In this document: positions 1 to 37,149 of the stretch, in pieces
Numbering within the stretch: position 1 is the first letter of the stretch
Layout of the letters: every line of letters starts with the position of its first letter
Source of the DNA: a virus
Length of the DNA stretch: 37,149 bases
IMG/VR virus record: IMGVR_UViG_3300009702_000008
Location: 1-37,149 of that record
Direction: 5' to 3' (one strand)
The notes under the pieces: model-generated
What the model was told of the DNA's origin: nothing
What the model saw: the letters and a program-made list of their open reading frames with translations, nothing else
The model's database searches: none
Program-made: the position numbers and the translations under genes

Positions 1-123
1 ATCGCGCATATCTACAAACGTCTCTACTCCGTTGACCTGGCGTATATTCGCCTTCGATTCATCTCTATCGAGATTCAAAAAGATCGGCGACGGCGCGAGC
101 GATGCAAGCGAAGTCTTACCGAC
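1..123. repeat. Terminal overlap, copy 1 (identical to 37027-37149); circular closure or direct terminal repeat
   Basis: Read directly: both ends spell atcgcgcatatctacaaacg...gcaagcgaagtcttaccgac. The overlap runs to the window edges. Confidence 0.95.
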
Positions 124-261
124 GCCGCCTGTCCCATAAATGACGATCGCTTGACCGTTCGTGCATGACACGTTCGACACAGTGAACTTCTTGGGTTTCC
201 TTTCAACAGGTGTTGGTGCTTGCGCTGATTTTCGCGGCGGCGGTGGTGGTGCTGTTGGCAT
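1..261 (-). CDS. Sak4-like RecA-fold AAA ATPase, N-terminal segment (gene split by the linearisation point; continues at 36475-37026)
   Basis: ATG at 261-259 follows GGGAGA. Translation is MPTAPPPPPPRKSAQAPTPVERKPKKFTVSNVSCTNGQAIVIYGTGGVGKTSLASL..., with Walker A GTGGVGKT. 261+552 nt = 813 nt, in frame across the junction. Confidence 0.8.
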   Translation of the reverse strand, partial: MPTAPPPPPRKSAQAPTPVERKPKKFTVSNVSCTNGQAIVIYGTGGVGKTSLASLAPSPIFLNLDRDESKANIRQVNGVETFVDMRD

Positions 262-1282
262 CATCTGTTTCTCCCAATTCAGGATTCACATTTTGCACTC
301 GCTCGAACCCTTCGGGCAGTGCTTCATTTTCAACGTCAATTTGATTGACGCACAATGGCAAATATGCGCAGGGATAAGGAAATCTACACGATTGCGAATT
401 CTTGTAGTGCAGATTATTCCGTTCGGCTTGGCGAATCTGCTTCGCTATGTCCCACATTTCGTATCGCATTTCAGTAAGTTCTCGTTCGAATCTAACGACT
501 TCACGCCGCGCAAAATAGAATGATGGGCGTGTACCAATATCTTCACTCAATCTCTCAGAATACTCAACAAGAGATTCCCTTCGTCTGTCCTCGCCGCGAC
601 CGACAAGTTTGGGAGCAATAGACGGTTTGCGGATCACGTCATAAAGAACACCGCCAACGTCATAACCGAGTTCGCGGGCTGCAAGGATATAGCGACTGAT
701 CTGCTCATCGAGCGCGAGACGATCCCAATAATTGGAATCGGTCGTTATCGAATCACCAGTCGTCTTGTGTTCGAGAATTACCAGGCGGCCATCGTAGTGG
801 GCGACGGCATCAATCTTTCCTGCATTCCGATATGTTCGACTCGCCTTCTCCGTTTGCGGATTAACGATCGGCAAGTCGAATTGAATCTCGGATTCCAAAA
901 TCTCGATCGGCTCATCAGCCCAGCGGATTATATAGCCTTGCAAAAGTGCCTTGACCTTGACCAATTCAAGCAACAAGGATTCGATTCGCTCTTCAGAATC
1001 CGTCGCGTCGATCATTGCCCGATAGTTGTCGTCCAAAAACGACGTTGCACGGTCAATATCTTCAGTCGTTTTGTAAAGATGCAAGGCCTCGTGGAATGCG
1101 CCTCCGAATCGTAGAGCGGCCGACTGCTCGCGTCGCACGCCGCAAACGTAAGAATAGTAGTGTTTGCGAGGACAGAGTTTGAAGCACTGTGCTCGCGAGT
1201 TTGTGATAAGGTCTCGCCCATCGCCCTTGGATTCGATGGCTGTTTGCTCAATCGGTGCGAGTTCATCTTTGCGGTTTGACAT
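203..1282 (-). CDS. PD-(D/E)XK exonuclease, Cas4/RecB-like with putative Fe-S cysteines
   Basis: ORF 203..1333 trimmed to ATG 1282 (GAAAGGA 9 nt upstream). Motif ...GKIDAVAHYDGRLVILEHKTT (D...ExK). Cys near the N-terminus plus CRFPYPCAYLPLC near the C-terminus, as in Cas4/AddB nucleases. Confidence 0.75.
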   Translation of the reverse strand: MSNRKDELAPIEQTAIESKGDGRDLITNSRAQCFKLCPRKHYYSYVCGVRREQSAALRFGGAFHEALHLYKTTEDIDRATSFLDDNYRAMIDATDSEERIESLLLELVKVKALLQGYIIRWADEPIEILESEIQFDLPIVNPQTEKASRTYRNAGKIDAVAHYDGRLVILEHKTTGDSITTDSNYWDRLALDEQISRYILAARELGYDVGGVLYDVIRKPSIAPKLVGRGEDRRRESLVEYSERLSEDIGTRPSFYFARREVVRFERELTEMRYEMWDIAKQIRQAERNNLHYKNSQSCRFPYPCAYLPLCVNQIDVENEALPEGFERVQNVNPELGETDDANSTTTAAAKISASTNTC

Positions 1283-1556
1283 TCTCAAACATCCTTTCAT
1301 TGTCGAGCGACCAACCGCCCAGCGACGGGACATGCTTGACCAGTCCGGCGTCCTTCAACTCGGCGAGCATTACCATCGTGCGACGTTCTCCGACGTTGAT
1401 CCGTTTGGCGATTTCTTTGAGTCGCAATCCCGATTCCATCATCGTGGCTAAGAGCAAAATCAGCCTGTCCTTCGGCGGCGGTGGTTTGAACCGATCATCC
1501 ACGAGATTCGATTTATGACGCTTGTGAGTATTAGTCCGAGACCGCTTGTTGTGCAT
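1263..1556 (-). CDS. Small DNA-binding protein, winged-helix/HTH-like
   Basis: 97 aa. Basic N-terminus, then GLRLKEIAKRINVGERRTMVMLAELKDAGLV, which resembles a helix-turn-helix. Confidence 0.55.
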   Translation of the reverse strand: MHNKRSRTNTHKRHKSNLVDDRFKPPPPKDRLILLLATMMESGLRLKEIAKRINVGERRTMVMLAELKDAGLVKHVPSLGGWSLDNERMFENVKPQR

Positions 1557-1571
1557 ATTATGAATTGTCCT

Positions 1572-1853
1572 CTACTGAGCTTTTTCGCAGCTTAGAACAA
1601 GCGTATCAGCGAGGTCCATCGCAATCGCTAGCCAACATCTGACTTCATCGATTGTCACGTCTTCGCAAACAAAATGCGTATCCCAGTTCGACTTACCTCT
1701 TGGAGTTTGTATGTCCACGGAATAACCGTCGCGTTGTTCCTCGACGTTGACTATGCCGTGCAACATCGTCAATGAAATACTTGGCAGATGCGCGAGTTTC
1801 AAAAGTTCAATCGTCGCGCGGATCAGGTCATCATGCGGTCGTTTTCGATTCAT
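1572..1853 (-). CDS. Hypothetical protein (93 aa)
   Basis: ORF 1572..1904 trimmed to ATG 1853, preceded by GAAAGGTAAAAC. No recognisable domain. Confidence 0.55.
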   Translation of the reverse strand: MNRKRPHDDLIRATIELLKLAHLPSISLTMLHGIVNVEEQRDGYSVDIQTPRGKSNWDTHFVCEDVTIDEVRCWLAIAMDLADTLVLSCEKAQ

Positions 1854-1977
1854 CGTTTTACCTTTCGCAAAAACAGGCGGCGCGCGATCGCTCGGCAACC
1901 GCACACCGCCCGCGCCTGGAGGGAAGTCGTTTTTTGTGGGTCATATGCCCAAGCATACGATCCCTGGCCAAACAAGC

Positions 1978-2044
1978 ACAACGGCGGATCGGGAGGATGG
2001 ACGCCGGCATCTGGCGATGAGGCAGCTCCCGATCCGCACGTTGT
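1978..2044 (-). promoter_or_regulatory. Long imperfect inverted repeat (18-bp stem, about 30-nt loop) in a 250-bp non-coding gap
   Basis: Plus strand ACAACGGCGGATCGGGAG (1978-1995) pairs with CTCCCGATCCGC-A-CGTTGT (2026-2044), with one bulged base. Confidence 0.7.
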
Positions 2045-2103
2045 TTCCTTTGTTTTTCTGCTGACGTCCATGGTTTTAATCATCGGCCGATTTGATCGAC
2101 GGC

Positions 2104-2325
2104 TCAAGTCTTTTCTTGATATTTTTTCAGCCGATTCGCAACCGTCTGCGCAGTCACGCCGAGCTGCTTACCGATCGCACGATATGTCATGCCCTCAGCG
2201 CGCAACCGGACAATCTCTTCATCCGATATACCAGTTTTGCGCGGTCGGCCTTGTGGGGCAGTCATGCCCTGGACCAATCGTTGACAACGCGGACATAGGT
2301 CGTCGAAGTTAATTTCGTCGGTCAT
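2104..2325 (-). CDS. Small HTH regulator with N-terminal CxxC
   Basis: 73 aa. CPRC, then ...GMTYRAIGKQLGVTAQTVANRLKK (resolvase / sigma region-4 style HTH). ATG directly abuts the upstream TAG stop (2326-2328). Confidence 0.65.
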   Translation of the reverse strand: MTDEINFDDLCPRCQRLVQGMTAPQGRPRKTGISDEEIVRLRAEGMTYRAIGKQLGVTAQTVANRLKKYQEKT

Positions 2326-2703
2326 CTAATCGTCCGATCTTCTGTTTTCGATTTGCTCGCGGACGGCGTTCGCTTCTGGCGAATCTCCACGATACCATTC
2401 AATATAGGCATTGGTGTTGATCCAATAGATTTCGCAGTCGTCGATGACGTGCCGCCCAATCTTCCCGATCCGGGTGCGGTCCCCGCCCGGTGGGGTAACA
2501 TCATATACGTGCGCCGAGATTTCGGTGATGACGTTCAAAATCTTTTCCTGGACGTCGGTCCAATCGAGGACGTCGCCAGCTATTGTCCGAGCTATGTTGT
2601 CGAGATTGACTCCGTCGGCCATGCCTCCAGCAATGAGCCAAGCCGCACGTACGAGGTAGATATTTCCAAGATAGTTCAGTTCGCCTGTTGTTTTCGTTTT
2701 CAT
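2326..2703 (-). CDS. Hypothetical protein (125 aa)
   Basis: ATG 2703 preceded by GAAAGGGAAAAC. Coding-like composition, no domain recognised. Confidence 0.6.
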   Translation of the reverse strand: MKTKTTGELNYLGNIYLVRAAWLIAGGMADGVNLDNIARTIAGDVLDWTDVQEKILNVITEISAHVYDVTPPGGDRTRIGKIGRHVIDDCEIYWINTNAYIEWYRGDSPEANAVREQIENRRSDD

Positions 2704-2729
2704 CGTTTTCCCTTTCGATTTTCGTGTTG

Positions 2730-3149
2730 TTATTTGCTTGCCATTTTACGCGCCGTCATTTTGACAATGCTTTCGCCGTTACAATCGCGATTGTCGATCC
2801 AAAACTTTGCATCGGCGTTGTGCATTATGATCTCGCGTAATTTGTCCAAGTTCTCTTCCTTACCATTGGCGATTACTTGCGGTCGGATTTTTTCGATGCA
2901 TTGATCCACTTCCGTAACAAGTTTGGCCCGTATCGTTGTCGCCCAGTTGACCTGTTTTTCCGACCCCGTCGGAGCCGGAAGGTCTGAAGTCGTCTCTCTA
3001 GCTGTCTCTAACTCAGCAGATCGCTTACAATCCAAGCATGGCATGGTAGCAAGCCATTCGGCCTTGCGATCCCGATCATTGTATTTGCCGACGAGATTGT
3101 GCGTGATCTCATGTCCGCAGGTGTGTGTTATCAGTGTTTTGCTCATCAT
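2730..3149 (-). CDS. Hypothetical protein with N-terminal Cys/His cluster (zinc-ribbon-like)
   Basis: ORF 2730..3200 trimmed to ATGATG at 3149, after AAAGGGAAAA and downstream of the predicted TSS. Contains CGHE...CLDC. Confidence 0.6.
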   Translation of the reverse strand: MMSKTLITHTCGHEITHNLVGKYNDRDRKAEWLATMPCLDCKRSAELETARETTSDLPAPTGSEKQVNWATTIRAKLVTEVDQCIEKIRPQVIANGKEENLDKLREIIMHNADAKFWIDNRDCNGESIVKMTARKMASK

Positions 3150-3202
3150 TTTTCCCTTTCGTTTTTGGCTTGCTCGGCAATCCATCATTGCCTGACACAT
3201 AT

Positions 3203-3231
3203 ACTATACGACATCCCCGCCCGCTTGTCAA
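3203..3231 (-). promoter_or_regulatory. Sigma-70-type promoter for the early operon
   Basis: Minus strand reads TTGACA (3231-3226), a 17-nt spacer, then TATAGT (3208-3203). Sits in the 113-bp gap after the last structural gene. Confidence 0.7.
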
Positions 3232-3256
3232 ATAAATATCGAGGTTTTTTTGACAA
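3225..3256. promoter_or_regulatory. Operator-like 8-bp inverted repeat overlapping the -35 box
   Basis: TTGTCAAA (3225-3232) and TTTGACAA (3249-3256) are exact reverse complements, 16 bp apart. Confidence 0.55.
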
Positions 3257-3313
3257 AATGTCGAAATTGTCGTAAGTCTAGGAATATCAACGACTTATGA
3301 AGCGTCGGCCAGC

Positions 3314-4279
3314 CTAGCCCGTGAGAACCCGCTTGGACGTGATCACTGCCCCGCCCGTGGTGACGGTCCTTAGGCCTGCATCAATATCAAAGGGCGGGAA
3401 TTGATGTATCCGCCGTTGAAAGTTGGGCCTATAAATCGCGAGAGGATCATCGCTCAGAATCTTGAGTTCGCCATCCGAGAGATAGCGATTCCAAGTTGCG
3501 ACATGCGCAATCGAGAGCGAATCTGAATAGACTCCATCGCGCAACCCACCATAGAGAGCGTTGGTGCCGTGCGTCGCAGTGATGTGATTGCCAGATGTGG
3601 TTGTCGAAAGCGCAACGCCGTTGAGCCATAACTTGTGCGGAGTATTATCTATTGGCTCGCCCGAGGTTGCTGCAATGATATTGAGATTGTCGTTCGCAGC
3701 AAAGATCGAAACATCCTGATGTTGGAAGGCGCCGCCTGTGTTGAGCGCAGACAGAGTGCCATCATGTGCAACGAGCGCAATCGTTTGAAGTGTATTATCC
3801 AAATATAAGATGTGGCCTTTGAGTTTGCCCCCTGCCTTTGACGATCCCTTTTGATCCGTGCACCAGATGTAAGAAAAACCAGCAAGATTACTAGGGCTTA
3901 CAAACGCCTGAATTGTAAACGGTGGAGTCAATCTGACTTGATTGAAGTGATCGTTGGCAGATGTTCGTAATGCTCCTGCTGCGGAAGAATCGCCTGTATG
4001 TATCGCAGGTCCGATTGTTGTTTTGGCTTGTGTTAACGACCCACGTTCAAACAACCTACCTGGTGAATGCCCTGTGATCGAATAAGTGAATTGCCGAACC
4101 GCTCCAATGTTTGCCGCAAGCGTCAATGCCGAATGCATATATCGCAAAAACAGACACGGACTGAATGTAGTCATCAATCCACGCCATAATTGCGGATAGG
4201 CGGATTCCGAACTTGTTCTCGCTGCGTCTGACGCACGTAACACGCCAGGGAAAGAATTGCCGACCCCACTTGTAGCCAT
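3314..4279 (-). CDS. LamG/concanavalin-A-like jelly-roll protein, last gene of the structural operon
   Basis: 321 aa. C-terminal ...SLSIAHVATWNRYLSDGELKIL resembles the conserved end of LamG-type domains. Start overlaps the upstream stop. Confidence 0.6.
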   Translation of the reverse strand: MATSGVGNSFPGVLRASDAARTSSESAYPQLWRGLMTTFSPCLFLRYMHSALTLAANIGAVRQFTYSITGHSPGRLFERGSLTQAKTTIGPAIHTGDSSAAGALRTSANDHFNQVRLTPPFTIQAFVSPSNLAGFSYIWCTDQKGSSKAGGKLKGHILYLDNTLQTIALVAHDGTLSALNTGGAFQHQDVSIFAANDNLNIIAATSGEPIDNTPHKLWLNGVALSTTTSGNHITATHGTNALYGGLRDGVYSDSLSIAHVATWNRYLSDGELKILSDDPLAIYRPNFQRRIHQFPPFDIDAGLRTVTTGGAVITSKRVLTG

Positions 4280-4776
4280 TATTGCTTCTTGTAAGGTAGA
4301 GGCGTCAGATAAAACGCATGGTCCGCCGCCGTCGCAGACAGCCCATCTGCCGTTCCGTTTGCGATCACCGCCTGCACTTGTTTGGTCGGGATAAAAACTT
4401 CACCGAATGCTGTAAAAGATGCAGTTGTCGATGCTTCATTTACAACAAGAGAACCAATCCATTTGGCGCCCGCGAAAGTGCTTTCGAGAGTCTCTGTATG
4501 ATCAGTCTGGGATATATTGAAATCGTTTGTGCCGTCCGACAGAGCAAGATAAATGTCGATTACCTCATCAAGCACAGGCGTTGTGGCGAACTTTGTCTTG
4601 AGTCCCCACTGATATAGCCCCGGTCCAGCACCATCGCCTAAGATTGCTAGATCCGCCGGTGCACTATAGCGGATCGAACCCGACGCCAACGAAGTCAAAG
4701 TCAAAGCTACGTCAGTCGGCGTAGAGTCAAACGTGATCGTCGTTCCCTGATTGATATATAGATCACCAACAGCCAT
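4279..4776 (-). CDS. Hypothetical virion-associated protein (165 aa)
   Basis: Tightly coupled ORF in the fibre module. Thr/Ser/Ala-rich, beta-rich composition. Confidence 0.6.
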   Translation of the reverse strand: MAVGDLYINQGTTITFDSTPTDVALTLTSLASGSIRYSAPADLAILGDGAGPGLYQWGLKTKFATTPVLDEVIDIYLALSDGTNDFNISQTDHTETLESTFAGAKWIGSLVVNEASTTASFTAFGEVFIPTKQVQAVIANGTADGLSATAADHAFYLTPLPYKKQ

Positions 4777-5069
4777 TATACTTCCCCAATTCCTACAATC
4801 TTTCGAGACGACAAGCAGTCATCAGAGCCGCGTTCGAAATCTCTACATTCTTTCGGTCGATATTCATAATGCAAACAGCGCCTATTTCCCGAATCAAACC
4901 ATTCGCATGGTCGATAGGTTTCGCTGCAATCCTCCATTTGTTTCACCTGTATCGCCAAACGGATCGGCAAGGATCGTAATTCGTCATCGTCAAACGGAGG
5001 TTTACCAACCAACATACAACATGCTGCGCATTCCCCGCATTCTTCGTCAATGATCGGCAAATCAATCAA
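4776..5069 (-). CDS. YkgJ/UPF0153-like Cys-cluster (Zn/Fe-binding) protein
   Basis: Motif CGECAACC (CxxCxxCC) plus later Cys residues. The first in-frame ATG lies after the motif, so TTG at 5069 or 5060 is proposed as the start. The start is uncertain. Confidence 0.5.
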   Translation of the reverse strand: MIDLPIIDEECGECAACCMLVGKPPFDDDELRSLPIRLAIQVKQMEDCSETYRPCEWFDSGNRRCLHYEYRPKECRDFERGSDDCLSSRKIVGIGEV

Positions 5070-5562
5070 TGGTATATTCCAACGCCACCCAAACCTTTGT
5101 TGGCGCAGACGCAATCGCCGACGCCGAATAATGCAACCACGTACCAGCCGAAATAGCTGGCGAAGTAAAAGACGTATCATTCAATCCCGCTGCGGTCGCC
5201 TGTAAATCCACCGCCTCAACATCCGTGCCCGCAACATCGGGCGTCAATTGACCGCGTTTTTCGATATTGAAATCCACCGTGCCAACGTCTGTTATGCCGA
5301 TGATCCGTTTCAGGGTTGCAGCATGCGGGACATAAACGAGAGGGAACGAATCGGTGGCCGCTGGTGACTCAATGTAGATAAAATGGCCTGGTTGCGTCGG
5401 AATGATTGTTCGCAATTGTGCGCCGGTCAATTCGGAAGCGGGCTTGTTCGCACCCGACAAATTGCCCAACACGCGTGCATTGCTGACCATGCCGACATTG
5501 GTGGCCATGACGATCGCGTCAAATGCTGCGCCTTTTGTAATCTCTCCTACTACACTCGGCAT
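5062..5562 (-). CDS. Hypothetical tail-fibre-module protein (166 aa)
   Basis: ORF coupled to its neighbours. No domain recognised. Confidence 0.6.
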   Translation of the reverse strand: MPSVVGEITKGAAFDAIVMATNVGMVSNARVLGNLSGANKPASELTGAQLRTIIPTQPGHFIYIESPAATDSFPLVYVPHAATLKRIIGITDVGTVDFNIEKRGQLTPDVAGTDVEAVDLQATAAGLNDTSFTSPAISAGTWLHYSASAIASAPTKVWVALEYTID

Positions 5563-6824
5563 TAGATTGTCACCAACATTGTTGTCGGGTCGGTAAAGCC
5601 CGGATTCTTGGAAACGTAAACTCGATAATCTTCTTGGTATCCTGCATCGTTCGTCACCGCCAACGCGGTATTATCGACGTTGAAATCACCAAGCGATTCG
5701 AATCCGCCGATGATAATCGAAGTCAAGGCACCGAGACGCGCTGGATATGCAATGTAAGTATACTCGCTTGCGGTCGCGTTGACCGTCATCGACCGGCTGC
5801 TCATAGAATTAGATGCGACTTGCCCTGGTTGCGTCGCGGTGTTGTTCTCAACGTCCGATTCCGTATAACCCGACGCCTTCGCAAGTTCGCCCCAAAAGAT
5901 GTAGTTTTGAGCGGTTGAAGTCGTCAGTAGGTCGAAGTCATTCGATCCATTCGCAAGATCGGCCAGCCGAGATGTGATCGCCTTGAATGCTTCGGTAAAT
6001 CCCGCCGAATTAGTAACCGTCGTGAGATTGATTGTTTGCACAGTCGGTGCCAGAGTTGTGGCACTCGCCGCGAACGATGCCGTCACCGAACCGAATCCGC
6101 TATTCATTCTGACTTGTGCGACGCTGGACAATCGAGATGCATGCGCAAATGTCACTTTGTCGCCCGCAGCTCCGGTCGGAATGTTGAAGATGCTTTGAAA
6201 TCTCGACTCATTCGGCCCCGCCACCTCGGTCAATGCTTCGATGTTCGCTTGTGTCTGCGCACCAATCCCGTTGGCGTTCGTGCCATATCGCATCGTGTTT
6301 GAAAAGCTGACCGAATCTTGTTTGGTGCTGGAGTCCGCCGACTGACTCAATGTAAACGTGATCGTGCCGGTTGCCGACGAAGGATAATTGACTGCCTCGG
6401 TGTTCGTTTCCGGCCCCGTCGTCGGTGTCATCGAAAGATTCGATCCCCACGCCACAGATGATCCGGTCATGGCCACTTGTGCCGTCATGCCGACCGGTTC
6501 ATTGGAATACGATGCCGTGAATGTGATCGCGCTGATCGCCTGCCAGACGCCAGATCCGATAAGCTGAAACGTATCGCTGATGCCGTCGCTGAAGCTATCA
6601 ATCGAGAACGTAAACTCGGTCGTATCGCCCGCCGTTCCTGGCACCCAGTTCGAGCCGTTCCATTTTAGAACTTTATTCAATACAGGCGGCACCGTCGTCG
6701 TGTCAGCGTCCGTCAGATCGTCTACTGCAATAGGCCCTCCGCCGCCTCCCGCGGGAGCGTTCGTTTGCGTGACGGCTGATTTGCCCGCCGTCTGTTGCAA
6801 TGAAGTGACTCGGCTTTTAGCCAT
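5562..6824 (-). CDS. Tail-fibre-like protein (420 aa)
   Basis: The N-terminal ...DDLTDADTTTVPPVLNKVLKWNGSNWVP motif resembles common fibre N-termini. The rest is Thr/Ser/Ala/Gly-rich. Confidence 0.6.
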   Translation of the reverse strand: MAKSRVTSLQQTAGKSAVTQTNAPAGGGGGPIAVDDLTDADTTTVPPVLNKVLKWNGSNWVPGTAGDTTEFTFSIDSFSDGISDTFQLIGSGVWQAISAITFTASYSNEPVGMTAQVAMTGSSVAWGSNLSMTPTTGPETNTEAVNYPSSATGTITFTLSQSADSSTKQDSVSFSNTMRYGTNANGIGAQTQANIEALTEVAGPNESRFQSIFNIPTGAAGDKVTFAHASRLSSVAQVRMNSGFGSVTASFAASATTLAPTVQTINLTTVTNSAGFTEAFKAITSRLADLANGSNDFDLLTTSTAQNYIFWGELAKASGYTESDVENNTATQPGQVASNSMSSRSMTVNATASEYTYIAYPARLGALTSIIIGGFESLGDFNVDNTALAVTNDAGYQEDYRVYVSKNPGFTDPTTMLVTI

Positions 6825-7107
6825 AGGTATAACTTACGCCCTCGCCTGCATTCTGTGCGTCTACGAAAATCGTTGACAAATCCACGCCGTTGAATGTGAT
6901 CCGATCGCCGCGTGTTCCGTCCGTCACCAATCGCGTGCCCATTTCTCCGCCAGCTCGCGCGAATGTTTCAGGACCACCGACGTAGACCGCCGAACTTGTC
7001 GAATTGCTAACAAGTGCTTCGATTTCAATCCACGCGACCGGAATCGGAACGTCGCTCAGAGACTCAGGATGGCCTGGCGTTTTGACTGTCTTTCGTCCGC
7101 TTGTCAT
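6817..7107 (-). CDS. Hypothetical protein (96 aa)
   Basis: ORF 6817..7125 trimmed to ATG 7107, which overlaps the upstream TGA (ATGA). Confidence 0.5.
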   Translation of the reverse strand: MTSGRKTVKTPGHPESLSDVPIPVAWIEIEALVSNSTSSAVYVGGPETFARAGGEMGTRLVTDGTRGDRITFNGVDLSTIFVDAQNAGEGVSYTYG

Positions 7108-7919
7108 GCGTTGCTCACGTCCCATTTCGTTGTTATTGTCAAAAGACCATTGTTTTCGCCGACAAGCACGGCGCCCGGAGCTTTGTAATACGTCGTGAAC
7201 GTCTTAGCACCGCCGCCCTGTGTCACGTCGATTGTGCCGCCATAATGATAGACTGTCGTAATCGTGCCCGTCACGTTGAAGTTTACCCGACCTCCGAAAA
7301 CCCAAAGCGTAGTGATCGTGTTTGTATCTTGTGTCAGTTGACCCCCAAACACCGTCGCTGTCGTTATTGCCTTGCTTGACGTACACGTCCCACCATATTG
7401 TTTGTAATCCGTGACGGTCGTGCCCGCAGTGAGCGTCAAGTTAGCGTCACCCGCTACGCTGTTTCGACGACCCACGACGATATTTGTCGCAGTTCCTGCA
7501 CCATCGACCGTGACCCCACCGCGCAGCACTTGCAAGAGCGTAACGCCCGATCCGGTTATGTTCATCACACTTGTTGCCGGTGACGCCGCGGTAGAATCGA
7601 CCGTTACTAGATCAGTGGTTCCGCTTCCGTCCTTATACCAGAGTTGCCCCGCGCCGCGGTTCCAGACGTGATCCGCTGAAATATCGAGGTCGTTTCCGTT
7701 CCCACCTATGTCTTCAGTATATCCTTCGCCGACATAGAGCAGGTCGAGGTCGATAAGCGTCAGAGCGGCCATATTCGTATTGGGTCCGGTGTTTGCACCG
7801 GAAAAGTCAGCTATGAACCTCATTTCCTCGTTGTTGCCAGGTGCAGCTCCGCCCGACCAGTTAGTGGCCGTGTTAATGTCACGGTCGCCGCCGCCGTTTG
7901 TCCAATGCCCACTCGCCAT
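7104..7919 (-). CDS. Beta-helix-like tail spike/fibre protein, paralogue 2
   Basis: 271 aa. N-terminal W..GG....NWSGG..P motif, then repetitive G/T/V-rich strands (GGTCTSS, GGQLTQ, GGRVNF, GGTIDV). Confidence 0.6.
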   Translation of the reverse strand: MASGHWTNGGGDRDINTATNWSGGAAPGNNEEMRFIADFSGANTGPNTNMAALTLIDLDLLYVGEGYTEDIGGNGNDLDISADHVWNRGAGQLWYKDGSGTTDLVTVDSTAASPATSVMNITGSGVTLLQVLRGGVTVDGAGTATNIVVGRRNSVAGDANLTLTAGTTVTDYKQYGGTCTSSKAITTATVFGGQLTQDTNTITTLWVFGGRVNFNVTGTITTVYHYGGTIDVTQGGGAKTFTTYYKAPGAVLVGENNGLLTITTKWDVSNA

Positions 7920-7929
7920 GATTATTCTC

Positions 7930-8739
7930 CTATGCGAATAGCGGCGTCTCGCCGCGTGCGTCTATCAAAGACGTAATAGTTAATGATCCGTTACTGACGT
8001 AATCTCCACCTGTGAAGACCTCAATAAGAGTGGCAGTTTTTGCGTGAGGAGTTTGCGAAAAATCAGCTACGCCACCGATAATAGTGAAAGTATTCCCTCC
8101 GGCATCATCAGCATCGTCCTGGTATACCCCGCCGAACATTTGAATTGTACTTGACTTCTTTTGGGTCTTATTGATGCGACCCCCAGATAGTCTGACTGAA
8201 GTAATGGATCGTTCGGCATTGACAGTTCCTGCGCCACAAAAGAGCGTACTTATTGTTGTGCCTGTATCTCCGAAAATGTTAATCGTAGGCGTAGCACCTG
8301 TCGGATGCGTTGTTGCAATAATGGTATTAGCGTCGGACGAATTGCTCATATTTACAATTCCGCGCCTGGCAATAAAGGTGCTTCCAAGTCTGTTAGTCGA
8401 CCACAAGGTAGCATCAGAATCCCAAATCACTGTGCCAGCACCGCCGGAAGGATCAATGTGAAAATAGGCGTCACCTGTCCCTTGGAAAACAAACTTAGCT
8501 ATTGAGTCACCGTTGACTACGAATGGTGCGCCTGGTCCGCCGATAGCGCCAGTAAACTGTTTCGTGAAGCGGATTATCCCAAACACCACCGTTGCAAAAG
8601 CGTTGGCATTGACGGTCAATCCCGTCTGTGTGCCAGGCCCTATAAAAAGGTTATCTCCTGGCTGTGGTTGCCCCGTCGGACTCCAACTAGCCGGATCAGC
8701 TACGTCGCCATTCGTTGAGACCCAAGTTTTATCGGCCAT
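7930..8739 (-). CDS. Beta-helix-like tail spike/fibre protein, paralogue 1
   Basis: 269 aa. N-terminal W..NGD....SWSPTG.P motif and G/T-rich repeats, with the same architecture as 7104..7919. Confidence 0.6.
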   Translation of the reverse strand: MADKTWVSTNGDVADPASWSPTGQPQPGDNLFIGPGTQTGLTVNANAFATVVFGIIRFTKQFTGAIGGPGAPFVVNGDSIAKFVFQGTGDAYFHIDPSGGAGTVIWDSDATLWSTNRLGSTFIARRGIVNMSNSSDANTIIATTHPTGATPTINIFGDTGTTISTLFCGAGTVNAERSITSVRLSGGRINKTQKKSSTIQMFGGVYQDDADDAGGNTFTIIGGVADFSQTPHAKTATLIEVFTGGDYVSNGSLTITSLIDARGETPLFA

Positions 8740-8742
8740 AAA

Positions 8743-9402
8743 TCACCTGCCTTGTGCGGCACCTCCGCCGCAACCGCTACACCCACCTATTGTAGGCGCG
8801 GGAAAATCTCTAACCTCTTTGTGCTTCAAAAGCCACGCGCGAACGTCATTATCCGGATATGGTCCCGGATGCAACCGCATTGGACAATGCCAACCCTTCC
8901 GCGTGTTCTTAAACGACAACCTCGACAATCGCCACTTCGGACAATTGCACGCCTCACAATAACTATGCCCTTCAATGCGGCCTCGCTTTTGTCTCACGAC
9001 AAGATGACGGAATCTGCACTCTTGGCAAGCCCGATTCCGCTTGGCGAGAACATCATCAGCAACTCGCCCGCTCGCCACGGTTCGCAGCATAGAATAACCC
9101 CGACCGGGCAACCGCAACATCCATAAGAGTAACCGCATCATCCGGCGAGGACGGACCAATACGCGGAAGAGCCACTCAACTATACCACGGCCAGGATATG
9201 CAGCAGGATACACGCGTAAACGGTCGCTTGATCCCAACCCGTGGAACTCCGCCGTGATGATTGGATAAACCTTGACGATCTTGCGAGGATGTTCCACTTT
9301 CGGATTATGCTTCTGCTTCGTTCGCACCGGTTCCGGCTTTGGCGGAACGTATTTCGCATTCGCCTGACGCGCGATATCTTGAATGTCTGCTTGACGTATC
9401 AT
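8743..9402 (-). CDS. Cys/His-rich basic protein of unknown function
   Basis: 219 aa. CQEC...HSYCEACNCPKW...WHCP cluster and C-terminal GGCSGCGGG. Confidence 0.55.
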   Translation of the reverse strand: MIRQADIQDIARQANAKYVPPKPEPVRTKQKHNPKVEHPRKIVKVYPIITAEFHGLGSSDRLRVYPAAYPGRGIVEWLFRVLVRPRRMMRLLLWMLRLPGRGYSMLRTVASGRVADDVLAKRNRACQECRFRHLVVRQKRGRIEGHSYCEACNCPKWRLSRLSFKNTRKGWHCPMRLHPGPYPDNDVRAWLLKHKEVRDFPAPTIGGCSGCGGGAAQGR

Positions 9403-11096
9403 TGATTCCTAAACCCTATCGTAAACCCACCGCCGTATGCCGTCGCACGCTTCCCGTCCGGTTGATCCAAATCTGTTGGCCAGCCAAACACGCGCACGCT
9501 CATTGCATCCGCCTTCCGCTTGCAGAGACTGTCAAAACCTTCTTTGATCTTTACGTCCCCATTCCATCCATCACCCGCGCGACCATGATAACCAGCCCAA
9601 CTCAACCTTCGCTCAAGCCGGAATGGCCGACCACCGTGTTGTGGTCCCAACTCATAAACAAGTTGTTTACTATTCTGATCGATCGGGAAATTGATCCCGC
9701 TCGCATCATTGATCAACGGTCCAATCGCCTGGCACTCAGTGCGTGTATTGAAAAGTATTCCGTCGAATTGCGCTCGCGCAGCAAGATCGATGTCCATGAA
9801 AAACCGCACGTGTGTACGAACATATCGCGTGACGCCTTCGAGACGATCGATCGTCGTCGGTTTTATGCTCATCGTCATCGAAACACGCCTGACAAATACG
9901 TCTACGTTGCCCCAACAATCGAATCCGCGCACTCGTCCGCGAACCGTCTCAACGGGAATCATCACCGCGAATGGATCGGGCGCACCAGTCGCGTCGAACA
10001 CGCGGGCATATTCGCCGATTTCCGTGTTGCCTGTCGATTGTGTGTGTACATGATCCAGCCGGTCGAGGACAACGTCCCACGGATTGCCTCCGCCAGGATT
10101 GCCTGTCCACGCGAGTATTTTCGTCATCACCCGATTTTTGAATCGTGTCGTGTCCCATTCGAATAAACTCGACGGAGACAGGAACGGTGTCTCGATCGTG
10201 GCGACTGTGTTGATCGGCTCTCCTATCGGCGCAGGATGATTGCCACCTTCAGAATCTAACCCGCCGGGCAATTTCCAAAACATGCTTGGATTGACTAAAA
10301 ACACTTCGTCGAATCGCTGTCTGTCTGCAACATTGCTGTTATAAAACTCAGGCGGATCGGGCACGGTATTCGTAAATCCATCTTCGCTTTGTGATGGTTG
10401 GACGCGACCAGTACATGATATCAATGGATTCGCGTTGCAGTCGCCTTCGATCACGTTTGAAAACCGCACAATATCGGGCGATAAAAATTGGTCCGTCCGT
10501 ACGAATACCTCAACATCTTTCGGAGTCAATTTGAAGTTTTTGCAGACCATATCGGTATCGAAACTGTTGCCGAATCCAAAACCACGGTAGAAATCACGCG
10601 TTGGAAAATGACCTGGTATGACCGTGCCATTCGGCTTGCCTTCGCAGTATTCGCCTACCGTCATATTCGCCGGCAAACCAATCTCGTTGAGATTCCAGGG
10701 GAAACACTGGCAGGAATGAACACCATAGCATTCGACTCCACCGTTGCGGAAACATGAACCGATCCGAAACATCCCGCCGGCGTCGGGCAACAGGTTCATT
10801 GAGTTTGAATGCAAGTCCGCTTGACGCCCATAAGCATCGACGGTTCCCGCACGCGGATCGTAGGCCAGCCAGCGATCCCCGTTGTCAATGGTCATGCCAT
10901 TCATCACGTCGTCGGGAAAATCCCCACACGTCGCAAATCCGACACCGCATCCCTCGCGCCTCCCGTCATCAATCGTACTCGATAGCCAACAATCAGCATG
11001 CTCGGTTAGCGCCTCGCCGGTCGAAAATCCATCACCAAAAAGCACATTGCAAAGGTCGCCGACCGAACCGTCCGCGAATGTCAGCGTGCATGACAT
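9399..11096 (-). CDS. Large tail-tip/baseplate-region protein (565 aa), unknown fold
   Basis: ORF 9399..11114 trimmed to ATG 11096, which overlaps the upstream TAA (TAATG). Confidence 0.65.
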   Translation of the reverse strand: MSCTLTFADGSVGDLCNVLFGDGFSTGEALTEHADCWLSSTIDDGRREGCGVGFATCGDFPDDVMNGMTIDNGDRWLAYDPRAGTVDAYGRQADLHSNSMNLLPDAGGMFRIGSCFRNGGVECYGVHSCQCFPWNLNEIGLPANMTVGEYCEGKPNGTVIPGHFPTRDFYRGFGFGNSFDTDMVCKNFKLTPKDVEVFVRTDQFLSPDIVRFSNVIEGDCNANPLISCTGRVQPSQSEDGFTNTVPDPPEFYNSNVADRQRFDEVFLVNPSMFWKLPGGLDSEGGNHPAPIGEPINTVATIETPFLSPSSLFEWDTTRFKNRVMTKILAWTGNPGGGNPWDVVLDRLDHVHTQSTGNTEIGEYARVFDATGAPDPFAVMIPVETVRGRVRGFDCWGNVDVFVRRVSMTMSIKPTTIDRLEGVTRYVRTHVRFFMDIDLAARAQFDGILFNTRTECQAIGPLINDASGINFPIDQNSKQLVYELGPQHGGRPFRLERRLSWAGYHGRAGDGWNGDVKIKEGFDSLCKRKADAMSVRVFGWPTDLDQPDGKRATAYGGGFTIGFRNQ

Positions 11097-12289
11097 TAGA
11101 GCTGCCTCCCGCAAACAAACTCGATCGACGTGACTTCCGTCTCAAACCAAAACGGAGTATGGATCGTGCCGACAAAAACGTGATCGCCCTTGTTCGTCCC
11201 GAATTGCCCTTCCCTGTCGGTCGCCAACTCGGCGCGATGAAGCTGCTTGAACACCGTGCCACCACTTCGCGGATTCGAGCAATAGCCGAGCCTGACGAAC
11301 CCATCATCGTCCATCATCAAACGACCGCCGATTGTCTTGCAGAGTCGCTCGCCCGGCACGCCTGCTTCTGCTCTGACGTGATGCCGACTCTTGGCACCTT
11401 CAATGTCGGACTCCGCATCGCCCGTGAATGGATTGATCGCGAACGAAACATCGTCGCATAGCTTCGCTGTCCATCGCTTCGGCCCCGGAAATCGCTTGCT
11501 GAAACATCCTTCTGGCGGTGAACAATCCCAAATCACCTGTTCCCCAAACTCATTTTGATCGACGCACTTGTCGCCTGTGGGCGCGGACTGGCCACCGAGA
11601 TTGGAACATTCCTGCTCGGTCAAGTCTGTGCAGGTTCCATCGGGCAAACAGCAAGCCATAACCGGTGCAACCGCGGGAGCGCATGGATTGCCGATCAAAC
11701 AATGCTCGCCAAACTGACCAGGACGACCGCCGCGATTTTCGCAAGTAAAGTCAGCCAACATCGTGCAAGTCGGATTATCAATCGGCCCCTCGCAGCATGG
11801 CACCCAAAAACAACCCGTACAAAAGTTTCCAAACGAATCACAATCAGACGCCAGCGGGAAAGCATTCTCGCAGGTCAACCCCTCGAAAAATGTCGATTGC
11901 AATCTCTGATCGCAAGCATTCCGCGTAGTCGTCTCACATAATCTCGCCAATCCCGTTTGGCTTTCCTGCCAACAACAAGCGCCTGATACTTCTCCACATG
12001 GATTCCCCGTGAAGCAATGGCTGCCTTCGCCTCCAAACAAACCTACCTGCCCGCCGCAAAACTCCGGCGGAGTCATTGTACATTCGTCGTGATTCGGCCC
12101 TGAAAAACAACACGCACCCCATCGGCATCGCTCGCACTCGGTCCCGCTCGAACATTGAAAATGCTCCGCGCATGACAATCCAGGATGCCACGCCGTGATC
12201 GAGTCAGACGCTTCGCAATCCGCTTTCGTCGCGCGATCGTTGCACTGCCAAGCACTTAACGTATCCGGCCTATGACAGCACGCACCCAT
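11096..12289 (-). CDS. Cysteine-rich repeat protein in the tail module
   Basis: 397 aa with about 39 Cys by my count. Five ~40-aa units each open with a CC dipeptide (GACC x3, VPCC, MACC). Confidence 0.7.
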   Translation of the reverse strand: MGACCHRPDTLSAWQCNDRATKADCEASDSITAWHPGLSCAEHFQCSSGTECERCRWGACCFSGPNHDECTMTPPEFCGGQVGLFGGEGSHCFTGNPCGEVSGACCWQESQTGLARLCETTTRNACDQRLQSTFFEGLTCENAFPLASDCDSFGNFCTGCFWVPCCEGPIDNPTCTMLADFTCENRGGRPGQFGEHCLIGNPCAPAVAPVMACCLPDGTCTDLTEQECSNLGGQSAPTGDKCVDQNEFGEQVIWDCSPPEGCFSKRFPGPKRWTAKLCDDVSFAINPFTGDAESDIEGAKSRHHVRAEAGVPGERLCKTIGGRLMMDDDGFVRLGYCSNPRSGGTVFKQLHRAELATDREGQFGTNKGDHVFVGTIHTPFWFETEVTSIEFVCGRQL

Positions 12290-13056
12290 TATGTTTGACT
12301 CCTAACACAATCGGACGAACGGATATCAAACGGTGCGCGATCGACGCCGAACCTGAAGTGCTGATCGGCCCACCACAAGCCCCGCCAAAAGACCAACCAA
12401 ATCGTCGCGACGTTCGGCGTGAACACGCCTACATGCTTGAAAAGTTCATAGTGCATCCCGAATGTCCCCGGCTCCGTTTGCACCTGCTCTTCTACGCCGG
12501 TCGGCTGAATTGTGATCGTAACCTGTTCGGGATCGGCCACGGGTCGCACACGCTCGATAATGATAAATGGTGCAGTAGCACCCGGAATGTCGCGCACGAT
12601 TGCACGGTCAATCGCCGTCGACGCCACCGGTTTTTGCAACCGCCATGTTCCAGCCTCAAAATACATTCGCAAAAACGGCGCAAGGTCATCCAAATCACCT
12701 TGCAGAACGCTGTCCGAATAATCGCTCGGCTTGAATCCAAAATCGGGATAGACTTCGAGGTCATCACCCGCGAACTCGTAAAAACATGCTTTCGTTGGCC
12801 CCGATCCTTCGCAACCTTTCGGCGGAGTCGTCGCATATCGTACGGGTCTCACAATGATGAATCCGTTAGAATCTGACGGCGTCTTCGTTATCACGACGGT
12901 CCGCTCCCGCGGCGGGACGAATGCGGCGACGCTCTCATTGAGAACCTTCGTGACGGTTTGGGTCGTCAATCGTCGCACTTCATTGATTAGAAAGTTCCAA
13001 TCGTCAGTCTTTAAGGCTCGTTGACCTGGTCGAATTGGATCGGGAAGCGGACTCAT
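12289..13056 (-). CDS. Hypothetical tail protein (255 aa)
   Basis: ORF coupled to its neighbours, downstream of the tape measure gene. Confidence 0.6.
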   Translation of the reverse strand: MSPLPDPIRPGQRALKTDDWNFLINEVRRLTTQTVTKVLNESVAAFVPPRERTVVITKTPSDSNGFIIVRPVRYATTPPKGCEGSGPTKACFYEFAGDDLEVYPDFGFKPSDYSDSVLQGDLDDLAPFLRMYFEAGTWRLQKPVASTAIDRAIVRDIPGATAPFIIIERVRPVADPEQVTITIQPTGVEEQVQTEPGTFGMHYELFKHVGVFTPNVATIWLVFWRGLWWADQHFRFGVDRAPFDIRSSDCVRSQT

Positions 13057-14084
13057 TTTTTGACCGCTCCGATTTGTCTTGAAAGACTTGGATCACTCGG
13101 CGAATTACCAGCCGCAATAGCAGCAAACAAGGCTTCAAAGTCCGAATCCTCATAGACCTTATATGTCGTTGCCTCCAGCGACCCATCCAATCGTACAACT
13201 TCTGCTTCTTCATTGGATTCCGTTCTGTATGTCTCGACAAACTCCACCGGAGTCCAGCCTTCGCGCCGATATGAAAGTTCAACCGATATAGGATATTCAA
13301 AACCGTTGGCAGTAACTCGCTCTTCTTGGCTGAATCCGATAAACAATAACGTCCGCGCAGGAAATCCTTTCCATGCGATTCGATTAACCGTCCCGCCGAA
13401 CGCATCAATAGCGCGCGAAGAAGCAAACGTGAAACGAGGTGCTATCTTGCTTATTGAATAATCTGTAGTAGTTATGATGCGTTCAAAACCTTCAACGCGG
13501 CGCGGCGCATTCGACGACCAGAAAATAGGACCGCCCTGAATGTTGAATCCCAGACCGTAGAGATTGATTGTCCTACCAGTAGCGGGATCAATCGCTGTGT
13601 GCGTCGCGGGTTTGCCAACTGGATCGCCTGGACCGGATGGAGGTCCTTCAAAAGTCGGCTGATAAACATGTGGACCGATAAGTTCTCCTGGCAATACTGT
13701 CCCATCGGGAGCGATCGTTGCCAATGCGCGGCCGATCTTTTCTGTCGTCGTGCTAATCCTCGACGAAACTTTCCACCCTGTAAACGACCCTTCCTCGGAT
13801 GTGTCTTTTGTTTTGTATACGACGAGAACATTGAAACTGGTATCGCTTTTGTGCTCTTGGATTACATAGCCATCGACAAACAGATTCTCAAGCGTTGGAT
13901 GCTGACGACCGATTGGAACGGAAGTCCGCCCGTAGGGATCGCGGATCACACGCGCCTGCAAAAACGAAAACGGATGCTGCGAAATCGTTGAAGTTTCGAC
14001 GTGAAACAGCTCGATCGCGCTAGCGCCGAGTTTCTCAACCTGGTCGCCTTCGCCAGTGTTTGACAGTAAATATGCGAATCCCAT
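13053..14084 (-). CDS. Hypothetical tail protein; distal-tail candidate by position only
   Basis: 343 aa, immediately after the tape measure gene with start/stop overlap. Confidence 0.6.
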   Translation of the reverse strand: MGFAYLLSNTGEGDQVEKLGASAIELFHVETSTISQHPFSFLQARVIRDPYGRTSVPIGRQHPTLENLFVDGYVIQEHKSDTSFNVLVVYKTKDTSEEGSFTGWKVSSRISTTTEKIGRALATIAPDGTVLPGELIGPHVYQPTFEGPPSGPGDPVGKPATHTAIDPATGRTINLYGLGFNIQGGPIFWSSNAPRRVEGFERIITTTDYSISKIAPRFTFASSRAIDAFGGTVNRIAWKGFPARTLLFIGFSQEERVTANGFEYPISVELSYRREGWTPVEFVETYRTESNEEAEVVRLDGSLEATTYKVYEDSDFEALFAAIAAGNSPSDPSLSRQIGAVKK

Positions 14085-15589
14085 TAGATGAATACTACGC
14101 CCGTCGATCCACCTTGACCGCCGACCGCCCTATTCTCAGCACGCTGCAATATGTTAATGATACGATTTATCTTTCGTGAAATACCTTGACCGATGGATTG
14201 AATCCCAGCCGTTACGCCGAATCTCGGTTGACCGTTGATAATGCCCAGCTCCCGCGCAGTACCGAGACCGCTCACTCCAGAGAATCCACCTACTCCCTTA
14301 AAAATGTCGCTAATCGCAGTTGTCTTTCCTGCCGAAGGCGATGGTGTTTCCCCGCCGCCGCGTCCCAACCCCAGACGCTTATTGATTTCGCTGCCTATCC
14401 GGTTCGCGACATCTTGGAAAAATTGAAACAATTTGTTTTGCGTCGGCGTCGCACTCGTGCCGAATGAATCTTCGAGTTGTTTAATTTCTTTACTTAACTG
14501 GTCAATCGTGCCCTGCAATTTTGATTGAGGAGCGATGAATTGATCAGCTCGCTTAGCCGTAGTTCCAGGTTCGAGAAAACCTAATTTCTCCAATCCAAGA
14601 CTAATTGCCGCGCCCGGACGAAGCAAAAAGTTTTCCACAGGATTTGTGATAAACGATAATAGACTACGCCCACTTTTCTTTCCGAAAGCATTTCGCCCTT
14701 TTGCAATTGACAACTGAAGTTTTTTGAACGAAATCGTCATCAGGTCAAATGACTCAGCAATCTGAAATCCAAATGTCTTTATACCGTCAAAGGCCGATCG
14801 TATTGCTTCGCGCATACCCTTAGCTGCGCCGCCGACCTCATTAAACCGAGAAACCAAAGTCTCAAGAACGCCAGCCACATTGACCGCGATTTCACCGAAA
14901 ACCGCCCTCGTAATCCGTTGCATCTTGTCGATCGCATCGTTAAATGCCTCGATCCGCGCCAAGTCAGAACGCCGGAAAGTCAAACCCAATCTGTCAGCTT
15001 CTTTAACAAAATCTTCAATGCCCTTGCTTCCCAAAGCGATGAAGTTTAAGAATTGCTTTCCACCTGCGCGTCCGAAGATCGTTGCAGCAAGCGATGCCCG
15101 ATCGGTTGCACTGCTCATCCTGTTCAGTCCATCAGCTATCAACTTCAACTGTTGAAATGTCGATAAGCTGGCAAGCTGCTTGCTGCTTAATCCTATCGCA
15201 GCGAAAGCCCGCTTAGCCTGTGCAAGTTCCTGCACGTTCGCATCGCCCAAAACTTTCCGCATCGTCTCGATGCTTTTGATAAAGATTTCGTTGGATAGGC
15301 CGGTCTGCGTTGCAGCTAATTCCAATCCGGCCAGCTTTTGCGTTTGAATACCGATCCGATCAGATAGCTTGGCGACAGCATCCAATGCCTTAAACTCACG
15401 CCGCGTGAAAAATACAAGAACCGCACTCGCGGCAGCCCCTATCCTCACGCCCCACTTGGCCACGACCTTGGCATTCGCATTGATAGCGCGGGAAAACTTC
15501 TTGAGCTTCCGATCAATCCGTGTAAGCGCATTATCGAGCGCGGCCGTGCTCGCTGTGAAAATGACTGTTAGTCTAGGATTTTTCGCCAT
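14084..15589 (-). CDS. Tail tape measure protein
   Basis: 501 aa. Ala/Leu/Gly-rich helical composition. Sits after the G/GT chaperones. Confidence 0.8.
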   Translation of the reverse strand: MAKNPRLTVIFTASTAALDNALTRIDRKLKKFSRAINANAKVVAKWGVRIGAAASAVLVFFTRREFKALDAVAKLSDRIGIQTQKLAGLELAATQTGLSNEIFIKSIETMRKVLGDANVQELAQAKRAFAAIGLSSKQLASLSTFQQLKLIADGLNRMSSATDRASLAATIFGRAGGKQFLNFIALGSKGIEDFVKEADRLGLTFRRSDLARIEAFNDAIDKMQRITRAVFGEIAVNVAGVLETLVSRFNEVGGAAKGMREAIRSAFDGIKTFGFQIAESFDLMTISFKKLQLSIAKGRNAFGKKSGRSLLSFITNPVENFLLRPGAAISLGLEKLGFLEPGTTAKRADQFIAPQSKLQGTIDQLSKEIKQLEDSFGTSATPTQNKLFQFFQDVANRIGSEINKRLGLGRGGGETPSPSAGKTTAISDIFKGVGGFSGVSGLGTARELGIINGQPRFGVTAGIQSIGQGISRKINRIINILQRAENRAVGGQGGSTGVVFI

Positions 15590-16222
15590 TGATATTCCCG
15601 CCCATAAAACCAGCTAATAGTTTGAACGCATATTGTTGTTTCGCCGGATCATTCTTCGCCTTATCGTCATCCTTAAACAAAAGGAAATCGTCGATCGTCT
15701 TTTTCTTTTCGCCCAATGCACTGGCGATCAGCAACATCAACGCTGCGAAGTTATAGTCTTGTCGTTGCGAACCAAATGGATCGATTGCATAAAATGCGCA
15801 CCACTCCAGAAACTGTCTGCAAGTGATGCGCGACAACATCCGATCGACATTCACTTCACCCATCGCCAACGCGAGACGCATTGCAATCAATCGTTGCTGA
15901 TCATTTCGGAGTTTCCCTCGGCGTCGCTATCTGCTCCAAGGCCGTTAAAAAGTACAATCTGTTCCGCGACTTCTACGAGCGTTTGGAATCGTTTTTGACA
16001 CAACTTATCAATGTCAGACCATTGGAAAATCTGCGCACCGTTTTCGTCTACCGCAGCCGCAACAATGAACGCCGCCACTTGCTTGACGCTTCCTGATTCG
16101 TAACTCTGAATCTTTGCAAGCTCAGACGCTTTCAATTCGCGGATATAAAAGACCTGACCCCAAGCATGAATCTGCTTTGTCGCAAGATCGTCGCTCGATA
16201 GAATGTCATCTTTCAACGTCAT
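15573..16222 (-). CDS. Tail assembly chaperone GT fusion, made by a -1 frameshift
   Basis: The -1 frame opens at a TAG four codons before GGGAAAC and continues to 15573. The T part contains FLEWCAFYAIDPFGSQRQDY, typical of chaperone T domains. Confidence 0.55.
15887..16222 (-). CDS. Tail assembly chaperone G
   Basis: 111 aa, located between the major tail and tape measure genes. Confidence 0.7.
   Translation of the reverse strand: MTLKDDILSSDDLATKQIHAWGQVFYIRELKASELAKIQSYESGSVKQVAAFIVAAAVDENGAQIFQWSDIDKLCQKRFQTLVEVAEQIVLFNGLGADSDAEGNSEMISND
15911..15917 (-). promoter_or_regulatory. -1 programmed frameshift slippery heptamer G_GGA_AAC
   Basis: Minus strand reads gag gga aac. It fits XXXYYYZ and lies 24 nt before the G stop codon. 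Confidence 0.6.
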
Positions 16223-16665
16223 ACAGTCGCCATGCCAGCAAAGGTAACATCGTTGCCATCTACCCGAATCGTCATTGAAAATGCATTAGGGTCTCGCGGA
16301 CTGCTAACAGACGGCGTCAATTCGGTGATGAATCCGGTCCCTGTTGCAGTCGCCGGAGTCGTCGGATCATTCCAGGTAATTTGCCATCCGATCGTAGCGC
16401 GAGCTTGGAACTTCGTATAAAGATTCGGCCCAGCGCTCAAATCATGCGAATCCGGCAAGAAATTGCCACTCACGGTCAACGTCGCCTCCCGCACCGTCGG
16501 AATAAACTGTGCTATTCCACCGCTGTCCAACGCAGTCGCGTCAGCCTCACCGCAAGTCATGTTCAGGTTAACCGAAGTAACTTCGGCCACTGTTGTAAAC
16601 GTAGTCCCGCCGGTTTCATCAATACCGAGTGTTACCCCAGTCCCTATCGTCGCAGTTGTTGCCAT
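16219..16665 (-). CDS. Major tail protein
   Basis: 148 aa. MATTATIGTGVTLGIDETGGTTFTTVAEVTSV... resembles TP901-1/phi13-type major tail proteins. Position fits. Confidence 0.7.
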   Translation of the reverse strand: MATTATIGTGVTLGIDETGGTTFTTVAEVTSVNLNMTCGEADATALDSGGIAQFIPTVREATLTVSGNFLPDSHDLSAGPNLYTKFQARATIGWQITWNDPTTPATATGTGFITELTPSVSSPRDPNAFSMTIRVDGNDVTFAGMATV

Positions 16666-16689
16666 ATCTTAGCTCCTATTCAACATCGG

Positions 16690-17106
16690 CTATGCAGCCG
16701 TTTCGTAAAACCAAATGACAAAATCCAAAGCGCGACGCCGTACACGTTCGTCGCCGCCAGACACTTCAAGTTCAGTGTCGTCACTTTCATCGTCCAAAAA
16801 ACTTCGATGAACAGTTATTCCTTTGTTTGTGCCAGAATAATTGTCTAATGCCAGCCTTACTGCGTCCGCAAGTGACTGCAATTGTGCTGCCGATTGGGAA
16901 ATACAATTAACCTCAATCTCAGCAGCAACGAGGCCGCTAGGACCGTCAAGCGATCGATTCCGCTCCGTCCTATCACGCCGAAACATGATGAAAGGCATTG
17001 TTACCTCTTGGGGCACAAAACCCGAATACACCCTCGATGCAACTATCGAAGTCACTCCCGTGGAGCTGACCAGAATGTCACGGACTGCCTTTTCAACCGC
17101 CATCAA
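16690..17106 (-). CDS. Tail completion/terminator-like protein (DUF3168-like)
   Basis: 138 aa, located between the gp10-like and major tail genes. Confidence 0.5.
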   Translation of the reverse strand: MMAVEKAVRDILVSSTGVTSIVASRVYSGFVPQEVTMPFIMFRRDRTERNRSLDGPSGLVAAEIEVNCISQSAAQLQSLADAVRLALDNYSGTNKGITVHRSFLDDESDDTELEVSGGDERVRRRALDFVIWFYETAA

Positions 17107-17554
17107 TCGCCGCCTGCAATAATTGAGCCGCTGTGTTCAACATTACTTCCGATGCTTCGGACGCTTTCGCGTCAAACGTGTCACCGATAAAATCATTTGG
17201 CTTGACTCGACCCGTAATCTGTCCCAATCCAGGTATACCTGCCTTCTTTTTCGCTCGCAGTTGGGTCCCGCGCACTACCAAATGTCTGTGTGGTGCTATC
17301 TCATGTCTCGGTGTCACGACAGCCCACGCAATACGACCGCCATTCTTTACCATTACCTTTTGACGAATCGAACGCTTAAGATTCCCAGTCGGACCGCGCG
17401 GTGCACGTCGTTTCATTTCGCGCTTAATAATCCTAGCACCAGCCGATATCGTCTTCCGTGTCGCAACACGCCTCGCTTTACCTTCAAGCGCAGACAAGCG
17501 CTGCAATACCTCTTGTATCCCGATCAGATTTACTCCAAACTCACTGTCAGACAT
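17093..17554 (-). CDS. HK97 gp10-like tail component
   Basis: 153 aa. ...RRAPRGPTGNLKRSIR... matches the gp10-family pattern. Confidence 0.55.
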   Translation of the reverse strand: MSDSEFGVNLIGIQEVLQRLSALEGKARRVATRKTISAGARIIKREMKRRAPRGPTGNLKRSIRQKVMVKNGGRIAWAVVTPRHEIAPHRHLVVRGTQLRAKKKAGIPGLGQITGRVKPNDFIGDTFDAKASEASEVMLNTAAQLLQAAIDGG

Positions 17555-18057
17555 TAACCTGCCACAATCTGAATGTCATAAGTCAATGTGCCTGTTCCTG
17601 ACACGTCTATGCTTTTCGCAGTCGCACCAATTAAGGGCATGTTATTGTTACAAACCATTTCGATCGCGCATCCAGGAAGCAAAGTCACCGAATCCGCACT
17701 CGCACCCCAAATGAAATATCCATTGACTCCGCTTTTATCAATTTGGATATTGGCGCCATTGCTAGACGCAGCAATGATCTTTATCACTTGAACGCGGAGA
17801 CCAGTCATATCGACATTTGCGCTGAAGTTCGCTTGTGGCAATGCAGTCAAATCAAGAGATTCAGTCGTTGCGAATGTTCTCGTATCTGTCCAAACGACTG
17901 ACATAGGCACAGTCGTAGTCGGCGAAAAATCAGCTTTTGCATTCGTGCCAGTCTCCTGCACAATCTCCGGATTAGTCGCGCCATCAATGCCCAAATCTTT
18001 TGTCATCGTGACTTTGAGCTTCAAATCCGTTTCAACCTTGCTAATCGAATCTGCCAT
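17554..18057 (-). CDS. Hypothetical protein within the connector module (167 aa)
   Basis: ORF with exact start/stop coupling to its neighbours. No domain recognised. Confidence 0.6.
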   Translation of the reverse strand: MADSISKVETDLKLKVTMTKDLGIDGATNPEIVQETGTNAKADFSPTTTVPMSVVWTDTRTFATTESLDLTALPQANFSANVDMTGLRVQVIKIIAASSNGANIQIDKSGVNGYFIWGASADSVTLLPGCAIEMVCNNNMPLIGATAKSIDVSGTGTLTYDIQIVAG

Positions 18058-18395
18058 TACACTTCCTCACGGCAAAGTATTTCGTCCAACACTCCCTGCT
18101 CGCCGACGTTGGCGATCCCCGCTATCTCAAATATCCTTCCGTTGAACCTCAGCTTATGCTTGCCCGTGATCCCATCGACGTGACGTATAACGATCCTATG
18201 AGTGATCGACTCTTCTACTTGACCGGATGCAGCCAAGCGTTCAGAATCCCTGAACGTCACGGGTGAAATCTCTGCCCATACCGTCCGTTCAATCACTGTC
18301 GATTGCGTGGAATCTCCAAGATCGTCGATCGTTTCCGACACTGTCAAAATATCGACGCGCTTGTTTAAGCGACCAGCTTTTAAGGTTATTGCCAT
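18057..18395 (-). CDS. Head closure / head-tail adaptor protein
   Basis: 112 aa. The pattern ...RVDILTVSE...TVWAEI...THRIVIRH... is typical of SPP1 gp16 / HK97 gp9-type adaptors. Confidence 0.6.
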   Translation of the reverse strand: MAITLKAGRLNKRVDILTVSETIDDLGDSTQSTVIERTVWAEISPVTFRDSERLAASGQVEESITHRIVIRHVDGITGKHKLRFNGRIFEIAGIANVGEQGVLDEILCREEV

Positions 18396-19006
18396 GGGTC
18401 TCGGTAAAAGTTCTGGTAATTAAATAACAGACAATCGGCCACAGCCGGAATCTCAATATATGACCCCGACACCGCAGCATCTTCACGCTGCAAAAACAGC
18501 GTCCCGACAATCGACAAAATCGCTTGCTTAATCGGATTCGGCACGTTGCCGGCGGACGTATATCCTGCGATGTAGGTTATTTCCACAGCATCCAACCGAG
18601 CCGTTATTGACGGCCACGATGCGCCATCAGCGAGCTGTATGATCCCGTGCTCAACGCCACCAAAGTTTTCAACCCAATTCGTCGAGGACCAGGTTTGCAG
18701 TACGTTGTCAGTGTCATAATATTTGACACTTGTAATCGATTGGATCGGCGAACCGAATAGTTTGATCGTATTCGCGTCGTTTCCATCAAATCGCGACAGA
18801 CGCATAATCTTGGTCGTTGTCATTAACGTGGAATCTATCCTCGCTTCGACGGACTGCCGCGCAGCTTTAATCAGGTCGATGATGTAGGAATCACTCGCCA
18901 CGTCATCAACTCGCAAATGAGATTTAGCTTGTGCTAATGTTACCGGCTCGCTTGTCGGTTCCACGCTAGTCTCAACGCGCCATGTACGTTCAAGTGCCAC
19001 AGACAT
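18386..19006 (-). CDS. gp6-like head-tail connector
   Basis: 206 aa. N-terminal VTLAQAKSHLRVDDVASDSYIIDLIKAARQSVE matches the connector family signature. Confidence 0.65.
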   Translation of the reverse strand: MSVALERTWRVETSVEPTSEPVTLAQAKSHLRVDDVASDSYIIDLIKAARQSVEARIDSTLMTTTKIMRLSRFDGNDANTIKLFGSPIQSITSVKYYDTDNVLQTWSSTNWVENFGGVEHGIIQLADGASWPSITARLDAVEITYIAGYTSAGNVPNPIKQAILSIVGTLFLQREDAAVSGSYIEIPAVADCLLFNYQNFYRDPWQ

Positions 19007-19178
19007 GCAACGTGTCCCTTCCCAATATCGTCGATTCAGGCGGCACCAAAACCGATCGTTCTATAGGTCGCCGAACTGGGACGGCTATCCCATTACGAAT
19101 CAATTCGATTGCTTCCGCGTCGGGAATCTCGCAACAAACATCGATCAAAATCCCATCGCGGACAATTTTGACCTTCAT
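18990..19178 (-). CDS. Small hypothetical protein (62 aa)
   Basis: Its N-terminus is similar to that of the preceding 74-aa ORF. Coupled start. Confidence 0.45.
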   Translation of the reverse strand: MKVKIVRDGILIDVCCEIPDAEAIELIRNGIAVPVRRPIERSVLVPPESTILGRDTLHVCGT

Positions 19179-19402
19179 TACGGGAATGTCCTTGTTTTCG
19201 GCGGCCTCCCGCGTCGCTTCGGCTTCGCAACTTCATCTTTTCCCGAATTGTCGAGTTTCTCGCCAATCAGCTTGCAATAACCCAAAGCAATTAATTGTTT
19301 GCCTTCCTCGTCCGAAATCTCGATTTCATTCCCGTTGTAGACCTTGGTGAATCCATCGGCCAAGAGAATCTTTCCGCGCGGACTGTCAACAATCAGTTTC
19401 AT
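19178..19402 (-). CDS. Small hypothetical protein (74 aa) with basic AT-hook-like tail
   Basis: ATG 19402 follows AGGTGA. C-terminal KPKRRGRPPKTR. Confidence 0.5.
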   Translation of the reverse strand: MKLIVDSPRGKILLADGFTKVYNGNEIEISDEEGKQLIALGYCKLIGEKLDNSGKDEVAKPKRRGRPPKTRTFP

Positions 19403-19413
19403 AAATCACCTAT

Positions 19414-19447
19414 CAAAAAGGGCAGATCGCCCGAAGGCGACCCACCC
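19414..19447 (-). terminator. Intrinsic terminator after the capsid gene
   Basis: Minus strand GGGTGGGTCGCC-TTCG-GGCGATCTGCCC (12-bp stem with 3 G-U pairs and a UUCG loop), followed by TTTTTGA. Lies 13 nt after the capsid stop codon. Confidence 0.65.
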
Positions 19448-19459
19448 AAAACCCAAATA

Positions 19460-20836
19460 CTACGTAGCAGCACCGATGAACTTTTTGACAGCGCCGGTAA
19501 CAGGCATATCGCCGTCGTGACGGCTCATCGCCAAAAATGCTACCAAACCATTCGCCGCATAGAGCTCGTTGAGACGTTGGAACATGAACGGACCAGCATC
19601 ACGAATCCAGTAGTAACTAAAGTTACCAAACGCGACGGACGCAGCGCTTACCGCTACAGCGGCCATGTCGTTGTTCACCACAATCGGCCAACCGAGCAAC
19701 GTATCAGGCGTCCCTGGTACCAACGAAGGCAACCAAATCGGACGCGAATTGCTATCCTTGAGCTGTTTCACGTCAGCGACGGTCGCATCCCTCATCATAA
19801 AGACAGTGGACGGACCGTTTCGATACGCCGCATCGACGCTATGTTCCAGATCGACCAAATTGTCGAACGTAAACGTACCGCCTACTCCAGTTCCACCGGT
19901 GACACCCGTGCTAGTCGCCGTGATGACGCCCTTCGGCTTCGACGTGCCATCGCCGGTCGTAAAGTGCGTGTTCGTGATCCGACCAATTCGCGTGCCGAGC
20001 GCTTCGCCGAGCACGGATTCGAGGTTAATGCTTTCATCCTGAAGCATTTCAATCGAAACCTGCACGATACCAGAGCCATATTTGAAGCCCTGGAGCACTG
20101 TGTTGGCGATCGTCGGATCGACGTCCAACGTGTGAGCACCGGCCTCAGCTACGAGCTCGCCGGTGTTCGCGGTGTCATCCCACGATGGGACGGGCATATC
20201 CGCACCGTCGGTAGTTCGGACTACCCTTGAAACTCGACGCATACCACCGAAGGCGAGCAACGCGATTTCAAGCGAAGCCATGAGTTCGTCGGCGACACCT
20301 CCACCAGTTGCCAAAATGTCACGCTTTTCAATATAAGCGTCTTTGACGGCCTTGGTTAGTTCGCGCGTATTAAGACGCTGTTCGACAGTCGGCAATTCGG
20401 AGCCAGACAACCCGCGAACCGAAAGCGTGCTCGAACGAATCTGGACACCCAACCGCTCAGCAGCCTGTACAAACTCATCACGCTGGAAACTCGTACCTTC
20501 GAGAATCCAGCCGCGGACGGCCCGATCGTGTAACACCCGCGCTTCGCCTCGGCTCATTCGAGATTCACGACCGTTCGGACCCTCTCGATTACCTTCCAAA
20601 TCGGGGACGATAATGTCATCGTCATATGTCGACTCGAGGTGCGCGTTCATGCGTTCGGCTTCATGCAAACGGTCAGCACGTTTCTTGAGTTCGTCCATGT
20701 CTGCGTTCATTTTTTCCCACTGTTCCTGCTCCTCAGGGGAAAAGTCACGCGATTCGGACTCAGTGGCATCTAAGAGCTTTTTAGCTTGCTCCCAAATAGC
20801 CGCCCGCTCCTGCAAAAGTTCCGCAGAAGTTTTCAT
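19460..20836 (-). CDS. HK97-fold major capsid protein with N-terminal coiled-coil delta domain
   Basis: ORF trimmed to ATG 20836 (AAAGGA 8 nt upstream). Delta-like LLQERAAIWEQAKKLLD...ELKKRADRLHEAE, followed by a capsid-like body. Confidence 0.85.
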   Translation of the reverse strand: MKTSAELLQERAAIWEQAKKLLDATESESRDFSPEEQEQWEKMNADMDELKKRADRLHEAERMNAHLESTYDDDIIVPDLEGNREGPNGRESRMSRGEARVLHDRAVRGWILEGTSFQRDEFVQAAERLGVQIRSSTLSVRGLSGSELPTVEQRLNTRELTKAVKDAYIEKRDILATGGGVADELMASLEIALLAFGGMRRVSRVVRTTDGADMPVPSWDDTANTGELVAEAGAHTLDVDPTIANTVLQGFKYGSGIVQVSIEMLQDESINLESVLGEALGTRIGRITNTHFTTGDGTSKPKGVITATSTGVTGGTGVGGTFTFDNLVDLEHSVDAAYRNGPSTVFMMRDATVADVKQLKDSNSRPIWLPSLVPGTPDTLLGWPIVVNNDMAAVAVSAASVAFGNFSYYWIRDAGPFMFQRLNELYAANGLVAFLAMSRHDGDMPVTGAVKKFIGAAT

Positions 20837-21034
20837 GTTAATCATCCTTTGATTATTGAGACTGGCGCAAGAACATGGCACCGACGCCACGGTCTGGCCA
20901 GACTAATGTCCAGCAATTCCGCAACACAGGTGCCGAGCTGCTACGCTCACACGAAGTGTCACACCACGATACGGAACGACCGACGCGCTAACGCCATCGA
21001 ACCGCACCATAGAGCTTTTGAATTGTCTACAGCA

Positions 21035-21640
21035 TTATAGCACGCAAATCTGCTTGCGTCTAAGCTGATTTTTTCTGGCAGCGAGCTTTTTCGCAAGTTC
21101 CTCGGATAGATGCTTACAGTCGTCAAGGAACTCTTCCAAATCCGCCGACCTCGTCTGTACGATCGTTTCTGGATACGCGGGATACGTCACCGCCGAAACA
21201 TCGAATAAATCCACGTCAGTAAGCGTACGAATCGGTGGGGAATCTCCACCGCCGCGATCCCAAGCATCACCTACCGCGCGGAATGCAAACGACATCTGTG
21301 AAACGTCACCGCGTTCGATGGAAGTCACAATGTCACGGCCAACTTGCGTATCCGGCGGCTTAATCCGCACAGCTAATCCCTTGCGATCCTCGGCCAAATC
21401 GAGCGTCCCCGACTTCGTCCGGCCCAAAACCAAACTCGGATCATGGTTCACAAGTGCCCTTACATCAGGTTTCTCTTGCAATGTTCTGCCGAACGCCCCG
21501 CGCTGTATTTTTTCTCGAAATCCGCCCAAATCGACCGACAAGCTATCAAATACCGCAGCATAGCCGGTCAAAATCGGCCCTTCATCTGTCTGTTCAACCC
21601 GCAATTCCGCCGACGGGAACATAGTTAGACTACGCTTCAT
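21035..21640 (-). CDS. HK97-family prohead protease (S78-like)
   Basis: ...LTGYAAVFDSLSVDLGGFREKIQRGAF...VRALVNHDPSLVLGRT...GLAVRI... matches the prohead protease pattern. Confidence 0.8.
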   Translation of the reverse strand: MKRSLTMFPSAELRVEQTDEGPILTGYAAVFDSLSVDLGGFREKIQRGAFGRTLQEKPDVRALVNHDPSLVLGRTKSGTLDLAEDRKGLAVRIKPPDTQVGRDIVTSIERGDVSQMSFAFRAVGDAWDRGGGDSPPIRTLTDVDLFDVSAVTYPAYPETIVQTRSADLEEFLDDCKHLSEELAKKLAARKNQLRRKQICVL

Positions 21641-23234
21641 CGCAATTACCTCTCAACCAATCCAAAGTCATGCTCGAAAATAATTCACACCGATCCAAAA
21701 TCGCCTCATCGTCGTCGCGTTCGGAGTCACCAATTCCGTCAGAAATATACCTTTCAGCTAACAAATCCGCCAACGATTCGACGTCACCTAGCTTAAACAG
21801 CCGCTTTCCAGCCTCCAGGATCGGGAATAGAGCCAAAAACACACACCTCTTGTGATCGTCCCAAAAATTACGGGACCATTCGGAAAAGGATAGCCCGTCC
21901 CGCTCGCATTTTGCAAGTCCAGCCTTCAACGTGCGCGATTCTTTCCCAGCCAGGCGTTCAAGCGCATCTCTGAAGAGCGGTTTCAGACTTTCGACCCATT
22001 CATCGGGCGTCAATTTGGATTGAATCGGCTCCGACCTGGCGGAAGAGTTATTTCCATCACCTGCGCCGATCTGACTAATGTCCGTCAGGTTCAATTGCAC
22101 TGTATAGCTGTCACCGCCTTCGATCGGATTGCGATTTTCCAGCGTCCTGACTTCGTTGCGACTCAACCAGCCATTTTGCAACGCCATCGAATATGCCTTA
22201 AATCGCGTCTCCGTGTCACCGCGGAGGTGCGAATCCACCAAAAACTCGGCGAATAATTCGGAATTGTCGAAAAACTTGAACGTGACTTCTTGCTCAATCC
22301 GGCGAATCCAAGCACCGAGCGTATGAGTCACGAAGTCGATAGCTTCCTGCTCGACATTAGCCCGCGGTTGTGAATCGTGGATTCCGATCATGTGTCCGGG
22401 AACGCGGAAAACCCGTGCCACATCCGTCGCCTGAAACTCTCGCGTCTGCAAAAACTGTGAATCTTCCGGCGGAATCCCAATCTGCTCGGACTTTATGCCG
22501 CCCTCAAGGACGGCGATCTTCTTTTCATCCGCTTGCCAAGATTCCTTGAGCTTTTTCCGACCTTCCGCACCCAATTGACCAGGATGAGACAAAAATCCAT
22601 ATGGCTTTGCCCCACCTGACCAATATTTTCCAGCAAACTCCTCGGTCGCCATCGCGGAACCGATTGACTGACGGGCAGTCCGAATGACGCTCTTACCGCT
22701 GATACCGTCAAAGGCCAAACCAGCGACGTGCAAAATGTCTTTCGCCAGAAAAGACCGGACGCCCGTTTCACGCTGAAATACGTTGTAAAACAACTCCCGA
22801 TTCTCGTCGAACTTCGGCGTGACGTCGGACGGATGCAACGGAATGATTGCGACAGGGACGCCGCTCATATTTTTCCGAATGTGCGAATACGAATTGCCCC
22901 ACAACAAAACGTGTGCCATCGCAGTCTCGAAAAACTGGAAACTCGACATCCAAGGATTAGGCCGAAATCTCAATAACTCGGCTATTTTTGACTTAACCCG
23001 ATCCTTGCCGCCATTTTCCAAACGCCGATATACAATCAATGGCAACGATGCGATTGCCTCACTAATGACGCGGACAGAAGCATAAACCGCTCCGACCGTC
23101 AGAGCGTTATCGACAGTGACCGACTTGCCGGCATATGACGAAACGCCCCCAGACCAATCGTCGCCAAACCATGTCAGCGGATTTTCACTGATCGCACGCG
23201 ACGCATGACGCGAGAATAACTTATCGAGTATCAT
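21630..23234 (-). CDS. Portal protein, HK97 family
   Basis: ORF 21630..23279 trimmed to ATG 23234. 534 aa, located between TerL and the protease. Confidence 0.85.
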   Translation of the reverse strand: MILDKLFSRHASRAISENPLTWFGDDWSGGVSSYAGKSVTVDNALTVGAVYASVRVISEAIASLPLIVYRRLENGGKDRVKSKIAELLRFRPNPWMSSFQFFETAMAHVLLWGNSYSHIRKNMSGVPVAIIPLHPSDVTPKFDENRELFYNVFQRETGVRSFLAKDILHVAGLAFDGISGKSVIRTARQSIGSAMATEEFAGKYWSGGAKPYGFLSHPGQLGAEGRKKLKESWQADEKKIAVLEGGIKSEQIGIPPEDSQFLQTREFQATDVARVFRVPGHMIGIHDSQPRANVEQEAIDFVTHTLGAWIRRIEQEVTFKFFDNSELFAEFLVDSHLRGDTETRFKAYSMALQNGWLSRNEVRTLENRNPIEGGDSYTVQLNLTDISQIGAGDGNNSSARSEPIQSKLTPDEWVESLKPLFRDALERLAGKESRTLKAGLAKCERDGLSFSEWSRNFWDDHKRCVFLALFPILEAGKRLFKLGDVESLADLLAERYISDGIGDSERDDDEAILDRCELFSSMTLDWLRGNCDEA

Positions 23235-23382
23235 CGCCTGACCCCGATCCTTTGACCGCCGCCGACAATATCGCCACAATCATTATGATTGCCCCGAACC
23301 AGATATACGTCAAAGGCGGCCAAATTAAAAACAATCCATAACCCACCAATCCACTGCCGATGATCGCAAAAACATCTCGCAT
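23221..23382 (-). CDS. 53-aa two-TM membrane peptide between TerL and portal
   Basis: Not in the ORF track (under 60 aa). MRDVFAIIGSGLVGYGLFLIWPPLTYIWFGAIIMIVAILSAAVKGSGSGDDTR. Its ATG overlaps the TerL TAA (TAATG). Confidence 0.5.
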   Translation of the reverse strand: MRDVFAIIGSGLVGYGLFLIWPPLTYIWFGAIIMIVAILSAAVKGSGSGDDTR

Positions 23383-25163
23383 TACCAGTCCAACGTCAAA
23401 ACATCATCAGTGTCATAAACATTCCCAGTGTCGGCGTCAAGCAGATATAAGCACAGGGCGTCTAAAATAGCAACCACACCGTCAATCCGCTTGCTCCGCC
23501 CCGCCTTGTTCAGTTTAATCTGTTCATTCGGCCCCTCATACGCCGCCACATTCCCAATCTGCCACCGCAAACATGGATCGCCACCATGTTGAATCCGACG
23601 ACTCAAAATCAGCTTTTGCAGTAACTTCGCAGCACCCGTCAAGTGTGCCATCGTCTGTGGCACGATCACCAGATTCATGCCATATACGTCACGGAGCTTG
23701 ATCGCCAACTGCTCAGCGTGCCACTTATCATAACCGATCACTTTGATAGATAGCGACTTCGTCAGCTCCACAATATCGGCTTCAATGACGTTCTGATCGG
23801 TGACGTTGCCTTTCGTGATCCGCACAATACCAGTCTTGGCCCACCGACGATATGGCACTTTATCCTGATTTTCCCTAGCCTCGGCGTCTTCTGACGGAAT
23901 CCAATTAATGCACTTGACAGCAAAAACCCCATCCGGCTCCGACGGCGGAAAGACCAACGCCAACGCGGTCAAATCGTTCGTCTGCCCATAATCAAATCCA
24001 GCGTAGCACGGCCTGCCCTCGAAATCGGACAATTCCACGGGCGTTTGATCGCAGGCGTCCCAGTCGTCATATTTCATCCACAAAACCGATTGCTGGGTCC
24101 ACTGATTTAGCCTCAGATTGCGAAACTTATTCTCTCGAATCGGATCGCGAATCGCCTGCTGCGAGGCCCGCTTCATATCGTCTTGCGAAAAGCTGATTCC
24201 ATAATTCGGATTCGCCTTCCGCCAGGTCGCTTCGTCCGTCCAGTCATCCTCCGGCTTCGCCTCAAAAATGACTGGCAATAAACGGGCGTCCCGAAAACCG
24301 TCAATCCCATCCCGTACATTCGATGCGTAGGAATACTCGCGGAAACACAATGACTCCTTGTCATAGCCCGCGGTCGTCAATTCGCCGATAAACGGCTGCT
24401 CACGCGCTGTCGTCTTTTCTTCAAGGGTCAAAATCGCGTCCTCTTTCGCAATGCTAATCGTGTGCAGCTCATCGACCCAGCCGGTATGCACATTCGTCCC
24501 GTGGACGCCTTCCCCTTCGACGGCAATGGTCCGGAAAAATGCGTTTGGATCCTCTGGCTTGTCAATCGAATATTTGTGAGGCGCACATTGCGAAGATAGC
24601 CATTCATCATTCATGATGATGCCCCGCGCCATCGTGAAAACTAGATTCGCCTGTTTAATCGTGAACGCCAGACAGTAAGTTTCAGATCCGACCTCACCGT
24701 CCAAAACGAAAAACATCACGGCCAAGCCCGCGCAAAGAATAGACTTCCCATTCTTTTGAGGCACGAAAAAGAACATTTTACGATACCGCCGAAATCCGGT
24801 ATCGTCGGCGTGCCACCCCCATATATTGCCGATTATCGCAATCTGCCACGGCTCAAGTCGAAATGCTGTGCCACCGAGGCGACCTTTGACGTGCGTTATA
24901 TGCTTGTGCCACCACTTAATCGCCTCCCGCGCACGATCAGGATCAAAAGTATAACCCTCCGCATCACGCCACGGATCATATCCTGGAATCTTTGTCCGGC
25001 AGTATTCCTCGACAATCTCAACCGACGGAGTGCGCGGAATCTTTCGAGCAAAAGCAGGATTCGGCTTCTTGGTGCTCTCTTTTAACTGGTAATAATAGTC
25101 AGAACCGCGCTTTTTGAGCTGCTCAAGAGTCAGACCCTGACCAATTTTTCGACTTCCGGCCAT
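23382..25163 (-). CDS. terL: Terminase large subunit
   Basis: 593 aa. ...FRLEPWQIAIIGNIWGW...FFFVPQKNGKSILCAGLAV... (Terminase_1-type ATPase) with a nuclease-like C-terminal half. Confidence 0.9.
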   Translation of the reverse strand: MAGSRKIGQGLTLEQLKKRGSDYYYQLKESTKKPNPAFARKIPRTPSVEIVEEYCRTKIPGYDPWRDAEGYTFDPDRAREAIKWWHKHITHVKGRLGGTAFRLEPWQIAIIGNIWGWHADDTGFRRYRKMFFFVPQKNGKSILCAGLAVMFFVLDGEVGSETYCLAFTIKQANLVFTMARGIIMNDEWLSSQCAPHKYSIDKPEDPNAFFRTIAVEGEGVHGTNVHTGWVDELHTISIAKEDAILTLEEKTTAREQPFIGELTTAGYDKESLCFREYSYASNVRDGIDGFRDARLLPVIFEAKPEDDWTDEATWRKANPNYGISFSQDDMKRASQQAIRDPIRENKFRNLRLNQWTQQSVLWMKYDDWDACDQTPVELSDFEGRPCYAGFDYGQTNDLTALALVFPPSEPDGVFAVKCINWIPSEDAEARENQDKVPYRRWAKTGIVRITKGNVTDQNVIEADIVELTKSLSIKVIGYDKWHAEQLAIKLRDVYGMNLVIVPQTMAHLTGAAKLLQKLILSRRIQHGGDPCLRWQIGNVAAYEGPNEQIKLNKAGRSKRIDGVVAILDALCLYLLDADTGNVYDTDDVLTLDW

Positions 25164-25233
25164 AATACTCGGCTTTTTTTTTGGGTGTGGGCAGCATGGT
25201 TGACGGGTATACGCCTACGCTTTCACACCCACC

Positions 25234-25593
25234 CTACCGTATAGCATCACGCTCTTTCCTTCTCTTGTTCGTTTCCGTCATCGTATGCGTGCTATGGCAC
25301 GATTTGCATAAACTTTCCAAGTTGCCTAGACGGTTGTTGTTGTAGTTGCCATCTCTGTGGTGTACTTCAGTTGCAGTCGTGTTGCATCGTTCGCACAATG
25401 GATGATTGTTGAGCTGCATCATTCTCAATCTTCGCCAACGAATCGAATAATAGAATGGATTCGTGGAATACTTCGTTGTGCGAGCTTTGTTAGCGAGCCG
25501 TTTGCTTTGTGCTTTGCACTTGTCACACGTCCTACCCGATTGGATGATTGTACCGCAATTGTTTGCGCACAATCTTTTAGACTTATAGGGCAT
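25234..25593 (-). CDS. HNH endonuclease
   Basis: 119 aa. CxxC pairs and EVHHRDGNYNNNRLGNLESLCKSCH. Sits directly upstream of terL, as in cos-type HK97-like phages. Confidence 0.85.
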   Translation of the reverse strand: MPYKSKRLCANNCGTIIQSGRTCDKCKAQSKRLANKARTTKYSTNPFYYSIRWRRLRMMQLNNHPLCERCNTTATEVHHRDGNYNNNRLGNLESLCKSCHSTHTMTETNKRRKERDAIR

Positions 25594-25640
25594 AGATCAC
25601 CGACCGGCCTTCCCAAGGGTACTTTTGGATTTGGAATCCG

Positions 25641-25853
25641 TCAATTGTTCGCAACGACGATCCCTGTTCCGTTACACATTCTGCACTTAAACGGCTTCGT
25701 CAGTTGTTTACTGGTTTTCGCATTGACGATCATTAGCTGGCCGTATGATCGTTGAGTCTTATGGTTATAGCAGGTCGGGCACCAGATCGGCCACGGCTCA
25801 TAGATCAATCCCGTTTGTGATTTAGGTTTGTCTTGCGCCATCTGATTGCCCAT
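25641..25853 (-). CDS. Small zinc-ribbon protein
   Basis: Distal part of ORF 25641..26027, with CPTC...CRMC. The start may be ATG 25853 or 25841. Confidence 0.45.
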   Translation of the reverse strand: MGNQMAQDKPKSQTGLIYEPWPIWCPTCYNHKTQRSYGQLMIVNAKTSKQLTKPFKCRMCNGTGIVVANN

Positions 25854-26023
25854 CCTTGTGCCTTCGCGAAGATTCCCGCCGCTTGCTTTGCTTCCGCCAC
25901 GCTTCGCCAACTGCCCTCGATTGATTCTATGCGGTGACCAACGACGATGCCTACCCAGACCCAGAGATTTGTGCCATATCTGACGACTTCGACTTCCATG
26001 ATGGTTGTGTTGATTTTTGCCAT
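25805..26023 (-). CDS. Hypothetical protein (72 aa)
   Basis: Balanced composition. Preferred over the Arg/Ser/His-rich overlapping frame. Confidence 0.5.
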   Translation of the reverse strand: MAKINTTIMEVEVVRYGTNLWVWVGIVVGHRIESIEGSWRSVAEAKQAAGIFAKAQGWAIRWRKTNLNHKRD

Positions 26024-26368
26024 TCAATGCTTCGTGTAGGCTCCTTTACGCTGTGAATAGATGCGGTGTCCGATGATCCCGATTGTTGAGGCCATAATGG
26101 CCCATAATTCCGAATCGTCCCACCAAGGCGTTTTGGGGCGTTCTGGCGCGTTTTCGTTGTTCGTGATGCCATTGGGCGTTTCAGATGTCGATCGTTCAAC
26201 AGAGGCCGTTTCTGGGCGTTCTGGGAATAATTCTACCGCTCCCCGCTCCACGGTAACGCAACTTACCAGCCATAACAGGCATACAAGGGCGATGGCCAGC
26301 AATATCACAGCTTCCCAGATTGACGGATAGAATCCGCCGTTCCGGTTTGGGGGTTTAGGTAAGGTCAT
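26024..26368 (-). CDS. Two-TM membrane protein (114 aa)
   Basis: AGGAGG RBS. Hydrophobic segments IWEAVILLAIALVCLLWLVSCV and LWAIMASTIGIIG. Confidence 0.6.
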   Translation of the reverse strand: MTLPKPPNRNGGFYPSIWEAVILLAIALVCLLWLVSCVTVERGAVELFPERPETASVERSTSETPNGITNNENAPERPKTPWWDDSELWAIMASTIGIIGHRIYSQRKGAYTKH

Positions 26369-26403
26369 GCCGATCGCCTCCTGAATCTATTTGACAGCCA
26401 TTT

Positions 26404-27303
26404 TCAATCAAACAACCCGCCTGATTCGGACGTGTACCAGATCACCTCGGTCCGCGGGACTTTGGCCATTGCCGATCCCGTCCCTTGCAGTCCTGATTCT
26501 CTGCCACATACCGCCGCATGACATGCCGTTTTGATTTCTCGCCGTTCATATCGTTGATCGAGACGATTGTAAAGCTCATTCGAGTATCCGCTTATCATCG
26601 CCTTGCCTTTAATCGTCAACAACAAGTCAACAAGCTCTTCGTGATGGTCGTCGTCGCATTCATGGACGTATTCGCCCGATTTTCTAGTCGATGCGACATA
26701 GGGAGGATCGAGGTAGAACACCGTGTCCGGCGAATCCCAATACCTGATAACTTCGAGGGCGTCTCGATTATCGACCTGAACGCGCTTGAATCGCTCGATG
26801 ATCGATGGGAGCAATGAGACGCGGCGGATCCATCTTGCAACGTTCCTTGCCATTCCACGGGATTCAACGAAAGCGCGACTCCAATCGCCTGGTGTTTTAC
26901 AAACATCCATCGAAACGCCCTGATTCTGCACGACGAAAAACGCCCACGCCCGATTCACGTCATCGCCGATCTTCCCATGCATGATATCAAGAGCTTTGGC
27001 AAACTCAGCGCGAGAATAAAGCGTTAGCTCCAACCGGCTGATCAGTGCCTCGGATTTCTCAGCGTTTTGCAATACTCGGCACAAGTTGATCAGCCGATCA
27101 TCGAGGTCGTTATACACTTCAACCGGTCGCGGTTTGATCCAAAACAACATGGACGCCGCACCGCCGTAGGGTTCGCAATAGACGCGACCGTGCGGAAGAT
27201 ATTTGGCGATCGTCCTGCACAGATTGCCTTTGCCGCCGAACCATTGAACTAATCCAGGCAACTTGTTTTTGACATGGCCGTTTGTTTTTTCTTTCGTGTG
27301 CAT
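26404..27303 (-). CDS. DNA adenine methyltransferase, Dam/D12 class
   Basis: ORF 26404..27600 trimmed to ATG 27303. Motifs LVQWFGGKG, EPYGGAAS and DPPY. Confidence 0.85.
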   Translation of the reverse strand: MHTKEKTNGHVKNKLPGLVQWFGGKGNLCRTIAKYLPHGRVYCEPYGGAASMLFWIKPRPVEVYNDLDDRLINLCRVLQNAEKSEALISRLELTLYSRAEFAKALDIMHGKIGDDVNRAWAFFVVQNQGVSMDVCKTPGDWSRAFVESRGMARNVARWIRRVSLLPSIIERFKRVQVDNRDALEVIRYWDSPDTVFYLDPPYVASTRKSGEYVHECDDDHHEELVDLLLTIKGKAMISGYSNELYNRLDQRYERREIKTACHAAVCGRESGLQGTGSAMAKVPRTEVIWYTSESGGLFD

Positions 27304-27344
27304 TTCAGTTTGAACACTTCGGCAATTCCGAATAGTTGCTTCAT

Positions 27345-27414
27345 TGCTCGCCGACGGAATCGAACCGCCGTTCGGGCGCGGAGATGAGGCACGCCTTACT
27401 AATCCATTGCGAGC
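27345..27414 (-). other. tRNA-like element, non-canonical (no D-arm)
   Basis: GCTCGC-AATGGATTAGTAA-GGCGTG-CCTCATCTC-CGCGCC-CGAAC-GGCGG-TTCGATT-CCGTC-G-GCGAGC-A. Perfect T-arm, 6-bp acceptor-like helix, 6-bp stem with a 9-nt loop. Confidence 0.35.
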
Positions 27415-27445
27415 TACTAACGCCGCCCAAAGACGGCATCGCGAT

Positions 27446-27498
27446 CCCCTGCGATAAGCCCTCGACCCCCTGCGATAACGGCATAACCCCTGCGATAA
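27446..27498 (-). repeat. Three direct copies of CCCCTGCGATAA (sense strand TTATCGCAGGGG) at 20-21-bp spacing
   Basis: Copies at 27446-27457, 27467-27478 and 27487-27498, upstream of the tRNA-like element. Confidence 0.85.
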
Positions 27499-27596
27499 GA
27501 AGGGGGCGGCGACCCCACCGGAAGAGGGAGCGAGGCCGCCGCTGGGAGAAACGACAATCGGTCCCCACCGCGTCAATTCGCCCCGGGTAACACTCA

Positions 27597-27812
27597 TCAA
27601 TTCTTATCCTTAGCCTTGCCATCCGGCATCAGCCGATCGTCAATCGTGATCGTCGCAACGCCCTTTTCGTCAGCCGTTTTTGCGGCACGCGAGAAAAACG
27701 TAATCTCCGTACCCCATCGCAGACCGGCTTCTGTTGAATTGGATACGGTCGTCGTACAACCGAGCAGACATCCGCCGATCGCTAACAAGACAAGATTTCC
27801 CAAGAGCCTCAC
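27597..27812 (-). CDS. Small lipoprotein (71-aa precursor)
   Basis: GTG 27812 lies 6 nt after GGAGG. MRLLGNLVLLAIGGCLLGC-TTTV has a signal peptide and a lipobox. Confidence 0.6.
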   Translation of the reverse strand: MRLLGNLVLLAIGGCLLGCTTTVSNSTEAGLRWGTEITFFSRAAKTADEKGVATITIDDRLMPDGKAKDKN

Positions 27813-27913
27813 ATTGCACCTCCACCGCCGAACAGCGACGCGAAGAAGGACGACAACAGCGTAACTACGTCCGGTACAAAAATCAGTGCCAGGATTGCGT
27901 TCAAAATCGACAT
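27809..27913 (-). CDS. 34-aa hydrophobic peptide, translationally coupled to the lipoprotein
   Basis: GAAGGAGAAAAACA-ATG. MSILNAILALIFVPDVVTLLSSFFASLFGGGGAM. Its TGA overlaps the GTG of the next gene. Confidence 0.5.
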   Translation of the reverse strand: MSILNAILALIFVPDVVTLLSSFFASLFGGGGAM

Positions 27914-28005
27914 TGTTTTTCTCCTTCAAAAGTGAGCGGCAACGCACCGCATTGTTGTTAAACCCGCCCCGTCATTTTCGGCAACGGGAACGTCCCGTCA
28001 CACGG

Positions 28006-28737
28006 TTACCGAATCGACTGACTGAGGCGGGCGCACGAGTCAACTTCAGCCATCATCCAAGACCTTGCAATCATTTTAACAACCTGTGGTACTACGGCGT
28101 TTCCGAGCCCTCTAAGTCGGTCCATCCTGCGGGGTACCCCATAACCCATTCGATCCACGTCGGGTTCGGGACTCCAGACCCTCCATAGATGCTCTTGAGT
28201 TGGTTGCAAATACTCTCGCCTGCTCGTGTGGTATACCCTTTCCAATCTCTGGCGCATGGGCGTAGCCATGATCCAAACTCTCCGAGCTTTTCGCATCGGT
28301 GACCTGACAGCATCAGCACCCACCACGATCGGCCAGCAGGTGTAACCGATTTCTTCCAGCGAACCGAGTACGGCGTCCGCGCCTCGACTTCGGAGAGCAG
28401 GTACGTTCTCAATGAGCAGCCGAACGGGTCTACATGCCCGAATAAGCCGCAACCAATGCCACCACAGACCAGATCGTTTTCCGTTAATACCTGCGCCCCT
28501 TCCTGCGATGCTAATATCGGTACATGGAAACCCGCCCGTCCAGATTGATCGATCCCATCCTGCCCATTGGAGTCCGAGCCCGAATCCGCCGATCCCCGCG
28601 AAAAAGTGGCATTGTTCGTATCCCGCAACTTCATCCGGCGTGACCTCTTTGATACACTTTTCAAGTATGTGGTCATTCGGAAAGTTCTTTCGCAGAACCT
28701 TGCAACACCACGGATTGTTATCCGTTTGCAGATTCAA
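28006..28737 (-). CDS. Compact DNA (cytosine-5) methyltransferase with unusual N-terminal motif order
   Basis: FFAGIGGFGLG (motif I), GGFPCTDIS (IV), ENV (VI), RKARRVW (VIII), RLRGLGNAVVPQ (X). TTG start lies directly after an in-frame TGA. Confidence 0.75.
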   Translation of the reverse strand: MNLQTDNNPWCCKVLRKNFPNDHILEKCIKEVTPDEVAGYEQCHFFAGIGGFGLGLQWAGWDRSIWTGGFPCTDISIAGRGAGINGKRSGLWWHWLRLIRACRPVRLLIENVPALRSRGADAVLGSLEEIGYTCWPIVVGADAVRSPMRKARRVWIMATPMRQRLERVYHTSRREYLQPTQEHLWRVWSPEPDVDRMGYGVPRRMDRLRGLGNAVVPQVVKMIARSWMMAEVDSCARLSQSIR

Positions 28738-29142
28738 TCAATCACCGCTGATTAGATTCGTAAACGTCGCCCCATCCGCACCGCCGGTCATTTCGCAACG
28801 ACGAATCTTCAAGCCCTGCGAGACAGTCACGCCGACAACGCGGAGAACGGCGTCAATCGTTTCGTCGCACACTTGCTGACCGCCGAGCGTGAAACAGCAT
28901 ATCTCGCCCGAGCCGGTTACGTTCACCTGCACCCATTGTACAGGCGGATCGAACTCGACGGCGAGGAAGATTCCGCCACCCGTCGAAACCAGGTCGCCTT
29001 GAAAAGTAAGCGCAGGAACGTATTTTCGGATTTCCGTTGCCCGTCTCACAATCCGTTGGCCGGCGTAAGCGAAACACGCAGCCAACCATAAGCTCGCCGC
29101 AACGACGAATATAGTTTTTGTCTTTTTTGCGTTCATCATCAT
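28738..29142 (-). CDS. Signal-anchored or secreted hypothetical protein (134 aa)
   Basis: MMMNAKKTKTIFVVAASLWLAACFAYA is an N-terminal hydrophobic segment. ATGA overlap with the upstream gene. Confidence 0.6.
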   Translation of the reverse strand: MMMNAKKTKTIFVVAASLWLAACFAYAGQRIVRRATEIRKYVPALTFQGDLVSTGGGIFLAVEFDPPVQWVQVNVTGSGEICCFTLGGQQVCDETIDAVLRVVGVTVSQGLKIRRCEMTGGADGATFTNLISGD

Positions 29143-29363
29143 TCCACCTTATCGAGAATCTTGTCGATTTTCGCTTCCATGCGAGTCACGATCGCTTGAA
29201 CCGTGACCACCGCCGTTTTGTTTGAGTTCGCCAACATATCGAGCGTTTCGATTTTTCGTTCGACATTTGCGCCCCAAAATCCAAGCAGCGAGACAATCAA
29301 TGCTGCGCAACCCATTGCGACGACCCTGAATGTGACTTGCCCGTTTCCGTTTCCGTTCGCCAT
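29139..29363 (-). CDS. Single-TM protein with coiled-coil tail (74 aa)
   Basis: ATG 29363 after GAAAGGG. MANGNGNGQVTFRVVAMGCAALIVSLLGFWG... Confidence 0.55.
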   Translation of the reverse strand: MANGNGNGQVTFRVVAMGCAALIVSLLGFWGANVERKIETLDMLANSNKTAVVTVQAIVTRMEAKIDKILDKVE

Positions 29364-29423
29364 AATGACCCTTTCCGGTAAAACCAAAAAACCGAAATCG
29401 GTATAAGTCTTTTCGCGGAGGTG

Positions 29424-29579
29424 TCAAATTGTGTGCTTATTACTCATGCCCAATACTGCCACGCTAATCAAGATCGCCGCAACAAAATATAACGCTCGCC
29501 AATAGTTTCGCTCAACCAGAGCAGCCACCGCGATGCCAGCGTAGAAAATCATCAACGCGATCATGAGCGATGTTGACAT
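29424..29579 (-). CDS. 51-aa two-TM peptide
   Basis: Not in the ORF track. MSTSLMIALMIFYAGIAVAALVERNYWRALYFVAAILISVAVLGMSNKHTI. Confidence 0.45.
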   Translation of the reverse strand: MSTSLMIALMIFYAGIAVAALVERNYWRALYFVAAILISVAVLGMSNKHTI

Positions 29580-29622
29580 TATTTCTTCCATGCCTCCATC
29601 CATGCCTTCGCTCGTTCAGTCA

Positions 29623-29835
29623 TCATTCCACCTCAACGAACTTCACGCGGACGGCGATTTCGTCCGATTCGACGGGCGGTTTAAGCTTAAATAATAAAGA
29701 CAAACAGTATGTTGAGATGCGGTGATCCGATAATCGAAACTCCCCAGTGTCTTTATATTTTATCGCCCAACTGTCGAAGTCCCTGCCGATCACGAATCGT
29801 TTCTTTTTTCGTTTCGCTTTTGGTTTCTTATTCAT
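29623..29835 (-). CDS. Small basic protein (70 aa)
   Basis: ORF trimmed to ATG 29835, which overlaps the upstream stop. MNKKPKAKRKKKRFV... Confidence 0.5.
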   Translation of the reverse strand: MNKKPKAKRKKKRFVIGRDFDSWAIKYKDTGEFRLSDHRISTYCLSLLFKLKPPVESDEIAVRVKFVEVE

Positions 29836-30652
29836 TCCACGCCCTCGCAATCCGCACAAAGTGCTCTTGACCGGTCCAAAGTACCTGCGTTCCCTCGCGT
29901 TTCTCTAATTCCGCCTTCGCCTCGGCCAGCGGGAAATAATGTTTCCCGCCGACCTCGACATCGCCGACCATGATGCGATCAATCAGGCGATCCGGTCCGA
30001 CGATGGAAATCATATCAGTGCGTCCTTGATCGTCGTGTTCTTTGTATGCCACCGACGCATCGAGAAACTTCGCGTTCGGAATCTTGCTGAAGATTTGCAC
30101 AAAAATCTTCGTAAAGTATCGACGATAAGGCAGAGAATCGGTATTCGGCATGACACGCGGTAGATTAAACCAAAACTCAATGTCATCGAAATCGCTCAAC
30201 ATCTTCACCACTTCAAATACATCGCATGAAAAAACTGTATAGTCGCCCTTGCGAAACGGCCCTTCAAGGTCGAGCAGGATTGTGTGCTGGTCATTATCGA
30301 ATAGCGTTTGGATGGCTGGGATCATCGTTTTCTGCCAACCTTCAACATCCCACAAACTATTCGGCGAACCGGACCACTTGCCCGTTTGCTCATCATGTGC
30401 TACGGGCGGCGTCATACCGTATATGACTCTAAAATTAGCATCAAGCGGCAATAAGTTCGATAACCTGCCTGGCAAGAATCCCCAGTCAATATACCATTGC
30501 GGATGCGTTGTCACGATCAGCGAGTTGAACCCAAACAGTTCTGCCCCGACCGTCGCATGGACGATCCCTAGAAGTCCGGGCAACTCAGGCTCGCGGGTCA
30601 CGCGATCGAACGGATCGTTTATCTGAATCCAAGGAATGACATTAGCTGGCAT
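29828..30652 (-). CDS. Hypothetical protein (274 aa)
   Basis: ATG 30652 preceded by GGAGACCGAAA. No domain recognised. Confidence 0.65.
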   Translation of the reverse strand: MPANVIPWIQINDPFDRVTREPELPGLLGIVHATVGAELFGFNSLIVTTHPQWYIDWGFLPGRLSNLLPLDANFRVIYGMTPPVAHDEQTGKWSGSPNSLWDVEGWQKTMIPAIQTLFDNDQHTILLDLEGPFRKGDYTVFSCDVFEVVKMLSDFDDIEFWFNLPRVMPNTDSLPYRRYFTKIFVQIFSKIPNAKFLDASVAYKEHDDQGRTDMISIVGPDRLIDRIMVGDVEVGGKHYFPLAEAKAELEKREGTQVLWTGQEHFVRIARAWNE

Positions 30653-30741
30653 TTTCGGTCTCCATTGGTGTGGGTCCTTCTGCAAGTGTATCATCAACAC
30701 GCACTGTCGTCAGCGGACAATCAACCCGCGATATAATCTCC

Positions 30742-30972
30742 TTAGTAATCCTGTTTTTGCGATTTATCCATATTTCCTTCGGCCACTCGCGTTCTGTCGC
30801 TGGACTGAACAACTGTTATACAATATTTTATTTTGCACGAATGAATTCGTTCGCCCATCAAATCCTCGCAGGCCTCGGCAATTTTGACTTGAAACGCTTT
30901 GATCGCTATGTCTACTTCATCCTGCACCTTTTTGTCAATCCGGTCTTCCAGCCCCTTAATTGTCGTTGCCAT
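30742..30972 (-). CDS. Small hypothetical protein (76 aa)
   Basis: ATG 30972 preceded by GGGAGACCGAAA, the same context as at 30652. Confidence 0.5.
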   Translation of the reverse strand: MATTIKGLEDRIDKKVQDEVDIAIKAFQVKIAEACEDLMGERIHSCKIKYCITVVQSSDRTRVAEGNMDKSQKQDY

Positions 30973-31043
30973 TTTCGGTCTCCCTTTTGTTTTGTTTCCG
31001 TTCCATCTTCCACCAATCCTCGTATGTCTGTCTGGCAATCTGT

Positions 31044-31229
31044 TCAGGCGTCATCGATATTTTCCTTTCGTTCCTGCTCAACGTCCCATTCGCAATCTTC
31101 GCACAAGCCGGATTCGGGATCGACATCCCACACTTCATCCCCGCATCGTTCACAGATATACGGCTGTTCGGCTGGATCGGCCGCGCGACGCATGTACTCC
31201 ATGTTTTTATCATACCCGTACCAGGTCAT
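31044..31229 (-). CDS. Small acidic zinc-ribbon protein (61 aa)
   Basis: CERC...CEDC pairs. Confidence 0.55.
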   Translation of the reverse strand: MTWYGYDKNMEYMRRAADPAEQPYICERCGDEVWDVDPESGLCEDCEWDVEQERKENIDDA

Positions 31230-31260
31230 TGCTTGTCTCCCTTCGCTCTCATTGTCCTAT

Positions 31261-31737
31261 TTACGACACTCTCAACGTCGTCAATTGCTTTTGAAGATAT
31301 TCAGCGAACTCTGCACGGAGCATCTTCAATCGCTCTTGTAATTCGCCTTTGACAACATCGCGGATTGCTTCCAGCGTCATTACTTTGATGCGCGGTTCGC
31401 CACTATAAGATACTCTTCCGTTCGCATCTACCTTTTGTTCAAGAAACGCCTTTGTTTCTTTGATGACAATATCCGGTATCGAAATCGGATCACCGGAATG
31501 ATTACCCCAACCGTCTGTTTTTTGATATGCCCTTCCGAACGCTTCAGTCGTTAGCTCCCCAACTTTGGCAGCCACAATTTCTTTGATCGTTTTTTTCTCA
31601 ATGCTGTTCACGTGCCGTTCTACTGTCTCTCTTAAAGCCGGTTTCAACGCTACAACGATCGCCTGATCCAATTCTAAGAATTGTTCATTGCCATCTTCAT
31701 CGTAACCGCTCGGAACCAATTTTACTTTAACTTCCAT
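31261..31737 (-). CDS. Hypothetical protein (158 aa)
   Basis: Clean ORF, no domain recognised. Confidence 0.65.
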   Translation of the reverse strand: MEVKVKLVPSGYDEDGNEQFLELDQAIVVALKPALRETVERHVNSIEKKTIKEIVAAKVGELTTEAFGRAYQKTDGWGNHSGDPISIPDIVIKETKAFLEQKVDANGRVSYSGEPRIKVMTLEAIRDVVKGELQERLKMLRAEFAEYLQKQLTTLRVS

Positions 31738-31924
31738 TTCGTTCTCCTTTCGCTTTCAACGTTCGCTCGATGGCCCGAATCATTCGATCCCTGTGTCGTT
31801 CACAGAGGTCTTTCGTCACTCCGACGATGGAGTCGTCGCTCTCATTCTTCAGCATGGTCGTCGTATAACTCATGACGTTTCGACTCGATCCGCAAACATC
31901 GCAGACTTTCTTTTCGATAATCAT
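31727..31924 (-). CDS. Small CxxC protein (65 aa)
   Basis: ATG 31924 after AAGGGAGA. MIIEKKVCDVCG... Confidence 0.5.
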   Translation of the reverse strand: MIIEKKVCDVCGSSRNVMSYTTTMLKNESDDSIVGVTKDLCERHRDRMIRAIERTLKAKGERNGS

Positions 31925-31946
31925 CGTTCTCCCTTTCAAAAGGCTG

Positions 31947-32663
31947 TCATTGTGACAAGCGCCTGTCACCTCTGGTTTCAACGATTGTTCCGCTCGCCAT
32001 TCGTGACGCTATACGAGCGTCATACATCTCCTCAATTTTTTCCGGAGCAAGATTGCTTATAAGCACTAACGGTGCGCAATATCCTCCAGACCTGTCGATA
32101 CGCTTATCGAGAGCTTTCGCTAAAGTTTCGTAATGATGGTCGGTGATTTGACGGCGGATTCCAATTTCATCGAGCACCGCGATGTTGCACTCGTACCAGT
32201 CTTTCCAAATGTCTTTTTCCGTTTGGACGATATTTTCATGTTGAGCAGCAATAATCCTGGAGCATAGCTCGTTGATCGTTGTATAAATCGCATCGCCAGC
32301 CCAATCGCAAACGCAAAGGGCGGCGCATGTTTTGCCTGAACCGGTCTCGCCTGACAACAATAAAGGCCATGGACTATCGCCGAGTATGCACGATGAGAAC
32401 ATGCGCTTGATATGGTCATCAACCAAACCATTCGTCCGATGCTTGTCGGGAAATTCCCATCGTGGCGGAGACAGCTTTTCTACGGTTCTGCAACAGGCTA
32501 CAGCACTCGGCGATTCAATAATCGGATTGTCGAGATCGACTATTCGTATGGTCTTAGGCATCAGTTGCCCGATGGATTTTGACGTTTGCGAATCTGGATT
32601 TCTCATAACGGACTCTCGCAGGGTTGTCATCGGATTTTTCAGGTCGTTTCCAGTTTGATTCAT
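31947..32663 (-). CDS. DnaC/IstB-like AAA+ helicase loader
   Basis: Walker A GETGSGKT and Walker B VLDEIG. The start is uncertain: ATG 32663 has a GGGAGA RBS but overlaps the upstream gene by 110 nt. Confidence 0.75.
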   Translation of the reverse strand: MNQTGNDLKNPMTTLRESVMRNPDSQTSKSIGQLMPKTIRIVDLDNPIIESPSAVACCRTVEKLSPPRWEFPDKHRTNGLVDDHIKRMFSSCILGDSPWPLLLSGETGSGKTCAALCVCDWAGDAIYTTINELCSRIIAAQHENIVQTEKDIWKDWYECNIAVLDEIGIRRQITDHHYETLAKALDKRIDRSGGYCAPLVLISNLAPEKIEEMYDARIASRMASGTIVETRGDRRLSQ

Positions 32664-33363
32664 CGTCGTCGTATCTCCCTTGATTGAACCAGGTCGCCGG
32701 ATGCGGGACGTATTGCCAGTCCTCGGTCGCTTTGAGCGGCGAGACCGCCTGGGCGTAGAGTTTCGTCCGCTCGGTGAGGTGGTCCGCGGTAGCCCCCCGT
32801 TTCAGTGCTTGGCTGATTGCTTTGAGGGCGGCCTGCTTGCCGACCTTTTTCGGATATTCGGCGTAGATTGCTTCGAGTTGTGATGTTTTTGTGGTGCTCG
32901 TGGTTTTTTGAGTAAGAGTACTCTTTAGAGTACTCTTTATACTCTTCTCTTCTCTTCTCTTCTCTGGTAACGCTGTTGTAACGCTTTCTGTAACGCTGCT
33001 ATCGTTACATTTGTTACTCTTTGAGCGTTTCTTTTGCACCCGTAACGCCGTTAACGCTCTAGTTTTGGCGGTTTGTCCATTATACCTTTTGAAATTCTTG
33101 AATTTGATACCTTCATCATCAAAAGCAGCCCATCCCGACAATTCCAAAGCCGCAGCGAATCCTTGACAACCCAATAACGCGTCAAGCGTTACATTTGTAA
33201 CGCCGGGAACGTAACCATTTTCGCTGTTATCATCAATCCATTCCATGAGTCGCATGAATTTTGAGGCCACTTCATCGTTCGTGAGGTTCAGTTCTTTAGA
33301 GATAATGAAAATCTCAGGCTTGAAGGTCAGTCCCTTGACCCACTTAATCCAATCCCCGGCCAT
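32554..33363 (-). CDS. Replisome organizer / replication initiator (lambda O / DnaD-like)
   Basis: N-terminal MAGDWIKWVKGL...MRLMEWIDDN. Low-complexity linker. C-terminal YPKKVGKQAALKA...HPATWFNQGRYDD, as in phage replisome organizers. Confidence 0.75.
   Translation of the reverse strand: MAGDWIKWVKGLTFKPEIFIISKELNLTNDEVASKFMRLMEWIDDNSENGYVPGVTNVTLDALLGCQGFAAALELSGWAAFDDEGIKFKNFKRYNGQTAKTRALTALRVQKKRSKSNKCNDSSVTESVTTALPEKRREEKSIKSTLKSTLTQKTTSTTKTSQLEAIYAEYPKKVGKQAALKAISQALKRGATADHLTERTKLYAQAVSPLKATEDWQYVPHPATWFNQGRYDDDESNWKRPEKSDDNPARVRYEKSRFANVKIHRATDA
32916..33216. repeat. Iteron cluster inside the organizer gene (candidate origin)
   Basis: GAGTACTCTTTA x2 (each containing the palindrome AGAGTACTCT), (CTCTT)n at 32942-32965, GTAACGCT at 32967, 32978 and 32990, plus further GTAACG/CGTTAC copies out to 33216. 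Confidence 0.55.
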
Positions 33364-33384
33364 GATGAATCCTTTGAAATGAAA

Positions 33385-33481
33385 ATGGTCGCAACGGCCC
33401 CATAGAACGCGCTATGGTCGCAACGGCATTGCGGAAATCGCAATACGAATGCACGCGCTCTTGGGAAACCGTTGCAACCAT
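33385..33481. repeat. Three copies of a 13-14-nt element in the leader of the organizer gene
   Basis: ATGGTCGCAACGGC at 33385-33398 and 33414-33427. Inverted near-copy CCGTTGCAACCAT at 33469-33481. Small hairpin ATTGCG-gaaat-CGCAAT between them. Confidence 0.75.
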
Positions 33482-33487
33482 GCCCAA

Positions 33488-33515
33488 AACATACACCACG
33501 CAGGCGAGTTGTCAA
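33488..33515 (-). promoter_or_regulatory. Sigma-70-type promoter for the replication operon
   Basis: Minus strand TTGACA (33515-33510), a 16-nt spacer, then TATGTT (33493-33488). Confidence 0.55.
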
Positions 33516-33537
33516 GGATTTCTTTACCGCTAACAAT

Positions 33538-33864
33538 TCACATGGTTCCGGCGATGAAGTCGTGCAGATCGTCAACCGACCTGACCACAACAGCAGTTCC
33601 GCCGGAAGCCTTAACGGACTCCATCCACGCAAGCTGATCCGCAGTAGGTTTGTTGCGTCCTGTTTTGCATTCGACGCTCAGAAACCGCCCGCCGGCCAAC
33701 ACGGCGAAGATGTCGCCCGATCCCCTAGCGCCGAAGCGGACGAACCGCCTGCGTCCTTTATAGGTGCCCCCTACCGCCCCCGTATTGTTTCGCCACGCGA
33801 GGATGCCCCTAACGCGGAGGTAGTCCAAGCATGCCTTAACTAGCTTTGTTTCGCTGCCTGCCAT
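33538..33864 (-). CDS. VRR-NUC domain nuclease
   Basis: 108 aa. ...GSGDIFAVLAGGRFLSVECKTGRNKPTADQLAW... (D...ExK...Q..W). Confidence 0.8.
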   Translation of the reverse strand: MAGSETKLVKACLDYLRVRGILAWRNNTGAVGGTYKGRRRFVRFGARGSGDIFAVLAGGRFLSVECKTGRNKPTADQLAWMESVKASGGTAVVVRSVDDLHDFIAGTM

Positions 33865-33867
33865 TCA

Positions 33868-34265
33868 GTGCCGTGCCTTGCCCGGCCTCGTCACGCCCAT
33901 CCTCGCCTGCGATGCCAATCCATGTCATTCCTCACCTAGCCGGGCCAAGCCAGTCCCCGCCTGTCCGATCCAAGCCACGCCTTGTCGTTCCTCGCCTGCG
34001 ATGCCACGCCTGGCCTCGCCCGTCCGCGCCAGTCCGATCCTCGCCTGCGATGCAGTGCCAACCCTTGTCATTCCTTGCCGATCCGTGCCCTGCCTGCGAT
34101 GCCGAGCCGATCCATGCCTGGCCGAACCTTGCCGTGCCGCGCCAATCCGCGCCCTTCCAATCCACGCCTTTCCCTGCCTGCGATGCCGAGCCAATCCGTG
34201 CCTTGCCACGCCTCGCCTGCGACGCCAAGCCGATCCTCGCCAATCCTCGCATCGCCGCGCCTGCC
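33868..34265. repeat. Array A: degenerate 5-nt-periodic NN(G/T)CC units punctuated by TGCGATGCC
   Basis: CC recurs every 5 nt. 9-mers start at 33908, 33997, 34046, 34095, 34179 and 34218, and all gaps are 4 mod 5. Confidence 0.9.
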
Positions 34266-34721
34266 TTATCCCGCCTTCTTTTTGCGCTTGCGAATAATTA
34301 CCTCTAACGTCGCAAATAACGGAGCCAGCTCGGCCAACCGTTCATATTTCCTTTTGAAAATAAGCAAGTCCTCAATCGCGTCATCGAGCAAACACTGTGT
34401 AAGTTGCGCGTCACTCAACACGCCAGCGATATTGCGGTATCCGCCGCTCTTAATCTTTCGATCTTTGCGCAACGAAACATAGACTTGCGTCGGGGTATCG
34501 ATCGGCGATTCCTTATAGACGACTTTGACGATCAACTTGCGTGCCTGCCACAAGCGATATTCGTGACCGGCCTTTTGGTCGTCCCACTCAAATTGTTCGT
34601 GCAACGCGGTCTTAGGGTTTTCAGCGAAACTGACGACATCCTCGGGTCGCAACAAGCCTTTGTGTTTTTTTTCTATGACCTTCAGTTCGCTTTCGATTGT
34701 TCTTTCCTTCAGTTTGACCAT
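34266..34721 (-). CDS. 151-aa protein bracketed by the two arrays (FEWDD...RLWQARKLI motif, basic C-terminus)
   Basis: ATG 34721 after GAAAGGGAAAACA. Normal coding composition. Function unknown. Confidence 0.7.
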   Translation of the reverse strand: MVKLKERTIESELKVIEKKHKGLLRPEDVVSFAENPKTALHEQFEWDDQKAGHEYRLWQARKLIVKVVYKESPIDTPTQVYVSLRKDRKIKSGGYRNIAGVLSDAQLTQCLLDDAIEDLLIFKRKYERLAELAPLFATLEVIIRKRKKKAG

Positions 34722-34746
34722 TGTTTTCCCTTTCAGTTTGTGTTAG

Positions 34747-35089
34747 GTTTCCGTTCCTGCAGTGCCGTGCCACGCCCCACCCAGCCCAACCTCGCCTGCG
34801 ATGCCAATCCTTGCCTCGCCGCGCCTTTCCAATCCACGCCTTTCCTTGCCTGCGATGCCGTGCCTTGCCCATCCGTAGCGATCCCCGCCCTTCCACGCCT
34901 GCGATGCCATGCCGGTCCCGTCCATTCCCCGCCACGCCATTCCACGCCTCGCCTGCGATGCCGTGCCGGTCCCCGCCCAGCCAGTCCTATCCTTGCCGCT
35001 CCGCGCCTGCGACGCCAAGCCAATCCAGTCCGATCCTCGCCAATCCAAGCCTGTCCGATCCTGCGGTGCATGCGAAGCCATGCGGAACC
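34747..35089. repeat. Array B: paralogue of array A with a near-regular 54-bp higher-order unit
   Basis: 9-mers at 34758 (degenerate), 34797, 34851, 34900, 34954, 35008 and 35062 (degenerate). Gaps are 39, 54, 49, 54, 54, 54. Confidence 0.9.
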
Positions 35090-35135
35090 GAGCACAGCAT
35101 AGCTGCGCTCGGCCCCACAAAAACAAAAACCACGA

Positions 35136-35819
35136 CTAGGACTTTAGACGAAACGTACCCCAACCCATGCCGCAACTCTTCTTACTGTCCGGCCTGCCCT
35201 CGCCAATACCAACCTGCATCCCAACGCGCGAAAGCAAATTAGTAATGTCCTCAAACGTAAACATGTCAGCGTCAAACGTGACCGACACAACAGCCTCCCA
35301 ACCCTCAGGCCACATCGGCCTGGGTCGAATGTCAACAACGCCAGTTTCGTTCCTGACATACATCTCGAAATAATCAGGTTTGCCCTTCGTGATCTTCACC
35401 AGGGGAGTTCCATCATCCGAGTCAAAGCCATTCGCTTCGACAAAGACGGCGAGTTTAGCTCGCGTCATCGTAAACCCTACGATACGGCACGCTGAAATCA
35501 TGGCATTGCGAAACGACGGAGCAGGAATGCCGTGCCAACCTTCACGCGAAACGTGCATCGCATCCTCATAGCACTTTGCAAAATCTTTCGGCTCTCGTTT
35601 CTTTTTTCCCCTTGCTGTAGACCCCGCCTCCTGCACCGCTTTCATCTGTTCGCGAGCCTTTGCCGAGAACTTATTTTGCACATATGGAGCGGTACCGATT
35701 ATGGTAAACTCCGCCGTTCGCAGATTCGGCGGTAAAATCTGCACGTTGCGAACGCCTTTTTGTTTCGCCTTCCCGTTGTTTTTCTTTGCATCTTCCAATT
35801 CTGCAATTCGATTCGTCAT
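35136..35819 (-). CDS. Conserved-looking hypothetical protein of the recombination module (227 aa)
   Basis: ORF trimmed to ATG 35819 (GGGAGA 6 nt upstream). C-terminal ...GMQVGIGEGRPDSKKSCGMGWGTFRL. No family named with confidence. Confidence 0.7.
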   Translation of the reverse strand: MTNRIAELEDAKKNNGKAKQKGVRNVQILPPNLRTAEFTIIGTAPYVQNKFSAKAREQMKAVQEAGSTARGKKKREPKDFAKCYEDAMHVSREGWHGIPAPSFRNAMISACRIVGFTMTRAKLAVFVEANGFDSDDGTPLVKITKGKPDYFEMYVRNETGVVDIRPRPMWPEGWEAVVSVTFDADMFTFEDITNLLSRVGMQVGIGEGRPDSKKSCGMGWGTFRLKS

Positions 35820-35965
35820 CTTGTTCTCCCGTAAAAGAGTTGTTCGCAAGTTACACACTTGCGTGTTCATCACAAAACCAATCTTTCCCGACCTGATTCT
35901 CGGCAGGCTTCATGCACCAACGGTCATCATCGCGCCTGCCGCTGCAACGCTTGCCGCTAAGACGA

Positions 35966-36475
35966 TCAAAACGGTGTATCGTCCTTGTTTCGTGCAATGT
36001 TTCCGGCGATGGCGCGAAAGGTGGCACCATGCGCAGCTCCCAGCTTATCAATGTCCTGTTTTTCAAGATTTGAAAACGTGCTTTTCCCGCCGCCATCACG
36101 CGGATTGATCCATTGAACAACGAGGCTAGTCTTTCCTTCGTAGCTCTGCTCTTCAATCGTGATCGAGCATTCTGGCCACGACCGATCGGGATCGTCGAAA
36201 GCCTTAAGATCGCCATCCCATCCGAACACTTCGCAAAGGTTTTCGATCGCCCGTTCGTTTGGCGTTCCATCCTTCTTAATGATCCATGATTTGCCGAAAA
36301 TCGTCTGCCGATATTCTCCCCACGGAATCATCGAACGAGATTCATTATCCCAGTATTCCTTGAGCAAAAACAGAAACGAAACGCAAACGGCCTTTGAGTT
36401 TTCAGCCTTCCTGATTCCCGTTCCGAGCACTTCTGCAATGAATACACCCGGCCTATCAGCTTCAACGTGTGGCAT
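35966..36475 (-). CDS. DUF669-like putative ssDNA-binding protein
   Basis: 169 aa, directly downstream of the Sak4-like ATPase with a TAATG overlap. Assignment rests on context and weak resemblance only. Confidence 0.55.
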   Translation of the reverse strand: MPHVEADRPGVFIAEVLGTGIRKAENSKAVCVSFLFLLKEYWDNESRSMIPWGEYRQTIFGKSWIIKKDGTPNERAIENLCEVFGWDGDLKAFDDPDRSWPECSITIEEQSYEGKTSLVVQWINPRDGGGKSTFSNLEKQDIDKLGAAHGATFRAIAGNIARNKDDTPF

Positions 36476-37149
36476 TATTGTTTGCCTCCCAAAATGAGTT
36501 TCCAGATTTCATCCGATCCTTGCTCGTATTGAATCGTCTTGTTAACACTCCGAGACTTCGCCCAAAAAATCGGCAACTCCTGCGTATAAATCGTTCGTGT
36601 TCCGGCACCGACTGCCTTGCCGTCTTTGACCGCCTTGTCGTAATTGATAAACAGCATGTGGTCGCACCAATTCTTTACGGCGTCTCTGATTCTTCCGGTT
36701 TTCGGTGGCTGATAGAGATCGGGCTCATATCTAAGGTAATCGTCACCTTCAGGATTCGGAGCCATCGAAGTCGTCGAATGACAAACCAACACGACGTTTC
36801 GGCCAGCCCTTTTGTGACGATCCAAGTCAGCCAACAAGAGCCGAAACGTCTCCAAGACGAATTGATAACCCTTCCCATATCCATAACCTTCGATGGACGA
36901 AACACGATGTCCCTTCTCATGCGGAACTGTTTCGAGAGTATAGTTCTCCGCAAGCTGTTGCGCCTGCGTTGCCGTGTCAACAACAACGGTTTTGCAATCT
37001 TTCCAGATGCCTTCGTCCCGTAGTGCATCGCGCATATCTACAAACGTCTCTACTCCGTTGACCTGGCGTATATTCGCCTTCGATTCATCTCTATCGAGAT
37101 TCAAAAAGATCGGCGACGGCGCGAGCGATGCAAGCGAAGTCTTACCGAC
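36475..37149 (-). CDS. Sak4-like RecA-fold AAA ATPase, C-terminal segment (N-terminus at 1-261 across the junction)
   Basis: The frame runs off the window end at ...VGKTSLASLAPSPIFLNLDRDES.... Walker-B-like TVVVDTA. The full gene is about 270 aa. Confidence 0.85.
   Translation of the reverse strand, partial: VGKTSLASLAPSPIFLNLDRDESKANIRQVNGVETFVDMRDALRDEGIWKDCKTVVVDTATQAQQLAENYTLETVPHEKGHRVSSIEGYGYGKGYQFVLETFRLLLADLDRHKRAGRNVVLVCHSTTSMAPNPEGDDYLRYEPDLYQPPKTGRIRDAVKNWCDHMLFINYDKAVKDGKAVGAGTRTIYTQELPIFWAKSRSVNKTIQYEQGSDEIWKLILGGKQ
37027..37149. repeat. Terminal overlap, copy 2 (identical to 1-123)
   Basis: See copy 1. Confidence 0.95.

What the first reader, a model, noticed from the sequence alone, without database searches (positions are those of the whole stretch)
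33868..35089. Array-gene-array locus: two paralogous 5-nt-periodic repeat arrays bracketing a 151-aa ORF
On the plus strand, CC recurs every fifth base for about 400 bp (33868-34265) and about 340 bp (34747-35089), for example gtgcc gtgcc ttgcc cggcc ... aagcc agtcc ccgcc tgtcc gatcc aagcc acgcc. The units are degenerate NN(G/T)CC, which is GG(C/A)NN on the sense (minus) strand. A conserved 9-mer TGCGATGCC, usually within CTCGCCTGCGATGCC, interrupts the register every 39-89 bp and shifts the CC phase by one each time. The arrays share their start (CAGTGCCGTGCC), an internal block (AATCCACGCCTTTCC(C/T)TGCCTGCGATGCC) and their end (GCCTGCGACGCCAAGCC...GATCCTCGCCAATCC). They are therefore diverged direct duplicates in which the pentamer register was kept while the sequence drifted, which suggests selection on the period itself. 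A 5-nt period does not fit codon constraint. The pattern is also not CRISPR, not a simple tandem repeat, and not an iteron set of any type I know. The locus sits inside the replication and recombination module, between the VRR-NUC gene and a 227-aa unknown.
Basis: partly seen in the sequence, partly recalled or inferred. Interest (0 to 1): 0.92.

Follow-up and report, generated by a model that had tools for sequence, protein, structure and literature searches.

The report
Phage VIPR guide-RNA arrays
The two 5-base-periodic arrays are real and are most likely guide-RNA arrays of a phage VIPR system, a CRISPR-like RNA-guided DNA-binding system first described in two 2026 preprints, so this is a new example of a recently described kind rather than a new kind.

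Summary
CC recurs at lag 5 in 56 of 78 and 53 of 73 cases, against 14.8±3.4 in dinucleotide shuffles, and lag 3 is depleted. Read on the minus strand, which is the sense strand of all neighbouring genes, the arrays are GG[C/A]NN pentamers. They are cut into 13 segments of 7-17 units by a conserved GGC(A/G)U-CGCA boundary, whose 4-nt unit shifts the register by -1. A scan of viral contigs with a bare (GGNNN)x10 pattern returned at least 120 loci. Of these, 73 encode a homologue of the 245/227-aa 'unknown' gene next to the array and on the same strand. That protein belongs to phrog_4652, the family of the Escherichia phage SUSP1 Vipr protein, and its model matches Cas7/Csm3 RAMPs. This matches the published VIPR system: one small RAMP protomer binds each GGY of a vrRNA, and the NN dinucleotides pair with DNA while skipping every third base. 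The window has vipr, array B, an accessory gene (151 aa, phrog_15946) and array A, in the 'staggered array' form. Local differences are A instead of U at repeat position 3 in 36% of units and a CGCA rather than GGCA boundary. Twelve exact-match scans found no target. Expression, processing and binding are untested.

The parts
35136..35873 (-). vipr gene, encoding a small RAMP (Cas7-like) protein. It is 245 aa from the GTG start. The called product P0001 is 227 aa, which I take to start at the internal ATG (inferred 35136-35819; its start coordinate was not checked).
   Evidence: - It matches phrog_4652 at E 3e-13 over 188 of 194 profile positions. The SUSP1-type Vipr of phage Alf5 matches the same PHROG at E 2e-96.
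- The AF2 model has pLDDT 80.3. Its top Foldseek PDB hits are type III Csm complex chains, type VII Cas7 and Cas7-11, at E 1e-5 and prob 1.0.
- A profile of the family hits PDB 36pp 'SUSP1 Vipr protein' at E 0.058. hhalign gives E 5e-5 over the thumb-to-G-loop region.
- The database holds 7359 homologues.
- Homologues lie next to pentamer arrays in 73 of 120 loci found by the DNA pattern alone.
35062..35135 (-). Leader between the vipr stop codon and the first guide. It holds a U-rich tract, an imperfect hairpin (CCGAGCGCAGC-UAU-GCUGUGCUCGG) and a first CGCA|GG boundary.
   Evidence: Read directly from the sequence. Any function is inferred only.
34747..35061 (-). Array B, holding six candidate vrRNAs. 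B1 is 35061-35012, B2 35007-34958, B3 34953-34904, B4 34899-34855, B5 34850-34801 and B6 34796-34762. They have 7-10 GG[C/A]NN units. B1-B5 are each followed by CGCA and B6 by UGCA. The array ends at the ribosome-binding site of the 151-aa gene.
   Evidence: The parsing is.
34266..34721 (-). Accessory gene and candidate vap, 151 aa, phrog_15946.
   Evidence: - It matches phrog_15946 at E 3.5e-22.
- Homologues accompany vipr in 24 of the 73 pattern-found vipr loci, in L001-L003 and in cyanophage Cy-LDV1.
- Its presence goes with 4-nt-punctuated (staggered) arrays, p = 7e-7.
- The AF2 model has pLDDT 92, is mostly helical and has no PDB neighbour at E < 2.
- It is not homologous to SUSP1-type vap1, which is phrog_5926.
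33865..34265 (-). Array A, holding seven candidate vrRNAs. A1 is 34261-34222, A2 34217-34183, A3 34178-34099, A4 34094-34055, A5 34045-34001, A6 33996-33912 and A7 33907-33868. They have 7-17 units. The array starts with a GGCA|GG boundary directly after the stop codon of the 151-aa gene. It ends with a GGCA|GG that overlaps the VRR-NUC start codon.
   Evidence: The parsing is. The RNA fold is no more stable than shuffles, z = +0.66, so there is no sign of a structured tail.
33902..35016 (-). Eleven copies of the boundary or handle GGC(A/G)U-CGCA-GGCGAG (CTCGCCTGCGATGCC on the + strand). They start at 33902, 33991, 34040, 34089, 34173, 34212, 34791, 34845, 34894, 34948 and 35002. The 4-nt unit CGCA produces the -1 register shift.
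   Evidence: Eleven copies against 0.17 expected. In related loci the equivalent unit is GGCA, in 165 of about 205 4-nt units, with modal spacing of 49 and 54 nt.

Best explanation
The locus is a VIPR (Viral Interference Programmable Repeat) system carried by a tailed phage.

Layout. The minus-strand operon reads vipr (RAMP protein), array B, accessory gene, array A.

Proposed mechanism, inferred by homology with phage SUSP1:
1. The arrays are transcribed with the operon and cut at the GGC(A/G)U-CGCA|GG boundaries into about 13 short vrRNAs.
2. Vipr protomers polymerise along each vrRNA, one per pentamer.
3. Each protomer flips out and holds the invariant GG plus the third base, and exposes the two variable bases.
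4. The exposed NN dinucleotides together pair with a double-stranded DNA target while skipping every third target base, so the target reads (xNN)n.
5. Binding represses the target, most likely a gene of a competing phage, prophage or satellite.

This explains the 5-nt period: it is the footprint of one protein subunit on the RNA. GG is fixed and NN is free because NN carries the target information. The -1 register shifts are the junctions of a 'staggered' array, in which one vrRNA ends where the next begins.

Shown here: the anatomy, the family membership of the protein, and the conserved linkage of gene and array.

Inferred from the published SUSP1 work: transcription, processing, filament formation, the 1-nt-skip pairing rule and repression.
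For: 1. The periodic anatomy fits the published vrRNA description of 9-16 YNNGG repeats with conserved GGY and hypervariable NN. The window has 13 segments of 7-17 GGMNN units, with GG near-invariant and NN near-random.
2. A search of viral contigs by DNA pattern alone gave at least 120 loci. Seventy-three encode a homologue of the window's 245-aa protein. The arrays are on the same strand as that gene in all but four cases, and commonly start within about 40 nt of its stop codon or just after the accessory gene.
3. The protein shares phrog_4652 with the SUSP1-type Vipr. Its model matches Cas7-family RAMPs. Its family profile's best PDB sequence hit is 'SUSP1 Vipr protein' 36pp.
4. Three residues that contact RNA in SUSP1 have counterparts that are invariant or nearly so in this family. 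R138 (thumb) aligns with R185, D177 with E225 and R179 with R227.
5. The -1 register junctions match the published 'staggered arrays', whose vrRNAs overlap by 1 nt.
6. The same layout of vipr, array, phrog_15946 gene, array occurs in cyanophage Cy-LDV1. In L001 and L126 the arrays instead flank the vipr and accessory-gene pair.
7. The array RNA is not more structured than shuffles, as expected for a protein-coated single strand.
8. No guide matches the phage's own genome above background. The paper reports the same for its systems.
9. The contig is a tailed phage, with terminase, portal, major head and tape-measure genes.
Against: - There are no expression, processing or binding data for this locus.
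- No target was found. Exact 1-nt-skip patterns from six guides gave no hit in viral, metagenome or genome collections. These scans tolerate no mismatch, whereas the paper accepts 80% NN match or better.
- Position 3 is A in 36% of units. In SUSP1 the Y3 pocket is said to exclude purines, and GGY>GGA was among the substitutions tested. The preprint says perturbing the GGY motifs abolished silencing.
- W178 of SUSP1, which stacks on G2, aligns with a glycine here.
- Direct sequence similarity to SUSP1 Vipr is weak and confined to the C-terminal third. The link rests on the shared PHROG and on the fold.
- The accessory protein is unrelated to the one tested accessory protein, vap1.
- Which of the seven published VIPR types this is could not be determined, because the figures and data files are not held.
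Confidence: 0.84

Rival explanations
1. This is a VIPR-family module with a different rule or role from SUSP1. It might use another skip length, target RNA, or regulate the phage's own or the host's genes rather than competitors. The GGA-tolerant repeat and the different accessory protein would reflect that difference.
For: - Position 3 is A in 36% of units, the highest among the vipr-encoding loci tabulated.
- The G-loop tryptophan is replaced by glycine.
- The accessory protein is phrog_15946 rather than vap1 and has no known fold.
- No 1-nt-skip target was found.
- The paper itself reports alternative repeat consensuses and seven types.
Against: - No self-match was found under any skip rule from 0 to 3.
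- The conserved thumb arginine and the G-loop acidic and arginine residues suggest the same way of holding the RNA.
- The failure to find targets is weak evidence, because the scans were exact-match only.
Confidence: 0.1
2. The arrays act as double-stranded DNA. They would be iterons, an origin or a centromere-like site bound by the 151-aa protein or the replication initiator. The array-gene-array layout would then resemble P1 incC-repA-incA.
For: - The arrays lie inside the replication and recombination module, upstream of a replication initiator and a DnaC-like loader.
- They flank a gene.
Against: - Across the vipr-encoding viral loci the arrays follow the vipr gene, not replication genes. 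All but four lie on the vipr strand, which a symmetric DNA site would not require.
- Only the GG plus position 3 are conserved, while the rest varies freely. That is the opposite of an iteron.
- In Cy-LDV1 the module sits between a block of hypothetical early genes and an excisionase.
- The 151-aa model has no recognisable DNA-binding fold.
Confidence: 0.03
3. The strong G-skew of the sense strand promotes co-transcriptional R-loops or G-quadruplexes, which prime replication or recombination. This would be analogous to immunoglobulin switch regions, which also consist of pentamer repeats.
For: - The sense-strand composition is about 45% G and 23% C.
- The arrays sit between recombination genes (Sak4-like protein, VRR-NUC).
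Against: - It does not explain the strict GG phase, the pyrimidine/C-A preference at position 3, the regular 4-nt junctions every 39-89 nt, or the tight linkage to a RAMP gene.
- The SUSP1 arrays have the same pattern at much lower G+C and are experimentally guide RNAs.
Confidence: 0.02
4. The arrays encode repetitive proteins. A 5-nt DNA repeat reads as a 5-residue repeat, G-x-A-[WRG]-x, in any frame.
For: - Long ORFs cover the arrays in several frames.
- Their translations find 'homologues' in other loci by tblastn.
Against: - The open frames follow from the composition, since NN[G/T]CC almost never makes a stop codon.
- The matches occur on both strands and in several frames.
- Lag-3 periodicity is depleted.
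- The common 49- and 54-nt segment lengths are not multiples of 3, so every junction changes the frame.
- No ORF spans a whole array on the sense strand.
Confidence: 0.01

Closest known systems
VIPR system of Escherichia phage SUSP1 and other Felixounavirus phages (type II VIPR; bioRxiv 10.64898/2026.04.26.720920 and 10.64898/2026.04.26.720927; PDB 36pp)
   Same: - Both have a small RAMP protein of phrog_4652.
- The arrays are GGN-NN pentamers on the sense strand, in the intergenic regions around vipr and a roughly 150-aa accessory gene.
- GG is conserved and NN is hypervariable.
- Both are phage-encoded.
- The thumb arginine and the G-loop acidic and arginine residues are conserved.
   Different: - SUSP1-type vrRNAs are separate units of about 100 nt. 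In the Alf5 locus each repeat tract is flanked by conserved non-repeat sequence. The preprint describes a structured pseudoknot 3' tail.
- Here the guides abut directly, with only a GGC(A/G)U-CGCA junction and no predicted structure.
- The repeat here is GG[C/A] with 36% A, not GGY.
- The accessory gene is unrelated: phrog_15946 against phrog_5926.
- There are about 13 guides here. The preprint reports 4 for SUSP1.
- Sequence identity between the two Vipr proteins is detectable only in the C-terminal third.
'Staggered' vrRNA arrays of other VIPR types (fig. S18 of the first preprint)
   Same: - Consecutive vrRNAs have no spacer.
- One vrRNA ends where the next starts, with a 1-nt overlap. This is what a 4-nt unit with a -1 register shift looks like in DNA.
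- Relatives found here use GGCA|GG every 39-64 nt, the same spacing as in the window.
   Different: - The window's junction is CGCA preceded by an invariant GGC(A/G)U, not GGCA. Similar (C/T)GCA junctions occur in L128.
- The figure itself could not be read, so this correspondence rests on its legend only.
Class 1 CRISPR-Cas backbone (Cas7/Csm3 filament on crRNA)
   Same: - Both use a RAMP fold with a G-loop and a thumb.
- One subunit binds per fixed number of guide nucleotides, and the thumb breaks the guide-target pairing periodically.
- The best structural matches of the model are Csm3-type and Cas7-type chains.
   Different: - The period is 5 nt, with 3 nt sequestered and 2 nt pairing. In CRISPR the period is 6 nt, with 5 pairing.
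- The guide is itself a repeat, with the information interleaved in it.
- There is no repeat-spacer array and no cas1 or cas2. No padloc or NCBIfam Cas model is matched.
TRAP-trp leader RNA (Bacillus): 11 (G/U)AG triplets separated by 2-3 nt (from my own knowledge, not tested here)
   Same: A multi-subunit protein reads a triplet at roughly 5-nt spacing on single-stranded RNA. I considered this before the VIPR match was found.
   Different: - TRAP is a closed ring with a fixed number of sites and carries no guide information.
- Here the segments vary from 7 to 17 units, and the partner protein is a RAMP.

Membership tests
VIPR system | A Vipr protein: a small, single-RRM RAMP with G-loop and thumb, homologous to the published Vipr proteins. 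| tested here: met
   - The window protein and the SUSP1-type Vipr both match phrog_4652.
- The top Foldseek hits are Cas7-family RAMPs at E 1e-5.
- The profile's best PDB sequence hit is 36pp, SUSP1 Vipr, at a weak E 0.058.
- hhalign gives E 5e-5 over the thumb-to-G-loop region, with counterparts of R138, D177 and R179 conserved.
- UniRef names a 67%-identical relative 'CRISPR-associated protein'.
VIPR system | vrRNA repeat tracts: tandem pentanucleotides (YNNGG, i.e. GGY/NN) with 9-16 units per vrRNA (at least 4 in the paper's search), next to vipr and on its strand. | tested here: met
   - There are 13 tracts of 7-17 units on the vipr strand. They start 75 nt after the vipr stop codon and directly after the accessory gene.
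- One deviation: position 3 is C 59%, A 36%, T 4%, which is GGM rather than GGY. The paper allows 'a related consensus' such as NNNGG.
VIPR system | GG(Y) is conserved while NN is hypervariable. | tested here: met
   - Positions 4 and 5 use all four bases, and 16 of 16 dinucleotides occur.
- Segments are 60-73% identical, which is the scaffold level.
- Related loci keep the scaffold with unrelated NN.
VIPR system | A defined vrRNA end: a conserved 3' tail, a ribozyme, or a staggered 1-nt-overlap junction. | tested here: inconclusive
   - A conserved GGC(A/G)U-CGCA|GG junction with a -1 register shift is present 11 times.
- It matches the GGCA|GG junctions of relatives and the legend describing staggered arrays.
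- No structured tail is predicted and there is no Rfam hit.
- The actual RNA ends are unknown without RNA-seq.
VIPR system | An adjacent accessory gene (vap1-6). | tested here: inconclusive
   - A conserved accessory gene (phrog_15946) accompanies vipr in 24 of 73 pattern-found loci and in Cy-LDV1.
- It is not vap1, which is phrog_5926.
- Whether it is one of vap2-6 cannot be checked, because the paper's data files are not held.
- Its fold has no PDB neighbour.
VIPR system | vrRNAs are expressed and co-purify with Vipr, and the ribonucleoprotein binds dsDNA by the 1-nt-skip rule. | not testable with these tools
   This needs small-RNA sequencing, a pull-down, and EMSA or reporter assays.
VIPR system | Natural targets are in competing mobile elements at 80% NN match or better, with no self-targets. 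| tested here: inconclusive
   - There is no self-match above background under any skip rule.
- Twelve exact-match scans with six guides (8-11 units each) found nothing in the viral, metagenome or genome collections.
- A mismatch-tolerant search, the paper's nhmmer method, could not be run on those collections.
CRISPR-Cas | A repeat-spacer array with identical repeats of 23 nt or more, together with cas genes (adaptation module or a multi-subunit effector). | tested here: not met
   - There is no such repeat family.
- Only one RAMP gene is present.
- There are no padloc or NCBIfam Cas hits.

The most novel reading that the evidence does not exclude
The clade that includes this window may use a relaxed or altered repeat code and its own maturation route. 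The clade combines Vipr, a phrog_15946 accessory protein and tail-less staggered arrays. Adenine would be accepted at repeat position 3, which SUSP1 Vipr is reported to exclude. The G2-stacking tryptophan is absent. vrRNAs would be released from inside a polycistronic replication-module transcript at GGC(A/G)U-CGCA junctions, possibly with help from the fold-orphan accessory protein. If so, this is a mechanistically distinct VIPR subtype and not just another copy.
Probability: 0.3. Interest if true: 0.55.

Novelty: new member of a known kind. Interest (0 to 1): 0.42.

Why it matters
VIPR is a newly described way of recognising DNA with RNA. The guide is a repeat, and only two of every five bases carry the address. 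It has been proposed as older than CRISPR.

This window adds a clean environmental example with 13 guides in the compact 'staggered' layout. The scan done here shows that the signature is easy to find from DNA alone.

The local peculiarities could help define how much the repeat code can vary and how tail-less guides are matured:
- GGA units.
- A CGCA junction.
- An accessory protein with no known fold.

There is also a practical point. Gene callers can place spurious ORFs over these arrays, and their translations find each other across loci. This can create false protein families.

Tried and rejected
- **Whole-array Fourier power at period 5.** It was not above shuffles because of the register slips. 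I used lag autocorrelation instead.
- **Rfam.** At gathering thresholds there was no hit in the window. Fourteen related loci gave only an unrelated int-alpA RNA in L006. No hammerhead was detected in the loci tested.
- **Family libraries.** Pfam, NCBIfam and PADLOC gave nothing for the 245-aa, 151-aa and 169-aa proteins.
- **Direct phmmer of either protein against PDB sequences.** Nothing useful.
- **Ideas held before the literature hit and then dropped.**
  - A TRAP-like ring reading about 10-11 units per segment. The segment lengths vary from 7 to 17 units.
  - A Chi-like array of the 9-mer.
  - Small-terminase wrapping.
  - An R-loop origin.
  - A centromere made of short direct repeats.
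  - None of these explains the link to a RAMP gene.
- **Target prediction by the published 1-nt-skip rule.**
  - No self-target was found in the window.
  - A local test of skip rules 0-3, using 279 guides against about 1.1 Mb of fetched loci, was uninformative.
  - Twelve exact-pattern scans of the viral, metagenome and genome collections with guides A3, A6, B2 and B3 and the second halves of A3 and A6 all returned zero.
- **Assigning the system to one of the seven published VIPR types.** Not possible, because no supplementary data are held.
- **Fold search of the 151-aa model.** No PDB neighbour. In BFVD it matched only two uncharacterised phage proteins.
Full report
**1.
- On the + strand CC recurs at lag 5 in 56 of 78 (array A) and 53 of 73 (array B) occurrences. 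Dinucleotide-preserving shuffles give 14.8±3.4, with a maximum of 27. Lag 3 is depleted, at 1 and 4 against about 15.
- No other 150-nt stretch of the 37-kb window has more than 7 such pairs. The arrays reach 28.
- Global Fourier power at period 5 is not significant.
- The 15-mer CTCGCCTGCGATGCC occurs 11 times with at most 2 mismatches, against 0.17 expected. All copies are in one orientation and inside the arrays.

**2. Anatomy on the sense strand.**
- All neighbouring genes are on the minus strand. Read there, the arrays are GG[C/A]NN pentamers.
- A conserved GGC(A/G)U-CGCA boundary cuts them into 13 segments, six in array B and seven in array A. The next segment starts with GG directly after the boundary.
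- CGCA is a 4-nt unit, and that causes the -1 shift.
- Segments have 7-17 units. Position 3 is C 59%, A 36%, T 4%. Positions 4-5 use all 16 dinucleotides.
- The arrays fill the intergenic spaces completely. Array B runs from a short leader after the 245-aa gene to the ribosome-binding site of the 151-aa gene. Array A runs from the stop codon of the 151-aa gene to the VRR-NUC start codon.
- The array RNA is no more stable than shuffled sequence, z = +0.66. Rfam has no match.

**3. The arrays are not a protein and not whole-array duplicates.**
- ORFs cover the arrays in several frames because NN[G/T]CC rarely forms a stop codon.
- Their translations match other loci on both strands and in several frames.
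- Period 3 is absent, and the 49/54-nt segments break any reading frame.
- Segment-to-segment identity is 60-73%, which is what the fixed scaffold gives.
- Shared runs of NN are within a shuffle null.
- Two short blocks look like real local duplications of guides: the start of B5 and A3, and the end of B1 and A1.

**4. The decisive comparative result.**
- The 151-aa protein found three viral relatives. Two of them had GGNNN arrays beside the gene.
- A locally built profile showed that 73 of these 120 encode a homologue of the window's 245-aa protein. The arrays lie on the same strand as that gene in all but four cases. They commonly start within about 40 nt of its stop codon or just after an accessory gene. 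Twenty-four loci also encode a homologue of the 151-aa protein.

**5. What that protein is.**
- It has 7359 homologues at E ≤ 1e-5. None has a Pfam domain. UniRef labels one of them 'CRISPR-associated protein'.
- The AlphaFold model (pLDDT 80) is matched best by chains of type III Csm complexes, type VII Cas7 and Cas7-11.
- A profile of the family gives 'SUSP1 Vipr protein' (PDB 36pp) as its best PDB sequence hit. The hit is weak, at E 0.058.
- The Felixounavirus (SUSP1-type) gene that carries that PDB sequence belongs to phrog_4652 at E 2e-96. The window protein matches the same family at E 3e-13 over its full length.
- In the aligned region, SUSP1 residues reported to hold the GG have conserved counterparts. 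R138 aligns with R185, D177 with E225 and R179 with R227. W178 aligns with a glycine.

**6. The literature.**
- Two 2026 preprints describe exactly this kind of system, VIPR. The vrRNAs consist of 9-16 YNNGG repeats. One Vipr (RAMP) protomer binds per repeat and sequesters GGY. The NN dinucleotides pair with dsDNA while skipping every third base.
- In the preprints' experiments, binding represses transcription. Their natural targets are competing phages, prophages and satellites.
- Seven types exist. They include 'staggered arrays' whose vrRNAs overlap by 1 nt, ribozyme-interspersed arrays and alternative repeat consensuses.
- The window's -1 junctions correspond to the staggered form. In relatives the junction is GGCA|GG (165 of about 205 4-nt units), spaced mostly 49 or 54 nt as in the window. 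This form is associated with the phrog_15946 accessory gene, p = 7e-7.

**7. How this locus differs from the characterised SUSP1 system.**
- The Alf5 locus, which is SUSP1-type, shows separate vrRNAs with conserved non-repeat sequence after each repeat tract, GGY units and a phrog_5926 accessory gene. The preprint describes that 3' sequence as a pseudoknot tail.
- The window has abutting guides without a structured tail and about 13 guides.
- It uses GG[C/A], with the highest A fraction among the vipr-encoding loci tabulated.
- Its junction is CGCA. Similar junctions occur in L128.
- Its accessory protein is unrelated, and the high-confidence model (pLDDT 92) has no PDB neighbour.
- Cyanophage Cy-LDV1 (BK059895), whose Vipr is 65% identical, has the same layout of vipr, array, phrog_15946 gene and array. 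The arrays are not annotated there.
- In L001 and in the closest metagenomic relative L126, the arrays instead flank the vipr and accessory-gene pair. In L126 a DnaC/IstB-like gene follows.

**8. Targets.**
- Under the published rule, each guide defines a pattern NNxNNx… (listed).
- None matches the phage's own genome above background under any skip rule. The paper likewise reports no self-targeting.
- Twelve exact-pattern scans of the viral, metagenome and genome collections returned nothing. These scans allow no mismatch, so the question stays open.

**9. Context and verdict.**
- The contig is a tailed phage, with terminase, portal, major head, tape-measure and two methyltransferase genes.
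- The cassette sits between a Sak4-like recombinase block and the VRR-NUC, initiator and DnaC-like genes.
- The feature is real and non-coding, and its period is under selection.
- It is a VIPR locus of the staggered-array kind. That makes it a new member of a kind described in 2026, with modest variant features that may merit follow-up.
- Membership rests on the tested anatomy, protein family, fold and conserved linkage.
- The mechanism is carried over from SUSP1 and has not been shown for this locus.

Noticed in passing
L007:640-1197 (minus strand of the locus): This is a different array form. Tracts of 11-16 GGYNN units alternate with a conserved element of about 60 nt. The element contains a hairpin, GGCGG-CUAAAAA-CCGCC, and is repeated four times next to a vipr homologue. 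It looks like tail-bearing vrRNAs. Rfam at gathering thresholds finds no family there, and no hammerhead.
   Followed up: partly
L124 (Cyanophage Cy-LDV1, BK059895.1): 4615-4815 and 5405-5580: A published cyanophage genome carries two unannotated GGCNN arrays with GGCA junctions, after g34 (vipr homologue, 65% identical) and after g33 (phrog_15946). Both genes are annotated as 'hypothetical protein'.
   Followed up: yes
phages collection: Vipr homologues of about 34% identity occur in 27 Mycobacterium phage and 5 Gordonia phage records, for example Quico, Florinda and Donkeykong. All are annotated as hypothetical. Their flanks were not inspected for arrays.
   Followed up: no
window 33846-35242, + and - strands: Six or more spurious ORFs of 94-232 aa lie over the arrays. 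Their translations find 'homologues' in up to 26 other loci by tblastn. Such arrays can seed false protein families in databases.
   Followed up: partly
window 203-1333 (-) and 36475-37104 (-): An exonuclease gene lies at one end of the contig and a Sak4-like annealase at the other, both on the minus strand. If the contig is a circularly permuted complete genome, the two would form one recombination module across the junction. I did not test this.
   Followed up: no
window 26404-27600 (-) and 28006-28737 (-): Two DNA methyltransferase genes (phrog_56 and phrog_363) lie between the packaging and replication modules.
   Followed up: no
L023:1897-2833: This is the longest array seen, 937 nt with 24 GGCA junctions and about 25 guides. 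It comes from a 95.8-kb viral contig. No vipr gene lies in the 6.3 kb fetched.
   Followed up: no
L012, L062, L065, L070, L086, L116, L118: Some hits to the pentamer pattern are not VIPR-like. Position 3 is mostly G (G-runs) and no vipr homologue is present. The bare GGNNN pattern therefore gives some false positives.
   Followed up: partly
L006:1635-1704 (-): There is a match to the Rfam family int-alpA RNA (RF02996, 36.8 bits against a gathering score of 35.8) about 1.7 kb upstream of a vipr gene.
   Followed up: no
L128 (NCBI GCA_031377185.1, JANMES010000007.1, 162.9-kb contig): 4168-4330: A vipr, accessory gene and array cassette lies in a long contig of a genome assembly, so it is probably a prophage. 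The junctions are (C/T)GCA|GG as in the window. A hairpin followed by a U-run, which looks like a terminator, comes directly after the array. The organism was not identified.
   Followed up: partly

Follow-up and report, generated by a model that had tools for sequence, protein, structure and literature searches.

Staggered pentamer arrays beside a RAMP-fold protein gene in a phage genome are probably guide-RNA arrays of a VIPR system

The window, which is the whole stretch of DNA that was analyzed (37,149 nucleotides, positions 1 to 37,149 of IMG/VR virus record IMGVR_UViG_3300009702_000008), encodes a terminase large subunit, a portal protein, a major head protein, and a tape measure protein, all on the minus strand. 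The structural and replication genes that were checked and nearly all of the long open reading frames are on that strand. Two repeat arrays are present, array A (33868..34265) and array B (34748..35065). They sit in a replication/recombination module along with genes for a Sak4-like protein, a replication initiator, a DnaC-like loader, and a VRR-NUC nuclease. A separate cluster of short repeats occurs inside the initiator gene (32915-32998). Read along the minus strand, the locus begins with a gene for a 227-aa protein, named vipr here for reasons given below (35136..35819), which is upstream of array B. It continues with array B, a gene for a 151-aa partner protein (34266..34721), array A, and the VRR-NUC gene (33538..33864), which has PHROG matches to endonucleases and Holliday junction resolvases. 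An in-frame GTG further upstream at 35873 would give an alternative vipr product of 245 aa.

On the plus strand of array A, the dinucleotide CC recurs at 5-nt spacing. Taken as position mod 5, the CC phase goes through 1, 0, 4, 3, 2, 1, 0, and it drops by one at each copy of a TGCGAYGC motif. These copies start at 33908, 33997, 34046, 34095, 34179, and 34218, and the gaps between them (89, 49, 49, 84, and 39) are each 4 mod 5. The initial annotation had reported these six positions for a 9-mer, had described the copy at 34046 as a variant (TGCGATGCAGTGCC), and had proposed that the 9-mers punctuate the array with gaps of 4 mod 5. The recount and the phase plot reproduced all of this exactly. 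Its claim that array A fills the space between two genes also holds, as the array spans 33868 to 34265, with 3 nt between its first position and the VRR-NUC ATG (33864-33862) and with the stop codon of the 151-aa ORF (34266-34268) directly at its other end. Array B is a twin of array A. It has CC at 5-nt spacing under the same phase rule, with TGCGAYGC starting at 34797, 34851, 34900, 34954, and 35008 (gaps 54, 49, 54, and 54).

The periodicity of the arrays is far beyond chance. Array A contains 56 CC...CC pairs at +5, compared with 14.7 +/- 3.3 (maximum 24) in 1000 dinucleotide-preserving shuffles, and array B contains 53, compared with 15.5 +/- 3.5 expected from shuffles. The period-5 signal is 11-12 standard deviations above the shuffles. 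TGCGAYGC has 17 matches in the window where 6.4 +/- 2.9 are expected, and 11 of the 17 are inside the two arrays. Tandem and direct-repeat analysis found only 5-nt-based periodicities.

The first structural reading was mostly right, but the arrays have to be read on the minus strand, which is sense to the genes. Parsed on that strand, the two arrays form 13 runs, seven in A and six in B. The unit is GG(C/A)NN, and each run has 7-17 units and is an exact multiple of 5 nt. The element that shifts the phase is a 4-nt junction, as in GGCAT-CGCA-GGCRN, and each junction, in A and B alike, moves the phase by -1. A run ends with a conserved GGCAT (alternatives are GGCGT, GGCAC, and TGCAT), the junction follows, and the next run opens with GGCRN. 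The junction tetramer is CGCA, with TGCA found once and GGCA found at the very start of array A. Array A opens with this GGCA junction directly 3' of the partner gene stop codon and terminates 3 nt short of the VRR-NUC ATG.

The runs of array A, all on the minus strand, are A1 (34222..34261; 8 units, one of them the degenerate TGCGA), A2 (34183..34217; 7 units), A3 (34099..34178; 16 units), A4 (34050..34094; 9 units), A5 (34001..34045; 9 units), A6 (33912..33996; 17 units), and A7 (33868..33907; 8 units, one of them the degenerate GACGA). The last unit of A4, TGCAT, accounts for the variant 9-mer. Array B lies between vipr and the partner gene and, on the same strand, consists of B1 (35012..35061; 10 units), B2 (34958..35007; 10 units), B3 (34904..34953; 10 units), B4 (34855..34899; 9 units, one of them the degenerate GCTAC), B5 (34801..34850; 10 units), B6 (34762..34796; 7 units), and a 2-unit stub. 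The first six units of B5 are paralogous to A3. The junctions of array B appear on the plus strand as TGCG at 35062, 35008, 34954, 34900, 34851, and 34797 and as TGCA at 34758.

Within the units of the window, GG is kept in the great majority and positions 4 and 5 are near-uniform in base composition. Position 3 is C in 54%, A in 36%, G in 5%, and T in 4% of units, and a strict GGY is found in only about 58%. Degenerate units include GACAA, GCTAC, TGCGA, TGCAT, and GACGA. A 10-mer, WTGTCRTTCC, had been suggested as a second punctuation motif. It does occur at the three positions given for it, 33922 and 33982 (both in A6) and 34065 (in A4, as GGAAT GACAA); 0.45 copies are expected by chance. 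It does not punctuate the array, since it causes no phase shift, has no fixed offset from the junctions in the window, and is on the minus strand simply two ordinary in-phase units, GGAAY and GACAW, of which the latter has GA in place of GG. The GAC type is the commonest degenerate unit across the family, and about one-third of its copies directly precede a junction. The 10-mer is a recurrent tolerated variant. One unrelated copy of WTGTCRTTCC is present on the minus strand at 30633-30642.

Several readings of the arrays as something other than guides were considered. A structured RNA was rejected, as the predicted fold of the minus-strand RNA is not more stable than that of shuffled sequences (z = +0.72). 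Rfam gave nothing relevant, either at the gathering threshold over the whole window or at E<=1 over 33500-35300, and no tRNA genes were found. No sigma-70-like promoter was found inside or just upstream of the arrays, which is consistent with read-through from the operon.

Another possibility is that the arrays code for Gly/Ala/Arg-rich proteins made of pentapeptide repeats. Five of the six frames have ORFs of 94-166 aa that overlap the array, and GenBank carries a CDS over the homologous array of Mycobacterium phage Donkeykong (gp48). With an NNNCC composition, open frames of this kind arise automatically. On the minus strand no single ORF covers the array, and the fragments there have 94, 106, and 41 aa. 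In addition, the 4-nt junction shifts the frame at every run, the junction gaps are not multiples of 3, the variation is mostly on two of every five nucleotides whatever the codon phase, and the corresponding region of phage Quico is unannotated. Translation can therefore be dismissed almost entirely.

In yet another reading, the C-rich plus strand (CC every 5 nt) is a Rho-utilization tract at which antisense transcription toward the early operon is terminated. The plus strand of the array is 45% C, and its regular YC dinucleotides resemble rut sites, the primary binding sites of Rho. The G content of the same strand is still 21-23%, and a Rho tract leaves unexplained why the register is exactly 5 nt, why the junctions have 4 nt, why NN is hypervariable, and why the link with a RAMP protein is obligate. 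As the purpose of the arrays, Rho termination has hardly any likelihood, but as a by-product it could coexist with a guide function.

The RAMP protein in question is the product of the gene upstream of array B. This 227-aa protein has 7359 homologs. None of them carries a Pfam domain, and UniRef lists one under the name 'CRISPR-associated protein'. It is 60-76% identical to hundreds of homologs. Its AF2 model (pLDDT 84.5) gave 57 Foldseek matches with E<=1e-3 in the PDB, and the best 50 of these 57 are without exception effector complexes of CRISPR systems (Csm, Cmr, type VII, and gRAMP), with modest TM-scores of 0.35-0.47. The protein has a C-terminal G-loop, GIGEGRPDS, and G-x-G-E-G-R-P-D-S is invariant in the family alignment. 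When a profile that had been widened with divergent members (profile A5) was searched against PDB sequences, the only significant match was 36pp_D, 'SUSP1 Vipr protein' (E = 3.1e-5). The alignment covers about 47 C-terminal residues, from the thumb arginine to the G-loop, and places SYRP...GVGDWRP against RPRP...GVGEGRP. A narrow profile gave a weaker match to SUSP1 Vipr (E = 0.048). Judged from the predicted model and the profile match, the 227-aa protein is a Vipr homolog with a Cas7-like RAMP fold and a G-loop. PADLOC and NCBIfam gave no Cas matches in the window, and the RAMP gene is its only Cas-like gene.

The 151-aa partner has 59 homologs of about 150 aa. Its AF2 model (pLDDT 90.7) is all-helical and has no fold match in the PDB, and a BFVD structure search found only two uncharacterized phage proteins. 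The idea that this ORF is itself a RAMP protein was rejected on these grounds, and it appears instead to be an accessory protein. A homolog adjoins the vipr homolog in nearly all related loci. The VRR-NUC gene is different. No homolog of it was found at any of the 71 other related loci, so it was rejected as a nuclease vap (an accessory gene of VIPR systems) and is a mere neighbor. The initial annotation had placed the VRR-NUC ribosome-binding region inside array A. This is correct by position, but VRR-NUC is not a part of the system.

VIPR (Viral Interference Programmable Repeat) is a CRISPR-like, RNA-guided DNA-binding system that was first described in 2026 (bioRxiv 10.64898/2026.04.26.720920). 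It consists of a phage-encoded minimal RAMP protein, Vipr, and an accessory gene, vap, and long intergenic arrays of vrRNAs flank vipr. Types I-VII of these systems and accessory genes vap1-6 are distinguished. A vrRNA is built from 9-16 YNNGG repeats with a conserved GGY and a hypervariable NN, and internal degeneracy is reported to be normal. The target is dsDNA, which is read with a '1-nt skip' (the xNN code), and the bases read are mostly those of codon positions 1-2 in genes of competing phages. Repeat variants with 'a related consensus', NNNGG and others, are described, as are arrays interspersed with hammerheads (bioRxiv 10.64898/2026.04.26.720920). Type II vrRNAs, for which Escherichia phage SUSP1 is the exemplar (PDB 36pp), are capped by a pseudoknotted 3' tail of about 40 nt. 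The same preprint also mentions, in the legend of figure S18, tail-less 'staggered' arrays with 1-nt overlapping vrRNAs, an architecture that it did not study by experiment (bioRxiv 10.64898/2026.04.26.720920). In the SUSP1 structure, one Vipr protomer binds each pentamer and presents NN for pairing, while its RRM sheet, thumb, and G-loop (D177, W178, and R179) sequester G1, G2, and Y3. The position-3 pocket excludes purines sterically (bioRxiv 10.64898/2026.04.26.720927).

The window resembles these systems in most respects. It has a phage-encoded minimal RAMP protein with a G-loop, two genes flanked by long 'intergenic' arrays, a small accessory gene, and sense-strand pentamers with GG and a hypervariable NN. 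Its vrRNA-like runs have 7-17 units, compared with 9-16 in the preprint. There are also differences. Unlike CHARACTERISED systems, the arrays of the window are tail-less, and the runs are split only by the 4-nt junction. Position 3 is C or A, in contrast to the pyrimidine-only position of SUSP1, and the G-loop is GEGRP rather than GDWRP, which takes away the Trp that in SUSP1 stacks on G2. An array lies on either side of the accessory gene, and the similarity between the Vipr homolog of the window and SUSP1 Vipr is detectable by profile only. Since the preprint accepts a related consensus and NNNGG, the GG(C/A) of the window would count as a variant and not as grounds for exclusion. As tail-less staggered arrays are already mentioned in the figure S18 legend, the missing 3' tail appears to be the lack of a type II trait and not of a family-wide one. 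The rule of 4 mod 5 would be the same thing as the 'staggered array with 1-nt overlapping vrRNAs', as far as that legend describes it.

Related loci were collected by scanning viral contigs with the Vipr alignment. This found 492 relatives in IMG/VR, the best 80 of which were examined, and together with loci found earlier they gave 72 non-redundant loci. Arrays of GG pentamers on the sense strand are present at 63 of the 72 loci, and an array on the strand opposite to vipr was found at none of the 72. Some of the remaining loci have other unit types, such as GTYNN (L005) and GACNN (L085). The initial annotation had suggested a check of whether unit counts vary among relatives while the register rule holds, and this was found: 317 of 365 phase changes (87%) in 120 arrays are 4 mod 5, and run length varies from 9 to 20 units with a mode of 10-12. 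The dominant junction in relatives is GGCA followed by GGCNN, and the GGCATCGCAGGCG variant of the window was seen again in L003 and others. The hypervariability of NN was measured in relatives, not on the window itself. Between two loci with flanks that are about 91% identical (L021 and L024), the mismatches at unit positions 1-5 are 0, 12, 8, 54, and 77%.

These comparative data also bear on the possibility that the arrays act as DNA, that is, as a replication origin or an R-loop/G-quadruplex region in which the G-rich non-template strand primes synthesis or the pentamers are iterons. The arrays do lie inside the replication/recombination module, the strand composition is strongly skewed, and GG every 5 nt could in principle give a two-tetrad G-quadruplex. 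Among relatives, though, the arrays co-occur with the Vipr/partner pair and not with replication genes, and VRR-NUC is absent elsewhere. The array of the mycobacteriophages is found in an Ant/Cro/Xis early region. All 63 loci with arrays have them in sense orientation to vipr, and a fixed GG with a hypervariable NN suits a guide and not an iteron. The repeat cluster inside the initiator gene is a more conventional candidate for an origin. A role as DNA is thus highly improbable.

The mycobacteriophages mentioned above belong to Cluster F (Cheoctovirus: Donkeykong, Quico, Saal, Gorge, DRBy19, and Florinda). A blastn search of GenBank phages gave only compositional matches, and these were to the arrays of this cluster. 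The locus has a (GGCNN)n array whose junctions are GGCA, and after it come a Vipr homolog and then a partner homolog. In Donkeykong, gp49 is the Vipr homolog (hhalign E = 1.4e-22) and gp50 is the homolog of the 151-aa partner (E = 1.3e-19). The array itself is annotated in GenBank as a CDS, 'gp48 hypothetical protein'. Cluster F thus shares with the window the sense arrays, the 4-nt junctions, and both protein homologs. It differs in having a single array upstream of vipr, a position 3 that is about 100% C, a G-loop (GVGDWRP) like that of SUSP1, and a location in the Ant/Cro/Xis immunity region instead of a replication module.

Class 1 CRISPR-Cas filaments (Cas7, Csm3, and Cmr4) have the RAMP fold in common with Vipr and, according to the literature, likewise use one protomer for a fixed number of guide nucleotides and thumb-induced base flipping. 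Unlike CRISPR-Cas, the window has no repeat-spacer array (with repeats of about 25-40 nt), no cas1/cas2, no Cas5, no Cas6, and no large subunit. The VIPR period is 5 nt with three bases sequestered, compared with 6 nt with one base flipped in CRISPR, and the guide code of VIPR is inside the repeat. The TRAP protein of Bacillus is another oligomeric protein that reads a short motif about every 5 nt on single-stranded RNA. It binds GAG/UAG triplets 2-3 nt apart as a closed 11-mer ring on its own mRNA leader. Unlike Vipr, TRAP has an unrelated fold and no guide function, and a TRAP-like ring binder was dropped after the RAMP protein was identified. A CsrA sponge, Chi-like decoys, and PAM decoys, which were suggested by the periodicity, were set aside given the VIPR literature and the confirmed RAMP fold, as were the Rho rut tract and the G-quadruplex/R-loop origin.

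The triad of Vipr homolog, partner, and pentamer arrays recurs in dozens of phages. The array anatomy, the predicted fold of the 227-aa protein, the association of the three parts, the strand orientation, the rule on register, and the high variability of NN were all observed in this analysis. They point, with a probability of about 0.9, to a phage-encoded VIPR system for which arrays A and B encode the guide RNAs (vrRNAs). Points that weigh against this reading are the frequent A at position 3, the missing 3' tail, the short stretch of similarity to SUSP1 Vipr, the modest TM-scores, and the lack of a convincing target for the guides of the window. Such arrays belong to an already known kind, VIPR as described in 2026, with some clade-specific differences. 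Neither the probable guide-RNA nature of the arrays nor their tie to the adjacent RAMP-fold protein was recognized in the initial annotation.

The targets of the guides were sought under the 1-nt skip (xNN) rule. Within the window, no guide has a self-match above control skip rules. The exact patterns of B2 (xNN targets given as GCnGCnAAnTAnCTnTGnGGnCCnACn) and A3 had no matches in viral contigs. B3 also had none there and had one match in genome contigs, in a Mucilaginibacter histidine kinase, where about one is expected by chance. B1 had eight AT-rich matches without coherence in metagenome contigs. In viral contigs, the two halves of A6 had one and four matches, none of which extends past the seed better than chance, and A5 had seven, one of them in a plausible protein, with no extension. 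The exact patterns of these six guides (B1, B2, B3, A3, A5, and A6) therefore gave no convincing natural target.

A mismatch-tolerant local search was also made with 203 guides of the family against 0.5 Mb of loci. High matches were barely more frequent under the skip-1 rule than under the control skips. One match was of interest. A guide of L023, 11 units long, agrees at 20 of 22 NN bases, with a 1-nt skip, with a DAM-like/GNAT gene of a related phage, L033. The first nine units match perfectly, and all NN fall at codon positions 1-2, as reported for VIPR; this is the sole candidate target within the clade. The ortholog in L023 itself matches at 16 of 22, and precisely two of those codons are changed in it (TCC to AGC, both serine, and GCC to TGC). 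None of 1500 permutations of the unit order of the guide scored 20. Allowing for the 203 guides that were tested, this sequence match is suggestive, that is, supportive but not conclusive.

It is also conceivable that the locus is a decayed or orphan VIPR locus whose pentamers are relics that have passed out of guide use. This would explain the relaxed position 3 (36% A), the degenerate units (GACAA, GCTAC, TGCGA, and TGCAT), and the lack of detectable targets for the guides of the window. The genes for Vipr and its partner are intact and highly conserved, however, with 60-76% identity and an invariant G-loop. Each of the 13 runs is a whole number of 5-nt steps, the junctions are intact, and GG is retained in the great majority of units. 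Internal degeneracy of the kind seen here is normal for vrRNAs (bioRxiv 10.64898/2026.04.26.720920), and A at position 3 is found at other loci with the same G-loop (60% in L027 and 36% in L071). A relic is thus very unlikely, and all four of the rival explanations, namely relic, DNA element, translated repeat, and Rho tract, are disfavored by the comparative data.

If the arrays are VIPR guides, their mode of action can be proposed by analogy with SUSP1. The locus would be transcribed along with the operon, and each pentamer would be bound by one Vipr protomer, with GG(C/A) sequestered and NN displayed. The displayed bases could then pair with dsDNA in the gapped xNN register, typically at codon positions 1-2 of a gene of a competing phage or mobile element, and binding of Vipr and its guide may repress transcription of that gene. 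The 4-nt junction, which is CGCA here and GGCA in most relatives, would bring the next GG one nucleotide early and break the 5-nt register. We infer that this break could end one guide, or filament, and start the next. The junction may in this way take the place of the structured 3' tail with which type II vrRNAs are capped. As a junction of 4 nt is a 1-nt overlap of successive 5-nt registers, it accounts for the rule of 4 mod 5.

A further possibility is that the clade is a mechanistically distinct subtype. Its Vipr would tolerate or even read A at position 3, as a third, partly informative base or as a regulatory mark, and the bare 4-nt junction would set the guide boundaries. Tolerance of A fits the change from Trp to Gly in the G-loop. 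No covariation was found between the G-loop and the usage of position 3, as loci with GIGEGRP span 0-60% A, so the loop alone does not explain A at this position. The proposal is tentative, and a distinct subtype is rather doubtful at present. If it is true, guide boundaries could arise by interrupted filament growth without a dedicated processing nuclease. The downstream gene, here VRR-NUC with a start codon 3 nt past the last unit, could be expressed only from transcripts that are not packaged in Vipr filaments.

These arrays carry a lesson for annotation, which is that C-rich or G-rich pentamer tracts of the VIPR kind should not be called ORFs. Cluster F mycobacteriophages, which are easy laboratory material, carry the same system, and their array is sometimes annotated as a protein. 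The survey of 72 phage loci quantifies the register rule, with 87% of phase changes being -1, along with the strict sense orientation and the conserved partner of about 150 aa. The window and its relatives also flag a position 3 that is tolerant of purines. VIPR has been proposed as an ancestor-like relative of the CRISPR RAMPs and as a new programmable, gapped code for the recognition of dsDNA. The window appears to be a clean natural case of the VIPR architecture that is least characterized, the tail-less 'staggered' arrays, with 13 guides whose boundaries are exact.

The VIPR locus, in which runs of pentamer units are read as guide RNAs, appears to be present in the Ant/Cro/Xis region of Cluster F (Cheoctovirus) mycobacteriophages, because a (GGCNN)n array is found there together with homologs of both proteins. 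In Mycobacterium phage Donkeykong (NC_051648; L001), the array lies at 1471-1857 of the extracted locus, gp49 is a homolog of the window's Vipr, and gp50 is a homolog of its 151-aa partner. Phage Quico (L002) has a (GGCNN)n array at 1485-1735 of its locus. The array has been mis-called as a gene in some Cluster F phage records. For example, the CDS annotated as "gp48 hypothetical protein" in Donkeykong is the (GGCNN)n array itself.

There are also Vipr-linked arrays built from other units. Related locus L005 has GTYNN units with 4-nt GGCA junctions (2380-2810), and L085 has GACNN units (3646-3789). In these arrays the "GG" of the unit is replaced, yet the period of 5 and the -1 junction are retained. 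The L005 phage contig also encodes a 61-aa CsrA-domain protein (PF02599; 5685-5870) a few genes 3' of the VIPR locus. Among related loci, including L055, L039, L025, and L001, GACAY is found directly upstream of the GGCA junction at about three times the expectation from junction density. The excess is a hint that guides in many of the relatives, but not those of the window, favor a particular penultimate unit at the 3' end.

The window contains other repeats. The minus-strand replication-initiator ORF (32554-33363) holds three side-by-side short tandem repeats at 32915-32998, a 12-mer (2.1 copies), CTCTT (4.8 copies), and an 11-mer (2.8 copies), and these may be origin iterons. Between this gene and VRR-NUC, ATGGTCGCAACGGC occurs twice as a direct repeat (33385-33425). 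At 33488-33515, a well-matching sigma-70-like promoter, TTGACA-16-TATGTT, lies on the minus strand and is directed into the replication-initiator gene. Close to the 5' end of the minus-strand DNA methyltransferase ORF (26404-27600), the 20-nt sequence CCCCTGCGATAAGCCATCAA is tandemly repeated in 2.7 copies (27446-27499).

Guides A3 (array A, 34099-34178) and B5 (array B, 34801-34850) are alike over units 1-6 save for two differences in the variable NN positions (AG/AA, AA, GT, TT, AG/AA, GC) and diverge beyond. Duplication and retargeting to variant alleles are suggested by this pattern. A candidate target was found for an 11-unit guide of another related phage, L023 (2153-2207). It lies in a DAM-like/GNAT-domain gene of related phage L033 (5058-5090), where 20 of the 22 NN bases agree in codon 1-2 register. 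At this site, the ortholog in L023 itself differs by a serine switch from TCC to AGC and by GCC changed to TGC. The pattern resembles self-versus-competitor discrimination.

Follow-up and report, generated by a model that had tools for sequence, protein, structure and literature searches.

The window analysed here, a stretch of 37,149 nucleotides from the viral record IMGVR_UViG_3300009702_000008, comes from a tailed phage with terminase, portal, major head and tape-measure genes, and all of its genes lie on the minus strand. Two repeat arrays, A and B, are found within a replication/recombination module that includes Sak4-like, VRR-NUC, replication initiator and DnaC-like genes. Array B occupies a 414-bp gap between two small genes. 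The first, a candidate vipr gene, encodes 227 aa as called in public data (35136..35819, minus strand, P0001), and its mechanical open reading frame (ORF) extends on the same strand to a GTG at 35873, giving 245 aa. The second, a candidate vap (vipr-accessory) gene of 151 aa, lies between arrays B and A (34266..34721, minus strand) and belongs to PHROG phrog_15946, of unknown function. Array A (33859..34271, minus strand) comprises seven units of 54, 39, 84, 49, 49, 89 and 49 nt, each with CGCA or GGCA at its end; the last one overlaps the start of the VRR-NUC gene (33538-33864, minus strand) by a few bases. The replication-initiator gene is at 32554-33363 and a DNA methyltransferase gene at 26404-27600, both on the minus strand. 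The latter carries in its 5' part a 20-bp tandem repeat (CCCCTGCGATAAGCCATCAA, 2.7 copies, 27446-27499).

Array B had been described in an earlier note, made from the letters alone, as a set of 9-mers recurring at a near-regular distance of 54 bp. A regular-expression recount gave exactly the same seven starts (34758, 34797, 34851, 34900, 34954, 35008 and 35062) and the same six gaps (39, 54, 49, 54, 54 and 54), so that no irregular spacing was found; the three abutting degenerate 9-mers said to close the array are also present, at 35062-35089. The 9-mer reads TGCAGTGCC at 34758, TGCGATGCC at 34797, 34851, 34900 and 34954, TGCGACGCC at 35008 and TGCGGTGCA at 35062, followed by TGCGAAGCC at 35071. 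The exact sequence TGCGATGCC has eight copies in the window, all on the plus strand and all within arrays A and B, with none elsewhere, against about 0.3 expected of a 9-mer by chance when both strands of the 37 kb are counted. Superimposed on the 9-mers is a shorter period. CC dinucleotides spaced by 5 bases number 53 in array B, compared with 14.1 +/- 3.7 in 2000 shuffles (maximum 29), which places the 5-base periodicity about 10 standard deviations above the shuffled sequences. Within the window this spacing exceeds background in arrays A and B only, reaching 19 per 100 bp, where the background has a mean of 0.65 and a maximum of 7 per 100 bp. Autocorrelation of the arrays peaks at lags of 5, 10, 15 and 20 and then at 39, 44, 49, 54 and 59, a pattern implying a 5-base period with one register shift of -1 in every unit.

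The 9-mer is therefore a real motif but is better described as a 4-mer (TGCG on the plus strand, CGCA in the RNA sense) joined to an ordinary conserved pentamer. A length of 54 corresponds to 4 + 10x5, or 11x5-1, that is, to 11 pentamers with a 1-nt overlap with the next unit. A length of 5k-1 is found for each of the 12 units of arrays A and B (39, 39, 49, 49, 49, 54 five times, 84 and 89); the register is interrupted by 14 four-mers and no six-mers, and the shift is always -1. The minus strand offers the best reading of the array, since it is the sense strand of every gene here, and on it both arrays are runs of GG[C/A]NN pentamers. Among the 133 pentamers of arrays A and B, positions 1 and 2 are G in 97% and 96% of cases (124 of 133 begin with GG), position 3 is C in 62% and A in 32%, and positions 4 and 5 have near-maximal entropies of 1.90 and 1.92 bits. 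In array B alone, 57 of 58 pentamers begin with GG. Units contain 8-11 repeats in array B and 8-18 in array A. Their 3' end, GGC[A/G]T-CGCA, is conserved and their first pentamer is usually GGCGA, with variable pentamers in the interior; at the junction, ...GGCAU CGCA|G GCGA..., one G is common to both units.

Read in the RNA sense, the region between the vipr stop codon and the array contains a hairpin of 15 base pairs (35084..35116, minus strand; RNA fold of 34740-35135). It is followed by an array leader which, on parsing the sequence, consists of three abutting minimal units, each a pentamer plus CGCA (35062..35089, minus strand; GGUUC-CGCA, U, GGCUU-CGCA, UGCAC-CGCA). Six units follow, all on the minus strand. 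Unit B1 (54 nt, 35008..35061) reads GGATC GGACA GGCTT GGATT GGCGA GGATC GGACT GGATT GGCTT GGCGT CGCA; unit B2 (54 nt, 34954..35007) reads GGCGC GGAGC GGCAA GGATA GGACT GGCTG GGCGG GGACC GGCAC GGCAT CGCA; and unit B3 (54 nt, 34900..34953) reads GGCGA GGCGT GGAAT GGCGT GGCGG GGAAT GGACG GGACC GGCAT GGCAT CGCA. Unit B4 (49 nt, 34851..34899) has one degenerate pentamer, GCTAC; pentamers 2-4 of unit B5 (54 nt, 34797..34850) are those of unit A3; and unit B6 (39 nt, 34758..34796) has TGCA at its end. Two last pentamers, GGAAC GGAAA (34747-34757, minus strand), precede the ribosome-binding region of the next gene.

The gene just upstream of array B encodes a protein with a Cas7-like predicted fold. 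The AF2 model of the 227-aa protein has a pLDDT of 81.8, and in a Foldseek search against the PDB the best 50 of 53 matches (E<=0.001; best E 7e-6) are all Cas7-type RAMP subunits or complexes, including Csm3, type VII Cas7, Cmr4 and gRAMP. The protein, assigned to PHROG phrog_4652 of unknown function, has a C-terminal G-loop, VGIGEGRPDSKKSCGMGWG, and the sequence GIGEGRP...GMGWG is conserved. A shallow family profile compared with the PDB ranks the 'SUSP1 Vipr protein' (36pp) first, with an E value of 0.06. A deeper profile (A2), built from 73 family members comprising representatives at 50% identity and two mycobacteriophage proteins, gives a sole significant match among PDB sequences, again the 'SUSP1 Vipr protein' (36pp_D), at E 1.4e-7; the alignment joins profile positions 26-200 to chain residues 4-180, almost the full chain. 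Among the RNA-contacting residues of SUSP1 Vipr, which reportedly hold G1 and G2 and stack against Y3, H17, R138, D177 and R179 correspond to N49, R167, E207 and R209 of the window protein, all four of which are invariant or at least 90% conserved in close relatives. SUSP1 W178 aligns to a Gly, and the GWG motif of the window protein lies further downstream. Judged from its predicted structure and its sequence, the product of 35136-35819 is a Cas7-like RAMP protein and a homologue of Vipr.

The Vipr-like family comprises 3372 clusters at 50% identity and extends over Cheoctovirus mycobacteriophages, Gordonia phages, a cyanophage and prophage-like regions in many bacterial phyla, the closest genome matches being Planctomycetota MAGs. 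Low-stringency blastn shows that the arrays themselves match those of Cheoctovirus Mycobacterium phages and a Gordonia phage. In these, NNGCC repeats run along one strand with TGCC 4-mers between them, and the G-rich strand is the sense strand. Cheoctovirus mycobacteriophages and several Gordonia phages carry the gene-array module. The 245-aa ORF of the window is 34% identical to gp49 of Mycobacterium phage Donkeykong, in which the order is array, Vipr homologue gp49 and 151-aa gp50 (L004), an array-vipr-vap order also found in Cheoctovirus mycobacteriophage Quico; in Gordonia phage Ecliptus, the array adjoins the Vipr homologue gp19. The closest annotated phage is cyanophage Cy-LDV1 (L016, BK059895.1), whose Vipr homologue g34 is 65% identical and whose layout, vipr-array-vap-array, is that of the window, with arrays at 3620-3815 and 4410-4570 of L016 and an excisionase next. 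The module genes of Cy-LDV1 are all annotated as hypothetical. In four metagenomic relatives a gene of ~156-161 aa follows the homologue, with arrays adjoining. In bacterial loci the array is found upstream of the vipr homologue, directly after it, or beyond the small gene that follows.

The 151-aa protein is 33% identical to Donkeykong gp50, the neighbour of the Vipr homologue gp49, and a gene of ~150-160 aa follows vipr in loci L007-L011 and L016. Conservation of this gene beside vipr extends to Mycobacterium phages, cyanophage Cy-LDV1 and metagenomic relatives. The protein has no match in Pfam, NCBIfam or PADLOC, and its model (pLDDT 92.4) has no significant fold match in the PDB, the weak matches being winged-helix-like (E>1). 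Synteny and conservation make it a plausible candidate for vap.

Among 54 bacterial genome loci encoding a homologue, a GGNNN array lies within 2.5 kb on the sense strand in 46 and on the antisense strand in 5. The earlier note had remarked that 54 bp is about 5 helical turns. This appears to be a coincidence: unit lengths change by 5 bases, which flips the helical phase by half a turn. It is nevertheless one of two observations that speak for an element of duplex DNA (iterons, an origin or a partition-type site) in which a protein would contact GCC/GGC every half turn and 54 bp would set five turns in phase, the other being the location of the arrays in a replication/recombination module. Such an element is highly improbable. 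The lengths step by 5 bp, both here (39, 49, 54, 84, 89) and in relatives (44-64), with the phase flips that this entails; polarity with respect to transcription is conserved, which a symmetric site would not need; and the arrays of other phages lie outside replication modules, always beside the vipr-vap pair. Moreover, the direct repeats at 32915-32998, inside the initiator gene, are a better origin candidate. This segment contains AGAGTACTCTTT twice, CTCTT 4.8 times and three 11-12-mers containing GTAACGCT, followed by an inverted CGTTAC, and is similar to origins of the lambda type, which lie within the initiator gene.

The second numerical coincidence, that 54 nt is also 18 codons, does not hold generally, as lengths here and in relatives change by 5 bases and are mostly not multiples of 3. 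A coding repeat, in which each unit would specify 18 residues of a repetitive protein, could draw on the ORFs of 120-232 aa that cross the array in several frames and on the CDS gp48 annotated over the array of Donkeykong. It is scarcely plausible, however: array B is itself thrown out of frame by its 49-nt unit, intervals in relatives are mostly not multiples of 3, and conservation follows nucleotides 1-2 of a 5-nt period and not the positions of codons. The Quico array is alike and has no CDS annotated over it (L005 2490-2730). The open frames across the array result from the GGMNN composition, in which the sole stop reachable on the sense strand is TAG, from NN = TA, found in 3 of the 124 pentamers with a GG start. 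Long ORFs over the arrays, such as 34404-35242 (plus strand) and 34733-35126 (minus strand), may be reported as proteins by gene callers; the 'hypothetical protein' CDS gp48 (L004 2471-2857) is probably spurious.

The conserved orientation with respect to transcription, together with a G:C ratio of about 2:1 on the sense strand, would also suit a structural element without guide function, with (GGNNN)n in the RNA or the non-template strand forming two-tetrad G-quadruplexes or favouring R-loops, or with Rho loading onto the C-rich antisense RNA and so stopping antisense transcription. The minimal G4 motif accommodates GG runs separated by 3-nt loops. This explanation is nonetheless very unlikely, as it accounts neither for the hypervariable NN positions, the conserved 4-nt shift and the junction, nor for the obligate linkage to a RAMP-fold protein. 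In addition, when array B and its leader (34740-35135, minus strand) are folded as RNA, their stability exceeds that of shuffled sequences by a modest margin only (z = -2.4), for which the leader hairpin is largely responsible. This hairpin is not a standard intrinsic terminator, because the U-rich run precedes it and none follows, and the terminator scan made no call there. Near the arrays, nothing informative came from scans for promoters and terminators, and Rfam and tRNA scans gave no matches.

The features of the locus correspond closely to those of VIPR. As described in one preprint (bioRxiv 10.64898/2026.04.26.720920), VIPR is a minimal locus of two genes, for a small phage-encoded RAMP (Vipr) and for vap, together with guide RNAs (vrRNAs) of 9-16 YNNGG repeats; the repeats have a conserved GGY and a hypervariable NN, which reads dsDNA with one base skipped per repeat, and alternative consensus sequences such as NNNGG are allowed. 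In 'staggered arrays', adjacent vrRNAs overlap by 1 nt (same preprint, legend of fig. S18). The companion structural preprint reports one Vipr protomer per vrRNA pentamer in a right-handed helical filament, whose length is set by that of the vrRNA, up to ~30 repeats (bioRxiv 10.64898/2026.04.26.720927).

The window agrees with this description in several respects. Vipr proteins are small RAMP homologues in which an RRM core is combined with a thumb and a glycine-rich loop, and the 227-aa product belongs with them by its Cas7-like fold, its profile match and its G-loop. The arrays have the attributes of a vrRNA region, in which at least four pentamers, typically 9-16 per guide, occupy an intergenic position beside vipr, the consensus here being GGM and not GGY. 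The context is viral, the window contains no CRISPR array, and the neighbouring proteins tested include no Cas protein besides the Cas7-like one. Adjacent units overlap by 1 nt at all 12 lengths of the form 5k-1, a property for which the figure legend is the point of comparison, and the agreement of array strand and gene strand in 46 of 54 relatives accords with expression as vrRNA. We therefore read array B, with a probability of about 0.88, as a staggered array of VIPR guide RNAs in a tailed-phage genome. The 54-base units are most likely individual VIPR guide RNAs, and the array would thus add a further case to a system already described, as opposed to representing a novel type of DNA element. 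The protein footprint of about 50 bases built from 5-nt steps that the earlier note had proposed was right in kind, with Vipr reported to bind as one protomer per pentamer and a homologue encoded just upstream, but it applies to the minus-strand RNA and not to duplex DNA.

By analogy with the systems described, the array region would be transcribed with the vipr operon, and each 5k-1 unit would give rise to one vrRNA, ending on the nucleotide with which the following one starts. One Vipr protomer would bind each pentamer, sequestering GG(Y/M) and exposing NN, so that a 54-nt unit would form an 11-repeat guide with ~11 protomers. The exposed NN would pair with dsDNA reading NNxNNx... over a footprint of ~33 bp, and the skipped target base would often fall at a codon wobble position. 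The expected outcome would be silencing of the genes of competing phages or other mobile elements.

Comparison of the arrays across relatives shows which aspects of the unit are retained. The earlier note had taken conservation of a ~54-bp unit as a prediction. The 5k-1 architecture is indeed kept in relatives, but the number 54 is not. Across the 54 genome loci the register is shifted by 346 four-mers as against 29 six-mers. The intervals between 4-mers are 44 (29 cases), 49 (26), 54 (26), 59 (25) and 64 (22) nt, so that 54 nt represents 26 of 258 intervals, inside a broad 44-64 peak with tails at both ends; short intervals of 4, 9 and 14 nt are also common. Under this length distribution, the uniformity of array B, with at least four of six units at 54, has a probability of ~0.001-0.007. 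Guides have runs of three identical pentamers in common (B1/A1/A5, and B5/A3 with GGAAA GGCGT GGATT), and for this reason unit duplication and divergence is favoured over a preferred filament length as the source of the uniformity. The common runs suggest that guides arose by duplication or recombination between units, or that they address variant alleles of one targeted site.

Two further properties vary. The 4-mer at the junction is CGCA in the window and GGCA in most relatives, CGCA being found also in several cyanobacterial and other loci. The A content of position 3 is the highest among the loci examined, with relatives ranging from 0 to 26%, and the SUSP1 structure is said, in the companion preprint (bioRxiv 10.64898/2026.04.26.720927), to exclude purines at this position. 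Replacement of E71 by Ala in the position-3 pocket was considered as the cause of the GGA repeats and was rejected, this Ala being near-invariant in relatives with mostly GGC arrays.

The VIPR systems of the first preprint show no self-targeting and accept NN matches of at least 80% (bioRxiv 10.64898/2026.04.26.720920). Likewise, no self-targets were found in the window at >=80% NN match, the best score of 75% being no better than that of shuffles preserving the dinucleotides in altered order. A mismatch-tolerant search of the masked window and 11 loci gave no match exceeding the shuffled-guide controls, with no difference among skips of 0-3 nt. Among viral contigs, exact 1-nt-skip patterns of B2, B3 and the cores of A6 and A3 gave no matches. 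B5 gave 17, mostly in contigs of 24-39% GC and with no second guide converging on them, and the first ten dinucleotides of A3 gave one, in which the remaining 12 bases agree at 2 positions; both results are chance-like. An exact scan with one guide of Mycobacterium phage Quico found no match. The viral and metagenome scans admitted exact matches only, as opposed to the >=80% NN match of the preprint, and one or two pentamers at the beginning and at the end of a guide may belong to the handle; for both reasons the negative result is a weak one.

Among metagenome contigs, the exact B2 pattern gave four matches representing three distinct sequences, and these were judged to be due to chance. On the strand opposite the matches to its 18-base skip pattern (L012/L015 and L014), the encoded peptide is VGP[Q/H]SYFAA, and the skipped bases fall at wobble positions. 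The match in L014 lies inside a 353-aa ORF of a high-GC contig, an ORF that by eye resembles an ornithine cyclodeaminase family gene. As a target, the B2 sequences were set aside as a chance match multiplied by protein conservation.

The lack of targets in these scans is one of the observations that would be expected of a decayed remnant, that is, an array of vrRNA origin that has lost its expression or its use; others are the presence of some degenerate pentamers (GCTAC, GACAA) and the unusually high frequency of A at position 3. Such decay is very unlikely, since the vipr ORF is intact and keeps all conserved motifs, 57 of the 58 pentamers of array B retain their GG and the junctions are highly uniform.

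Within the reading of array B as a staggered vrRNA array, it is possible, although doubtful, that the locus represents a tail-less variant of VIPR in which the guide boundary is given only by the 4-nt shift (CGCA/GGCA), position 3 is relaxed to C/A and the 54-nt uniformity reflects a preferred filament of 11 protomers. The 4-nt step may break the 5-nt register required for cooperative filament growth and, in a tail-less architecture, could thereby define the guide ends; the conserved GGCAU-CGCA-G-GCGA junction might then serve as a processing or handle signal. If this were true, guide-RNA ends would be defined by the register shift in a novel and highly compact way.

Read as a vrRNA array, the locus would be a previously unannotated example of VIPR, a form of RNA-guided DNA recognition described only in 2026. 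Its gene-array module is widespread, being at present annotated only as hypothetical proteins. Mycobacteriophages have no occurrence in the main text of the VIPR preprint. For annotation, ORFs called over such arrays would be spurious, the 5k-1 spacing would provide a simple rule by which arrays can be cut into guides, and the GGM consensus and CGCA junction would widen the search pattern. The locus raises no new question beyond those of the VIPR preprints themselves.

Several known systems share individual properties with array B. The trp RNA-binding attenuation protein, TRAP, binds 11 (G/U)AG triplets spaced by 2-3 nt. It resembles the present case in having a short motif about every 5 nt, about 11 repeats and one subunit per repeat, but has an unrelated fold and forms a closed ring instead of a filament, and its spacers carry no information. 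A TRAP-like reading was dropped, as no TRAP-like gene is present and RAMP homology was found. An RNA sponge of the CsrA-like or Hfq-like kind was also dropped as the main reading, in view of the VIPR literature and the neighbouring Vipr homologue.

The Cas7 backbone of class 1 CRISPR effectors (Csm3, Cmr4, type VII Cas7) is closer, having the same fold family, one subunit per fixed RNA step and a thumb that flips bases at periodic intervals. It differs in its 6-nt step along a contiguous guide, compared with the 5-nt step of VIPR, in which two of five bases are used. Unlike class 1 loci, the window has no repeat-spacer array, no cas1/cas2 and no other cas genes: it contains no 25-40-nt repeats, and the neighbouring proteins tested against Pfam, NCBIfam and PADLOC gave no cas or defence-system matches. 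A class 1 CRISPR-Cas system was therefore rejected, there being a single RAMP gene, no repeat-spacer array and no Cas family match in these databases.

The type II VIPR of Escherichia phage SUSP1 and the P. fulva prophage (PDB 36pp), the systems characterised by experiment, shares with the window a homologous protein with the Arg/acidic/Arg RNA-contact residues, repeats of the YNNGG type, arrays on either side of the genes, and guides of 9-16 repeats. However, SUSP1 vrRNAs are separate transcripts of ~100 nt with a structured 3' tail of ~40 nt (a pseudoknot), whereas the window array has no tail, only a conserved junction of 9-10 nt, and similarity between the protein sequences is very remote. 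The nearest counterpart is found in the staggered VIPR arrays, for which the legend of fig. S18 is the sole basis of comparison. The window differs from these in its CGCA junction and in having C/A and not a pyrimidine at position 3. It agrees with them in its pentamers of conserved GG and variable NN, in the 1-nt overlap and 5k-1 spacing of its units, and in the arrangement of phage-borne arrays on the flanks of two small genes, one of which is a RAMP-like vipr.
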